Shown here piece by piece: positions 1-64,000 of a DNA stretch of 64,000 nucleotides. The position numbers were made by a program, and so were the translations under genes. Every line of letters begins with the position of its first letter. Position 1 is the stretch's first letter. The stretch spans positions 5,952,001 to 6,016,000 of the forward strand of contig CM106586.1 in the NCBI GenBank assembly GCA_048013815.1, in the 5' to 3' direction. This DNA is from Setoptus koraiensis. Taxonomy: Eukaryota > Animalia > Arthropoda. The notes under the pieces were generated by a model, which was given only the letters and a program-made list of their open reading frames with translations, did no database searches and was not told where the DNA came from.

Positions 1-419
1 ACAATTCATACTATGTTTGCGTTAGCCGCTATCTGTTGCAACAATCTCACGGTCAATCATAACACAAGGCAGTTGCGCCACAATTAGACGGCCCACAATT
101 GTGTAACTGTGTAACACGCAATTCAGTATAGTTATAGTTTGCGCTAACAAAACGGCAGAGCAAAACGGCTTAGCAATTCACTATATTTACAGCGATATTT
201 ACAACATGGCGCAATATGTTTGTAAACGTGGCATAAAGGCTTGCCAACACGAGCCAGCACGAGCCAACGCGAGCCAGCTGTCATATATATTGCAGTTAAA
301 AGTGCAGTTATATATTGAATGGCAGTTGCACAGATAAGCAAAGTAATAATAATTGTTTGCACAAGCGACCGCTAACTACTTCCGGTCTTGCCTATAACAG
401 CCTGCTGCTCGATAACAGC

Positions 420-448
420 AGCGGCAGCAACAACAACAACAGCAACAA

Positions 449-525
<77 letters not shown>

Positions 526-526
526 C
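420..526. repeat. (CAA)n/(CAACAG)n microsatellite
   Basis: Direct reading of tandem CAACAG hexamers; explains the poly-C, poly-L and NS-repeat ORFs in the track. Confidence 0.95.
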
Positions 527-1349
527 ACTAAAATGTATGCTGCAAAATGGTGGTTGCATAATGTCGCCACTGTTTGGTTGTTTGGTGTGTGTGTGTGTCA
601 CACAAGGTGCGAAGGCAACTAACAGACAAAAGCAATGACAATGCCACCCACACAACAGCTGAGCTGGGGCCCCCTTTGGGGCCATTTGAGTGGCGTGCCT
701 GGCAAAAAAAGTCAAGTCCCGTGCAGAGGCCATCGAGCGTGTGTGTGTGTGTGTGTGTGTTTGTGTTGGTTGGTTGGACAAACTAGCGGCAAGTATGAGC
801 AAGTGGCAACTCAGTCTTAATGAGACACCCAAGCCACTGTTGGAATAGGCACACAACGGGCCCCAATTTGGACGTTAAGTAGGACAGGTAAAGTATTGGC
901 ACGAGCTGGGCACGTTGTAGTCAAGTAGTCACGTTATGCCAAGACACTGTGTGCATGCCAGTGTCACACAAACACTGACAGGGCGCTGACAGTGTTGTTG
1001 TTGTTGTTGCTGCTGCTGTTGCTGCTGCTGTTGCTGCTGCTGCTGTTGCTGCTGCTGTTGTGAGCATAAACACACTGTCAGTGGTGTCGGTGGTGTCAGT
1101 GGTGTGATTTAATTCCTAATGCTCGTCTTAATTCTCGCCACTAACGACACACAACAACGACAACAACCGACCCACATGCACACACCGAGACGCACTTACA
1201 AGGTAACCTAGTTAGGTGGCGCCACTGTTGTTGATGCGACACTCTCATTGTTGACTCATATGATATGGTCACTGCATATCATATGAGTTAACGGCGACAG
1301 TGGCTCGGATATGAGAGACGGCAACATGTTTGCCCGTTCACTTGACACT

Positions 1350-1385
1350 GAAATATCTGCCAGTGTGCACACTGGCAGATATTTC
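1350..1385. other. Perfect 36-bp palindrome
   Basis: gaaatatctgccagtgtgcacactggcagatatttc equals its own reverse complement. Confidence 0.95.
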
Positions 1386-4300
1386 CATTTTGTAGACGCG
1401 AATCGTATGAGACGCCGCAACAAACCGACGCTGGCCAGTGATCGGGCGAAGCACGACGCTGTTGTTGTTATGTCATCACTGGACCCATCAGCTGTAGCAG
1501 TGACAGCTCACCTGTCATTACTTGCCTGACCAGTGCGTCTTGTGCAGCCTGTCAGCCACTGGTGATGCAATTGGCCAGCCAATCAATTGCATCATCATTG
1601 TGCGGTCATCGTTGGTGCGATCTGACGCCTACAGTCTGCATCGTCTAGTGGGCATCGTCTTGTGGGCATCGTCTTGTGGGCATCGTCTTGTGGGCATCGT
1701 CTAGCCTGCATCATTTAGTCTACATCATACACAGTCTAGACGGCAATACACATGCGACAGTGCCGACAGTGCCGACAGCACCGGAAGTGACCGTCAATTG
1801 TCAATTGTGAATTTGGCGGTCATTTGTGCGAGCAAAATATTAGCTATACTGCATTGGCATGTCAGTGTTTACTTTTGGGCCACTGTTAAGCCACCATACC
1901 ATACATTACGTACACTACCTATGTTATGTTACGTAACATCAGCAACATATCGGCGTGACATTGGGCCCGTTATGTTATTGCTATAGCCTAATAGTCGCTA
2001 ATAGTTGCTGTCGGCGACACTGTTAGGCTAAGCAAACGACTGTGGGCCACATAATAAAATATAATACAACAATAATAGCCATGCTCATGTCTCAATGGGT
2101 ACGTCTCAAAAGCAAACAAACAACAATATTCAGTATGTTAACAGGCCAATAACTTGCCAGGTCTCAATAAATGCAATTTGTCGTCTGTGTTGACATGTCT
2201 GAGAAGCAAATTGCTGCAAGTTGTTGCACTTGTCTAGACTGTCTGTAAAATATTGATTAGCGACGAGCAAACAAACTGTTCCCATCTAGACAAACAACAT
2301 TGACAGCAACATTTTTGTTACAAGCGTATATTATGCGTATCTAGTCATATCTGCATGCCGCCTAATTGTGCTAATTGTGTGAGCAATCATATTACTTGCA
2401 ACAATGCATCAATTACATCAATACACGTGTTTGCTCGTGCTCGTTTTTCACCAATTGCCACTACATTGCCAACCATCAAATAAACAAATGTTTGAAATAA
2501 ACGAATGTTTGAAATGTCTTCGCTGGGGCCAAACTCGCGCCAACAATAGTTACTCGTAGTGGCCTCCAGACGGCAACGTTGTAATGAGTTTTATTTTTTA
2601 GTTTGTTTCAGTTTACCTGGCCACAACTCTCAATTTGTGACATTGCACTTGGGTCCCCTTCCGCTCGACCCATTTCAGATGTGAGCGCGATTAAATTGTC
2701 TGAAAATGTTGTTAATGTGAAAATGTCTCCACAGTTTGTGACTAAAAAAATGGCAGCCACTCTCGCAGCTACAAAATAGCAGCAGCAGCACGCATTCTTT
2801 CACGTGTCCGTTTTAATTAAAATTGAAAATTCAATTTGATCAGCATTGTCAGTGTGTCACGTTGCGTTGGTCGCAACAAACAAAATACTGGCTGCACAGG
2901 TGAGCAGCAGCGTGCATGATGTCAAATAAGCCGACTGGCGGCCCAAACTGGAATGTTTTCTCATTGGCCCTACACGAGCCAGCGGTCAGCTTGCTGTCAA
3001 GTGCACCAGATCATCAATATTCGGACAGTAGCACAACAAACACAATCTAACAGACCCACGGACAGACCCAAAGAGAGACAGACAGACGGACGGACGCTTG
3101 ATTGACGGGTGAATTATGTAATAGTTATGTGACAGGCAATTAGTTAATTTTGCCAATGTCAGAATAATAACACATTCATGAGTATTCATTGCGGCACGCA
3201 TTCATGAATACTGGGCGAATAATCGACAGCTACTGACGCGTGAATAATCCAACCAAACAACCGCTACATCTCAATGTATTAATTGCGGCGTACGCCAATC
3301 ATGAATATTTGTGCAAACAATGTGGATATTCACTCGTGAACGCAACAATCGATTGTTGGCAAGCCAGATATTGGCACAAGATTCACGATTGGCGTTGATT
3401 TGTTTCTAATTGAGGCTGCATGCATCTGGCGCACCGTTGGGTATTTGTGGATGGCGTCTAAACAGCAGACGGATAGTCGCGTATAGACGTAGGTGAGTAT
3501 CGTTGGCGAGTATCGTTCGCGTATAGATACGTGAATATAGAGGAGAAGAGTAAGCAGCGAGAAAGGGAGGAGGTTACGCAAGTGAGTAGCACAAATCATG
3601 GCGGCCAAGTAACGCGCTGGCTCGCGTGATCGACGACAAAACAATGGCGCTTGCCGGATAAGTGTCGAAATGTCGGATAATTGGCAAGCACGACTATAAC
3701 GGCGGATAAGGGCGGATAAGGGCGAGCGATAACAAAAGATGAATTGGCACGATAGATACATTTGTCTAATCAGCAGCCGGGGTTAGAGCCACGCTGCTCG
3801 CCAAGGTGCGCTGCTGGGGCCGTCGGGGGATCATACACAAATACGTTTTGACATGTTGTTGAGCCTGTAATTATCTTGAGCGAGACAACGGCGTTGTTTT
3901 GGTCGTTTTGTGTATGCTGATACGATACGCGATGCAAGCGGCGCCTAGCAGCAGATTATGTGTAGTTGTTGTTGCCGTTGTTGCGGTTGTTGCTGTTGTT
4001 GCTGTTGCTGGCGTTGTTGCTGTTGCTGCTGTTGCTGCTGTTGTTGCTGTTGTTGAGAGACTGGCCATATTGTCTGGCGTGTCGCTGTTTGCGGAACAGC
4101 CAGCCAGAACAGGTGCGAGGGGCGACATTACAAAGACGATGAGTCATTTTCGCATGGCCACGCCGCAACGGGGCCCCTCGTTGATACCGAGTCAGCGCGA
4201 CTGAGTCGGCGATACTGAGTCAGCACGGCACGAGTATATGTGCGGATCTGAGGTGGATATGTGCGCGGGTATGGCACGGATATGGCACAGATATGGCGTG

Positions 4301-6642
4301 CATATAGCGCGTATATGGCGCGTATGGAACGTAAATAAGCGGAACAGCGGGATTAGGCAACGGTATTGTTGCGCAATGTAGCATGCTGGGCCGCCGCCGC
4401 GTCGCTCAACTAACTAGTTGTAAGCGTGCCCGTTATAAAAATGACACAGGGCACAGGTGAGCGGCCGGCCAAGATCGATGGGTGCGCGCGCGAGCGGATG
4501 CAGTTGTCGCAATTGCGCTGTTGCTGTTGCGCCAATTTGCCAACAGCTTGCCGGCTCGTTGCACAGGTGACTCATGAGAGGTGAGCGCGGGCCCAACAGA
4601 TAACTCACAACTACTGTTGGGTGAGACTTAAAAATGGTGGCCACCAGCGCCGGTGTGTCTCTGGCGAAACGGGGCACACAAAATTTGTGTTTGTGCCACA
4701 AATTGATAAGTTCAACACTGGGCGCATACTTTACATGTAAAGTCGCATTGGGCAGCGGCCAGCGAGCAACAACGACGCGCCCAATATCCAATATCTGAGT
4801 GGTTGTGAGGGGCCCCAGCGAGACCAGATGAACGGTGAAAGAATTATTGTTGTTGTGCCTGGCGCAGGGACAAATCGCCTGAAACATGCGCGTCAGCGAG
4901 CGGCCCGCCGAGAAAAGGAGAAACCATCATTAATTACGCCAGTTCCTCTCAATAACCAATGCGCGCCACGTGTAAGCCGGCGCTCACCTTGGCGCTCGCC
5001 TAATGATAATACTTTCTATCTGGCGCTGCCAATAATACTGGCTAAATTCACTCGGAACTGGCTCACAATGTTGTTAGATAGACGGGCCGGGCCGGGACAG
5101 CAATCAATGGTCAGTAACGGGCAACAACAATCTAGCGCATCTCGTTGTTGTCCGAATGCGCGCTTTATTATTGCAAAAGTGGTAACGGGCGGTCTCATTA
5201 CTCGACTTATTGCCGGGATATTATTCACGGGAGCCGCGCACTGTGGCCACTATTAGAGGCGAAAACTGCTCATATTGAGCCAGTCTTGCATAGAATGTAT
5301 TAATGGCAGCAACAACGCCCTTACACTGTGTTCCTCCGATAATAATACTCGCGCCGCGCTGGTTAGACGTGCGACTGTCGCGTGGGCCTCTCCGTGGGCC
5401 CCTACGGCCCACAGACTATGGGGCCTCATAGAGGCCTCATAGTCTATGAGCCGCGTGGGCTCTATGGGGCGGCCATCGGTTTGGCCGTGTTTGCACGAGA
5501 CACACCGACGAGCCCTCTGGCTGTACGCCGAAAACCTGGCCGGTTGGCTGGTTGGCTGGCTGGCTGGCTGGCAGCGAGCGCCGGCGAGCAGCAAATGACA
5601 AAACGATTGCCCCTTGCCCGCGCCACTAATGGACTTCTGCTTCGACGGTCCCCCCTCCCCCATCCCCGAACAGACGAGCGCCAGACACTGACAATTGTCG
5701 GCGCAGTTTGCACTCACATCCAGTCGGCAGCGACTTCTCCGACAACGCACAACAATCACCTTTGTTTGCTGCTGTGCGGCTCGCTGCGATATGAGGCCGC
5801 CGCTAGTTTGGCGATATGAGGCCGCCGCTGGTTTAGTCAGCTGTCTATACTGGTAGTATGATACTAGTGGGGCATAATACTACAGGTGAGCAGCGGGCAT
5901 ATTGCTGGTGTGTGCGATATGTGTCACAGCGGCCACACAAACCGAGGGCCCGATTGTGTCAGTGGGGCCCCTGCCGCACACAACAGCGACTTTTTTCGCT
6001 GTCGGCTGCTCACAGTCTGCGAGTTACAGTCTGCGAGTTACAGACTGTAAGTTACAAACTGTAAGTTACAAACTGTAAGTTACGGGTAAATAGAATAGAT
6101 GGCGTAAATAGCCAGATATGCACTCGCCAACACACGCCGTTTCCGTCACCCATCAAACAATCTAGCCAACACACAAACACGAGCAACAAACCGGAAGTTG
6201 GCTGCTCGCTGCGCAGCTCAAATGTCGCGTGCAATTGGCGTGTGTGTGTGTCAGTTTTGTTTTGCATAGGCGGCCGATCGGGGCCAGTCACGGCAAGTCA
6301 CAGTTAATCGATGAAATAAAACGATTGCTACAGCCAGTCAGCGGCATACGATTGTGCGATATTTGAACAATTTCGACAGTGGCCCCCGAACACACCTGAC
6401 ACTCGTAAGACAATGAAACAATTGGCCGGGCGCAAGCGGTCAATTTGTCGCCGTGGCTCGGTGATATTCGCGCATTTCGACCAGTGATCCGACGATGTGT
6501 CCGATGAATGCGATGCGAATGTGCGCACATTTGTGTGTGTGTGTGTGTCGTGCCAATGCGCGATCGCTACCCACAAGTTGTGAGTCTGAGTAACTCAGAT
6601 GAGCGATGCCACCAATGAGCACTCACCATACCAATACCGCAC

Positions 6643-6684
<42 letters not shown>

Positions 6685-7366
6685 AGCGCACATATCCGCT
6701 CATTACATAATAATAAGCAGATAATAGATAATAATAGAGTGAGACCATTCTCAAGATGCCACTAAGTGCGGGGGCGGCGGTGGGCGATCATGGGCACAGA
6801 AGCGATAGTTTTGCGAATCATCATAGCCGCGATATCCACAATTGAATAGCGACCACAATTAGGCACATACGCGGTCTTGGCCCCCCCCCCCCGCACACAC
6901 ACACCTACACACAAACCTCCGTGATGTGATATATTGATGATGGATGAAAAACAAACAATGCCCACCATTATCATGTCTATTATCGTGCCTATCATCGGCT
7001 GCGTCATCGGGCGCCCGTTACCCGTTGCCCGTTGCTCGTCGTGCGCTGCCCGTTGGCCGGCAGCCGCTAGCGGGTGCCCGTTGCAGCAAGTATTGCGTAA
7101 AGGGGCGCCGATGCAATAAGTAATACACACAATAAGCAATACATACGGCGAGTAGGCAGCACAATCAGTAACAACAGTGCAACGTACTCTAGCGCAATGT
7201 GCGCCGGCTTATCTCACGGGGGCCGGGCCAACGAGGGCCAGGCCTCAATCTCAGAAAGAAAAAACTCATAAAAATACATAATGGAATATCCATATAAATT
7301 CATGAATATCAACAACATCATCATCAACGTATCAACGAGCGACTAAACATATAATAATGATGATGC

Positions 7367-7415
7367 CCAAAAATGGGGCCTCTATGGCTGCCGGCCATAG
7401 AGGCCCCATTTTTGG
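7367..7415. other. Inverted repeat: 22-bp perfect stem, 5-nt loop
   Basis: ccaaaaatggggcctctatggc-tgccg-gccatagaggccccatttttgg. Confidence 0.9.
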
Positions 7416-9541
7416 CTAGCTTGACGCGACGGCAACTCGGCAGCAACCATTTTTGCCCTATTCATATTCACACAAAACACACATGATACATGATACTTGC
7501 AAAGAGCAAGCGGCCGAGGTATCCGCGCCAAGCAATTTACTTAATGGACATATGATGGCAATAACATATACACATCGTGTAATGTTGTTGCCGGCGGTTT
7601 TGTGTAGCTTGCAACTTGCAACTTGTAACACTGTGAACAACAAAAGAATCATTATAATCTCCAATACTCGCAATCCTCTTAAATTATCTTTTAGTGAATT
7701 CTTTTTCACCGTTCTCGGCCAAGATAGCGGCACAAGTATCGATTCTTCGCAACCGCAACACGCACACTTATGTGTGGATAAATCTCGAATTATGTGCTAG
7801 CGACAACATAATCGCCGGTTAGGACTGGCAAATGGGACGCACTTTTCCGTTTTCCGTTTTGTTAGCCCGTTTTCGCCAGTGCAAATCGGTCACAGGATCA
7901 TTTTCGATAACAGTTGAGAAAATTTTCAAATTTCTCAGCATCAATATAAAGCTTAATTTGAGAAATGCATCAAGTGACGCTCTTGGTGACGTCTGGTCGA
8001 AGCGTCATGATTCATGGTTGTGGCGTCATGATTAAAAATTGCCAATTTCAGTTTCTCAGCAAATATCGCGATTGGGTGTTTTCCCTGGAAACAGGGTTCG
8101 GAAACCATCAGGGCAGCACATCTGGGCAGATTCGGTGAAAGTGCAACAAATTTGACAAACTCCCAGTGTTTTTACTGGGGAAACATTCCGGTTCTGAAGT
8201 GATTTTGCTGCACCTGATGATGTCATAACGAACATGACTGAATCAATTAATGTAATTCAATTTAATTTGAGACATCGGCGACGGACACGTCGAGCAACGA
8301 ACCACTGGAAACAATCGACGCAATGGCATCAACTGACTAATAATAATTGGTTGCGAGCCTCAATGATACGCTTCTCGTTGTAGCAAGAAATTGCTCGAAA
8401 TGCAATGGGAAAAACATTCATGAGCCTGTACGGCTTTAAAGCACTTTTCGCAAAAAATAATGAGCCCATGAATGCGGCTCACATTCGATACAAATAGCCT
8501 ACAGGCTTATATCAATGGTGTGGGCCCCTCGTTTCGAGTGAGGGATTATATTATTATTGTTATTATTGGCATAAGGGGGCGCGCTATTCATGAGGCTAAT
8601 TATGACCATTCACTGCTTCATTAGTGATGCCAATAATTGGATTGTGCCAGTGGCTTGCACGCCATTCAATTTACTTTGTCACAATTGAATGGAATCTCAC
8701 ACAATTCAGCTGGGTAATGGCGTGCAATCAACTCAGAGCTGACCGGACTGAACCTAAACGAAACAGGCGATAAAATGGCGGCGCCCGAAAAAGTTTATTC
8801 TCTGTGCCGGCCGAGAGAATCTCTAAAGCGAAAGAGTGCATGTCATCAATATGCAGGCCTGATCATTATCATTATGATTATTGTTGTTGTCAAAATGCGA
8901 GCTTGTGCTATATATAGCCCAGAGGGTGAGTGGCTGGCAAATTGCAAATACTCGACTGTGTCACGTTTGTTTCAATTATCAGTGAGGCCCGGGGCGCCCG
9001 AAGCGAAAAATATCCCGACAAGTATTATTCATATTGCTAACCGATATGATGAATCGATGGCTGTTGTGCGCCCAATGGAAAGCCATCGAAAATGTGTCGG
9101 TCGACGTTGGCGTCAGTGGCGGGCCGGGCGCCCCATCGGCCAGGCAATATTGTGCCCGTATAAATCATCACCTGAGGCACAGGAAATGATTGCGCCCCGG
9201 CTGATAGCTTGAACTTGAGGCCAACTGTGTGCGCAGCATGACACTTGCCCGCTGGCTCACCTTGACAAACGAATGCAAACAATATTACAGCAACAAGATT
9301 AATCAATGGCCATCTGTGACATAACACAATGAAATGAACTTGAGAGAATAAGAATGAGCCAGTGCAAATGACCGGTGTCATTGAACCGTCACAGTTATAT
9401 CACAGTTATATATTGATAATAGTGCAAAAACAACAATAGAGAGAAACGAAAAACGTCACATGAACAAACGGAAGTGACGCAACAACAAACAAACAGTACA
9501 GTACAGTACAGTACAGTGCAATGCAATGCAATGTTACTCAC

Positions 9542-11663
9542 TTGGAAATTGTCCATAGAGGAAACGCTGTATGAGCGACGTTTTGCCCACTGCCGACGAG
9601 CCAAATATTATCAACTTGTAAGTGCGATTGTGGTCTTGACAGAGGCCCAACGAGGCCGACGAGGAGTTGTTGATGTTGTTATTTGTTTGATGGTGGCCTA
9701 ATTGTTGTTGTTGTTGTTTTGTTTTGCTACTTTGGCCGCTATATCTGTTAGTTAAAAAGGAGATGCTGTGATTGCTGTTGCTGGCCGACGAGTGACCACT
9801 GTCCAGTTTTGTGGCCGATGATGCATTCTTGATGGAGGATTGGAAGCCCTTCTTGAAAAAGAAACCCTGCTCGCCGTTGCTGTTCTGCTGGCTGCAACTG
9901 TGCTGCTGATACTGATTAGAGGCGCTAGAGCCAAGCTTGAGCTTGTTGAGTATATTGGGGCCCCCGCTCAAATTATTGCTTGTTGATTGTTTGTTGTATG
10001 CGTGATGTTTGTTAAAGTTGTTGCTGTTGCTTGCATTCAATGGGGCCGTGCTAACGGACATGGCACGCCGGAGATCGTGCGGAGTGGAGCCAAGCCGAAG
10101 GCGACGCCTTCGTGTCTTGTAGGCCAGATCGTCCAAAATACTGAGACGCCTTTGTTGTTGTTCGTTGTCGTCGTCGCCGGCTTGATCGTTGTCGTCGCCA
10201 TTCATGCGCTCAATGTCGTCCTCATATCCGGTTTGATTGGCGGCTTGATGGGTGTCGTTGTCGTCGACGGCATTGTAATCAATGTTGTCATCTTCGAATG
10301 TTCCGTTGTCGTTGTAAGACGAGCTTGTTGTTGTTGTTGTGGCGTTGGGCGAATAATTAATTGACACAGACGAACTGCTATGCTGATGATGATTGTGCTC
10401 ATCCATGGACTGATTGGACTTGCCCCGCTGCCTGACCCAGTGGCTCTGCTTGAAACGCATCAAATCCTTCAGTATGGAGCCCCGTTTTTGGCCGGCGGCC
10501 TCTGCGGCCTCTTGGCGTACCTGTTCGGCTATTTTGGCCTGATGTTTTGCCTGCAAAGACGCCAAAATGGTGCAATCGTCCAGCTGACTGGTTGTTGGCA
10601 GCGAGCTTCGGCTGGCCTGGCGACCGGCCTGTTGTTGTTGTTGTTGTTGTTGTTTCTTCATGTTTGATTCTATGCCAATGTTATTGTTGTTGTCGTTATT
10701 ATCGGCGCTTATGTTTGATTTGCTGTCCGCCGCGTTTATCTGGCTATTGGATGAGCCTAAATCAAACATTCGCGCGCCAGCCTTAGAACCGCGTCTAATT
10801 GCCTTGTTGAGCATGCCAGATATGCTAGATTTTCTGCCTGGGGGGAAAATTGTTGTTGTTGGCTGATAGTGATGGTCGCCACTACCACCAACGGTGTCAA
10901 TGTCGTCGCTGGCCAGCGCTGTTGAGCTAATATTGACATTTTGATGCGACGACGAGGCGCTTGTTGGTTGCTGCTGATAATTCAAGAACGACGCCAAACT
11001 AGAGCTCAGGCCGCTACTTTGATTGGCCGAACTTGTAAAATTCAAACTAAACTTTCTGCGATTCTTAAATGGTTTCACTTTTTCACTTTCCTCTTCCAAT
11101 TGCTGCTGCTGTTGCTGATGATGGTGATGATAGTAATTCCGCTGATGTTGGCTCTGCATTCTGTTCAGTTGCTGTTGTTGTTGCGATATTATGTCGCAAA
11201 ATATCTTTTCTACGTTGCTTTCGTCGTCGTCTTCGTCGTCGTTGTTGTTGTTGCTGTTATCGTCCTTGCCTGACACATTTTGCAGTGACGATTCTAATTG
11301 GCGCTGCTTGTTTTTGCCTGCTGCCGCTTGTTGTCTCGATTCTTGGCTAGACGCCGATCCGCCGAGCGCCAATTGTGACGATTGCTTGCCAATAGAAGAA
11401 TTGCGACTAGACATCGCTGGACTGCCCATTGGCGACGACACTACCTGGATGGGCGATGCTTTGCCAGGCTTTGACGCCGATCTCATCGGGCTCAATGGCG
11501 ATGGTGAGGCCGAAGACGAGGTGTACCAGCGAGTGCCGGTGGTGCTAATGGTGTTGGTTGTGGGCGACACCGAACGCGTTCCGTCGGCAGGTGTCTGTTG
11601 TTGTTGATTATTCATGATTTTAAATAGGCCCGCGTGGCCGAGAATGTCCTCGTCCTTATTCAT
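9542..11663 (-). CDS. First coding exon of a Ras-family small GTPase (RASD/Rhes/Di-Ras-like) with ~680-aa low-complexity N-terminal extension; downstream exons not located
   Basis: ORF ends in [28 protein letters not shown] (beta1 + P-loop GxxxxGKT), then a canonical phase-1 donor A|GTGAGT at 9541. First ATG (MNKDEDIL) at 11663. G2-G5 exons not found in the window. Confidence 0.75.
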
Positions 11664-12783
11664 TGCTCGGGCGTGCAGCTCAACGGGCCTCAATCGAGAT
11701 ACTGTTGTCGCGTCGGCAGACAAGACTATTCTACTGGTTTCCGAATGATAGTTGCGACAGTTCCGTGGCACTCAAACAGCAGCAAATGCAAGAAGTATCC
11801 AGTCGATTGAGGGGTACTAATTCAATCCCATCAGAGTGGTATGGCTTATCTTCTCTTGTTCGCTTGCCTTGCCAGCCTTGATTTGATTTCGATAATTCTA
11901 TCTGTTATAATGACAACTACTTTTCAGCGTAGCTAACTTTTTGGTTATCTGACTACTACTGTTACGGCGATACACAATGGCACATATCATGAATTGCTGT
12001 CGCACTCATAAATCAACGACAGTTATGAATGCGTTTACGCGTGGTTGTTGCAATTTTTTGTAAATTGTGGCAAATTTGGCGATTGGAACTTGGCATCGGT
12101 GATATTGTTGTTCAATATTTGCATATGTGGTAATGATAATAATAAGTTACTTCTCGGTTGCTTGTTGTGCAGCATCTGATCAAACACACTAATAGATAAT
12201 AATGTCATTCATGACGATAACGAAAAGAAATATGATATATAACATCACTGCAATCGAATGGAAACATACATACAGAGACGTAAACTGTTTAGTAACTTGT
12301 TTTGACAATGGTTTATTTTTGGCAAAAAACTTTAAGCTCCGACAAACAATTGGTCTCCCTTTCTCCGACTGTGACAATTGTTCATTGAGTGAGACAAACA
12401 ACAACAACGACAATATACAGTAATAGCGATGATAGTCAAAAAACACATTGCATAAGAGTTTGTGATGATCGTTCCAAAGTCGAAAGCAAACTAACTCCAT
12501 ACAAACATGACAACGTGGCTCTATAGAGCAAAATTGCCCGTGCTCGCTATTGTTAGGTAAGATAAAGAGAATAACGGCGCAACTCTTTCACAACACATGC
12601 GCCTTTCAGTGGGCCCCATTTCCACCATTGGAACCCAGCACTACCGTTACCATACACGATGCCTATTGGGCCGCCATCTAATGACTGAGTGAATCAAGTC
12701 TCTGAGTTTCCACCAATGGAAATATTTTGCCTCACAAAGGACGGAAAAATACACAGGTAAATGTATTTATGTTGACATCATCA

Positions 12784-13623
12784 TCAAAACAGGGGCTGAC
12801 TCATGATTCCGAGGAAACCGGATATTGTGCTTATGCCTATTGCAGCGCTTACTATGGACCAGTGATACATGTAATAGGTGATTCCTTTTAAATTGGCTTT
12901 TATCTTCAATCTGGCAGAATAGATTTGTATGTCACGCGCTATTAATTCTACAATGGCACGATCCATTTTGTTGAAATTGTATTTGGCCCCCTCAATGTAA
13001 TCATCTATTAATTGAACGTTTATAGTTTGCATCTCGTTCTTGTAATTGGTAACCAACAATGGCGAATAAAATAGAGCCTTGATAAGGCGAGTCACCAATG
13101 TTCTGTATTGCAATATGGCAGGCCTCGATTCATCGTACAACGTTTTACCTTGAGATTCAATCAGACGCAAACGAATCATAAACATTCCCTGGTTCCAGTT
13201 TATATCCGATTCTGGCAGCTCCAATTCAATGAAGAAACTGTATGATTGACCTCGTGACAAGGGAAATGATAATCTGGTGCGATCATTGAAATTAACCACT
13301 GCATATGGGAAGGAACAATTCTCTTGACAGGACGAGTCAAATTGCAAATACATTGGCTTTGTATGCTGGACGATAGGCACATAAATACTATAAAGTGTTA
13401 TGTAGGTGAATATTGATGTTGATATTACCAATGATGAGTATAATGTGAAGACTGAGGCACTGTTGATACCAGCCTCTAAAAGATCGTAGATTTGTGTTAT
13501 TTTTGACGCCAGCCACGGCTCTTGTAAATCCGATCCTCTGTTTCCTGATGAATCTGGCAATTCCGGAAAACCAGACGAGTCCGAGGACGACTCATGTGCA
13601 GTTGATTTTTCAGTGGGGTCCAT
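12784..13623 (-). CDS. BSCL2: Seipin (ER lipid-droplet assembly protein), single exon, 279 aa
   Basis: TM1, luminal motifs LQFDSSC..CSFPYA, GQSYSFFIELELPES, N..GMFM, IQIYSARL, YYMYHW, then TM2; matches the seipin architecture. Confidence 0.9.
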   Translation of the reverse strand: MDPTEKSTAHESSSDSSGFPELPDSSGNRGSDLQEPWLASKITQIYDLLEAGINSASVFTLYSSLVISTSIFTYITLYSIYVPIVQHTKPMYLQFDSSCQENCSFPYAVVNFNDRTRLSFPLSRGQSYSFFIELELPESDINWNQGMFMIRLRLIESQGKTLYDESRPAILQYRTLVTRLIKALFYSPLLVTNYKNEMQTINVQLIDDYIEGAKYNFNKMDRAIVELIARDIQIYSARLKIKANLKGITYYMYHWSIVSAAIGISTISGFLGIMSQPLF

Positions 13624-13948
13624 TTCAAATAATAATTGAACCTAAAGATCAGATGTAGTTGACCTTGCTTCGGTGATTACAGGTGTCTTTCGTCGCTTCT
13701 TCTCACGAGTTGGATGCTGTTGTTGGTTGTTGTTGTTGTTGTTTTTTTTGCGAAAAATCCATTCGAATTTGGCGCCACAGCGTCGATGATAAATTCGCTG
13801 CAGCGTGGTGGCGTGGACAGACCCGAAACAAAATATAAACACGCCTCAAAACACTTTCGCTAGCAGTGTTGCCGATACAACCATCTCGATGGTTTAGGAA
13901 TTTATCAATTGTTCCTATTGCATATTACACAACAGATCTATCAACAAA

Positions 13949-14731
13949 ATGGACCGAAGAGAATTACCCAAACTGGACCCCCAAGTCGGCCAATTGTACG
14001 TTGGCGTCAGACAGGTCTTGGCAAATTACAAATCCGGCAAGTTGCCCAAGGCGTTCAAGGTGATACCAACATTGACCAACTGGGAACAGATATTGCAAAT
14101 TACAAGCCCGGAAAAATGGACTGCGGCCAGCATGTGTGCCGCCACAAAATTATTTACATCTGCACGGGACGAACAGGCACAGACTTTCTTCAATTTAGTA
14201 CTATTGCCCCGTATAAGAGACGACATACATGAATTCAAGAAACTCAATCCGCACCTTTATCAGGCTCTTCGTTACGCATTGTATAAGCCCGGTGCATTCT
14301 TCAAGGGTATCATTTTGCCTCTTTGCGAGACCCATTCCGAGACTACATTGAGGGAGGCTGTTATTATTAGCTCAATTCTACAGAAAAAAAGTATACCCAT
14401 GCTACATTCGGCTGCGGCCATGCTTAAAATAGCCGAAATGCCATTCTCAGGAACTAATTATACCTTTTTGTTGGCGCTTGTATCAAAGAATTACGCAATG
14501 CCATTCAGAGTGGTCGATGCGATGGTAGCGCATTTTTTGCGCTTTATGCAATACGACGAACTAGAATTACCTGTCATATGGCACCAGACACTATTGAAAT
14601 TTGTCGAATTGTACCATAAAGATATAGCGCCAGACCAGAAGGCAGCCCTGTTAGAATTGTTACGCAAACATCCTCACCATAAAATAAGTCCCTGTACCAG
14701 GGAGTATCTAACTAATAAAGAACAACAATAA
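13949..14731 (+). CDS. BYSL: Bystin/Enp1 (40S biogenesis factor), intronless, 260 aa, apparently N-terminally truncated
   Basis: [86 protein letters not shown] are bystin-domain motifs. Confidence 0.93.
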
Positions 14732-15033
14732 TTAAATAATGGAAATTTCGATGTGCTTTGCTGAGTCGTTGTCATTGTTGTTGTTGTTGTCGTTGAAGTC
14801 GGGGAAACATCCAAAGAGATTATATTAATAATAATGTAATTATCATCGTCAGACCAGCGTCTAACAAGTACGCAGATCGAAATGCCGGTTCCCGTGTTAG
14901 AATCATGACAATGAATTACGTAACAATTGAGTACATATGTATGTGATTGAGTGCAGGGTACTTTAGTGTCTGTTAGAGGCCATGCGCGCTTCAGATGTTC
15001 AGGCTATCCGAATGCACACATGTACCAGAGGGA

Positions 15034-15036
<3 letters not shown>

Positions 15037-15076
<40 letters not shown>
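15037..15076. repeat. (AG)20 microsatellite
   Basis: Direct reading. Confidence 0.95.
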
Positions 15077-15080
<4 letters not shown>

Positions 15081-18000
15081 GGAGGGATAGGGAGAGATGG
15101 ACAGGGGACTGGGGGTTGAACATATATACTCACAATGGCAACAAAGGTTGCTTTTTGTTCATGGCGCAAGCTTCGCTCACGGCGGTGCACACAGCAATGG
15201 TGCCGAGCGACTATAGCAGCAGAATGGCAGTGCAGCGGCTTCAAGTTCACTACCAAGGCCAAGCTGTCGCTAGATGTGTTTGTGTGCGTGTGTGTGTGTG
15301 TGTGTGCGGCTGGGGCCATTTAGAGGATAATACCATTGCCAGCGCGATTTATGAGGGTGAGGATAATTTCAAGGTCAGAGGTCTGCGTGCGCTGCACATG
15401 CTTCTAGCGAGTGAGCAAGATTGCTTTTTAGACGTGATACCGACAACTGCTGTGGAGATAGTGCCGCTGCTGCTTGGATCACACCGCTAACTACTTATAC
15501 AAATAACCATGTTTATTATGATGTAATGATGGCGATAATAATATATAAATATACATAATACCTCTGTGCGATTGTGTATACTGTGTGTCGTTATCAATCA
15601 ATTTTAGCGCTACCAGACTTAAGTATTTGATAATACTACTACAACGACAACAGCCACGACATCAACAACAACTAAATATTGTCAACGCACACACACACAC
15701 ACAATTGATTCGCTGCACTACAACAATATTGCATAAATCAACACAGTGCTACTCGTCATCGTTTGAGTCGTCGTCTTTGTGGTCGTCGTCGTCGTCGTTT
15801 GCAACGATGGATATAATATAACAACAGCAACCACAATAAATCATCATCGTCAAGATCGGTATTTGGAGTTTCCCCCAGTTGAGAGTCAGGTGAGCCAGCA
15901 CAAGCCAGTGGCAATTTAAACACACGCACACACACGACCAATGCAGCATACATAATACACGAATAGAATGTTATACAATGTCGGCAACAGAGCGCCATAA
16001 TTCGCCAGTTCGATGCAATTAAGCTGGTCTTGCCGGTCGCGCGCCCTATACTTAGCAGGACTATAGCACTGGTATGCGTGCAGCACATGAGCATTGCCGC
16101 CACCACTGTTGCCGGTGTTGTAAGCGCGTGTAGAATTGTTGCCGACAAGGCGCGCGTTGTTTGCACGTCGTGGTGGCCGTTTCTAAAATCGAATCACAAC
16201 ATCACGGCCATCAAATTCTTCTAATAGGGATCGCAGCATTCGAACATTGTGCCACACACACACGCAGTATTATACTGCCAGTATAGACACTTATTGTACT
16301 ATAGCAACTATATAGTGCAACACAGTGTATGCAAACTATTCTTCTATAGTATAGCCAGAGACGAACAAATATTTTTGTTAAGAGATTTGTGCGTGCGTGT
16401 TCGCTTATACAACAACAAGCAGCCCAAACGAGAGAAGAGCCCGCGCATTTATACGCTTGTTAGATCCATCGACTGTTTGTTCGATCTTGAAAGTGCTCTC
16501 GCTGCTGCCCCCCCATGCCGACCCCACTGAATTGCCCCCGTGTGTGTGTGCAAGAAATCAAATAGTTCCCTAGTTGCCAAGTCGTCGTGCTGCCACTGCT
16601 ACTGCTACTGCTGCTACTGCCAGTGCTAGTGCATACTGAACCAGCGAGGCTAGTGGAACAAAATGCAGCAGTACCAGTGCAGCGTGATTATGATCACATT
16701 ATTATTATTCTGATGTATTATCACTGCTAATCCAACGTTATCAATAATACACGGCTCATCATTTCGACATATTACACAGCTCGTCATATTTCATTAGGTG
16801 ATTATAATTAGTGTCGCATTATCATCATCATCTACAGAGTAGTAATAACAAAACAGCTATCTTTATCAATTAAAAAATTGAGTGTGTGTGTGTGTGTGTG
16901 TGTGACGACAATGAGACGGGCCGTCGTAGACATTGTTGCGTAAATGCATGATCGCTGACAATGATCGCTAAATCATTCACTGGAGGCACACAAAGAACAC
17001 ACAGAGAGAACCAATCTCCGTGGTGGAGACAGGACACAGCGACAAGCTTGAGACAAGTTTCCATGTTTATTATCATTTATCATTTGCAACTAGAGACTCT
17101 CTCGCTTGCCGCTGTCGCTACCCTTGAACAAGATCCAAATAGTTGCAGCTTGCGAGCAGCATAAGTCACACGCACACGCTTGCAGCAAGCGCAAAAATAA
17201 AATCAAGTCAACAACAAAACATCCCTGTGTGTAATCGACTTACACATATAATTGGCCCAACACAAGACGACTATCGCCAGTTCCGTCACAAAGTGATACA
17301 GTGACCATCGAATTAATCGAATTATTACAGGATCGAACAGGATAGGGTCGGACAGTCTTGTAGGAAAAACACTTATTATACACTGACAATAGAGAGAAAC
17401 ACAAAATATTGCACAACACACAACAAGCGACAGACCGTCACCGTCAACGGCTCATCGTTTATCGCTCATTTCATATCCGTTGATAATTTCATCATCACAA
17501 CAAAACAACATTCTTGTCATACAAATAATTCTTATTCGCTTACCATATTGACGCTACCATCGGATATTCACGCATTATATCAACAAGTATCATACAACGC
17601 ACTATCGGCAACATTACAACTTTCAAGAGTATAGCACATATTACAACAGCATATAGCACACACGCACAACACCATGTCACTACATTGAGGGAATGATGCA
17701 ACTACACTATTCTCGACTGGCTAATTATTATGTAATAGTTCAGCTAGTCAAGAGCAAGTTCAAGTGTAAAACTCTCTCTCTCTCTCTCTCTCTTATCATA
17801 GTGCGCTTATTGAAATCTAGCTATTGAACAACAACAAAAACTGCTTCTTCTGTCACACACTATACAAATAGTCGCAATAGTAACGCCGTCGCCGCATGGT
17901 TATCCTAGAAGCACAAGCCTGTTTCCTCTAACCAGGCATCATATAGTTGATTTTATGTCACTGCAAGCTCTTATTCAACAAATAACAGCCATTATGGTAA

Positions 18001-20671
18001 TGGATAATAATATCCAATTCATCTTGATGCACAAAGGTGAAAGCTACTAGTCGTCACCTCTCACTACTATTACAAACAACCACTACAACACAGTTTGAAG
18101 AAAAGACAGCTAGCACCAATCATTATGTCTGCTTTAGCTAGGGAATATATCCAGGTAGCAGTCAACAGTAATCATTATTATGACAGGTATCAATTAGTTG
18201 GAAGGTAAGCGCTGATTTGCACAAACCGTTTTGATCGAGACCCCAGATCATTAGTCAATCGGTTGTCGTGTAGTTAAGCTAAATCCCCGCTTATAATTTA
18301 TGCAACTAGAATAATAATTATTAGTGTCACAATTGACACATTTAATTCCCTTCAGTCAGCTCTGTTCCGATTGATCCATTAAGTCTAATCGAGACATTTG
18401 ACAATTTATTTGAAATTAAATCAGTATAACGATAAGTCCCCTCATAACAAACGCAAACAAACACAGCCTGAATGATTTGTAGCAGCAGATTAGCTTTATT
18501 GATAAATAATACAAACTAATATATATTATAGCGTTTGATTAATAGTATTGTGAACATGAGCACATGTTACGGAGAGACACAGATAATCTGAAATCAAACA
18601 AATTCGCAAACTAGATCACATTGTTCAAAGTGGACCCACGAGACAGCTTTGAAGCGTAAGGACAACTATATAATCAATTATTTAAAAGTCATTTATTTAG
18701 CTACAAACAGTTGAATGTGCCAGAGCAATGCCTTAATCATCATCATGTACATAACTCCTGGTCGTGAAAGCTAACGCACTACCTATTATTATTAGAATTA
18801 AGATATAGATGAGCATCGACGACAAAATTAAATAGAGTGAATCGAAAATAGAAAGGTATTGAATCATGCAATTAACACTCAAAGTGTATAATCGTGATAA
18901 TAGATGAGAAAACAGGCGCTTCATTCAGTCTATAGCGCTTGTCATATCTCTGAAGACTTGACTCTCAATATTCTAGAACAAAATATCACAAGCAATAGTA
19001 CATATGATTGAGACAACAATTGTCCAAGAGAGAGAGAGAGAGTCAACTATTGTTATAAACACAAAAACACTTGTTGCCCACTTACTTATTTATCACTGTA
19101 AGATCAACCTATGATTGTCTTGGCTAATATCAATAAGGTAAGCTCTACTTACAGATTCAGTAGCACTACTTTTAATCATCAAGACATATAAAGTTTATAT
19201 ATAAAGTATCAGTTTTGATACTATCAACAGTATCACATTGGTCTAGTTCTAAGCAATTGTGTGAGATTCGTTATATAAAGTACCAGGAAATGATATTCAT
19301 GGCATCTTGATATTCTTTATATCGATGTATGACAGAATACCAGCAATTCTAATCAGGCATCGCCCTTATTTCCATGCTCAAAACAAAGTGATGAATTACA
19401 TACATGTAGTAGCTTTGTCATCACGCTGATTGTGTAAGTTTGTTTGAATTGTTTGAATGTAGCCATAAGTTCATTGAACACATACAAAAAACTCATGATC
19501 TTCCAAAACTGATATAAGACATATGTGGGAAAGATGAATGTATTGTGATAAAATGAATCTATTATGATGAATGCAGTGCAAACGTTCATAAGTTAAACAA
19601 CAGTAACTGAATGTATGATTAAGCTCTAGCTACATGAACAATGTATTTGTAAAGGCGCCCAGGATAGAGATAAGCATGAAGAGTATTGAAAGGACGCCTG
19701 TTGTTGCCTCTATTTAGAAACAGTAGTCACCACTTCTAGTCTTTGATTAGCAAAAGAATATACTGGGCTCCCACTTGTAAGTAGCCATTAACAGTTAGTC
19801 ATACATTAGTATGATACTCTTTTGGGGGGCAGCTGTCCTATTTGAGGGATCATGCTAAGATAAGTAAGTCGGTTAGTCGACACACAATTCAATTATCGAT
19901 TGAGATAAGAATGTTGAAGTTGAATCGTCAGACTAACCATTGACGCATTTAGTGGTCGCATACTCATCGTACACAGCCAAAAAACCAATCAATCATACAG
20001 GCATCAGTATCGATTTAGGAGTTTCAATATCGAAATCTCCATCATTTGTTTGTAGATAAGCTTTCAGGGTTCTAACGCATCTCCATGACTAACTGATATT
20101 GCATGCACTGAAAGAAAAACAGTAAAATTATTTATAGACTTGCAGGGATTAGAATAATTTATTAATTCTGGCTCTCTTGGTGGACTTCTTTTCTCTTCTC
20201 ACCAAAAAACTAAATTAAACAACATCAAGACAATCAACGGATTGGATAATTATCTATTATCACTGACTATCATTACCAAACATATTCATATATATTTTTT
20301 CTATCTTAAGAAATTTTCAGCCTTATTTTTTAAATTCACAATATTCAACTCCATCGAACAAACCCATATGGTTACTCCCGCAAGCCACCTCAAATTGAAA
20401 AAACTGACCCAATTCAAAGAAGAACCATCATATAATTCATATTGCACTTAGTCAATACCACCATATATTTTGTGTGCACTCGCCTAACCAAAAAAACAAA
20501 CGAAGGATCTTATAAAGTTATATGAATTTTGTTTTCCTAAAAAACGTCGACATATGTCATTCTGCACCGAAGATATCTATCCAAGATTACCTGATTGTTG
20601 ACATGAATGAATTATTGACGATTCAAAAGATTCATTAATATTCTCTGGACAAAAAATAATCTTAATTTAAC

Positions 20672-23600
20672 ATGACTAGATCAAAAAGTTTCACTTTAAT
20701 GCACCATCAGAACATTGAACCTTCAATGAATGAACACGGCGCAAATATGGATATAAATATGAACGACACACAAGAAACTGATAGCAAGCAAGGTATAAAG
20801 AAAGAAAAATACGGTACCTTGGAGAGCGAGTACAATGTCGATAACGGGGAGAGAGATGTCAATGGCAACTATCTACCATTAGACATGATTCATAAGCAAG
20901 ATATCGCTAATGGGTACAAGAATTCGAAAGCTAAGTCATTGTCGGACAGTATCGAATATCATGGTTCTTTTAACAAACATCTCCCCGATTCCAAACCGAA
21001 GCAGAAGAGAAAGGATAAACCATCTAATAATGAGACTAACATTAAAATATCTGACATCATAGGTAGGCACACGCACCAAATTCAGGTATATGATCGATTT
21101 ATTCATATCACAATTGGTAAAAATTTATTATCTTAATTTTCTGTGAACAGGTGACTTTGGAAAATACCAAATAACCGTGGTGATATTTGCAGCCCTCCGT
21201 GCGATGTCTTGCGCCATGGACGGGCTATCTGGACCATTCCTAGCGCCAACGGTGAAAAACTTTGAGTGTGATATGTAAGCAATTGTAACTCAATCAACTT
21301 GGATTTTTTCATCGGCATTCAACTACTCGCACAGATCTAACCCTGTCTTTCTCATTCCATGTAATCACTTCAATAGTTGCTCGGACCGAATCTCACAAAG
21401 GTTTCCTAATTTTGTGAATAAATCCGATTGTAAGTTCTCATTGGCTTCTGGTGATGGCCAGACGGCCAACTATATAGTGGATAATAGTCAGTGTTTCTTC
21501 AGAGAAGCAGATGGAGGGCATGATCGAATATCTTGTACCAAGTGGTCATTTGAAAATCCCGAAAATCAAGACTACATGGAGTCCCTGACAGTTGAGGTAT
21601 GTAGTCTTTTTGGCCTCCACTTTTTCATCTTATGACCGAGCACGATGATACAAGCTCAAGCTTCTTTCTAATTCGTATTTAACAGCAAAGTTTGGTCTGC
21701 GACAGGGAATGGCTTAAATCTTTGAGTAATAGCATGTACTTTGTTGGTGAGTAACTAACAGATTTTATTCTTTGTCAACACCTTTGCAAATCTTTTATAC
21801 CTAGATCTAGAGCTCATCAACGGTATATTTATACGCGGTATAATTATATCGCGGCAATCCTAATCACACCTTCAGGTACAACTCTAGGACTTATTTTCTG
21901 GGGAATCATTTCCGATAGAGTAAGTTGGATACATTAAATTCTAAGTTGATTCATAGGCTTGTCAAATAATGCTAACATTTCCATCTCATCTTGCTATTTT
22001 TTAGTACGGGAGAAAGACAGCTTATGTGTGTTCTCATTTTGTGACGCTGATATTTGGATTTACTGCTTTGTTTGCCAATAGTATGTGTTCATTTATTGTA
22101 TTGAGATCAATCAATGCATTTGGAATGATTGGCGAATTAATACCTCGTAGCATCCGTGAGTACATTATAAATATTATTATTGACGAATCCATTTTGTACT
22201 TTGCATTCTGTATTCATAACTTTTTTCTATTTCTTATAAAAACTCTCAGAGGTTGAAATTGTCGAAGCAAGATACAGGTCCGTCACGTCAGTGGCTTGCC
22301 AAGTAGGCTGGGTATGTCTAAATGTTGAAGTTGTGATCAACTATCTGTGATCGCGATCACCAAGACCTAATCAAATTGTTCTAAAATTTCTCTTTTGATG
22401 CTTCGTTCGCACGACAGGCAACCGGTATCATACTGGTTCCTAACCTATGGTCAGTCAATAACAACTACAAATTCATATTAGCCTTTCCAGTGGCGGTGTC
22501 ATTCCTCATGTATGTCCATCAATACCTGATCTATTATACTTTTTGTGCCCTTATTGTTGATTTGAATGAGTTCTAAATAACCTGTTCGCCATTCCGTATA
22601 TTTTTCTCTCCATTTTTAGGCTACCATGGCTGTATTGGCTACCGGAGAGTGCAAGATGGTTGATGGCTAACGGAAAATATACTAGAGCAAGAAACGAGAT
22701 AGTGAGAGCAGCAATAATAAATGGAAAATCTATCGATGGTATTGATGGAAAAATACAACGACTGCACAACCAAGTTATTCAAGAGGAGTTCGGCGATGGT
22801 AAAAGTACCCAACGCATCGGAATTTGGAAATCGATGGTGGCCATCTTCTCTAATAGTCGCCTATGCAAAGATATGTTTGCCGTATTTACACTCTTATTCA
22901 TGGCAGAAGTGATTTATTTCTCTTTGACGCTCAATGTAGCCGACTTAGGAGGCTCGCTATACTTGAATTATTTAATTAGTGGCTTCACAGAGTTGCTAAG
23001 TATATTTTTCTGCTTCATCATATTGTCGTATCTTCCAAGAAGATTCTGTTTGTCTCTATTATTGATATTATCCACAATTTCATACTTATTAATGGCTGTC
23101 GTTAACTTATACGAAGAGGCGCTACCCTCAGTAATAATGTTGTCCGTGAACGCTTTCGCCAAATTGACCGCGATAGGAAATCTAATGGTAATAATATTAG
23201 TAAGCCAAGAAGTGTTCCCCACAGTAATTCGTCAATTTGGTACCTCTTTGTGTGTGACAGTGGGAAAGATGGGATCCGCGGTCGCCCCATTTACCCATGA
23301 GCTAGGTCAAGTCATCGGACAGTTTTATTGTTTTGCCATGTTCTCTGTACTGTGCCTATTATGTGCTATTATACCTTGTGTTTTATTATCTGAAACTGGC
23401 AAGCGAGAACTACCTGACACAGTTGTCGATGTTGAAAGAAGTGAGCAGGCTAGAAAGAAGCGCAAACAAAACTTACAAAGTGAACATCGAAATGCCAATA
23501 AGTCAATCGATGGAACAGTAAATTCATCATCAACTAGGAGATCGGTGGCCGATAATATAAGATCATCATTTTCGTCACTAAGCACCAACAAGCATCATAG

Positions 23601-23829
23601 ATTGGAGAATGATTCGACACAAGTATCAAAACCAAGCGCACTCCATGATGGATTTCCAGGTCCGACTGCATGTTGTACATCCAGGACAGACTTATACAAT
23701 AATATTGATAATAACAGCACAGGTGATGATAGTTGTAGTGGTAGTAGTGGATGCCGACAGTATGACAGCCAGCTACAATTGACAGCACCCTCGGACGACA
23801 AAATACCGCGATCCAATGAGAATAAATAG
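20672..23829 (+). CDS. SLC22-family organic cation/anion transporter (MFS), 9 exons, ~784 aa
   Basis: Exons 20672-21062, 21151-21274, 21377-21596, 21686-21746, 21876-21919, 22005-22155, 22250-22311, 22418-22509, 22620-23829; all GT-AG and phase-consistent. Motifs IIGDFGKYQ, LVCDREWL, ISDRYGRK, LPESARWL, SQEVFPTVIRQFG, LSETGKRELPDT. Confidence 0.9.
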
Positions 23830-25408
23830 GCCTGCTAGGGGTACCGCTTACTTATATGGTGCTACCAAGAATTTATACAACATAAAATGGACAATTCAAA
23901 AGCGAAAACACACATACATAGTTACGAATTGTTGACTGGCAGTTATTAACAGATGTAAAAGCTGCTGAAAGTTGATAACGATTATTGTGAATAAAGCGCA
24001 TTCTAATGATTTAGCTATTTTTAAAATCTAGTTACTCTCAAACATGATTGCTTTGAACAAGACTGTGTATATGTTTGTGCTCATGCTGACTAATGATAGA
24101 GATTAATTGAATGTCTTTATTAGCCGGCAAGCATGTGTAAGTTTATCACAATAGATAGGGTGGAATCTCGGAGTAATAGTGTATCAAAACTAGTTATGTT
24201 GCGCGCACTTGTTGCTTCTTAGACAAGGTGTTGATAAACAATCTCAATTGCGTGCCTATAGTCTACGTGGTTATATCATTGAAATTGATCAGACAGGCGG
24301 CGTCTGACTGTCTGATGTTTCAGTCGATTAGTAGTTAGTGATTGACACATTCATTGCTAAGTATAACCACCAACTAGCAGCAAATGATGATCGTTGGCTC
24401 AATCGTGACCATGGCCTCCCGAACGCGATCAGTTGATGTGCAAAACTGTTGTAAGTGGTATGGCAATAGATGACCTGATCTTACGTAATATGAAGTATTA
24501 TAATAGTAATGTTGTGGTTGTCTAGTTTGGGTTTCGCATTCACACAACGGCAACAACAACGGCAACAACAACTGCATGGAACGATGGAAATGATAGAATA
24601 GCGTGTTATACTTTGGGTGTTATACTGTTATGTGATTGTTTCTCTCACCTGATTGAACAACGACTCTGACAGAGGAGCTCTAAAGCGAAATAACTTCTTC
24701 TTGGTCAAGCTGTATTGATATATATATTTAAACGAACGAGAAAGAGTCAGCGAGAGTGAATTTTCGTGAGGAAATAGTATAGTGATAATATGAATGTTGG
24801 AAAGACGTTCGCAAACGAGAAAACATTAACAGCATACAAGCATAAACGTGAAAAGTTTGTTGGAACGTGGTGGGTAGAGTCTTGGAGTTTATTAGTTAGA
24901 TAAAATGGAGAGAACCGATGATGACCTCCAATCTGGTGTCTATTGTGCCAAACTGAACTGACTTGAGAGGAGTGACACTGAAGAGCCTTAGCCTTGCTCT
25001 TTGTAGTCATATAACAACGTCGACGATTGTTTTGTGTCTCTCCACGCCTTATCTTATGGTATTTATAAAAAAGTATTACTTAAACTCACATTACGAGTTT
25101 GGGCTCGTTCGAATTGGTCAAGTGTCATACTTTAGTTGTTATTCTTCTTCATTCGTCGCAAGGATTTCAAAGAATTAAATCTCACTCAAGTTTTCAGAAA
25201 TCAAGTTACATGATATTCACCTAGGTGCCTGTCACTATTAGGTATGGATGTAGATAGTGCCCGATAAAAGCGAAGAAAGTTTAATATCAGCAGCATTTTA
25301 AAGAAAATAAAAAGTTCATCCATGTTCATCTAAGGAGAGCCAACAATCAATAATAATCATATTAATATAAATCAATCTATAATCCGCGGAACACCACTAG
25401 AAACTGAA

Positions 25409-27952
25409 ATGATGAAAAGAATACCCAACTATTTATTTGTTTCTTGTTGTCTCTACTTGCTAGTCGCCGGCGGGTTACTGTTGTTGCCTCTAGTTTCTGG
25501 CCAAGATGTAAAAGGTGGCTCATTTTCGAAGACGTCATTCTCGAGATCATCATCGTCGGGTATTCTAACTCCAAGCGCAGTGGCGAGTCTTCAGGCGAGC
25601 AAATTTCAGCAGCAACTACAATCTAGCCGGGTGTCAAATCAACCTCAACAATTGGTAGACACACAAATAGAGCGAGTGACGCAAAATGAACAATCGACAA
25701 TTGTTGTGCCACCGGTTCCGGTTATAGAGACACAAACATTTACAAAGGTAGAGAAGAGCTCATCGTCGTCCAATTCGGTGCAGCAGCAGCAGACCGACTC
25801 CGAGCCCACTGTTTATGGTGCTGTGGATGGGGTTCCCGGCGTTGATTTCCCTGGCTTCACAAGCATTCCTAACACTAAATTCAGTTGCGAAGGCCGACAA
25901 TACGAGATAGGCATGTACGCCGACGAGGATACTGGCTGCCAAGTAAATATTGCATATCACATAACACTAATACGAGTACAATCAATGTAGCAGCTAATCG
26001 ACACATTTCCATTTCTTTACTTGTTGTACAATCTTTATCATGTCACCAATTAATATATTGCATGATCACAACAGGTTTATCATCTTTGTTATAGAGGACG
26101 CCGAGAGTCGTTTCTATGCGGCATAGGTACCGTATTCAATCAGGCCATTCTAGCTTGCGATTATTGGCATTCGGTGAAATGTTCCGAATCGTCGCAACAC
26201 TACGCTGTCAATGCCGGACTGGGTGTATCATCGTCAGAACCAGGAACAGGTAGTATATCAACTAATAGTATTGTGTCTAAAGTGATACAAGAGTCACGCA
26301 AATCATTGCGCCCTGTTCCACCACCGCTGCAACAACAATTTGTGCAGCAGCAACAGCAGACGAGTAGCAGTAGCTTTAGACAAATACAACCAATAAATCC
26401 GTTGACCACTGTCAATCAGCAAACAATTCAAGCTGAACAATTCTTTTCGCAACAACAACCACAACCGCAGCCACAATCGCTGTTGGTCGGTAAGACGTCG
26501 GTGCGGCAAGAGAGAAGAGAATCGTCGGGTCTTCTGTCGCCCTCTCAGCAGGCTCAAGCGGCGCTTAAATTTCAATCTGAACGATCCGTTTCATCCGGCT
26601 CATCACCGCCCGTTGTGGTAGTCAGATCGGTGCCTGGTAGCAGCGCGGGACCTGCCAGGCAAAAGTGGAGAGTATCGTCGGCTGTGACTTTTGCCGGTGA
26701 TGACAATCCTACTGGTTTAGATGGGGCAGCTGTTGCAGGCGAGGCAGACGCCGTTCAGGGGGCCGCCAGCGAGATATTTACGAGAAGATCCTCAGCTCAA
26801 TCTAGCGCAATAGTCGCTGATAGTACAAACCAATCATCCAATAACAGTAATCGATTACAATCTCTATTGAAACAACAACGCGAACGGCAAAACATTGTCA
26901 ACGAAATTGGCCCCAAATCACCGGTGAGCGCCGATGACGAATGGAAACCAGTGACCAGGAGCATCAGCACCAAACAACAAGCAAACGGTCAGCAATCACG
27001 AAACAAACAGAGCTCGGCTCAGTTCGACTTTAAGCCAGCTTCCGGTTACTTCGAGTCTACCTCAAATAATAACGGTGTCATAAACAGTGGCATAAACAAT
27101 GATGGTGATACTGTTGAACAGAAACATAAAGTTGACAACAACACAGACAGGATCGCCACTCAACTGACCACAACTAGCACCACAACCACTACAACTCAAG
27201 CACCTACAAATGTGGATTCAACCACACCGGTAATAACAACAACGACAGCACCAACAACAACATCGACAACAACAACATTATCAAAAGAGCAACAGACTCA
27301 ATTGACAGCCACAAAGCCACTAGAGACAAAATTGCCAACAACCAATCTGCCGGATTTGTCGTCAGCGTCAACAGTGCCAGATAATGAGACAGCTGACAAA
27401 CATGAGGCCGCTTCAGAATCACAGGAAGTGATCGTGTCCAAGTTGCCCGCATCAGGATCGACGCAGTTTATTGTGACCACCGAGAGAACCTCAACCAATT
27501 TACCTAATCAGGAGTATTCACGGTCGGATAATGCAGGTAAGCTTACACAAGAAATCAACAGGACATTTATAAGTAACAGTTCGGAGCTTGCACAACAGCA
27601 GGATAGGCCAGTGTCTACTAATAAATCACCAGCCGCCGAAGAGAATCAATCACAACAACCAACGATCACTGCCAGTTCGGACGCAACAGAGAGCTCATTG
27701 GTTGGCTTGACAACCGACCAAACAACTACAACCAAAACCATCATCTCTAACCGATTATCACAAAACGCCGATACTAATCAGCGTGTCGACGATACAAATC
27801 GTCAATTGTCGCCAAACACAACATCAACAGCGACGACAGTTCGGGTGACAACAAATAATGCGACAAACAGCACAACCACAGATCCAACCACAACTGCAAC
27901 CAATAGCAACAATTCGAAAAATAATAATAATCAACCGACAAACACACAATAA
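25409..27952 (+). CDS. Secreted chitin-binding type-2 (CBM14/peritrophin-A, CPAP1-like) protein with long S/T/Q-rich mucin-like tail, 2 exons, ~803 aa
   Basis: Signal-peptide-like N-terminus; exons 25409-25942 and 26075-27952 join to GVPGVDFP..IPNTKFSC..GMYADEDTGCQ|VYHLC..SFLCGIGTVFNQAILACDYWHSVKC (six-Cys CBM14). Confidence 0.88.
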
Positions 27953-28005
27953 CCATATTAACGCAGTACTTATTAGATCAATTTCAGAGTTCACTAGGAT
28001 TATTG

Positions 28006-28570
28006 TTATTCAAACGATGTAACCGGCTCACTAGTATTGCCCATATCCAACAGTTGACGAGGACAATTAACAGTGGACACTGATATCCTGCCAAGTGAAC
28101 TAATGAATTGTCGTGGCGAGTACAATGCTGACGACTGCTGTGTATCCGCGTTAACCATTTGCAGGTGCCTGTATGTGAGCTCATTATGATCACATGTAAG
28201 AGAATTCCTTTTTTCATCTGACATAATATATGATAGTAGTCTTCCTCGATGTTATCGACAAATTGTAACTGAATCTGTTGCTGAATTTTAATAATCATAA
28301 TGATGCATGCTTTTGGCTTTCTAGAAAAAAAAACTGCCTCTTCAATTTTTCTACTGTCTGCACTTTTGGGAGTCTAGGTGTGCTCATATGTTGTTGAAGC
28401 AACTGCTGTTGTTGAAGTAGAAATTGTTTTTGCTGGGCTAATAGTTCTCCAAGATCGCTATAGGAACTGTTATTAAAAAGATCTTTGCTTTCGAATGGAC
28501 TCCATCCAATCATACCGCTAGGGCCTGGGTGTGAGAACTGGGTGTTGGTGCGGAGGCCTCAAGGATGTCC
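28006..28570 (-). pseudogene. PAT1 pseudogene fragments (5'-truncated, internal ~670-bp deletion, frameshift)
   Basis: Roughly 90% identical by eye to 58559-58825 and 59495-59788; lacks the N-terminus; 1-nt deletion (ggaattct vs ggaaattct) shifts the frame. Confidence 0.88.
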
Positions 28571-29490
28571 TTTGGTTTAGACTTATTCATAGCGAATCCC
28601 ATCTCTTGGAGACGTGCTTGACGATATCTCTCGTAATGAACATCATCAGTGGTCTCCACCAATTTAACCATGTTTGTACACAGGACCAAATTTCTCAATA
28701 TACAAAAATCCGAATGGGCATCGTTCTCGATTTGAACTTCTCCCCAAGGATAGTGGCGAACTCTAACTTTTTTATTGTTGATATTCGCAAACTCGTTACT
28801 TGCTATGACAGCAAAAGGTAGCAAATCATTAATATTTGTGGCGTGTTTATTACCCAGTGTACTTTCAAGTTCCTCCGTTGGAAAATGATAAATCTCAATA
28901 TGGTTTTGATTTATTTCATTCATTATCTTTGTCTTGAAAATTTCTCTCTCAGATTTCGTCAGGGTATCAGCCTTCGCAATGACGGGTATCAGACAGACTC
29001 TAGTATGAAGATGTTTCATCGTGATGAGGTCGACCGATCTCAACCCATAACCGGTGGGCGCAATTAAATAGATGCAACAATGGACGCGAGGATCTTTGGA
29101 GTCCTTATATTTTGAACGTTGTACTTTGAGCTCTTCTTGAAGATAACTCTCGAACTGATTGTCGATGTATTGAACAATCGCCTGATGGCAATCAGATTTG
29201 TCCAATTGGTCAGCGAATCCCATTGTTTCCACAATGGTTAATTTGAGATTTATAGAATTGTTGACCAAGTTAAAGGCCTGTACATTGAGATCGACATGTT
29301 CCATATCATGAGTTTGTGTTGATGTATCGGGGAATTTGTTGTCAAAAATGGAGTCTAGTAGGGTGGTCTTCCCTATACCTGTTGGACCCGCTACAAGAAT
29401 GTTGAATGAGAAGCCTTGCCTTGTGGCCCGGCTCACATACTGTTCAGGCAATGAATCAAATCCAACGTGGGACGTCTTGACTGGGGCCAT
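28510..29490 (-). CDS. Sep2: Septin, SEPT6/Sep2 group, copy A (C-terminus fused to out-of-frame PAT1 sequence), intronless
   Basis: GFDSLPEQ, FNILVAGPTGIGKTT (G1), IVETMGFADQ (SEPT6-type G3), RVHCCIYLIAPTG, IAKAD (G4), RHYPWGEVQIENDAHSDF, HYERYR. Confidence 0.88.
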   Translation of the reverse strand: MAPVKTSHVGFDSLPEQYVSRATRQGFSFNILVAGPTGIGKTTLLDSIFDNKFPDTSTQTHDMEHVDLNVQAFNLVNNSINLKLTIVETMGFADQLDKSDCHQAIVQYIDNQFESYLQEELKVQRSKYKDSKDPRVHCCIYLIAPTGYGLRSVDLITMKHLHTRVCLIPVIAKADTLTKSEREIFKTKIMNEINQNHIEIYHFPTEELESTLGNKHATNINDLLPFAVIASNEFANINNKKVRVRHYPWGEVQIENDAHSDFCILRNLVLCTNMVKLVETTDDVHYERYRQARLQEMGFAMNKSKPKDILEASAPTPSSHTQALAV

Positions 29491-29823
29491 TCTTGAGTTA
29501 TGATGATGCGAGAATAAATATGATATATATAAATAAATAAATGTTACAATATTGTTAAAAAAGACGGGACTGATATGTTATTCAAAAGTGGTTGTCTGTC
29601 ATAAAAATGTCATAATAAAAACAACAACATCATGTTGGAATCGCTCTGAACGCGCCAAATCCGTAAGGCGCAAAGTTCAAAAATCTGCCTCAAAATGCAC
29701 ACCTATTTCTGAACATGCACACCAAAACAATTGTTTTTCTTTATTACAATCAGCTGTATTGTTCATATCATTCGCAAGAGGATCAATGCTAATTCTACAC
29801 CATATTATTTGGTAGTTTTCAAT

Positions 29824-30861
29824 ATGAGCGACGATCAATCGCAAGAGCCCAATGATTTATTTGCAATACAGAAGGCCATATCACAGATATACGTTAGGGA
29901 GAGGAAGGCAGGGAACAAGGTTGATCCACACGCCAGCATATATCCCATATTTAATAAAGCACTCGAGAAAGAGCCCACCAATGTAGAAATATGGATAGAA
30001 TATTTAGTGACTATGGAGAGAAATGCCGAGCAACTGGGTGACATAGTAAAAATCTTTGAGAAATCATTGCAAGTCGTCCCAGCAAACGATGTGCAAATAA
30101 GGAAACTATGGTTCGCCTACCTGGACTGTTTGCGAAGACAAACCGACTGGTCAAACAAAGAAGAAGTGACGAGTCTCGATAAGGTATTCGATGTATGCAC
30201 TCAACACTTGAGCCAAGTACAAGGGGCAGATCCGAAATTGAGTGTGCTCAAATACTGGGCCTTCATTAGAGCCAAATATTTAAGTGACATAGAAGGAGCT
30301 AGAAAACTTTGGGACGACATATCGAAACAACAAGGATTACAGTATGCCCGAACCGCAGAATTCTGGTTGGAATTCGCCGAATTTGAACGATTGTTCGGTA
30401 ATAACGACATTGACTACTATCGAAAATTACTCTACAGGGCCCTACAACGCACGGATGATTATCCCGAAATTATTGGCGAACGATTGATGAAATTTGAGCG
30501 TCAAGAGGGAGACTCCGTAAAGTTAGTTGTTGAAGCTCAGAAAGCTATACAGAGAACAGAGGACAAAAAGAGGAGAGCCGAAGAATTGAATTTGCAAAAA
30601 ATACACAAACAAACAGAGGAAGCCAAGGTGGCCGGTGAGGCTCAAAAAGAAGAAGGCAAGGTGGCCGGTGGGGCGCAAAAGGCAAAAAAGCGAAGAAAAA
30701 GAAAGAGAAACCCCAACAAGGAGCCAACAGAGTCCGATGAAACAAAACGAATCAAGACTGACAGCAGCAACACGGATGTGGCCAGTGAACCGGCAGAGCA
30801 ACAAAACAGCGCTCAAAGCGCTTTTATTCCAAGATCTCTACTTGTCAAGAAGAAGTCTTGA
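29824..30861 (+). CDS. SART3: SART3/p110 (Prp24-like) HAT-repeat protein, shortened to 345 aa, intronless
   Basis: IWIEYLVTMER, LWFAYLDCLRR, ARKLWD, FWLEFAEFERLFG, YRKLLYRALQRTDDYPE, FERQEG match the SART3 C-terminal HAT repeats as I recall them, followed by a coiled coil and basic NLS (KKRRKRKR). ATG at 29824. Confidence 0.8.
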   Translation: MSDDQSQEPNDLFAIQKAISQIYVRERKAGNKVDPHASIYPIFNKALEKEPTNVEIWIEYLVTMERNAEQLGDIVKIFEKSLQVVPANDVQIRKLWFAYLDCLRRQTDWSNKEEVTSLDKVFDVCTQHLSQVQGADPKLSVLKYWAFIRAKYLSDIEGARKLWDDISKQQGLQYARTAEFWLEFAEFERLFGNNDIDYYRKLLYRALQRTDDYPEIIGERLMKFERQEGDSVKLVVEAQKAIQRTEDKKRRAEELNLQKIHKQTEEAKVAGEAQKEEGKVAGGAQKAKKRRKRKRNPNKEPTESDETKRIKTDSSNTDVASEPAEQQNSAQSAFIPRSLLVKKKS

Positions 30862-30992
30862 CAACAGTGAGGAAAAAAATATGACAAATAAGAAAGAAAA
30901 AGAGAAATTACGAGGCAACGAGATATATTTTAGTATGTCAAGAGAGTTATAATGTTTTGAATTGTTTATTGTTTATATTGTTAGTATAATAT

Positions 30993-31748
30993 TTATGTGA
31001 CAATGTGCGTTGTTGTTGTAGGTAGTGATGATGTTGGTGATGACGAGGATGATGATGTGAATTGTGGTTGGTGTTGATGTTGGTGCTGTTGTTGTTGGTT
31101 GGTATAATGCTGATGCAGCTGCTGATGTGTGGGACTATGATGTTGTGGCGGGTATGGGTATTGTTGAGGGTGCTGCTGATGTGGTTGTTGTTGTTGTGAT
31201 TGTTGAAGTGTCTGTTGCTGGTGTGATTGTTGGTGTGTTTGTTGCTGATGTGATTGTTGTTGTTGTTGTTGTTGATGAATATGGTGCTGGTGTTGATGTT
31301 GTTGCACAAGCAACTGTTGGGCTGCTGTCAGTTGCTGATTGACTCCATTTATGTTGGCCATATTGGCCATGTTGGCCAATGCGGCCGACGGATAACCGGC
31401 CGCGGCAGCATTGGCAGCATTTGCATATAACACGGGCCACATATAAGCGGCTAGCGACATTTCGCTATAGGGCCAGCAATTTAATTGCAATTCGCGCTTC
31501 TTTTTCATCCGGCGATTCTGAAACCAAACCTTAATGGTGCTCTCTGGCAGGCGCAATTCTGCGGCCAATTCGCAACGTCTGGGCCGCGTGACATAACTCT
31601 CGCGACAAAACTCTTTCTCCAGTTGTGTCAGTTGTTCCCTCGTGAAGGCCGTTCTATAGCGGCGAATATTGTCTTCGCGTTCGGCTGCCTTGCTGTGCAT
31701 TTGGTGGTGATGGTAGTGCTGATGCTGTTGATGTTGCTTCATTTTCAT
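30993..31748 (-). CDS. eve: even-skipped homeodomain transcription factor (start codon uncertain)
   Basis: [47 protein letters not shown] is the Eve/Evx-class homeodomain, followed by an Ala-rich and a Q/H-rich region. Confidence 0.92.
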
Positions 31749-34700
31749 TGCTGTCAGTTACCTGTTGTTCACTTGGCTGCTGCTGCTGTTTTCTAGTCGT
31801 TGTTGTTGCTGTCGCTGTCGTTGTTGTCGTTGTTGTTGTCGCTGTTGCTGTTGATGTCTCTTAATGTCGTTGTTGGTGCTCGGGTTGTTGTTGTGTCAAC
31901 GTCAGATCGCTAAATGAGACATCGACATGACGAGCGAGAGCATCGAAGCGAACGCATTGTGGGGGGCGGGGGAGGCAGGCAAGTATAATGAGTGGAAGAG
32001 GGCGCACTTGCTGCAATCACCCTATAGATCGATGATACCATCCACTATAGGTGTGCTAGAGCGGTGCGCGCATGCGCCACATTCGAATCTGTCAGTTGGT
32101 GATGCGAGAACTGACGCAGATAGAACACAACGGAATGCATCGCCGCTCTCTGATGAATTGGTGCGCGAATCGCTCGAAGCTCGCAACGCTCCGAGCTGCA
32201 TCGTGGCTGCATTATTGCTGCATTATTAATGCAGGAATTCGTGCCAGTGGCACCGGCTTCGAAGGGATTCGGAAAGAAGCGAAGCGTTCGATTCGTTTCG
32301 CGTGTGTCAATCGCGTGCCCATGGGTGGTGAGCGCAGCATCGGCGCTGTCAGTGACATTGTCATTAGTGGATAAACTGGGCAGCCATAAATAAAGTCTTT
32401 ATTATTATTTGTTGTCGATGGCCGGCCGCTCACCGGCTCACCGGCTAATAATAATAGCGACAATAATGGTATGGATGCGAGCAAACAAGTCGCTTGTTTT
32501 ACCTGCCGTTCGAGTGCGCCATTTGCATACAGCAAACAATAATGATCAATCCATCAACCTTTGTCTCGCTGGCGATTGTCGCCATCATTTGGCATCATTC
32601 GGTATCATTGGGTATCATCGGTATCATCGGTATCATTGGAGTCATCGGAGTCATCGGTATCATCGGTATAATTTGGTGTCATTCGGTGCCACTCGTCGGT
32701 GGGCATCGCTCGACTGCTGGTTATAGTGCCACAATATCATGGTGGCAGTGTTGCTGTTGTTATTATTTTACAACACAATCATCGCGCCAATTATCCGCGC
32801 GATGATATTCGAGACTGTCCAATCGAGAGCCGGCAGCAACCGCGGTAGGCACAGGCAATTGATTGATGCGACACAAACATATACCAGTGGCGTTGATTAA
32901 GATGAAACACACACACACACTCACATTGTTATAAACAGCCACGACAACATCGCCAATGGCAATTGGTGCCCATTAAGTGGCACCAATGGCGCGTGCTGCC
33001 AGTCAAAATGAAAATTTCCCCGATTCCTGACTCCTGAAGCCAATCGTTGGGACCCGGCCAATTGACATTCCGGCAATCGTGTGGCCACAATTGATTTTGT
33101 GAGCTGTGGCCGGCCGGCCGGCCGACATGCACACAAAATACCGGCCCGCTCCCTCTCTGCGGGCCGAGAAGTCCGAGAGAGAAATCTCTGCCGAGTGGCT
33201 CATTGAGTCCGACAAACTATCATTATGGCAGCAGCCGCTTTTGTGTACGGGCTGCGGCCACCGGCTGGGCCCCGTCAGCGCCGATGCAAAACGCAATAAT
33301 AATAACAATAATAATAATAATAATGTGAGCCCATTTGAGCGCAGTTGCCAGCCTCGATCGCAGGTATTATTATTATTATACTGATATTAGTATTAAACGG
33401 GCCGGCTGAGTGGCCCCATAAACGCGCTGAGCCGGCCCGCTGTTGCACAACAATGGCCACAATAGGCGGCCCGTGAGCGATGCGTGGGAGGCGCAACAAT
33501 TGACCATACAATGTTGTCACTCCCATAAATCACACTACTGGTTGTTGTTGTTGTCGCTGTCAATCACGCCAGTGCCCCGTCGCCGTACCCTGTGTCGAGG
33601 CAATTGGCAGCCGCTTGTGGGTACCCCTTGGCCAGTGGCGACACACCCTCGGCTCGTTTGGGTCAATGAATAAATAAATGAATGGCGGTCCGGCGTGGCG
33701 CCCGTTCAATTGCTGCCGGATTTCATTAGCGGCTGAGGGTTGAGTTAACTGACAAGCCGCTTGTAAGCCGAGTTTGAGTGGAGCTACAACAGTAAATGAA
33801 AACAGTTAGTTTCTGATGTGTGCGCCTCGACCACAAACCCGTTACTTTGTGTTGGCCGTGTCATCATTTAATCGGCCCATAAATGATGGGCCAAAGCTAA
33901 GCAAAGTTTGCTCGGTTATTAATGAATGAATAATAGGCGATAAATAACGATAATAAATATGAATATGATCATTATCGTTATCGTGGAACTGGCCATGCTC
34001 GTCACACATTGTTGCGGCCAGTCGCTTGATTGAGGATCGAGCATTGAGGACTAAGGACTAAGGACTGAGGACGCGCCGCGGCCGCTGCCGATCCCGCTCA
34101 AAGGCTCAATATAATCAATTCCATGATTGACGGTATCAACCGCTATTAGCCGCCGATTGGCCCGTTCGAGCCACTTAAGCCGCCATTAACAAGCGCAACA
34201 GCAACAACCGCAACAACCACACCACCACCACCAACAGCAACAACAAGCACACCAATAACAACAACAACCACAACAACCACAACAACCACAACAACCACAA
34301 CGACCACAACAACAACGTGACAACATGAGTGCCTAAACAGCTATTTATAACCGCAATCAAATATGACTTCTTGCTTAATTGGACAACTGTCAACACGACG
34401 CACACGCACCACCAATTACCATTAGCCGCAACATGTCTAATGGCTATGTGTGTTCGAGTAATTACAAACGGATGAACGCAGCGCCAACTCTTGTGGCGGC
34501 CATTAATTTGGCCGAGGCCCGTTATGGGCGCCATGGCAGCATGGGCACACGAGCATCGTAACAGAGTGTCTATAATTGTCGCCACTCGATCGATGCTAGC
34601 GATTCATCAATATCCATTCAACAGTATCGATTCAATAGCATCCATTCAATAGTATCAATTCGATGCGCCAATGACAGGCAAACAAACAAACAATGAAAAT

Positions 34701-35232
34701 ATGACCGCCAACTTGGGCCCAATCCGGACACGCACTTGGCCCGTTATAGCAGCGGCCCCACTGACCAGTCGACTGTGGTCAACTTTTGCCTGGCCAGCCA
34801 ATGACGGAACAAGCTCGTTGTTGTCTTGCCCGATCTATAACAATGATTAGTGGGCCAATGGCAAACTGTCAAATAGTGCGCCAAATCTAATCAATTGTTT
34901 GCCTGTCGAGCCTAGCTTGTTTATTGCATTACATTACACGTTTACATTGTTTCTGGTTTCTGGTTTCCGGATTGCAAACGTGCCAAGGCTGACGCAAAAA
35001 CAACCAATTGGTGCCAATTGGTGCCAATTGGTTGTTTCACTTGTTGTAGCTCATTTGTGCTTTGGTGACCAATGACATCAGCAATATTGGCCATTGGATA
35101 CGGTGAGTGCACGCAGCGCATTGTCATTGAAACAATGATCGTGTCGCGCATTTGCATTTATTGGACAACAACCGGACAATAACCGGACAACAATTGCACA
35201 ACGATTGAATTGTGTGAGATTGTATGCGTGAG

Positions 35233-35234
<2 letters not shown>

Positions 35235-35300
<66 letters not shown>
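35235..35300. repeat. (TC)33 microsatellite
   Basis: Direct reading. Confidence 0.95.
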
Positions 35301-35305
<5 letters not shown>

Positions 35306-38300
35306 CTCTCTCGCTGTCTCTGTCGATGCTGATGCTGGCGAATCGCATGCTTTGCCTCACAAACATGGCCTCTCATGACGGAACTGACTCATTTGGACAG
35401 CAATTCCATTGTGCGGTGATTATGCAAACGAGCCTCGACGAACCTAACGAAGGCAGCGGAGTCTTTATTAGTTTATTGGTTCAATCAAGTGCGCTTAGCC
35501 GTAAAGTGGACCGATTAACTCTGCTCGCCGCATTCGAGTCTTCAGTTTCGAATCGTCGGCTTCGAATCTCTGGCTTCGAATCTCAGGCTTCGAGTAACTG
35601 GCTTCGAATGCAATTACGAGCCAGTTGCAGGCCAGTTACAACGGCGATATTTCTAATCGCACAGCCAGCTGACAAGCCGGCATTGTGTGGTCGCACACGG
35701 CGACATTGACTGGTGGTGCCGTGCGAGGCTGACATTTAATCATTGACTGGTGGCTGTTGTCATTGAGACATTGATTTCTGGCTTCTTTTTGTGTCGCTTT
35801 ATTCCATCGCTCACCTGATCACAAATAAGCGATCACACGCTGCTCTATAGCCACTGCACTGTCTGAACTAGCTGCAAAATGTGGCCAGTGTTGGCAGTTA
35901 GTTTGGCCACCGACAATACCGGCCAGAGAGAACCAGAAATTCCTTCTTTTATCTCTTGTGAGCCGTTGCGAGTTAATTGACTTGAGAGTCGCAAGTTGAG
36001 AGACAGTGCAGCGGACACAAAGTAGCGAGTGCAGCTCAAATTGAGGTGGGGTGCCATTGTTAGTGGAACAGATGACAGAGAGCGAGATTGATTGGTTTGG
36101 CTGCGTTGTGCTGGACGCGATTGTTTATATTGGCACAGGTATATATTGTTTATTAGCATCACCAATTTCAGTTTAGCTGGCGTGCTCATTTCCTCGCACG
36201 GTGACATGTCAAACTGGACCACACACTCGCTCGGCTCGACAACGTACCTGTTTGCCATGTTTGGTTGGACTGTCGGCTTGTCGGGCTGTCCGACTGTCCG
36301 ACTGTCCGACTGTCGGAGTGTTGGATTGGTGGACAGTGTCGCGACAATGCTCGGCTGGGACCCCACGGCCCTGGGAATCGACCGGGCTCTTTGGTGAGAT
36401 AATTGTGCAAATTGAGTGAGCCTTCCACTGAAAGGCCTTCAGTCGCTTTTTAACCCGCTGGCCACTGGCGGGCTGCTCGGCTGTTCGGCTGCTCGGCTTA
36501 ATAACAGGCCTCTGAGGTGAGGAGCCCGTCGAAGGGGAGAATTGTTCATGGTGGCACCATGATGCTGCCACAATGCCAGACCAACCAGCCAACACCTTGG
36601 CAAAGAACGCACAAAGTCACAATGGCACAGGTAAACAAGTTGTCAGGCAACCAGCAACTGACCAGTGGCCACCAAACAAACAATTGGCCATTATCATATC
36701 TATACTATAGATACTGTAGATGGTGCTTGAAAATGATAATGGTCACACAAACAACGGACAGTGGACACACACAAACAATTTATTTAATTTAGATTGTTCA
36801 TCATCATCATCAGTATAGCTCAATTATGTGGCCATTCATTATGGCTTTATTCATAGCTCTACAATGGGTCGGTGTGGGATGGTGTGCGCCACTCGTCGTG
36901 TCTATACGGATATAAACACATCAATTACCCGCTGACATTGACACCGAACGTTGACATTGTGCGTTTATTGCCCATTTTCAAACTGCTAGAAACTTTCGAG
37001 TCCAACCAAACTCAAACAAGCGCTGCAAAAGCATCGCCATTCCGCACTCACTGGTCGCTGATAATATCATCGGATAATATCAGCGGATAATATCAGCGGA
37101 CAATATCAACGGCTTCATTAACTCAATAATACAATTAATGAATAGCGCCGCCCACACAACCGCACCGAGCAGCGGGTGGCCGCCGGCCCGAGTCACCGAT
37201 TTTGGGCGGCCCAAGTCAGCGATTTTGGGCGGCCGCCAATCCGCCAATGAATATCCCCGAAAACTACTCATAGCTCGCTTGTTACCTCGCACACCCGCTC
37301 TCCAGTGGCCAAACTGGCCAAACCGACAAAACCGACAAAACCGACAAAACTGGCAAAACACTTCTCAGGTGCCCCCAAATTTCATCTTTGTTTCGGGGAA
37401 AATTGCTTTGGAAAAATCTTTTCGGGTGTGAAATGTTTTCACTGACGATGCGGCCAATAGTTTGGCACGGGCACAAACTAGATTATCTAGTGATCACCGG
37501 CACTGATACTGACTCGATGACTCGCTAACTCACCAACTGTGGCGTGTACAACTATCATGGACCGCTATCAACTGTTATCGCACGTAGCGTCCATGTAGGT
37601 TGCTCGTTATGACAACTTGATCTGACACAAACACAAATCAGTCGGTGGTTGCGACAAATTGTGGCCAACGATGCTGTCAAGTGCCCTTAGTTGTCGATCA
37701 CGGGCAGCCAATTAAAATATTTTATTTTATTCTCAAATAATGTGTGCTCTATAATGAACTGCAATAAGAATTAGCTGCAATGAAAATAGTTGATTCATTC
37801 ATCTGGCAACTTAATTCGGATGTTCGATTGGAATGCTCCAATTTTGATCGCTGTTATGTGATCACAAATGTATATACAACACAATGTATATGACCTATAT
37901 ATGTGATGGTAATGACGCCATTTATAAGATGACAGAGATGAAATGTGCGCAAGTTGGCCTATAATCACCACCATCAATCGCTTAATACTGTTACCGTTAG
38001 ATGAGATTTGGGCATTGTTTAGATGGCAGCGAGTTGAGCACTTCAACTGCATGCCAGCATAACAACAACATCGGTTATATCGGGTCAATGACCAACACTG
38101 TTGTTTACTATCAAAGTTTTTGTTGAATATATTATAATATAAACATTATTAATTCACCTGTCCTGTTGCGCAATGTGCGACTCACACACATTTGCCTGCC
38201 TCTAATTGCACACACAAACTATATCGGCGCACCGGCCGCTAGGTGGCTCAATTGGTGACCCTATATAGTATTTGGAGTACAGTGGCATACATTGTACTGT

Positions 38301-41220
38301 ACGTGTAATAATATAATAATATTATTATATATATCAACTACTGGCGTACCAGCAACCAGATATCGGGCCAATATATAGCCAGTATAATATATAATATTAG
38401 TATAGTATTGGCACACAGAGATTGTTGCGTCATCTATCATGATTAGATAAGGTCGTTAAGGTGTAAATAAAGCGAGACGATTCGATAAGCGTTTTATCAT
38501 GCTATGTTATTGGCATGATGATATGCTGTTATGTTGTTGATAAATTTGCTTTTATTTTCATTCCCATGTCGTCCTATGCTACTACTCACACATGTATGAC
38601 GCAATGTACACATGTATACATTACGTAATTGCATTAAATTGTTGAGACGACAAGATACTAACTGATGCAATCATAAAGTCATTATTATATTAGCGTTAGC
38701 AGTGATTGTGTTGTACATACATGTAATATGCATTGCGCAATAATAAACGACGACGACGATGATGGTGCAATGAGATCTGATTGCATCTATTTGATGTGAC
38801 TTGCTGACTGGCTTTATTGTGAGTTGTCTAGCCAACAGGCAAGTTTATGGTCACTATTGCCACTGTACATTTGCTATTTGTAGGTAATGATAATAATGAC
38901 AGCGGCAAGTTAACAATGGACAATCGTCAGTCGTTGTTCTTTGCGCTCCAATCGACAGCGGAGCCTTTGTTTGCTGGCTCGCAATCATCACTTAGCTTCG
39001 ATCATTCGGCTATTATGTTATTGCGAGGCCCAAACAGCAGCCAAATAATAACAGCGACAACGACAACGACAACTGCCACTACCAGCAAGCGTAACAATGC
39101 ATCCGATCATGTTCTTTATGATGTCTATCATTATATTGCTCCCACCTGTCGGTGTGTGTCGAACACAAGACGACGGCTTGCAACGAAATTCCTTGTGTTT
39201 ATATCTGTTGACATGATAATCACTAAATTGTGTTTGTCTCGTGCGAACAACATAAACTGACTGGCAATTTTTGCATAACAGTGACGAAAAATTCCTACAC
39301 TGACAAGGAAACCCCAAACTCGGATTAGGCTCTCGTTAGTCTATTAGTATTAGTGCTGGCTATGTCGACACACACACTGACAACTAATACAACTGAAAAT
39401 GGGTCCATATTCGTGAATTTTTCAGCCACACGACTCGCGCAATATCTGTGCGTATCTACTCTGCAAAAGCAGACACTCGAAGCGCACTATTTTGTGCAAC
39501 AGCAACAATTTTCTAGAAAACTAAAAAAGTGGCTTCGCAAAATGTTGGAAAATGTTCGCTTCGGTTCGGATAGGATCGGATAATTCAAGCGAGCCAGTCT
39601 GTCAGTTGCGCTGACAACATACATTATCTAACGAGCATTGTAATTGAGGTTTATCACTTGGCCAAGTTGTTTGTGTGAGTGTCATCTAACAGTTGTTATA
39701 TTGCACGGCATGACGACGGTCGATTTGGCGACAGTGCAAACAGTGCCGAGTTATGCAATAAACAAACAAACAAACTGACAGACAAACAAATCAGTTTTGG
39801 TCGCAATTCACACACACACACACGACACAAGCCAGCATTAAAGGGCCATTAGTCATGCCCATGCAACAATCGCTGGTTGTTAGAGGCGCGCGGGCGATCG
39901 AAATGTTATTTCGATTGACTTTACTCAATACTCATTGATCAATATTACATCATGAGACACTCAGTTGCGAGACAACACACACACACACACACACAACTGA
40001 CAATAAGATTGGTCATGTCAATTTTGCATCATCGATTCAATAGACTGGCCGGCAATGGGCGCACATTTGACAAGACAATGACATTTGGGACCCCTATCAA
40101 ATGGCCGTTCCCATAACGGGCGCCCCCAATTTGGTCGTATCTATTTATTTGACTGTGACTGATGTGATCGTTACGTGACGTTTGCAGTTGATGTTTGTTG
40201 TGATATGTGTGTTGTGTCAACTAAACTATGCGAGCTAACTAGCAATAATTACAAACGATGCCATTTGGCACAACATGAAACATGTACAATGTACAATAAT
40301 ACAATGCACAATAATGTACAATATACATGTAGACTGGACAATATTTGCGCAATATTGACCACACGATAAACCGTTAAATTAACTGACCGTCATTTGTGTG
40401 GCCATGATAATGTCCGCTCAACAACTGGCCCCATTGACAACTGCAAGCGGGGCCATTGGCATGTGTCAACTGCTGCAACGGGATCTCAATTTAATCTTAT
40501 CGGCTCACAGTCACACTTAATGGCCTATTTATCTAGCTGTTCATCGTGGCAGCACGGTGGCCAACCAGATAAATAGATAGATAATATTTGTCTAGCCTGA
40601 CTAACCACTGCAAGTGTTGTTCGGACCGGAAGTAACTATATATAGTATATACAGTATATGTAATAGAGTGCGCAAAATAGAGAGAAGATGGCAGCCGAGA
40701 TAACGGTCACTAATGACCAATGACGTTACTGGCCACTGGCACACAGATTGCGACGTCTGTGTATTGCGCAATTATTTCGCATTATGTCTTTTGGGCCAAT
40801 TTTTAGTTTGTCACTCCGCCACCAGAGGCACGAACCGGCAGTCAGTATGGTTTGGTGAGTGTGCCGGCGAGCAACACTTATTTTGTTGCGCAAACCGTTT
40901 ATTTGGTATCGTAAACTGTCGCCATTCTCACAGCACCCAAAGCGCCAATATATCAACTTGAGCGATTGTTCATGGCTTGTCATGGCCTTGCGTTGACATG
41001 TTGCCGTGTGTTGCGCGACACGGAGCCCATTTACTGGCTACTTTCTGACTGACAACTTGTCAGCGACAACCAACCCGCCGCCAAAATGCCGTAACCTGGC
41101 ACGGGCATTTTGAAGCGGCGGGCCCCGTGGTGTTGTTGTCGTCACGATCGATTTACGAGCGCCCACTGGCCAACTGGCGGCAATGGGGTAAGTTAGTTAC
41201 TGGCCACTTCCAATGGTTTT

Positions 41221-41325
41221 GGCCAGTTGACAGTGGCCAGTTGACAGTGGCCAGTTGACAGTGGCCAGTTGACAGTGGCCAGTTGACAGTGGCCAGTTGA
41301 CAGTGGCCAGTTGACAGTGGCCAGT
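41221..41325. repeat. 14-bp tandem repeat (GGCCAGTTGACAGT) x7.5
   Basis: Direct reading; identical units, no spacers. Confidence 0.95.
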
Positions 41326-42517
41326 GGTCGACGAATGGCCAGCAAAACCCGACACACAGGCCATAATTAATTAGCCTCGCTACCTTGCGTGAGCGGGCCA
41401 ACTTTCCCAGGGGCCCCGCCGGTGCCAACAAAAGCGGGCACAAATCTGTTCGCCATGCTTATCCCCGTTCAGTATGATAATGCCCACTGACTGGCAGTGG
41501 AGCCGTACGATACGGCGCTGAGATGATCGCCCAAATGATAGCCAGATAATGGTCAGCGCTGTTTGGGCGACCATCGGGCGACGAGCGGCGCAAGTTGTGC
41601 AAGTCACCTGCCCGTCGAATTCAATCAATAAGTTGCTACAATCCGTTCGCGGGCACTCGTCGCTTCACTGCGACGATATGGAATAAAATGGCATGAAATG
41701 GGATAAAATGAGACGAACAGTGGACGATGATGTTGGCTTTGGCGGTTGGTGCGCCGGGCCGGCCAGCAGCAAACAATGGGGTCGCGCAAACGAGAGCAAG
41801 CGTCAGCGAGAGGAGCAAGGGTTCGCTTGCAAAAAAAGAGTTTTCTTGCCAGCGTGTCTAATTGCTATCACACATCACAATTATAAGCGACAGCGAGAGA
41901 GATCAAAACAGGTCAATTGACATATTGTTGTTGTTTATCCATCACTAATTTGCATATACACTGGGCGCACCCTCACTAACACACAAAAAAGCCCAGCCTG
42001 CTCCATATATGCAAAGTAGGCATTGTTATATGCAAATCAGATCAAATGGGCGAAATGGGCAAAATGGGCAAAATGGGGCTGCCGGCAGGTTTATCGATCG
42101 TTTGCATTGGACCTTTCACTTTCACTCTCGCTGTCACTATCGCTGTCACTCTGGCTATGTTCACTCGACTTGCGCTGTCATTTGATGGCAGCTTTGATGA
42201 CTTTTAGCCGTGTGCCCATTAGTTGGCTGGCTCCAATGCGACAACAAACAAACAACGGCAGCGCCAGTGATCATTCTATCGATAAACACGATCTATAAAT
42301 AAACTAGAGCGTGTCTCGCAAGTGATGGCGCGAGTCACTTTGCCAGCGCAAAATCACTTTCGCTTTTAATTAGATGGTCGCTCACTGGGTCGCCTCGGTC
42401 AGTCAAACACAATTGGAGCCACTAATTGGTTTGCGCGCACTTTGCAGCCACTAATTGGGCCCACTTACTTAGGCCCCACGACAGTGGTCATTGTTGTTGG
42501 TTGGCAAGGTTTGTCGC

Positions 42518-42565
<48 letters not shown>

Positions 42566-44159
42566 CGTTGTTGTCATGACAACAACGCCAGCGACAATGA
42601 TGGACAGTGACGGACGGCGTGCTCGTGCCAATGTCACTGTCGCTGCCGGCTACCCGACGCTAATTTCTCTGTTGGCCCCGAGCTAGCGGTCGTTAGAGCG
42701 GCCAGTTGGCGCGACCAGGCCAATTCGCGATGCTCTCAGCAGTGCATCTCACACACTGACAACAACCTGTGAGCGATTGGCCCCGATCGTCAGATCGCCA
42801 GTGTGGAACGGCTGGCAATATTGGCACAATATCATATCAATCAATATCATCACAATATATGAAGCACAATACTGGATGAGGCGCGTGTAAATATCCCAAT
42901 GGCGGGCGCTATGACGGGCAAGGCCAATATAGGTGGCGCTAATTGATGTCTGGAAATGTTTCAATTTAAATGGTGCTAGTCATAATGACGATGATATCGC
43001 ATTTTGATATTAAGCTCATTATTGCTGCCAGCAATGAGCGGGACAGTGTTAAAAAGGGCCACGTTTGGCAGCGTTTGGTACTGACTTGTTCGGACTTGAC
43101 TTTTGTGCGCTGCCGGTGGGTATGACAACACCGACAACAACAATTAGCCAAAAATTAGTGCCATTGTTTATTGGCACTTGATGCTTGCCGGCCAACAGTC
43201 GCTTGTTATTGTCGATGGGTCGGTTATGGCCAGAATCGGGCCACATAAACAATGACAAGCGGCACAGGTAAGTGCCGAAAAGAGAGGAATGACTTTGCAG
43301 CAGCTTGCGGCCAATTCACCTTTGGCGCAATTAATGAGCGTAACGAATGGTCAGTTGTTGGCCGGTTGTTGCTTCGTTTGGCTCTCTCTTCGTTTGAGAC
43401 GGGCCGCCAAAGGATGGGCAGCACACACGCGTTGTGTTATTTATAATTCCATATCCATGATATTATTATTATCATTATATATCAATTATATTCAATGTCT
43501 CACCTCTGGCCATCGAGCAAATTCGTGCGCCGGCCAGAGGCAAACAGGGGGTCAGGTCTCGCTTTTGCGGCCGTTGTGTCAACTGGCCAAATCAGGCAAA
43601 CAGCAACTAGCATTTGTCGTGTGTCGCTTACAGTGATACTGTTTGTGACTCTACATACTTGTGATTGTGTGATATTATTTGAATATATCACTGATATATT
43701 CCAATACAATATTCCAATGTGATATCCACATGATGACACTATCCACACAACAGCGATATCCACACCACAGCGATATCCACACAACAGCGATATCCACACG
43801 ACAGCAATATCCGTGAATATTGTCATGAGGCGACAACGACAATAATTGCACTTATTAATTGCCTGTTTATCCGCTAGTGGCACACCAGCGTTGTCGAGCA
43901 GGGCGTCTACTAACGACAACAAGCGGCCTATCATGCTGAGATAATCACACACTATCCATGGCCAACAGGGCGATATGTGTGCGATATGTGTGCGATATGG
44001 GATTGCGCAGTGCGGGCCACATTTGTTGCGAGCCACCCACATGAAGCGGCAATTTTATCGCTAGGTTATCGCTAGGCGCCTAGCGATAAAGCCTCGTAGC
44101 GGCGGGCAATTAAACGCCAGGCTGCTTTTTAAGTTGCTGCAGCCGAACGCGAACAGCCG

Positions 44160-44242
44160 AAGAGTCGCCGAGGAGTCGCTGAGAGTCGCTGAGAGTCGCT
44201 GAGAGTCGCTGAGAGTCGCCGAGAGTCGCTGAGAGTCGCTGA
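44160..44242. repeat. 10-bp tandem repeat (GAGAGTCGCT) x~8
   Basis: Direct reading. Confidence 0.9.
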
Positions 44243-45508
44243 AAAGTGTATTAATCATAATGTTGTATCATCGTCTCGTTGCGTCGTGGCAGCGAAAGTA
44301 ATTAATATTTTATTGTGTCGTCGCTAACTAACTATCGCCAACGACGCCAACTGGCAGTGTCAGTGCGCCGATCAGTCTCTGTTGATAAGACCATAATGAC
44401 TTTGCCACTTGTGTTGTCTGTAATTGTTAGCGGCGGCTTGCAAGTGTGGCGCAAATTGGATCGAACAGGCCAATTTGAGCAATTTTGCCAATTTGAGCAA
44501 TTGACACGACGCGGCTCACAGACTCGATGCGCTTGATTGGTGGCGTGGGCGCGCAAATTAGATCATGTCGCCAGTGGGAAGCCACGGTGTTATTAGTCAG
44601 TTTATTGGGCGTACGCTGGCTCAATACTCATCGCATACTGTGTCGCATAAAGTCGGATTGTGTCGCATATTGTCGTATTGTCTCAATATTGTTGATACTC
44701 ATGGTGTGTCGCTGTGGTTGTGGCGAGACAGTTTGCGCACGAACGATTATCACTGGATTACTGTCGCTGTCGTTATTGTTGTTGTTGTTGTTGTTGTTAT
44801 ATAACTCGATGGCTCGTTATGTGTAATTGTGTCGTCTTGCATGTCGTTCATTATTGTCTCATCACTATCAATAGAAAATGATGGCCAATTTACAATAGTC
44901 GCACTTATACTGTCACTGTTGTGCGCGCCCACGCCAAGACGCAATTACCATCATTATGCGCTCGAGCCCGAGCTACAGCTAACTAAAATATTAATTACTG
45001 TCACCACACTAATGAATATATTATACGAATATATGTGCACATGATGCGCGCTAATAATAATGTGACAAATGTGCAAAAGATGGTTATTTTTTGCTCCCAT
45101 TGGGCCCGCCTTGTGGCTTGCAGTTGGCCAATTGTCGCTTTGTTTGTTTGTTTGCTTGTTTGCGGCTCACTGGCTCACTGACTGGCTCACTGACTGCAAA
45201 AAGTGACACTAATAATGGCAACTAATAGTGATCGCAACAGTCAGATAACACACTCAATCGCATTAACTGCCAACAGCCAGTTGCTGGCACAACTACACAA
45301 CAGATAATCTTGTTTATTAGCATATGCCATTAGTAGGCACACGACTGCTCGTCGTCGACGTTAATTAATGTCCTTGTTGTTGCTGTTGGCGTAAGTGTGA
45401 TGTCATCAGTCGCCCATGTTGAAGCCAAAGTCGCCATGCAAACCCACAGTTAGCGAGACACACACTGACCAAACTGGCGCCCATCAATCGGCCATTCGCA
45501 GTCGATAT

Positions 45509-45590
45509 AATGCGACACGATGATATGCGACACGATGATATGCGACACGATGATATGCGACACGATAATATGCGACACGATGATATGTGA
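45509..45590. repeat. 15-bp tandem repeat (ATGCGACACGATGAT) x~5
   Basis: Direct reading. Confidence 0.9.
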
Positions 45591-47410
45591 CGCCATGCGA
45601 ATAACCCATAACTCACAAGTCGAGCTCACTGGCTATATTCATAACTATTTATAACTGTATTTATAACAGTGTTAACAGCTCAAATGAGCGCCCCACACCG
45701 GCGAAACGGGCAAAAAATGGCGCCCAACTAAGAGCCCAACTGCGAGCCCAACTGCGAGCCCAACTGCGAGCAGTGTAAAAAGTGGCCCTCATTAGCATAT
45801 TCGCTGGCTTTTGCTGGTTTTTATTATTGATGCGATTTAGCGATTTGCGATTTGCGAATTAGTCGATCGGTGGCCGTTCAATTGCAGCTTAGCGGGCAGC
45901 TTATTGGGCGTTAGCTGTTGTCACCACTAGGTGCGCTGTTTATATTGTATTATTATGTTATATTAATTTCATTTCATTAATTCATTTAATGGCGCAAATT
46001 TATTTAAGCTCTATTACAGCGAGGTGGCGCCTCTGTGGCATAGTATATACTATAGCGACAGTGTTAAGTGACAATGTTGAATATCCGCGAATCGCCATCA
46101 CGAGCAAACAACTAGCGGCGATAGTCGATACTAGTTTATGTCGATACTAGTTTATGTCGATACTATGGCTCGGCGATAGGCAAAATTAATATTCGCAATG
46201 GGACTACTATACACAATACAATACACAATACAATACACAATACAATAGACAGGGCACTGCAAGTAAGTTGCATCATCAACTACTGACTACGCATATCAAC
46301 TTGTGAGCTACAACTATACAATGTTGGCGGCTTAATGAGTGAGTTAACAGTGAGCCAAAGGGGGACCCACCGCTGCGTCAGCGGGGCTGAGTCAGGCCGT
46401 TGGGCGCCACCTATGCTTGCCATCGCTTAACTGTGTTTACCTATTTAACTGTGACCCGGCTATCAACTGATCGACTGATGGGCCAATCAATGGGCCATGA
46501 TATTGATTGGCTGCGCACCTCGACGACAGCACTACATGAGCAAGTTGCCAGTTTGTTGTTACGTAATAAAACAGAATTAACATTCATATGATTGCGCGTT
46601 GACTTGACTCGACTTGAAGTCTTGTTATAATGCAATGAGCGAGATAAGTTGATCGGGTCTCGCATTGCTTGAGCCGCCTCGTTTGAGCGATGCTCTCAAT
46701 TGGGCCAACTTTAAATGGGCCAGCTTAGGGCCGATTTGGTTTTTTCCGCTCACTCGCTGCTCACTCGCTGCTCACTCGCTGCTCACTCGCTGCTCGCTGT
46801 GCAACAACAATATGCGATACAGCCGGATAATATGCGGATAATGCAAGCCCGATAATAATAACAATAATAGTAGTAGTAATACCATGGCTAGTATACATTG
46901 AAATAATGGCGCGATAATGCGTTGCCAGTTTGGCGCCAATAATCAACTGCAATAATCAACGCAACTGCAGCCAGCCAGTCGGCCGACTCGGCCGCGTCGG
47001 GCCAGTCGGGCCAGACGGGCCAATGCGGCCAATAATCCGGCCCGGCTACAGCTGACACTAAAACAGGCGGCGCTGCAACTTGTTTTCGTCGCTATTACTA
47101 CCGTTATAAGTTATCGCTGATGCATTCGATTTATTCGCGCCAACGTCGCGTGTTGGGGGCGAGCAACAAGCCCGGCAGCAACTTGGAGCGCCGCTGTTAT
47201 CGCTCGTTAAAACCGCCAGCCAAGCAACGGCCAAGCAGCCGAACAACAACCGAACAACAACCGAACAACCACCAAACAACAGATTGCACAGGTAACTTAT
47301 AACGGCGCTGGCTTACTGGCCTATATAGAGCCGGCCTCAGCTGCTGCTCACACATTACGTTACGTTTATGTGGTGCGTTTACGAGTTCACCGCTGCCCTG
47401 TCGCCCTCGC

Positions 47411-47530
<120 letters not shown>

Positions 47531-49017
47531 GGCTGGCGCTGATGATGGCGACCGGAATGTTGCAACTTAATTGTTTTGGCCGCCATCGCAAAAGTCCTGC
47601 TCCCTCGGGCCGACGATACCTGCTGACGGACTTGTGAGCAGTGGCGCGTTTATGACGAGATGATTGGCCGCATTAGGCCGACCTATATCATCATCAGCTG
47701 ACTCTTTATCGGCTCAATGCTGCTCGCCGGCATGTCCGGTTCGTCGGCCAACCAGGTGATGCGCAGGCGCAGCCTGTAGGTAACAGGCTAATGGGCAGCT
47801 AATGGGCACCATCAATACAATGCAATCAAAAGCTGGCTTGTGTAGCTGGCCATTTAGACTTGTGCGTGTCCGTTTTGATGATGCAACAACAGTGTTGCGT
47901 AACTGGCCAAACAAGGCCAACACAAACAATTGGGTCTGAATGCCACTTGTTGTTGGCAATAAAATCTCTCTAGCTCGCTTGGCATAATAATATTCTCAAT
48001 TTGTGCCGGCTCGGTCAGCTCACGTCAGCAGTGTCCGTTGAATCAGGCGCCTATTTGTTTGCTGTTCTATATATTATTATGAGTTCGATAGCGTCCGATC
48101 GAGCTGGCCAGCGATCAGAATGATCACTCGCAAACAGTGGCTACCAATGGCAGCAGTGCCCATGATGACGCGAATAAATGCTAATGTTATTGCGTAATTA
48201 TAAGAAGCGAGCGCCAGCAGCAAACAAAATCATCATTTATAGTCATAGTTTATTAAATCTATGGCTCAATTATCGGCTGATGAATGGCCTCTGCCGCCAG
48301 CGACCACCATCGGCAATAAAAGTCGCTGTAGTTGTTGTTGTTGTTGTTGTTGCCGCTGCTGTCGCTGTTATATCTCGGCCTCACATTGACTCGCGAGCCA
48401 GTGTAATTGCCGCTGTTATCATTATCTGTGCCATCATCAGACATAACCGTTCCAATTGTCGGCGAGCTAGGCAAACGAGCGAGGAGCCCATTGCACTCAA
48501 TTGGGTCCATCATCAAATTGATGAATTGCCCCTTCCAATGCCATAATACAAGCCACACGCTGGCGATCGATTTCAGTCGCTCGTTCGATTGGGTGCGCGT
48601 TACGATGGGCGAGTAATAACCAGATAAGTAGTAGTATAGGCGAGTTGCATCTAGCCAGCTTGACAGCAATTCAATCCGAGATATATCAACGGTGCACAGA
48701 TCAACGGGGGGTTGGCCTTCATGGGGCACCCAACAACTGCGAATACAAAGGGTGCCCAAAAACTGAGAACAGTTGTGGCGGGCACATTTGAAGCGATTTT
48801 TACGCGCCACTTTGTGATGCGTTCATAGTCGGTAATAGCATTGCTATTATAACAAAGGACAATCAGCGAGCAAGATTGGCGACAAACGACAATTGCTGGC
48901 AATATTATCACATATTACGAACTAATCAACTGTTTGTGGGGGCGCTGGCCAGTTCATTATCTGAGCCAGTTTCGCGACGACAGTGCGACTGAATGGCAGA
49001 AAAGTCTCCTCTAATTA

Positions 49018-49886
49018 TACATTCCAGTCCAATATCAGCTAAAGTCACCTGTTCAAGCGACTCTAGCAACTCGGGCTGCTCTGGCCATTTTGCCTCATTG
49101 ATTGATCGACCATAATAGGCAATAAAACAAAATGGACAGCTAATTAAATGCACATGTGCACTGACCAGGTGAGTGTTGGCTACAATTAAGGGCCAATGTT
49201 GTAATCGCTGTGCGATGGTGAGTACATTTGAATGGCATTTGACTTTGATTTTAGTTAGTGTCGTTGTCTGATGTTGTTGTTGATTGTTGTTGGCTCGGCT
49301 CGCTTTGAGTCGATGGCCTATAGAGTGGCCTCAATGGCGAGATTTCCCATGAGATGTTGGCACATCTATTCGCAAACGAATCCAACGAAAACAATTGAGA
49401 TATATATGTATTGTTTATATGTTGTTTATATATGATCAACGACGTGAGCCAATAAACAAGGAGAGAAAAAACGTTGCGCTGTATAGCTCGTGTTTGGGTC
49501 ATGTTCAGCCATGTTTAGCCGTGTTTGGCATTTGACGCGAGTGACTGTGAAAATGTGTGTCGGTCAGAAGTGACAGAGAATCGCTAAACGATGATGATAA
49601 AGGTATGATGATGAGATGATAGATAAATGATGGGCCAATTAGGCCCAATAGCCCGCCGAAACAATTGCAATTGATCGCGGGGGCGGCAACACATCAAAAA
49701 ACAACAACTTGCTACAACAAAACAAATTATTGCTGATTGCTGATTGTTGCTCGTCGCTGATTGTTGCTTGTTTCTTGTTGTTTGCATGTTGCCGACTGTC
49801 ATATAATCAAGGTAATAATGGCAATCACTCATACTGTTTATGTTTGCTTGCACGCTCACAACACGCCCGATAACAACTTGCTATAA
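49018..49886. repeat. Direct repeat R1 core (copy of adenylyl cyclase intron 5 sequence)
   Basis: Near-identical to 53606-54485 (about 10 substitutions seen by eye, ~4.6-kb offset). Confidence 0.95.
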
Positions 49887-50548
49887 CTCGTAGTCATTGA
49901 ATGCTCAAACGCGCACAGTGTCAGACAAAATGTAAAACAATCAATTAATTAATTAATTGTTAGCTGTAAACATGACGATGGCCGCCGACTGGTCAACTGA
50001 ACTGTTAGTACTTATAGTCGCTCATAGAGGCACTGATTGTGTGCCAACATAAACACGCATAAACACGTGTAAACTCATGTAAACTAGATCATCTGATTGC
50101 AAAACTATCCCGGCGCAGCGTTTCTTCGATCCGACGCTGCATCTTTTGTTGGTGAATGCTAAACGGGGGCCATCACCGCCGACAACTTACCTGGTGAACC
50201 TAGTTTGCACATGATTGCACAATAACGATAATGATTCTCAGCATAGCCAAACGACATTTTGTCAGCAAACATTGTTATTATTTATTGGCATGATTACTAA
50301 AATTGGCCCACTATTATGACACTACCACATATAATGTATAATAATATATGTGAGTATGTGTAGTGGTCAATGGTGGTCGTCATGGTGATACAATACTGTA
50401 ATCATATCTCATATTGTGTGTGCATATCTGTCACAATGATAATATTGATTGCGTCATGATTGTCATTCGTTGATTAGTGTTTTGTTGATCTTACTTGTTA
50501 GTCTTTAGTTAATCAGTGTGGCCAATCGGCCAAGGTGACTTGTCATCA

Positions 50549-52337
50549 TCAGTCTATGTCGGTTTCTTGTTGCTCGCCTGACTCTAGCGTCAGTGTTGCA
50601 CTTGCCGGATTGGTGGGCTCGTATTCGTATGATTCATAGATGGACGGCGAACGAGGCAATTGTTTGTTGGCCGTTTCTTCGGCGCTTTCGCCATCTTGCG
50701 CATCAAACGGCGTCTTCACCAAATAGGTGGTCAGTCTGCCCTTGCCTTTGACCTCTATGGGGCCCCGGCATTCAACCTCAAATTGACCGTGTTCCATGAG
50801 TATGCCCGCCATGTGCTCTGTCACCTGTATTCTGCCCATCATGCCGTTGCTTTCTAAACGAGACGCTGTGTTCACTGTGTCGCCCCAAATGTCGTATTGC
50901 GGCTTCGAGGCACCTACAAATCAAAGTGATCAAATCAAAATTATGGCCACAAATCATCACGTTGTTNNNNNNNNNNNNNNNNNNNNNNNNNNNNNNNNNN
51001 NNNNNNNNNNNNNNNNNNNNNNNNNNNNNNNNNNNNNNNNNNNNNNNNNNNNNNNNNNNNNNNNNNNNNNNNNNNNNNNNNNNNNNNNNNNNNNNNNNNN
51101 NNNNNNNNNNNNNNNNNNNNNNNNNNNNNNNNNNNNNNNNNNNNNNNNNNNNNNNNNNNNNNNNNNNNNNNNNNNNNNNNNNNNNNNNNNNNNNNNNNNN
51201 NNNNNNNNNNNNNNNNNNNNNNNNNNNNNNNNNNNNNNNNNNNNNNNNNNNNNNNNNNNNNNNNNNNNNNNNNNNNNNNNNNNNNNNNNNNNNNNNNNNN
51301 NNNNNNNNNNNNNNNNNNNNNNNNNNNNNNNNNNNNNNNNNNNNNNNNNNNNNNNNNNNNNNNNNNNNNNNNNNNNNNNNNNNNNNNNNNNNNNNNNNNN
51401 NNNNNNNNNNNNNNNNNNNNNNNNNNNNNNNNNNNNNNNNNNNNNNNNNNNNNNNNNNNNNNNNNNAGGATGAATTTGAGCCAAACGTTGACACGAATGA
51501 ATATGCTTGTAGCTGTCATGGCCATGATGATAGTGAACGTGTAATACTTAAAAAAAGAATAATTTTTAAATTTCGTGAGACAATTAGCTGAGATTATGGT
51601 ACAAATTGATCGGCTCAATCATAATTGCATGATTATATCAATGGCAAGTTGTTCCAGTGACTCACCCAGGCGAAGGCGCAATTCATCGACTCTATATGGC
51701 TCACATCCACATTACCATCGCTGTTCAGTCTTTCATCCGGCTGCCAAACATCGCGCCATCAATTAAATTCAATTAGATTACCATTAAATATTGATCACCT
51801 ATCGACATGCATGTAATATGTCAGCCATTGTAGAGTGCACTTACCACTATCAGGTCCACTAATTGCAGCATGGTCAATGAGGCGGATATTATCAGCCAGA
51901 GAAGAATCCTGAATTGGCCGCCAATCTGGCCAGATCATCATTTCGTTTTTATTGATTGAAAAAGAGGAACTTGTAAGCGTCAAATGCGATAAATGCATGT
52001 CAGTTTGGTCGGAGGACAAGTTTGAGACATGTGTCAAACAGTATCGGCGCTTATTATCACTTGGCCTCAACCCGTTATCGATAAACAATAAGAGTCGCCG
52101 GCCCTATGAAGACCACGAGGATAAGAATAGCAAGTGAAAAATTTGCTGCCAATCAACAAAATGTAACTGCATTGTTGGATATAAACAATGATACTTGTTG
52201 TGAATCACGTGTGCTCTTTGTTGGACATGGCAACAATAGAGGCCCACCTCGAAATCGATTCAGATCGCCGATTCTTGCTGCTTTGGTGACACATTGTTGC
52301 CTAAGAAAGAATGCAGAGAAAGAAAGAAATGGGCAAT

Positions 52338-52419
<82 letters not shown>

Positions 52420-55400
52420 GACAATGAACACAAAAGTCACTGAAAACCGACCGGGCAGGTTCAATTTGGGATTGGCCGGCAACGAATGACAAGCAGCGAC
52501 CACACAACTAGTGTTCTCACATGGCCAATCACAATCAGTCGGGCTGCTGTCATCAGGTTCGCTATAACTAAACAAATGGCCTCACAGTCAAAAGTTAATC
52601 TGTTCACTTTACGAGCCAATCCGACGCTAATCCGATTTGGTTAAACTACCAATAAACTAATAAAGAGTCAACTGCAACTCGTTTGAACAATCATCGATGA
52701 ATAAATTGAATCACCAACAGCGACTTGTTCGTTGCGTCATCAATGGCCGTAGTTTATAAACAATCTCTAATATCATGTAAAAATGTATTTATATGTGATG
52801 CAATATACAAATAATGAGAATTAAAGAGAATTATTCTCAAATGGTTTGCAACTCACCTTCAATTGTTTCCAATAAATGTAAATAAGTGAGATTATGATTG
52901 TTATAATGATAAATGCAAAACCAATGCATGTGTGACTGTAAATGGGCATGCCTGGTATTAGGCATCTAATGGCCAATATTGATAATGTTATTAGTCCAAC
53001 ACAAATGAGATACAAGTGAAACAATGGATCAAATTGGCTAGTTCTGTTCTTTTTGCCGCCAGCTTTGCCACGATTGCAATTGATAAAAAAGAACTGCTTC
53101 CAGGCCCTACATACGTTACGAATAACGATATAACAAATAAATGAACGTGTAAATATGCATGTTAGATAAACAAAGTGTTATAAACAAAGAGATAATACAT
53201 CGCCGATTTAGATTGAACCGATTGATTAGATTTGCTATCACTACGGTCGATATTGAATGATTAAATAATAAGTAGTAATAATAATAAGTAGTCGCATCTC
53301 ATGCCTCGCTCTGCAAGAAACCGAAACGTATGAGATATACGAGATGTAACAAAGCTAAACTAATCATCGTGGGGCAAAAAAAGGGCATCCGGATAAGTAG
53401 TCGAGGGTTGTTGACTGCGTTACTTTTAGCAGAGAAAAACTATTGCTGGCAATATTATTACAGGGGAACTTTTCTGCCGATTAACTGTTTTCAGAGGCGA
53501 CACCCAAAAGCCAAGTGACTAGCACCAGCGATCTAAGCATGTCTCATCAGACCAATGCGACTGAATGACAGACTGATCCGGCAACTTGACTGCTCTTCTA
53601 AAGTCTACATTCCAGTCCAATATCAGTACCGACAACGCTGAAATCACCTGTTCAAGCGACTCTGGCAACTCGGGCTGCTCTGGCCATTTTGCCTCATTGA
53701 TTGATCGACCATAATAGGCAATAAAACAAAATGGACAGCTAATTAAATGCACATGTGCACTGGCCAGGTGAGTGTTGGCTACAATTAAGGGCCAATGTTG
53801 TAATCGCTGTGCGATGGTGAGTACATTTGAATGGCATTTGACTTTGATTTTAGTTAGTGTCGTTGTCTGATGTTGTTGTTGATTGTTGTTGGCTCGGCTC
53901 GCTTTGAGTCGATGGCCTATAGAGTGGCCTCAATGGCGAGATTTCCCATGAGATGTTGGCACATCTATTCGCAAACGAATCTAACGAAAACAATTGAGAT
54001 ATATATGTATTGTTTATATGTTGTTTATATATGATCAACGACGTGAGCCAATAAACAAGGATAGAAAAAACGTTTCGCTGTATAGCTCGTGTTTGGGTCA
54101 TGTTCAGCCGTGTTTAGCCGTGTTTGGCATTTGACGCGAGTGACTGTGAAAATGTGTGTCGGTCAGAAGTGACAGAGAATCGCTAAACGATGATGATAAA
54201 GGTATGATGATGAGATGATAGATAAATGATGGGCCAATTAGGCCCAATAGCCCGCCGAAACAATTGCAATTGATCGCGGGGGCGGCAACACATCAAAAAA
54301 CAACAACTTGCTACAACAAAACAAATTATTGCTGATTGCTGATTGTTGCTCGTTGCTGATTGTTGCTTGTTTCTCGTTGTTTGCATGTTGCCGACCGTCA
54401 TATAATCAAGGTAATAATGGCAATCACTCATACTGTTTATGTTTTCTTGCACGCTCACAACACGCCCGATAACAACTTGCTATAATGCGCCATCATGGAC
54501 GTTCAAACGCTCACAATATCTGGCACAAGTCTAACAGGTAAAACAATTAATCAATTAATTGATGCCTCTATAACTGATAGGGCCAGGTAAACTGGCGACC
54601 ATAAATAAAAAGCAGATCACCCAGTGCTATAGGCGCTAAGGATAGAGGGAGAGCCCGCACAAGACCGCTGGCGACATTTCAGCGTCAGCAGCATTGTTTT
54701 TGGTCGATTGCAACAGCCGATTTTGCTGATCAACTTACTGTCCGAGGGGCATGTTTCCAATGGCCGATTTCATGGTTGAGTCCACTTTGGCGTGTATCTC
54801 TCTATACTTTTTCAAGCTCGTCTCCAGAGCGAGGCGTCGTTGAGCGAAATTCATGGCGTCGCTTGTCGAGCGTCCCTACACACATTTGTTGCACAACATT
54901 TTATAGGTGCGTAGATAAGATTATACATATGTGATAGGTAATAATAATAATTATGACATATATCAACAATTAGCTCACTATAAACATTGGCAATAATACC
55001 TACTCTGAGTTTCTCGATGTGCGCCTTGAGTTTCTCTGTTTGACCCCGTCGTTTAGCCATGGGCGACGCAGATAAATCGCTGGTGCTTACACTAATCCTT
55101 TCGGATATTAGATATGTTATCTCTGAGCCGCTTGTTGGTTGCGTTGAGGTTATAATTAAATTATCGCGCCGTTTGTCATTCTTAGGTATGAGATCCAATG
55201 TTCGTTGAGTGATATGTACAAAACCCGGCTGACCGTTGTGCTCCATCCTGTTTGCCTTCATGGCATCTATGGACCAAATGTCGAATTGCCATTTTCGTAA
55301 GCCGAGCAAGCCGGACAAAACAGAGCCCGAATTAACGCCAATGCGCATATCGATGTCCACCTGGCGAAGCTGACGGACAGAACTGCGAATATGTTTTAAA

Positions 55401-57242
55401 GGGAATACAATGGGTATTCAGGTTAGCATAAATGTATGAGCAGTGGGCGAGCAAATTCAAACGACAAGACAGTGGCGCGCTACGAAATATCCGGATATTT
55501 CAACCAGAAGTTGTGCAATATTCAAATATCGCATAACGAGCATTTATCGGGGCATTGATCGGAGGTTGGAGGGTACCCACTTGATGATCTTGATCATGTC
55601 GAGGCCCATCATGAGGCTGTTGATGGCATGGTCGATGTCGAATACTGGCAGGCCCGACACACAATAGTAACAGTCGCCCAGTAGCTTTATTCTGAGACAT
55701 TTGTTTTTCTCTGCGGACTCATCGAAGCGCCCATACAATTCATTGAGTGTTTCCACCAGTTCGGCGGGACGTAATTTGTCCGTTAGTGTCATCGAATTGA
55801 CAATGTCAGCATACAAAATGGTGACATTCTCGTATTTTTCCACATATAAATTGTAGAAGGGCTTAAATGGTGTCGCTTGTTGCTTGTACATTCGCGAAAT
55901 GGCATTTCTAATTTCGTCTCTAATTTGCTCTATCAAGTGCTGAGGAAAACACGATCTCAACAATTGCTCTTGTTGCTCTTTCTCATAATTCAATTTATAC
56001 GTAGACTGTATGCAGTAGCGATGATTTAAAAAGGTCCTCCTAGTGGCTATTTCAAGTAGAAATGTTATCTGAAAGCCAATCATGGCACTAGAGGCATAGA
56101 AAATAATATCGGCCACTGAGTATTGTGTCAGAAAGTCGGCCTTACAGTTGTTGTCCAAACGACTAATGTATGTGACGATAATCTCCAACGATGCTATCAC
56201 TATTGTCGCCGCACAAGATTGAATACGCGACGGAAATGGGAGAAAGACATGATTTGTTATAATGAGATAATAGGTGAGCCTGATGCGCGCCAACGGCGTT
56301 GATTGGTCGTTGACAAGTGCACATATGGCGCCGCCTGTTGACAGGTAAACATGGTTGGGATGAAGATACATTCAATCGGTTATTAATTAATATGTATTTA
56401 TAATATAATTAGTTTGATATATTTGCCTGAGGAGCTGGTGTTACTCACTGGCTTCGGCAAAAATCATAGCCAGCAGCACCGCCAGAGAGGCCATGGTGCG
56501 CGAAAATTTCGACCTCATCCATATTTTGTTGAACCAGATCAGTGTTAGGAATGCGCCAAAGACAAACAGTGATGCCAGTCTCATGAGTGCGGGCACTGAC
56601 GATATTTTCAAATATTGTTATAGATAGAAGAGAGTGAAAGTGTATATTAGATAATATATTCGAGACGTGGCAAACTTTCCACTGATGGTGTTTAGACAAC
56701 GGTAGAAAGTTCGAGCAAAGTCAGCCAACAGGTGAATGGTGTAGATGGGGCCTATCCACCTATCGTATGTAGCAAGTACATAGGGTGCTCGGGGTGCAGG
56801 GGAAACACTCACGTGGGTAGAGGTCGCTATAACGGGACAACAGGTACACTATGACCGCGCCCGCATTGAATATAATGTTCAATATTAATAGTACTACGAA
56901 AAAGGATTGTTGCAAGCGTGCCTGATAGGTGTGAAATAAACTCTCGGAATGTGTCAGTTTGAACTCTCGTCTCAAATCCTTCCACGACCATTTAGAGTTG
57001 ACGTCCAAATCTTGCTCCTCGTCGTGTTCTGTGGTCTCGTTTGTGCTCCAATCATCGCGATCTGGGCCGGTGTGGCTGTTGAGCGAAGCAAAATGATTTG
57101 TTTCATCTTGCGTCGTGAATCCTGTGTCGAGATTGCTTGTCGAAGATCCGCCAATATACAGATAATTATCATTGTCGAGATTGTTGTTGTCTATGTCGCT
57201 GCCAGAATTTGCATCCCAGAATCTTTCATTATTATACATCAT
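50549..57242 (-). CDS. Transmembrane (class III) adenylyl cyclase, at least 11 exons, interrupted by an assembly gap
   Basis: Exons 57242-56813, 56595-56449, 56334-55581, 55382-55004, 54875-54739, 53106-52857, 52300-52209, 51908-51845, 51740-51666, 51546-gap, 50913-50549; phase-consistent (exon 7/8 junction least certain). C1a: [46 protein letters not shown]2 end: [32 protein letters not shown]. Confidence 0.9.
50967..51466. other. Scaffold gap (500 N)
   Basis: Direct reading; falls inside the cyclase gene. Confidence 1.
52342..52417. repeat. (TC)38 microsatellite in cyclase intron 6
   Basis: Direct reading. Confidence 0.95.
53606..54485. repeat. Direct repeat R2 core, inside cyclase intron 5 (53107-54738)
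   Basis: Near-identical to 49018-49886. Confidence 0.95.
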
Positions 57243-58093
57243 GTTGTTGTGATTGTTGTTTGTCCACCAGCGAACCACAAACAAGCAAACAAACAAGATT
57301 TGTAGATAGAGAGGGAGAGAGAAGCGAACAACATTAATTGCACAAGCAACAACAGTAATCCACCTGTCTATGCCAGCTAAAGCCGGGTCGCCTGGCTGGC
57401 TGGCAGGCTCGCTATCAGGCGGCGAGTTGACATGGACATGTTAGTTTAGCGACATGATAGTTTCAGCAGAAACCGTTTAGACAACAAACAATGTTGTTGT
57501 TGTTGTTGTAATCACAATTGTGGCACCACAACGACGACTGGAGGGCGATAGGCGATAGGTGATACAAAACGCAATCATAAAATACAAACAAATATTGAAA
57601 GATGACAAAAGAAGCAGCGAAAAAATGTGTTTTCGTTTGAATCGCGCGCGCCTCTGTCTGCTAGCTAAATCACGGTTACACTTACACTGCACAAACATGA
57701 ATCGGCCAGTGCGGGAGGTTAATCTCGCTGTTTGTCTGTCTGCCCGTCCGTCTGGCTGGCTGTTTGTTAGCACAGCACTGCTTTGGATGTTGATCGTCAG
57801 TCAACCTATTTACGCACACTGTACTTATAATACATGATATAATTATTCAATCGTCATTTTGTTGAACAATCATTGTACATTGCTGACGATATTCAACATT
57901 TTCCAGAAGATTTGCCCACAAGATATTATCGTATATTTCTTGTCATACTGTAGTGTGTATCAATCAATTAACTAACACACACGCAACAATCACCGGATAA
58001 TAACACTGTACCAATTATCTCTCTTTTCCTCTCTTGTCACATTTAATAATTACAAACATTTGTCACTCAACCAACAAACATCATTTGTCAGAA

Positions 58094-59788
58094 ATGGATA
58101 GTGAAAGATTTTGGGACGGCGAAACCGCCGAGGACAATCTAGACGACGAAGATGACATCGGCGGCGATATAGACGCATTCAATGATGAAACATTTGGCAA
58201 TGCCGACGAATGGAACGAGGACGAACACGAAGAGCTCATAGCTCAAGACGAAATATTATCGGGTCCCGCTAGAATCAACACAAACCATCACAATAATAAT
58301 AATAACAACAACAACAACAACAACAATAATAATATGAACAACAACAACAATAATAATAATAATAATTTTAACATAATCAACAACAACAACAACAGAAGCA
58401 TGAGCAACAACAATACCAACGTCAACGATAACAACATTAGCGCCAATACAAACAGTCAGCAACAGTTCAATATGGTGATCGATGATTGCAGTTCAATATT
58501 TAATAATCTTCACATCAGCGCTGGGGCGGCCGCGGCAGCCGCCTTAGCAGCTGCTCACGGACATCCTCAAGGCCCCAGCATCAACGCCCAGTTCCCACAC
58601 CCAGGCCCTAGTGGTATGATTGGATGGAGTCCATTCGGAAGCAAAGATCTCTTTAATAACAGTCCCTATGGCGATCCCGGCGAACTATTAGCCCAGCAAC
58701 AACAATTTCTACTTCAACAACAGCAGCTGCTTCAACAACATATGAGCACACCTAGACTCCCAAAAGTGCAGACAGTAGAAGAGTTGGAGAGGCAGTTTTT
58801 TCTAGAAAGCCAACAGCAAGCAGCTCGCCAGCAACAAGCGGCTGCTTCCAATCAACAAAACAACAACTTGAACAACAACAACAATAATAATAATAACAAC
58901 CACAGCAACAACAGCGGCAACCAGCACCAGCATAATAATAACAAGAGCAGGCGACAACAGAACACATCAACAACAGATACCTCACGAGAGTACGGCCAAC
59001 AATCCTCCTCATCTTCTTCCAGGGGTCATCACACGAGGCAACAGCATCAGTCGGACCAGAAGAGGCATCAGAACCGAGAAAACCAACACCGGGATAACCA
59101 ACACCGAACTAATCAACATCGGGACAACCAACACAGAGATAACCAACACAGAGATAACCAACACAGAGATAACCAACACAGAGACAACCAACACAGAGAC
59201 AACCAACACCGAGATAATCAACACCGAGATAACCAACACCGAGATAACCACCATCACCACCAGAACACTAATAGAATTATTCAAAACGCGCGTCGGGCAC
59301 CCATGATTGTTCCACCCCAAGTGCAACTTGAAGTCATTGAAAAGTCTAAGAATTTGTACTCATTAACGGCAATGCACCCTGAAGAGTTTTTTATGGACAG
59401 AGTGCCTACAAGAAGCGATGGATTTCCTTTCAGAAATCACTCAGTCGAGAATCAAGCACAACATGACGGAGTGCTAAATGATAAAGAGAAAAATTGGCTT
59501 GTTAAAATTCAGCAACAAATTCAGTTACAGTTTGACAATAACATCGAAGAAGACTACTATCATATATTATATCAAATGAAAAAAGGAAATTCTCTTACAT
59601 GCGATCATAATGAACTCACAAACAGGCACCTGCAAATGGTTAACGCGGATACACAGCAGTCGTCAGCATTGTACTCGCCACGACAATTCATTGGTTCACT
59701 TGGCAAAATATCAGTATCTACTGTTAATTGTCCTCGTCAATTGTTGGATATGGGCAATACTAGTGAGCCGGTTACATCGTTTGAATAA
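58094..59788 (+). CDS. PATL1: PAT1 homolog (mRNA decapping activator/P-body scaffold), intronless, ~564 aa, no PatC domain seen
   Basis: N-terminal acidic region with [17 protein letters not shown]; Mid-domain motifs [17 protein letters not shown] and [22 protein letters not shown] (MDSERFWD) at 58094. Confidence 0.88.
59081..59245 (+). repeat. Coding 15-bp tandem repeat, (NQHRD)x11, in PAT1
   Basis: 11 units counted; variation is mostly synonymous. Confidence 0.95.
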
Positions 59789-59841
59789 CAATAATCCTAG
59801 TGAACTCTGAAATTGATCTAATAAGTACTACGTTAATATGG

Positions 59842-60229
59842 TTATTGTGTGTTTGTCGGTTGATTATTATTATTTTTCGAATTGTTGCTACTGGTTGCAG
59901 TTGTGGTTGGATCTGTGGTTGTGCTGTTTGTCGCATTATTTGTCGTCACCCGAACTGTCGTCGCTGTCGATGTTGTGTTTGGCGACAATTGACGATTTGT
60001 ATCGTCGACACGCTAATCAGTATCGCCGTTCTATGATAATCGGTTAGAGATGATGGTTTTGGTTGTAGTTGTTTGGTCGGTTGTCTAGCCAACCAACGAG
60101 CTCTCTGTTGCGTCCAAACTGGCAGTGATCGTTGGTTGTTGTGATTGATTTTCTGCGACGGCTGGTGGTTTATTAGTAGACACTGGCCTTTCCTGCTGTT
60201 TTGCAAGCTCCGAACTGTTGCTTATAAAT
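59842..60229 (-). pseudogene. 3' remnant of the CBM14 mucin-like gene
   Basis: Colinear 388-bp copy of 27565-27952; two codons (CAA, CAG) changed to in-frame TAG near 60010-60035. Confidence 0.88.
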
Positions 60230-60607
60230 TAAAACCACGGCGGCAAGTTTTGCGATGATAAGAAGGTTTACACAAGTTTCCAATTCAGAACACAATGATT
60301 CTCGCAATAGTAATAAAAAAATTGTTTTGGTCGTCGCATTCACTTTCTCCGACCGTACGATGGTCATGAATATTGATGTGGATATTCATGAATAGATGTG
60401 CATTTTGAGGCAGATTTTCGAACTTTGCGCCTCACTGATTTGGCGCGTTCAGAGCGATTCCAACATGATGTTGTTGTTTTTATTATGACATTTTTATGAC
60501 AGACAACCACTTTTGAATAACATATCAGTCCCCTCTTTTTTAACAATATTGTAACATTTATTTATTTATATATATCATATTTATTCTCGCATCATCATAA
60601 CTCAAGA

Positions 60608-61570
60608 ATGGCCCCAGTCAAGACGTCCCACGTGGGATTTGATTCATTGCCTGAACAGTATGTGAGCCGGGCCACAAGGCAAGGCTTCTCATTCAACATT
60701 CTTGTAGCGGGTCCAACAGGTATAGGGAAGACCACCCTACTAGACTCCATTTTTGACAACAAATTCCCCGATACATCAACACAAACTCATGATATGGAAC
60801 ATGTCGATCTCAATGTACAGGCCTTTAACTTGGTCAACAATTCTATAAATCTCAAATTAACCATTGTGGAAACAATGGGATTCGCTGACCAATTGGACAA
60901 ATCTGATTGCCATCAGGCGATTGTCCAATACATCGACAATCAGTTCGAGAGTTATCTTCAAGAAGAGCTCAAAGTACAACGTTCAAAATATAAGGACTCC
61001 AAAGATCCTCGCGTCCATTGTTGCATCTATTTAATTGCGCCCACCGGTTATGGGTTGAGATCGGTCGACCTCATCACGATGAAACATCTTCATACTAGAG
61101 TCTGTCTGATACCCGTCATTGCGAAGGCTGATACCCTGACGAAATCTGAGAGAGAAATTTTCAAGACAAAGATAATGAATGAAATAAATCAAAACCATAT
61201 TGAGATTTATCATTTTCCAACGGAGGAACTTGAAAGTACACTGGGTAATAAACACGCCACAAATATTAATGATTTGCTACCTTTTGCTGTCATAGCAAGT
61301 AACGAGTTTGCGAATATCAACAATAAAAAAGTTAGAGTTCGCCACTATCCTTGGGGAGAAGTTCAAATCGAGAACGATGCCCATTCGGATTTTTGTATAT
61401 TGAGAAATTTGGTCCTGTGTACAAACATGGTTAAATTGGTGGAGACCACTGATGATGTTCATTACGAGAGATATCGTCAAGCACGTCTCCAAGAGATGGG
61501 ATTCGCTATGAATGGTGAAAAGTTAAACACATTCGAGCAAGCCTTGGCCGCAAGAAAGGATAACTTGTAA
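60608..61570 (+). CDS. Sep2: Septin, SEPT6/Sep2 group, copy B, intronless, 320 aa
   Basis: Same motifs as copy A; ends EMGFAMNGEKLNTFEQALAARKDNL, which resembles the native post-GTPase linker. Confidence 0.9.
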   Translation: MAPVKTSHVGFDSLPEQYVSRATRQGFSFNILVAGPTGIGKTTLLDSIFDNKFPDTSTQTHDMEHVDLNVQAFNLVNNSINLKLTIVETMGFADQLDKSDCHQAIVQYIDNQFESYLQEELKVQRSKYKDSKDPRVHCCIYLIAPTGYGLRSVDLITMKHLHTRVCLIPVIAKADTLTKSEREIFKTKIMNEINQNHIEIYHFPTEELESTLGNKHATNINDLLPFAVIASNEFANINNKKVRVRHYPWGEVQIENDAHSDFCILRNLVLCTNMVKLVETTDDVHYERYRQARLQEMGFAMNGEKLNTFEQALAARKDNL

Positions 61571-61725
61571 TTTAATTTATTGGCGCTCCTCACATATACT
61601 GCAAGCTGTCTGTTGCCTAACTGGGCAAACATGGCAATAAATGAGACCTGAAGCGAAACAAGATTGGTTGCTTGTGTGCGATTTATTGAATTAGATTGGT
61701 TTAATGTCTCTCTCTAACAGATAGT

Positions 61726-63234
61726 TCAGCTCATTATCACTGAACCAGTTGTAGGGTTAACGATCATGCGATGATTAAACATGGAATTTGCCGGGTTATT
61801 CATATTGAAATTCCGGTTTCGACCCAAGTTGTTGATTGGTTGCCCATTTGGTTGTGTATTCATAGGATATATATCGCTGAAAGGATTGCTACCAAACTCT
61901 TGGTTTTGGCGCATACCGTTGAAGCTGGGATTAATGGGCTGGGGCACATTGAGATTGAAATTGGGATTTACTACCGGTTGCTGGTAACCAGGTAAGTTAT
62001 TTGGTTGAATTAATTGGTTGGTTGGTGTATGGAAGTAGGCTGGATTAACAGTATTAAAAGAGTCCATTTGCTGCGGTTGCGGTGTCAATGGTTGTTGCTG
62101 CGGCGCTAATTGTTGCTGCGGCTGTATCTGATAATTGTTGTTATGGTAGTCCATCGCTGGATTGATTGGTGGCCCGTTGTTTCCTAGTGGTGGCGATTGG
62201 TTTGCCGCCTCTATTGATTGTAAGTTGTCGACGAACATCCTGCAAACAATCACCGACACATAGTGTAAACCGAGAGTGCTCGGGTTGGATTCGACTAAAT
62301 CTTTCGCTAGTGCTTGCGGAGATATTGTCGTGCGCAATAGATTGTCAACGTAACCACTGTATTGATTTGACAAGTCGAGCAGATTTTGACAGTCATTCTG
62401 GAGACTTTGCATAACTTTATTCTGAGGCTGATTCGGTGCCATCACTTGCCCATTGATGTTACTTTCAGCCACTGAAGTGGTCGTCTTTTTGTCTTCTGTT
62501 TGTCTAAGTTCAGCATCGCTCAACACTTTTGTCTGGTGCCTTGTCGCGACAATGGGTTGCCGTGGCTGGAGTTGCTGATAACTAGGCGCAATTGCTTGAT
62601 TTAAGTTGTAAGTGCTATAGTTATTATTGTTAAATGCACCCATCCGCGTCAAAACTTGATAAACAGTCCTAACAAATTCTGAATTGTCCGAGCTTGTCGA
62701 TACATCCGTAGATCGGTTGTTCTGTGCATTTTGGTACATGTTGGTGGCAACATGGAATTTATTTATCCAATCAAACAGTGAATTAGACAGTCTGGCCTCC
62801 TGTACAGTGTAGTAACCGAGATTCGTTATGAAATTTCTCAGGTTATCATTGACCATTTGTGACCAGACAAACGAATGCTGCACAAAATGACAAGCGCAAC
62901 CCTCTGCGAACTCCATTCTAGCCATGGCATTTTTATTATTTGCCTTATGTGATGAATTTTGTTGACCATTCAAATTAGATTGATAGTTGTTATTATTGTT
63001 AGTTGTTGTTTGATATATGAATGGAGGCGATTCACAATCGCTAAAATCAGAGAACTTCGACACTCTATTGCTGGGAGAGAAACAATATCTCAGGGCATTA
63101 TTGAGATCTGATTTACGATCAGTCGATTCATTTGGATTGACAATATAATATGGGTCAGCACCGAAAGAACTCTCAAGCAGAAAGAAACAATAAAATATGT
63201 AAACCGGAAATAACTTTTTCAGTGATAGCATCAT
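61726..63234 (-). CDS. Secreted protein of unknown function, 502 aa, N/Q/P-rich C-terminus
   Basis: Long single ORF with ATG, hydrophobic N-terminal signal-like segment ending SSFG-A, six Cys; no family recognised. Confidence 0.75.
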   Translation of the reverse strand: MMLSLKKLFPVYIFYCFFLLESSFGADPYYIVNPNESTDRKSDLNNALRYCFSPSNRVSKFSDFSDCESPPFIYQTTTNNNNNYQSNLNGQQNSSHKANNKNAMARMEFAEGCACHFVQHSFVWSQMVNDNLRNFITNLGYYTVQEARLSNSLFDWINKFHVATNMYQNAQNNRSTDVSTSSDNSEFVRTVYQVLTRMGAFNNNNYSTYNLNQAIAPSYQQLQPRQPIVATRHQTKVLSDAELRQTEDKKTTTSVAESNINGQVMAPNQPQNKVMQSLQNDCQNLLDLSNQYSGYVDNLLRTTISPQALAKDLVESNPSTLGLHYVSVIVCRMFVDNLQSIEAANQSPPLGNNGPPINPAMDYHNNNYQIQPQQQLAPQQQPLTPQPQQMDSFNTVNPAYFHTPTNQLIQPNNLPGYQQPVVNPNFNLNVPQPINPSFNGMRQNQEFGSNPFSDIYPMNTQPNGQPINNLGRNRNFNMNNPANSMFNHRMIVNPTTGSVIMS

Positions 63235-63716
63235 CTTCTCTGCGACTCTCTCAGATGCTATGTATTGATTTAATAGTATCCTGGGGATGTTGGTTTAATT
63301 GATTTGATAATAGGGATAATAATACAACTAATATTTTGATCAGAGTTTCAGATCAGAGCAAATCAGACGAATACGAACGTGTGTGTCGAAAGCTTTCGAT
63401 ATCAATATTTTTCTCTGCACTCGTTCTATAAATAAACTATTTTACACATGGGGACGTCGCTGATTCTCTTCGGAATTCAGACCATCAAATGCAAATACAT
63501 TTTAATGCTCATGATTCATTGAGATATAGCGAAAGGTTTTTGTAATGTACCTCTATCCGAGAATAAGCGTGGAGGTTGAGTGGGGTATCAGTTCCATTAG
63601 TATGGATTTACCGGATCTAACATAATGTAAATCGCGTTGTTTTGATAGTTTAGATGGCTCTCTAGTCTCGCTCCGTGCCGGAACCCAGATATATCCATAG
63701 TTCGGAGTGTTCAATA

Positions 63717-63998
63717 TCAATTGGTGGGAAGAATGCAGAGCACATTGTAGCGAGAAGTGATTTTGAACAATTCAATATGAGATGCAAAACATGACATATA
63801 CTCGTCATGAGTGTCGATATCACCTGTCAGTAAGCAGTTGCAGGGAAATCCATCGAAAGACAAGCTGTCTCTCTCCGACCGACGCAAACTTTTAAAATTC
63901 GTACCCGAGAATACCGTCCAAGGCTTTTTCAGGATATATTTGTTGTTGTTTTCAATGATATCATCAATATCGTTATCACCAACCTTGAGTACAGAATA
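63717..63998 (-). CDS. Possible 3' part of a gene entering from beyond the window
   Basis: 93-codon open frame running off the window edge (YSVLKVGDNDIDDIIENN...LCILPTN*); no homology recognised. Confidence 0.3.
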   Translation of the reverse strand, partial: YSVLKVGDNDIDDIIENNNKYILKKPWTVFSGTNFKSLRRSERDSLSFDGFPCNCLLTGDIDTHDEYMSCFASHIELFKITSRYNVLCILPTN

Positions 63999-64000
63999 GT

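Follow-up and report, generated by a model that had tools for sequence, protein, structure and literature searches.

Has the adenylyl cyclase at this locus taken its N-terminus from the PAT1 gene that lies beside it? The window analysed here is the whole stretch of 64,000 nucleotides from Setoptus koraiensis, in which the two genes stand head to head. The features that matter for the question are the following (positions in the window; strand):

57006..57242, minus strand: 5' coding segment of the adenylyl cyclase derived from PAT1, comprising codons 1-79 with the start codon included and ending EHDEEQDL (homology through the sister-species ortholog P0002; frame kept over six indels; omega 0.23)

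57242..56813, minus strand: coding sequence of cyclase exon 1, with a GTGAGT donor at 56812

56813..57005, minus strand: ancestral part of cyclase exon 1, the pre-TM1 helix and TM1 (common to 40 cyclase relatives; omega 0.012 against L002)

50552..56617, minus strand: other cyclase exons (Pfam AC_N and Guanylate_cyc matches, tblastn of outgroup proteins, ORF list)

about 56444-56617, minus strand: cyclase TM region, within these other exons

55544-56371 and 54851-55360, minus strand: cyclase AC_N and C1 (Pfam)

50552-50875, minus strand: cyclase C2 (Pfam)

57243..58093, no strand: divergent spacer between the two ATGs, 851 bp (alignment with L002)

58094..59788, plus strand: PAT1 ORF of 564 codons, which contains poly-N/Q tracts as well as an RDNQH repeat (ORF list; similarity to P0001; contigs of X12 and X7 cover the ORF)

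58094..58258, plus strand: donor segment, the PAT1 N-terminal domain (MDSERFWD ... FNDETFG ... DEW ... EHEEL ... QDEIL), the DDX6/Dhh1-binding region of PAT1 proteins (59% identical to the P0001 N-terminus; motif roles from PMC3783180 and bioRxiv 10.1101/402404)

The gene on the minus strand matches Guanylate_cyc (PF00211) in the ORFs 55544-56371 and 54851-55360 (C1) and again at 50552-50875 (C2), with E-values from 3e-23 to 2e-12, and ahead of C1 it matches AC_N (PF16214) with an E-value of 1e-10, better than the curated cut-off. With two catalytic domains, C1 and C2, and an AC_N domain, it is a class III transmembrane adenylyl cyclase; its nearest named relatives are arthropod adenylate cyclases. 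These relatives support an assignment to arthropods and nothing narrower, such as the mites of which the initial annotation spoke; matches to the neighbouring septin are spread over several phyla. The locus contains an assembly gap of Ns at about 50960-51470, and the gene model is partly assembled. Exon 1 holds just two in-frame Met codons, both at its start (57242 and 57239).

The gene on the plus strand can be assigned to the PAT1 family by its N-terminal DETF/DW domain and by similarity in the Mid region. It is 59% identical to the PAT1 relative P0001 over the N-terminus, which in P0001 reads EEFWD ... NDETFG ... W ... NEDEHEEL, and 44% identical over residues 397-504; the synonymous divergence between the two is saturated. 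A Pfam search for the PatC domain of PAT1 gave no match. The ORF ends at 59788, approximately 800 bp ahead of a septin ORF at 60608, and the end of P0001 falls at a comparable place. PAT1 binds DDX6 through a conserved domain, the DETF/DW region (PMC3783180), in which the DETF helix and the DW/FDF position make the conserved contacts with DDX6/Dhh1 (PMC3783180; bioRxiv 10.1101/402404). The spacer contains a block (57635-57726) that is conserved in the sister species in the alignment with L002, and an Rfam search of the spacer returned sub-threshold chance matches alone and no family. Presumably the 851 bp serve as a shared promoter region from which both genes are expressed.

How similar are the two N-termini? 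The two peptides quoted in the initial annotation are both present exactly as given, the genes do diverge from the spacer of about 850 bp that it described, and its DNA echoes are there, the longest of them matching at 17 of 19 nt around ERFWD. Taken alone, however, the window pair is only modestly better than chance. What the two N-termini share is ERFWD and a series of weak colinear blocks. Their local BLOSUM62 score is 62, against 35±6 in composition-matched shuffles, and was reached by 1-7 of 3000-5000 shuffles (p about 1e-3). Nearly all of this local score is supplied by ERFWD: once it is removed, the local score is not significant and a gap-lenient global score gives p of about 0.005. 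Composition-adjusted BLASTP of the pair gives an E-value of 0.024. The shuffle test that the initial annotation proposed is thus positive but marginal for the window pair, and locally nil without ERFWD; it is clearly positive when the window PAT1 is compared with the cyclase of a sister species.

This sister ortholog (P0002/L002) is the same cyclase exon at a dS of about 0.59. Its N-terminus aligns to the window PAT1 from Met1 through EH[DE]E (56 residues, 46% identical), and BLASTP with composition adjustment gives an E-value of 4e-5. The shuffle score is 109 against 38±7 (z = 10.5; 0 of 5000 shuffles), and z is still 6.8 without ERFWD. In a tblastn search of the whole window with P0002, the second-best match is the start of PAT1 (E = 7e-9). 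When the N-termini are aligned four ways, 20 columns are invariant (E-FWD, D, IG, D, DET, F, D-W, NE, EH-E, L). Between cyclase and PAT1, 22 of the 29 identical residues use the same codon. Through P0002 the homology of the cyclase N-terminus to that of the neighbouring PAT1 is unambiguous, whereas the window copy alone would leave it marginal. The DETF motif is intact in P0002 (HDETFA), as is the W motif. In the window copy the residues NH divide the motif into DET-NH-F, the interruption of FNDETFG that had been pointed out before, and this copy lacks a contiguous DETF-type motif in the acidic helix. The Trp that follows DETF, at the metazoan DW position, is invariant in all four aligned sequences. 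The distance from F to W is 6 in PAT1, 8 in P0002 and 14 in the window cyclase, and the D-E-W spacing of P0002 lies inside the range of the PAT1 proteins compared.

The PAT1-like segment of the cyclase has kept its reading frame and is under purifying selection. Six indels separate the window from L002 in this segment (3, 6, 9, 6, 27 and 3 nt), all of them multiples of three, for which the chance probability is about 0.0014. The dN/dS ratio (omega) between the two is 0.23 in the segment versus 0.012 in the pre-TM1/TM1 part, and the counts of synonymous and non-synonymous changes in the segment give a Fisher p-value of about 9e-4. The segment evolves much faster than the PAT1 N-terminus: the X13 contig, from a diverged relative, shows about 59 differences and 7 gaps in 580 nt of the former versus 10 differences in 253 nt of the latter. 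This contig is colinear with the window, running from cyclase exons through the spacer to PAT1 at about 90% identity. The X2 contig covers 57083-58280 with zero differences from the window, and a 323-nt X7 contig, which matches the window at every position, begins at 57887 and extends into PAT1. The independent contigs that span the arrangement, one of them from a diverged relative, rule out an assembly error as its source.

Which gene was the donor? In the 40 other cyclase relatives, the same pre-TM1 helix is preceded by an unrelated N-terminus. Compared with both N-termini, all of them score |z| < 2, and FWD, DETF and EH[DE]E occur in none; most of the closer relatives share N-terminal motifs of their own. 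The ancestral N-terminal motifs are SPIAEE, YVRTIKRII, ETSF, FEFxLPS and PPFARRYF. In outgroup cyclases a single uninterrupted ORF encodes the N-terminus and the pre-TM1 helix, and the 12 closest relatives with a full N-terminus have 139-312 residues before the helix. P0001, on the PAT1 side, carries the N-terminus that these 40 cyclases lack, which supports copying from PAT1 to the cyclase, the direction that the initial annotation had given. Its proposal of a gain in the cyclase lineage likewise stands, because the ortholog comparison that it suggested found the PAT1-like motifs absent from the 40 other cyclases, and the segment does sit where it had been placed, directly abutting the conserved pre-TM1 helix D[LV]NSKWSWK. 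No PAT1 gene was found upstream of the cyclase within the 1.8-9.9 kb examined at the outgroup loci L003-L007. A tblastn search of the 64-kb window with outgroup proteins for the ancestral cyclase N-terminus gave low-complexity noise only. The sister sample was checked, though not exhaustively, for a paralog of ancestral type; all the outgroup proteins looked up came from other samples. Word-index protein searches returned only P0002 for the P0002 N-terminus, with no further carriers of the fusion, and nothing for the PAT1 Mid region, with no further PAT1 orthologs. The fusion-bearing lineages known are just two, and the next outgroups are distant. The cyclase segment and PAT1 are separated by a dS of about 1.8, compared with 0.59 for the two species.

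We therefore favour, with a probability of roughly 0.8, the reading that the cyclase is a chimeric gene whose N-terminus is an inverted copy of the PAT1 5' end and whose ancestral tail was replaced. In the common ancestor of the window species and at least one relative at a dS of about 0.6, the PAT1 5' end would have been copied in inverted orientation, from the start codon through codon 47-55, and some sequence upstream of it was probably included. The copy would have been joined in frame to the class III transmembrane adenylyl cyclase immediately ahead of the pre-TM1 helix, where it would have replaced the ancestral N-terminus of the lineage (139-312 residues, to judge from the closest relatives), while PAT1 kept its own copy. 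Today both genes would be driven from the 851-bp spacer. The new tail is predicted to be short, acidic, disordered and cytosolic; it would supply a start codon and a promoter context and remove the ancestral N-terminal region. We infer a replacement of the parental cyclase rather than a fusion to its duplicate. The donor is retained, the copy is adjacent and inverted, and the fusion is absent from the outgroups, as in a chimeric gene. Of the old inverted duplication put forward in the initial annotation, the homology, the adjacency and the head-to-head order hold up. The spacer gave only (AAC)n low-complexity matches, the two upstream flanks align no better than shuffles, and no inverted repeat reaches the non-coding flanks. 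Because the spacer keeps no such repeat, the geometry of the duplication is not directly visible, and it is the head-to-head arrangement alone that suggests an inverted duplication.

What might the captured peptide do? It is tempting to suppose that the cyclase displays a PAT1-type docking peptide to DDX6/Me31B, which would bring the helicase, and repressed mRNPs along with it, to the places where cAMP is made, or would compete with PAT1 and Edc3 for DDX6; we consider such wiring unlikely. Retained docking through the DETF helix and the Trp is plausible, if somewhat less likely than not, in the sister species and rather improbable in the window species. The suggested link to decapping and P-body partners looks weaker in the window species because DETF is split there; it is intact in the sister species. 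PDB sequence searches with the P0002 and PAT1 N-termini found no matches, and they are uninformative because PAT1's own N-terminus likewise drew a blank. The competing view of function, which leaves the origin untouched, accepts the capture as real. Its importance would then lie in the new promoter, 5' UTR and start codon and in the loss of the ancestral N-terminal region, and the peptide would be a short acidic disordered tail that has lost DDX6 binding. We give this view an even chance. The segment is far faster than its donor and has taken six indels, and in the window species two residues interrupt DETF and the linker between F and W has lengthened from 6 to 14 residues. An omega of 0.23, moreover, is within the usual range for disordered regions. 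Yet at a near-saturated dS of about 1.8 the invariant columns still hold the F and the W that contact DDX6 in PAT1, and the sister species retains both DETF and D-E-W with spacing in the PAT1 range.

Two other explanations concern the origin itself. The PAT1-like ORF could be a decayed partial duplicate of PAT1 that happens to lie upstream in frame, in which case the cyclase would start at an upstream exon or at a non-AUG codon and no chimeric protein would be made. It is consistent with this that the search for RNA runs found none for the cyclase exons, exon 1 included, and that the X12 (labelled 'RNA?') and X7 contigs fall on the PAT1 side only. However, the frame is preserved over six indels with omega below 1 across a dS of 0.59, no other in-frame Met lies ahead of TM1, the outgroup N-terminus and pre-TM1 helix are one continuous ORF, and the window has no ancestral N-terminal exon; we regard a decayed duplicate as highly improbable. 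Chance or convergence between two acidic, low-complexity N-termini is already largely refuted and hardly credible: D, E and N are abundant in both segments, and the window pair alone has the E-value of 0.024 and a local score that without ERFWD does not exceed shuffles, but the sister ortholog reaches z = 10.5 and E = 4e-5 with composition adjustment, the match begins at the start codon and is end to end, 22 of the 29 identical residues share a codon, the genes lie directly next to each other, none of the other cyclase relatives looks like PAT1, and a PAT1/cyclase assembly chimera in P0002 is countered by the independent contigs.

The capture of the PAT1 N-terminus by the cyclase would be a clean case of exon capture between neighbours, in which donor, recipient, junction and outgroup state are all readable, and in which an adenylyl cyclase would have exchanged the entire regulatory N-terminus in a single step. 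What it captured is no anonymous sequence but a defined protein-interaction peptide. A literature search found no earlier report of an AC-PAT1 fusion. Some indirect links have been described: Pat1 is a PKA substrate in yeast (cited in bioRxiv 10.1101/402404), and human cells have a cAMP-praja2-DDX6 axis (PMC12069581). If the wiring were real, cAMP signalling would be physically tied to P-body and decapping control, and if the peptide still binds DDX6, it would couple a cAMP-producing enzyme directly and physically to the machinery of mRNA decay and storage, the first such case. The two species offer a natural contrast for the docking idea, with DETF intact in one and split in the other.

Chimeric genes arise from partial duplications, including inverted ones at rearrangement breakpoints, as in Drosophila examples. 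The cyclase resembles these in that the donor is intact, a partial copy is fused in frame, the fusion is lineage-restricted and the copies lie head to head. It differs in age (paralog dS about 1.8) and in that the non-coding part of the duplicate is unrecognisable, so that the DNA no longer reveals the mechanism. In class III transmembrane adenylyl cyclases, the variable cytosolic N-terminal tail before TM1 is the usual site of isoform-specific partners. Here, too, a variable cytosolic tail precedes TM1; unlike those isoform-specific N-termini, it appears to be a wholesale replacement from an unrelated neighbour gene and not diverged cyclase sequence. Over its full length the cyclase N-terminus is homologous to the N-terminal domain of PAT1/PATL1/HPat (Sharif et al. 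2013, PMC3783180); like that domain it is acidic and carries DET..F, the Trp at DW and EH[DE]E. In contrast to that domain, it sits on a membrane enzyme and not on the PAT1 scaffold, evolves faster, and in the window species has DETF split by two residues. The FDF pocket and patch 3 of DDX6 RecA2 are the docking site for short peptides such as the Edc3 FDF motif (PMC3783180), and the same literature treats Tral and 4E-T as further DDX6-docking proteins. If functional, the cyclase peptide would likewise be offered to this pocket and patch, in competition with PAT1 and Edc3. Edc3, Tral and 4E-T are RNA-regulatory factors, whereas the carrier here is a cAMP-producing membrane enzyme, whose peptide would have come from copying and not from convergence.

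The two genes lie head to head, their start codons 851 bp apart; the initial annotation was right on the peptides and their coordinates, the length of the spacer and the echoes in the DNA. The relevant features, by window position, are as follows:

50552-50875, minus strand: second catalytic domain of the cyclase (Pfam)
57242 and 57239 (two adjacent ATG codons) to 56812 (GTGAGT donor), minus strand: ORF of cyclase exon 1
57635-57726: conserved block in the spacer, three adjacent near-identical blocks in the alignment with L002, the sister-species locus
58094-59788, plus strand: PAT1 ORF of 564 codons, beginning MDSERFWD ... FNDETFG ... DEW ... EHEEL

The minus-strand gene is a class III transmembrane adenylyl cyclase, because Pfam AC_N and both halves of Guanylate_cyc are found in same-strand ORFs downstream of exon 1, together with the second catalytic domain. 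In the final 64 codons of exon 1 the peptide [21 protein letters not shown]... leads into a hydrophobic helix; the exon's only in-frame Met codons are the two at its start. Among named proteins, those closest to the gene are arthropod cyclases, one a spider “type 2-like” protein and the other from an insect, and arthropods also dominate the Atlas cluster. A run of Ns (assembly gap) at about 50960-51470, inside the gene and upstream of the last C2-domain exon, makes part of the gene model unreadable. The region also contains near-identical repeats (49251-49859 and 53850-54458; 48926-49153 and 53519-53752) with ORFs of 83 and 91 amino acids that are identical almost letter for letter; they probably represent an intronic repeat, dispersed or segmental.

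The PAT1 N-terminus is 59% identical to that of P0001, a 577 amino acid relative from another assembly, which also matches residues 397-504. The contacts of PAT1 with Dhh1/DDX6 are conserved and involve the DETF helix and the next aromatic residue (FDF in yeast, DW in metazoa, Trp46 in human); mutating DETF to four alanines abolishes binding (PMC3783180; bioRxiv 10.1101/402404). No Pfam PatC domain is found in the ORF, which stops after the Mid-like region, about 800 bp before a septin ORF (60608). PAT1 in this lineage may lack PatC, or the domain may be encoded by exons outside those found. P0001 (locus L001, 562-2295) stops at the corresponding point, and unrelated genes come next. PAT1 also carries a tandem pentapeptide, RDNQH, in about 11 units (window about 59090-59270). 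A contig of sequencing run X13, from a diverged relative, is short of 45 nt (three units) of this repeat, and a contig of run X2 omits 58822-59502, pointing to a second allele or copy.

Are the two N-termini related? Taken by itself, the window pair gives a modest signal, which would leave the question undecided. Its local BLOSUM62 score of 62 lies above that of shuffles (35±6, matched by 1-7 of 3000-5000), but composition-adjusted BLASTP recovers the ERFWD block alone (E = 0.024). With this block removed the local score is ordinary, and only a gap-lenient global alignment is still unusual (15/3000 shuffles). The best DNA stretch matches at 17/19 nt (p about 0.02 by codon shuffling). The decisive sequence comparison is that with P0002, the orthologous exon of a sister species, recovered when cyclase exon 1 served as query in an exhaustive HMMER search. 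Over pre-TM1/TM1, P0002 and the window protein share about 98% of their residues (63/64; dS about 0.59), and the N-terminus of P0002 reads MDNERFWD ... NLDDNDN ... IG ... DFD ... HDETFA ... DEW ... NETEHDEE. Against the window PAT1 it scores 109, compared with 38±7 for shuffles (z = 10.5, 0/5000), and z is still 6.8 without ERFWD. Composition-adjusted BLASTP places its residues 1-56 on PAT1 residues 1-47 (46% identity, E = 4e-5), and when all of the window is searched by tblastn the start of PAT1 (E = 7e-9) ranks second, behind the cyclase itself. Aligning two PAT1s and two cyclases yields 20 invariant columns (E-FWD, D, IG, D, DET, F, D-W, NE, EH-E, L). P0002 is orthologous to the window cyclase, whose N-terminus therefore shares this origin and has drifted further: insertions split DETF into DET-NH-F, the interruption remarked on in the initial annotation, and stretch the linker between F and W from 8 to 14 residues.

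The direction of the copy, proposed earlier as PAT1 to cyclase, is borne out by the other cyclases. The 40 further matches of the exon-1 search share TM1 and a pre-TM1 helix, [ED]-x-D-L-N-[ST]-K-W-S-W-K-N-L-K-R-E-F. None has a PAT1- or P0002-like N-terminus (all |z| < 2), nor FWD, DETF or EH[DE]E. Upstream of the helix, the 12 closest relatives with a full N-terminus have 139-312 residues, mostly with motifs of their own (SPIAEE, YVRTIKRII, ETSF, FEFxLPS, PPFARRYF). These motifs, shared by most of the closer outgroups among P0003-P0016 (loci L003-L010), have no Pfam annotation and mark an uncharacterised conserved region; no trace of them is found within the 64-kb window. This ancestral region was probably lost in the window's lineage, and the PAT1-type N-terminus is PAT1's own and alien to the cyclase. 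PAT1 is absent upstream of the cyclase in the outgroup loci L003, L004, L005 and the near-identical pair L006/L007 (1.8 to 9.9 kb of DNA), and adjacency and fusion occur together, as a derived state. The fusion was found in two lineages only, and no published example turned up in a literature search.

The junction can be placed, give or take a few residues, at EHDEEQDL / DVNSKW, between PAT1 codons 47-55 and the first residues of the pre-TM1 helix. The PAT1-like segment is very probably coding and constrained, because its six indels between the window and L002 (3, 6, 9, 6, 27 and 3 nt) are all frame-preserving (chance about 0.0014), it evolves at a dN/dS of 0.23 (Fisher p about 9e-4, synonymous versus non-synonymous changes), no other Met is available, and in outgroup cyclases the N-terminus and helix form one ORF. 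A search for RNA runs gave none covering the exon. At the same dS, the pre-TM1/TM1 part has a dN/dS of 0.012. The segment is far less constrained than PAT1's own N-terminus: the X13 contig differs at 10 of 253 nt over the PAT1 start and by 59 differences and 7 gaps in 580 nt over cyclase exon 1 and flank. The arrangement is no assembly artefact and is common to a relative, as an X2 contig, from an independent run, spans 57083-58280 with zero differences and a single X13 contig, colinear with the window at about 90% identity, links the cyclase C1 exon to PAT1 by way of exon 1 and the spacer.

P0002 and the window PAT1 use the same codon at 22 of 29 identical residues (dS about 1.8), compared with a dS of 0.59 between the two cyclases, so the capture is older than the split of the two fusion-carrying species. 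PAT1 and P0001 are saturated, and on this short alignment the capture appears younger than the split from the P0001 lineage. Head-to-head geometry and the PAT1 start codon kept at the cyclase start lead us to infer an inverted partial duplication of the PAT1 5′ end, either local or at a rearrangement breakpoint. An old inverted duplication was also proposed initially; the spacer shows no inverted symmetry. Block 57635-57726 is much better kept against L002 than its surroundings (elsewhere the spacer shows poor conservation at dS about 0.6), matches no Rfam family and may be a shared promoter or regulatory sequence. One contig of X7 matches the window exactly from its start at 57887 on into PAT1; the PAT1-only coverage of X7 suggests, without establishing, an RNA run, in which case the PAT1 5′ UTR would be at least about 200 nt. 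Another X7 contig, over 58181-58243, carries a second, diverged PAT1 N-terminus (...NDIGSDIDAN before, RDSILS... after, P0001-like), so at least two related organisms seem to be present in X7.

The N-terminus of class III transmembrane adenylyl cyclases is cytosolic, and DDX6/Me31B could reach a PAT1-type peptide placed at that end. It is more economical to suppose that the capture chiefly supplied a promoter, 5′ UTR and start codon and deleted the ancestral regulatory N-terminus; the segment evolves fast, with several indels, and DETF is split in the window species. However, the Phe and Trp with which PAT1 contacts DDX6 are among the invariant columns despite near-saturated synonymous divergence, and in the sister species both DETF and D-E-W survive, their spacing inside the range of the PAT1 proteins compared here. 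Retained DDX6 docking is somewhat less likely than not in the sister species and rather unlikely in the window species. The idea is worth testing because ties between cAMP signalling and P-bodies already exist, although indirect: yeast Pat1 is phosphorylated by PKA, according to work cited in bioRxiv 10.1101/402404, and in human cells there is a cAMP-praja2-DDX6 axis (PMC12069581).
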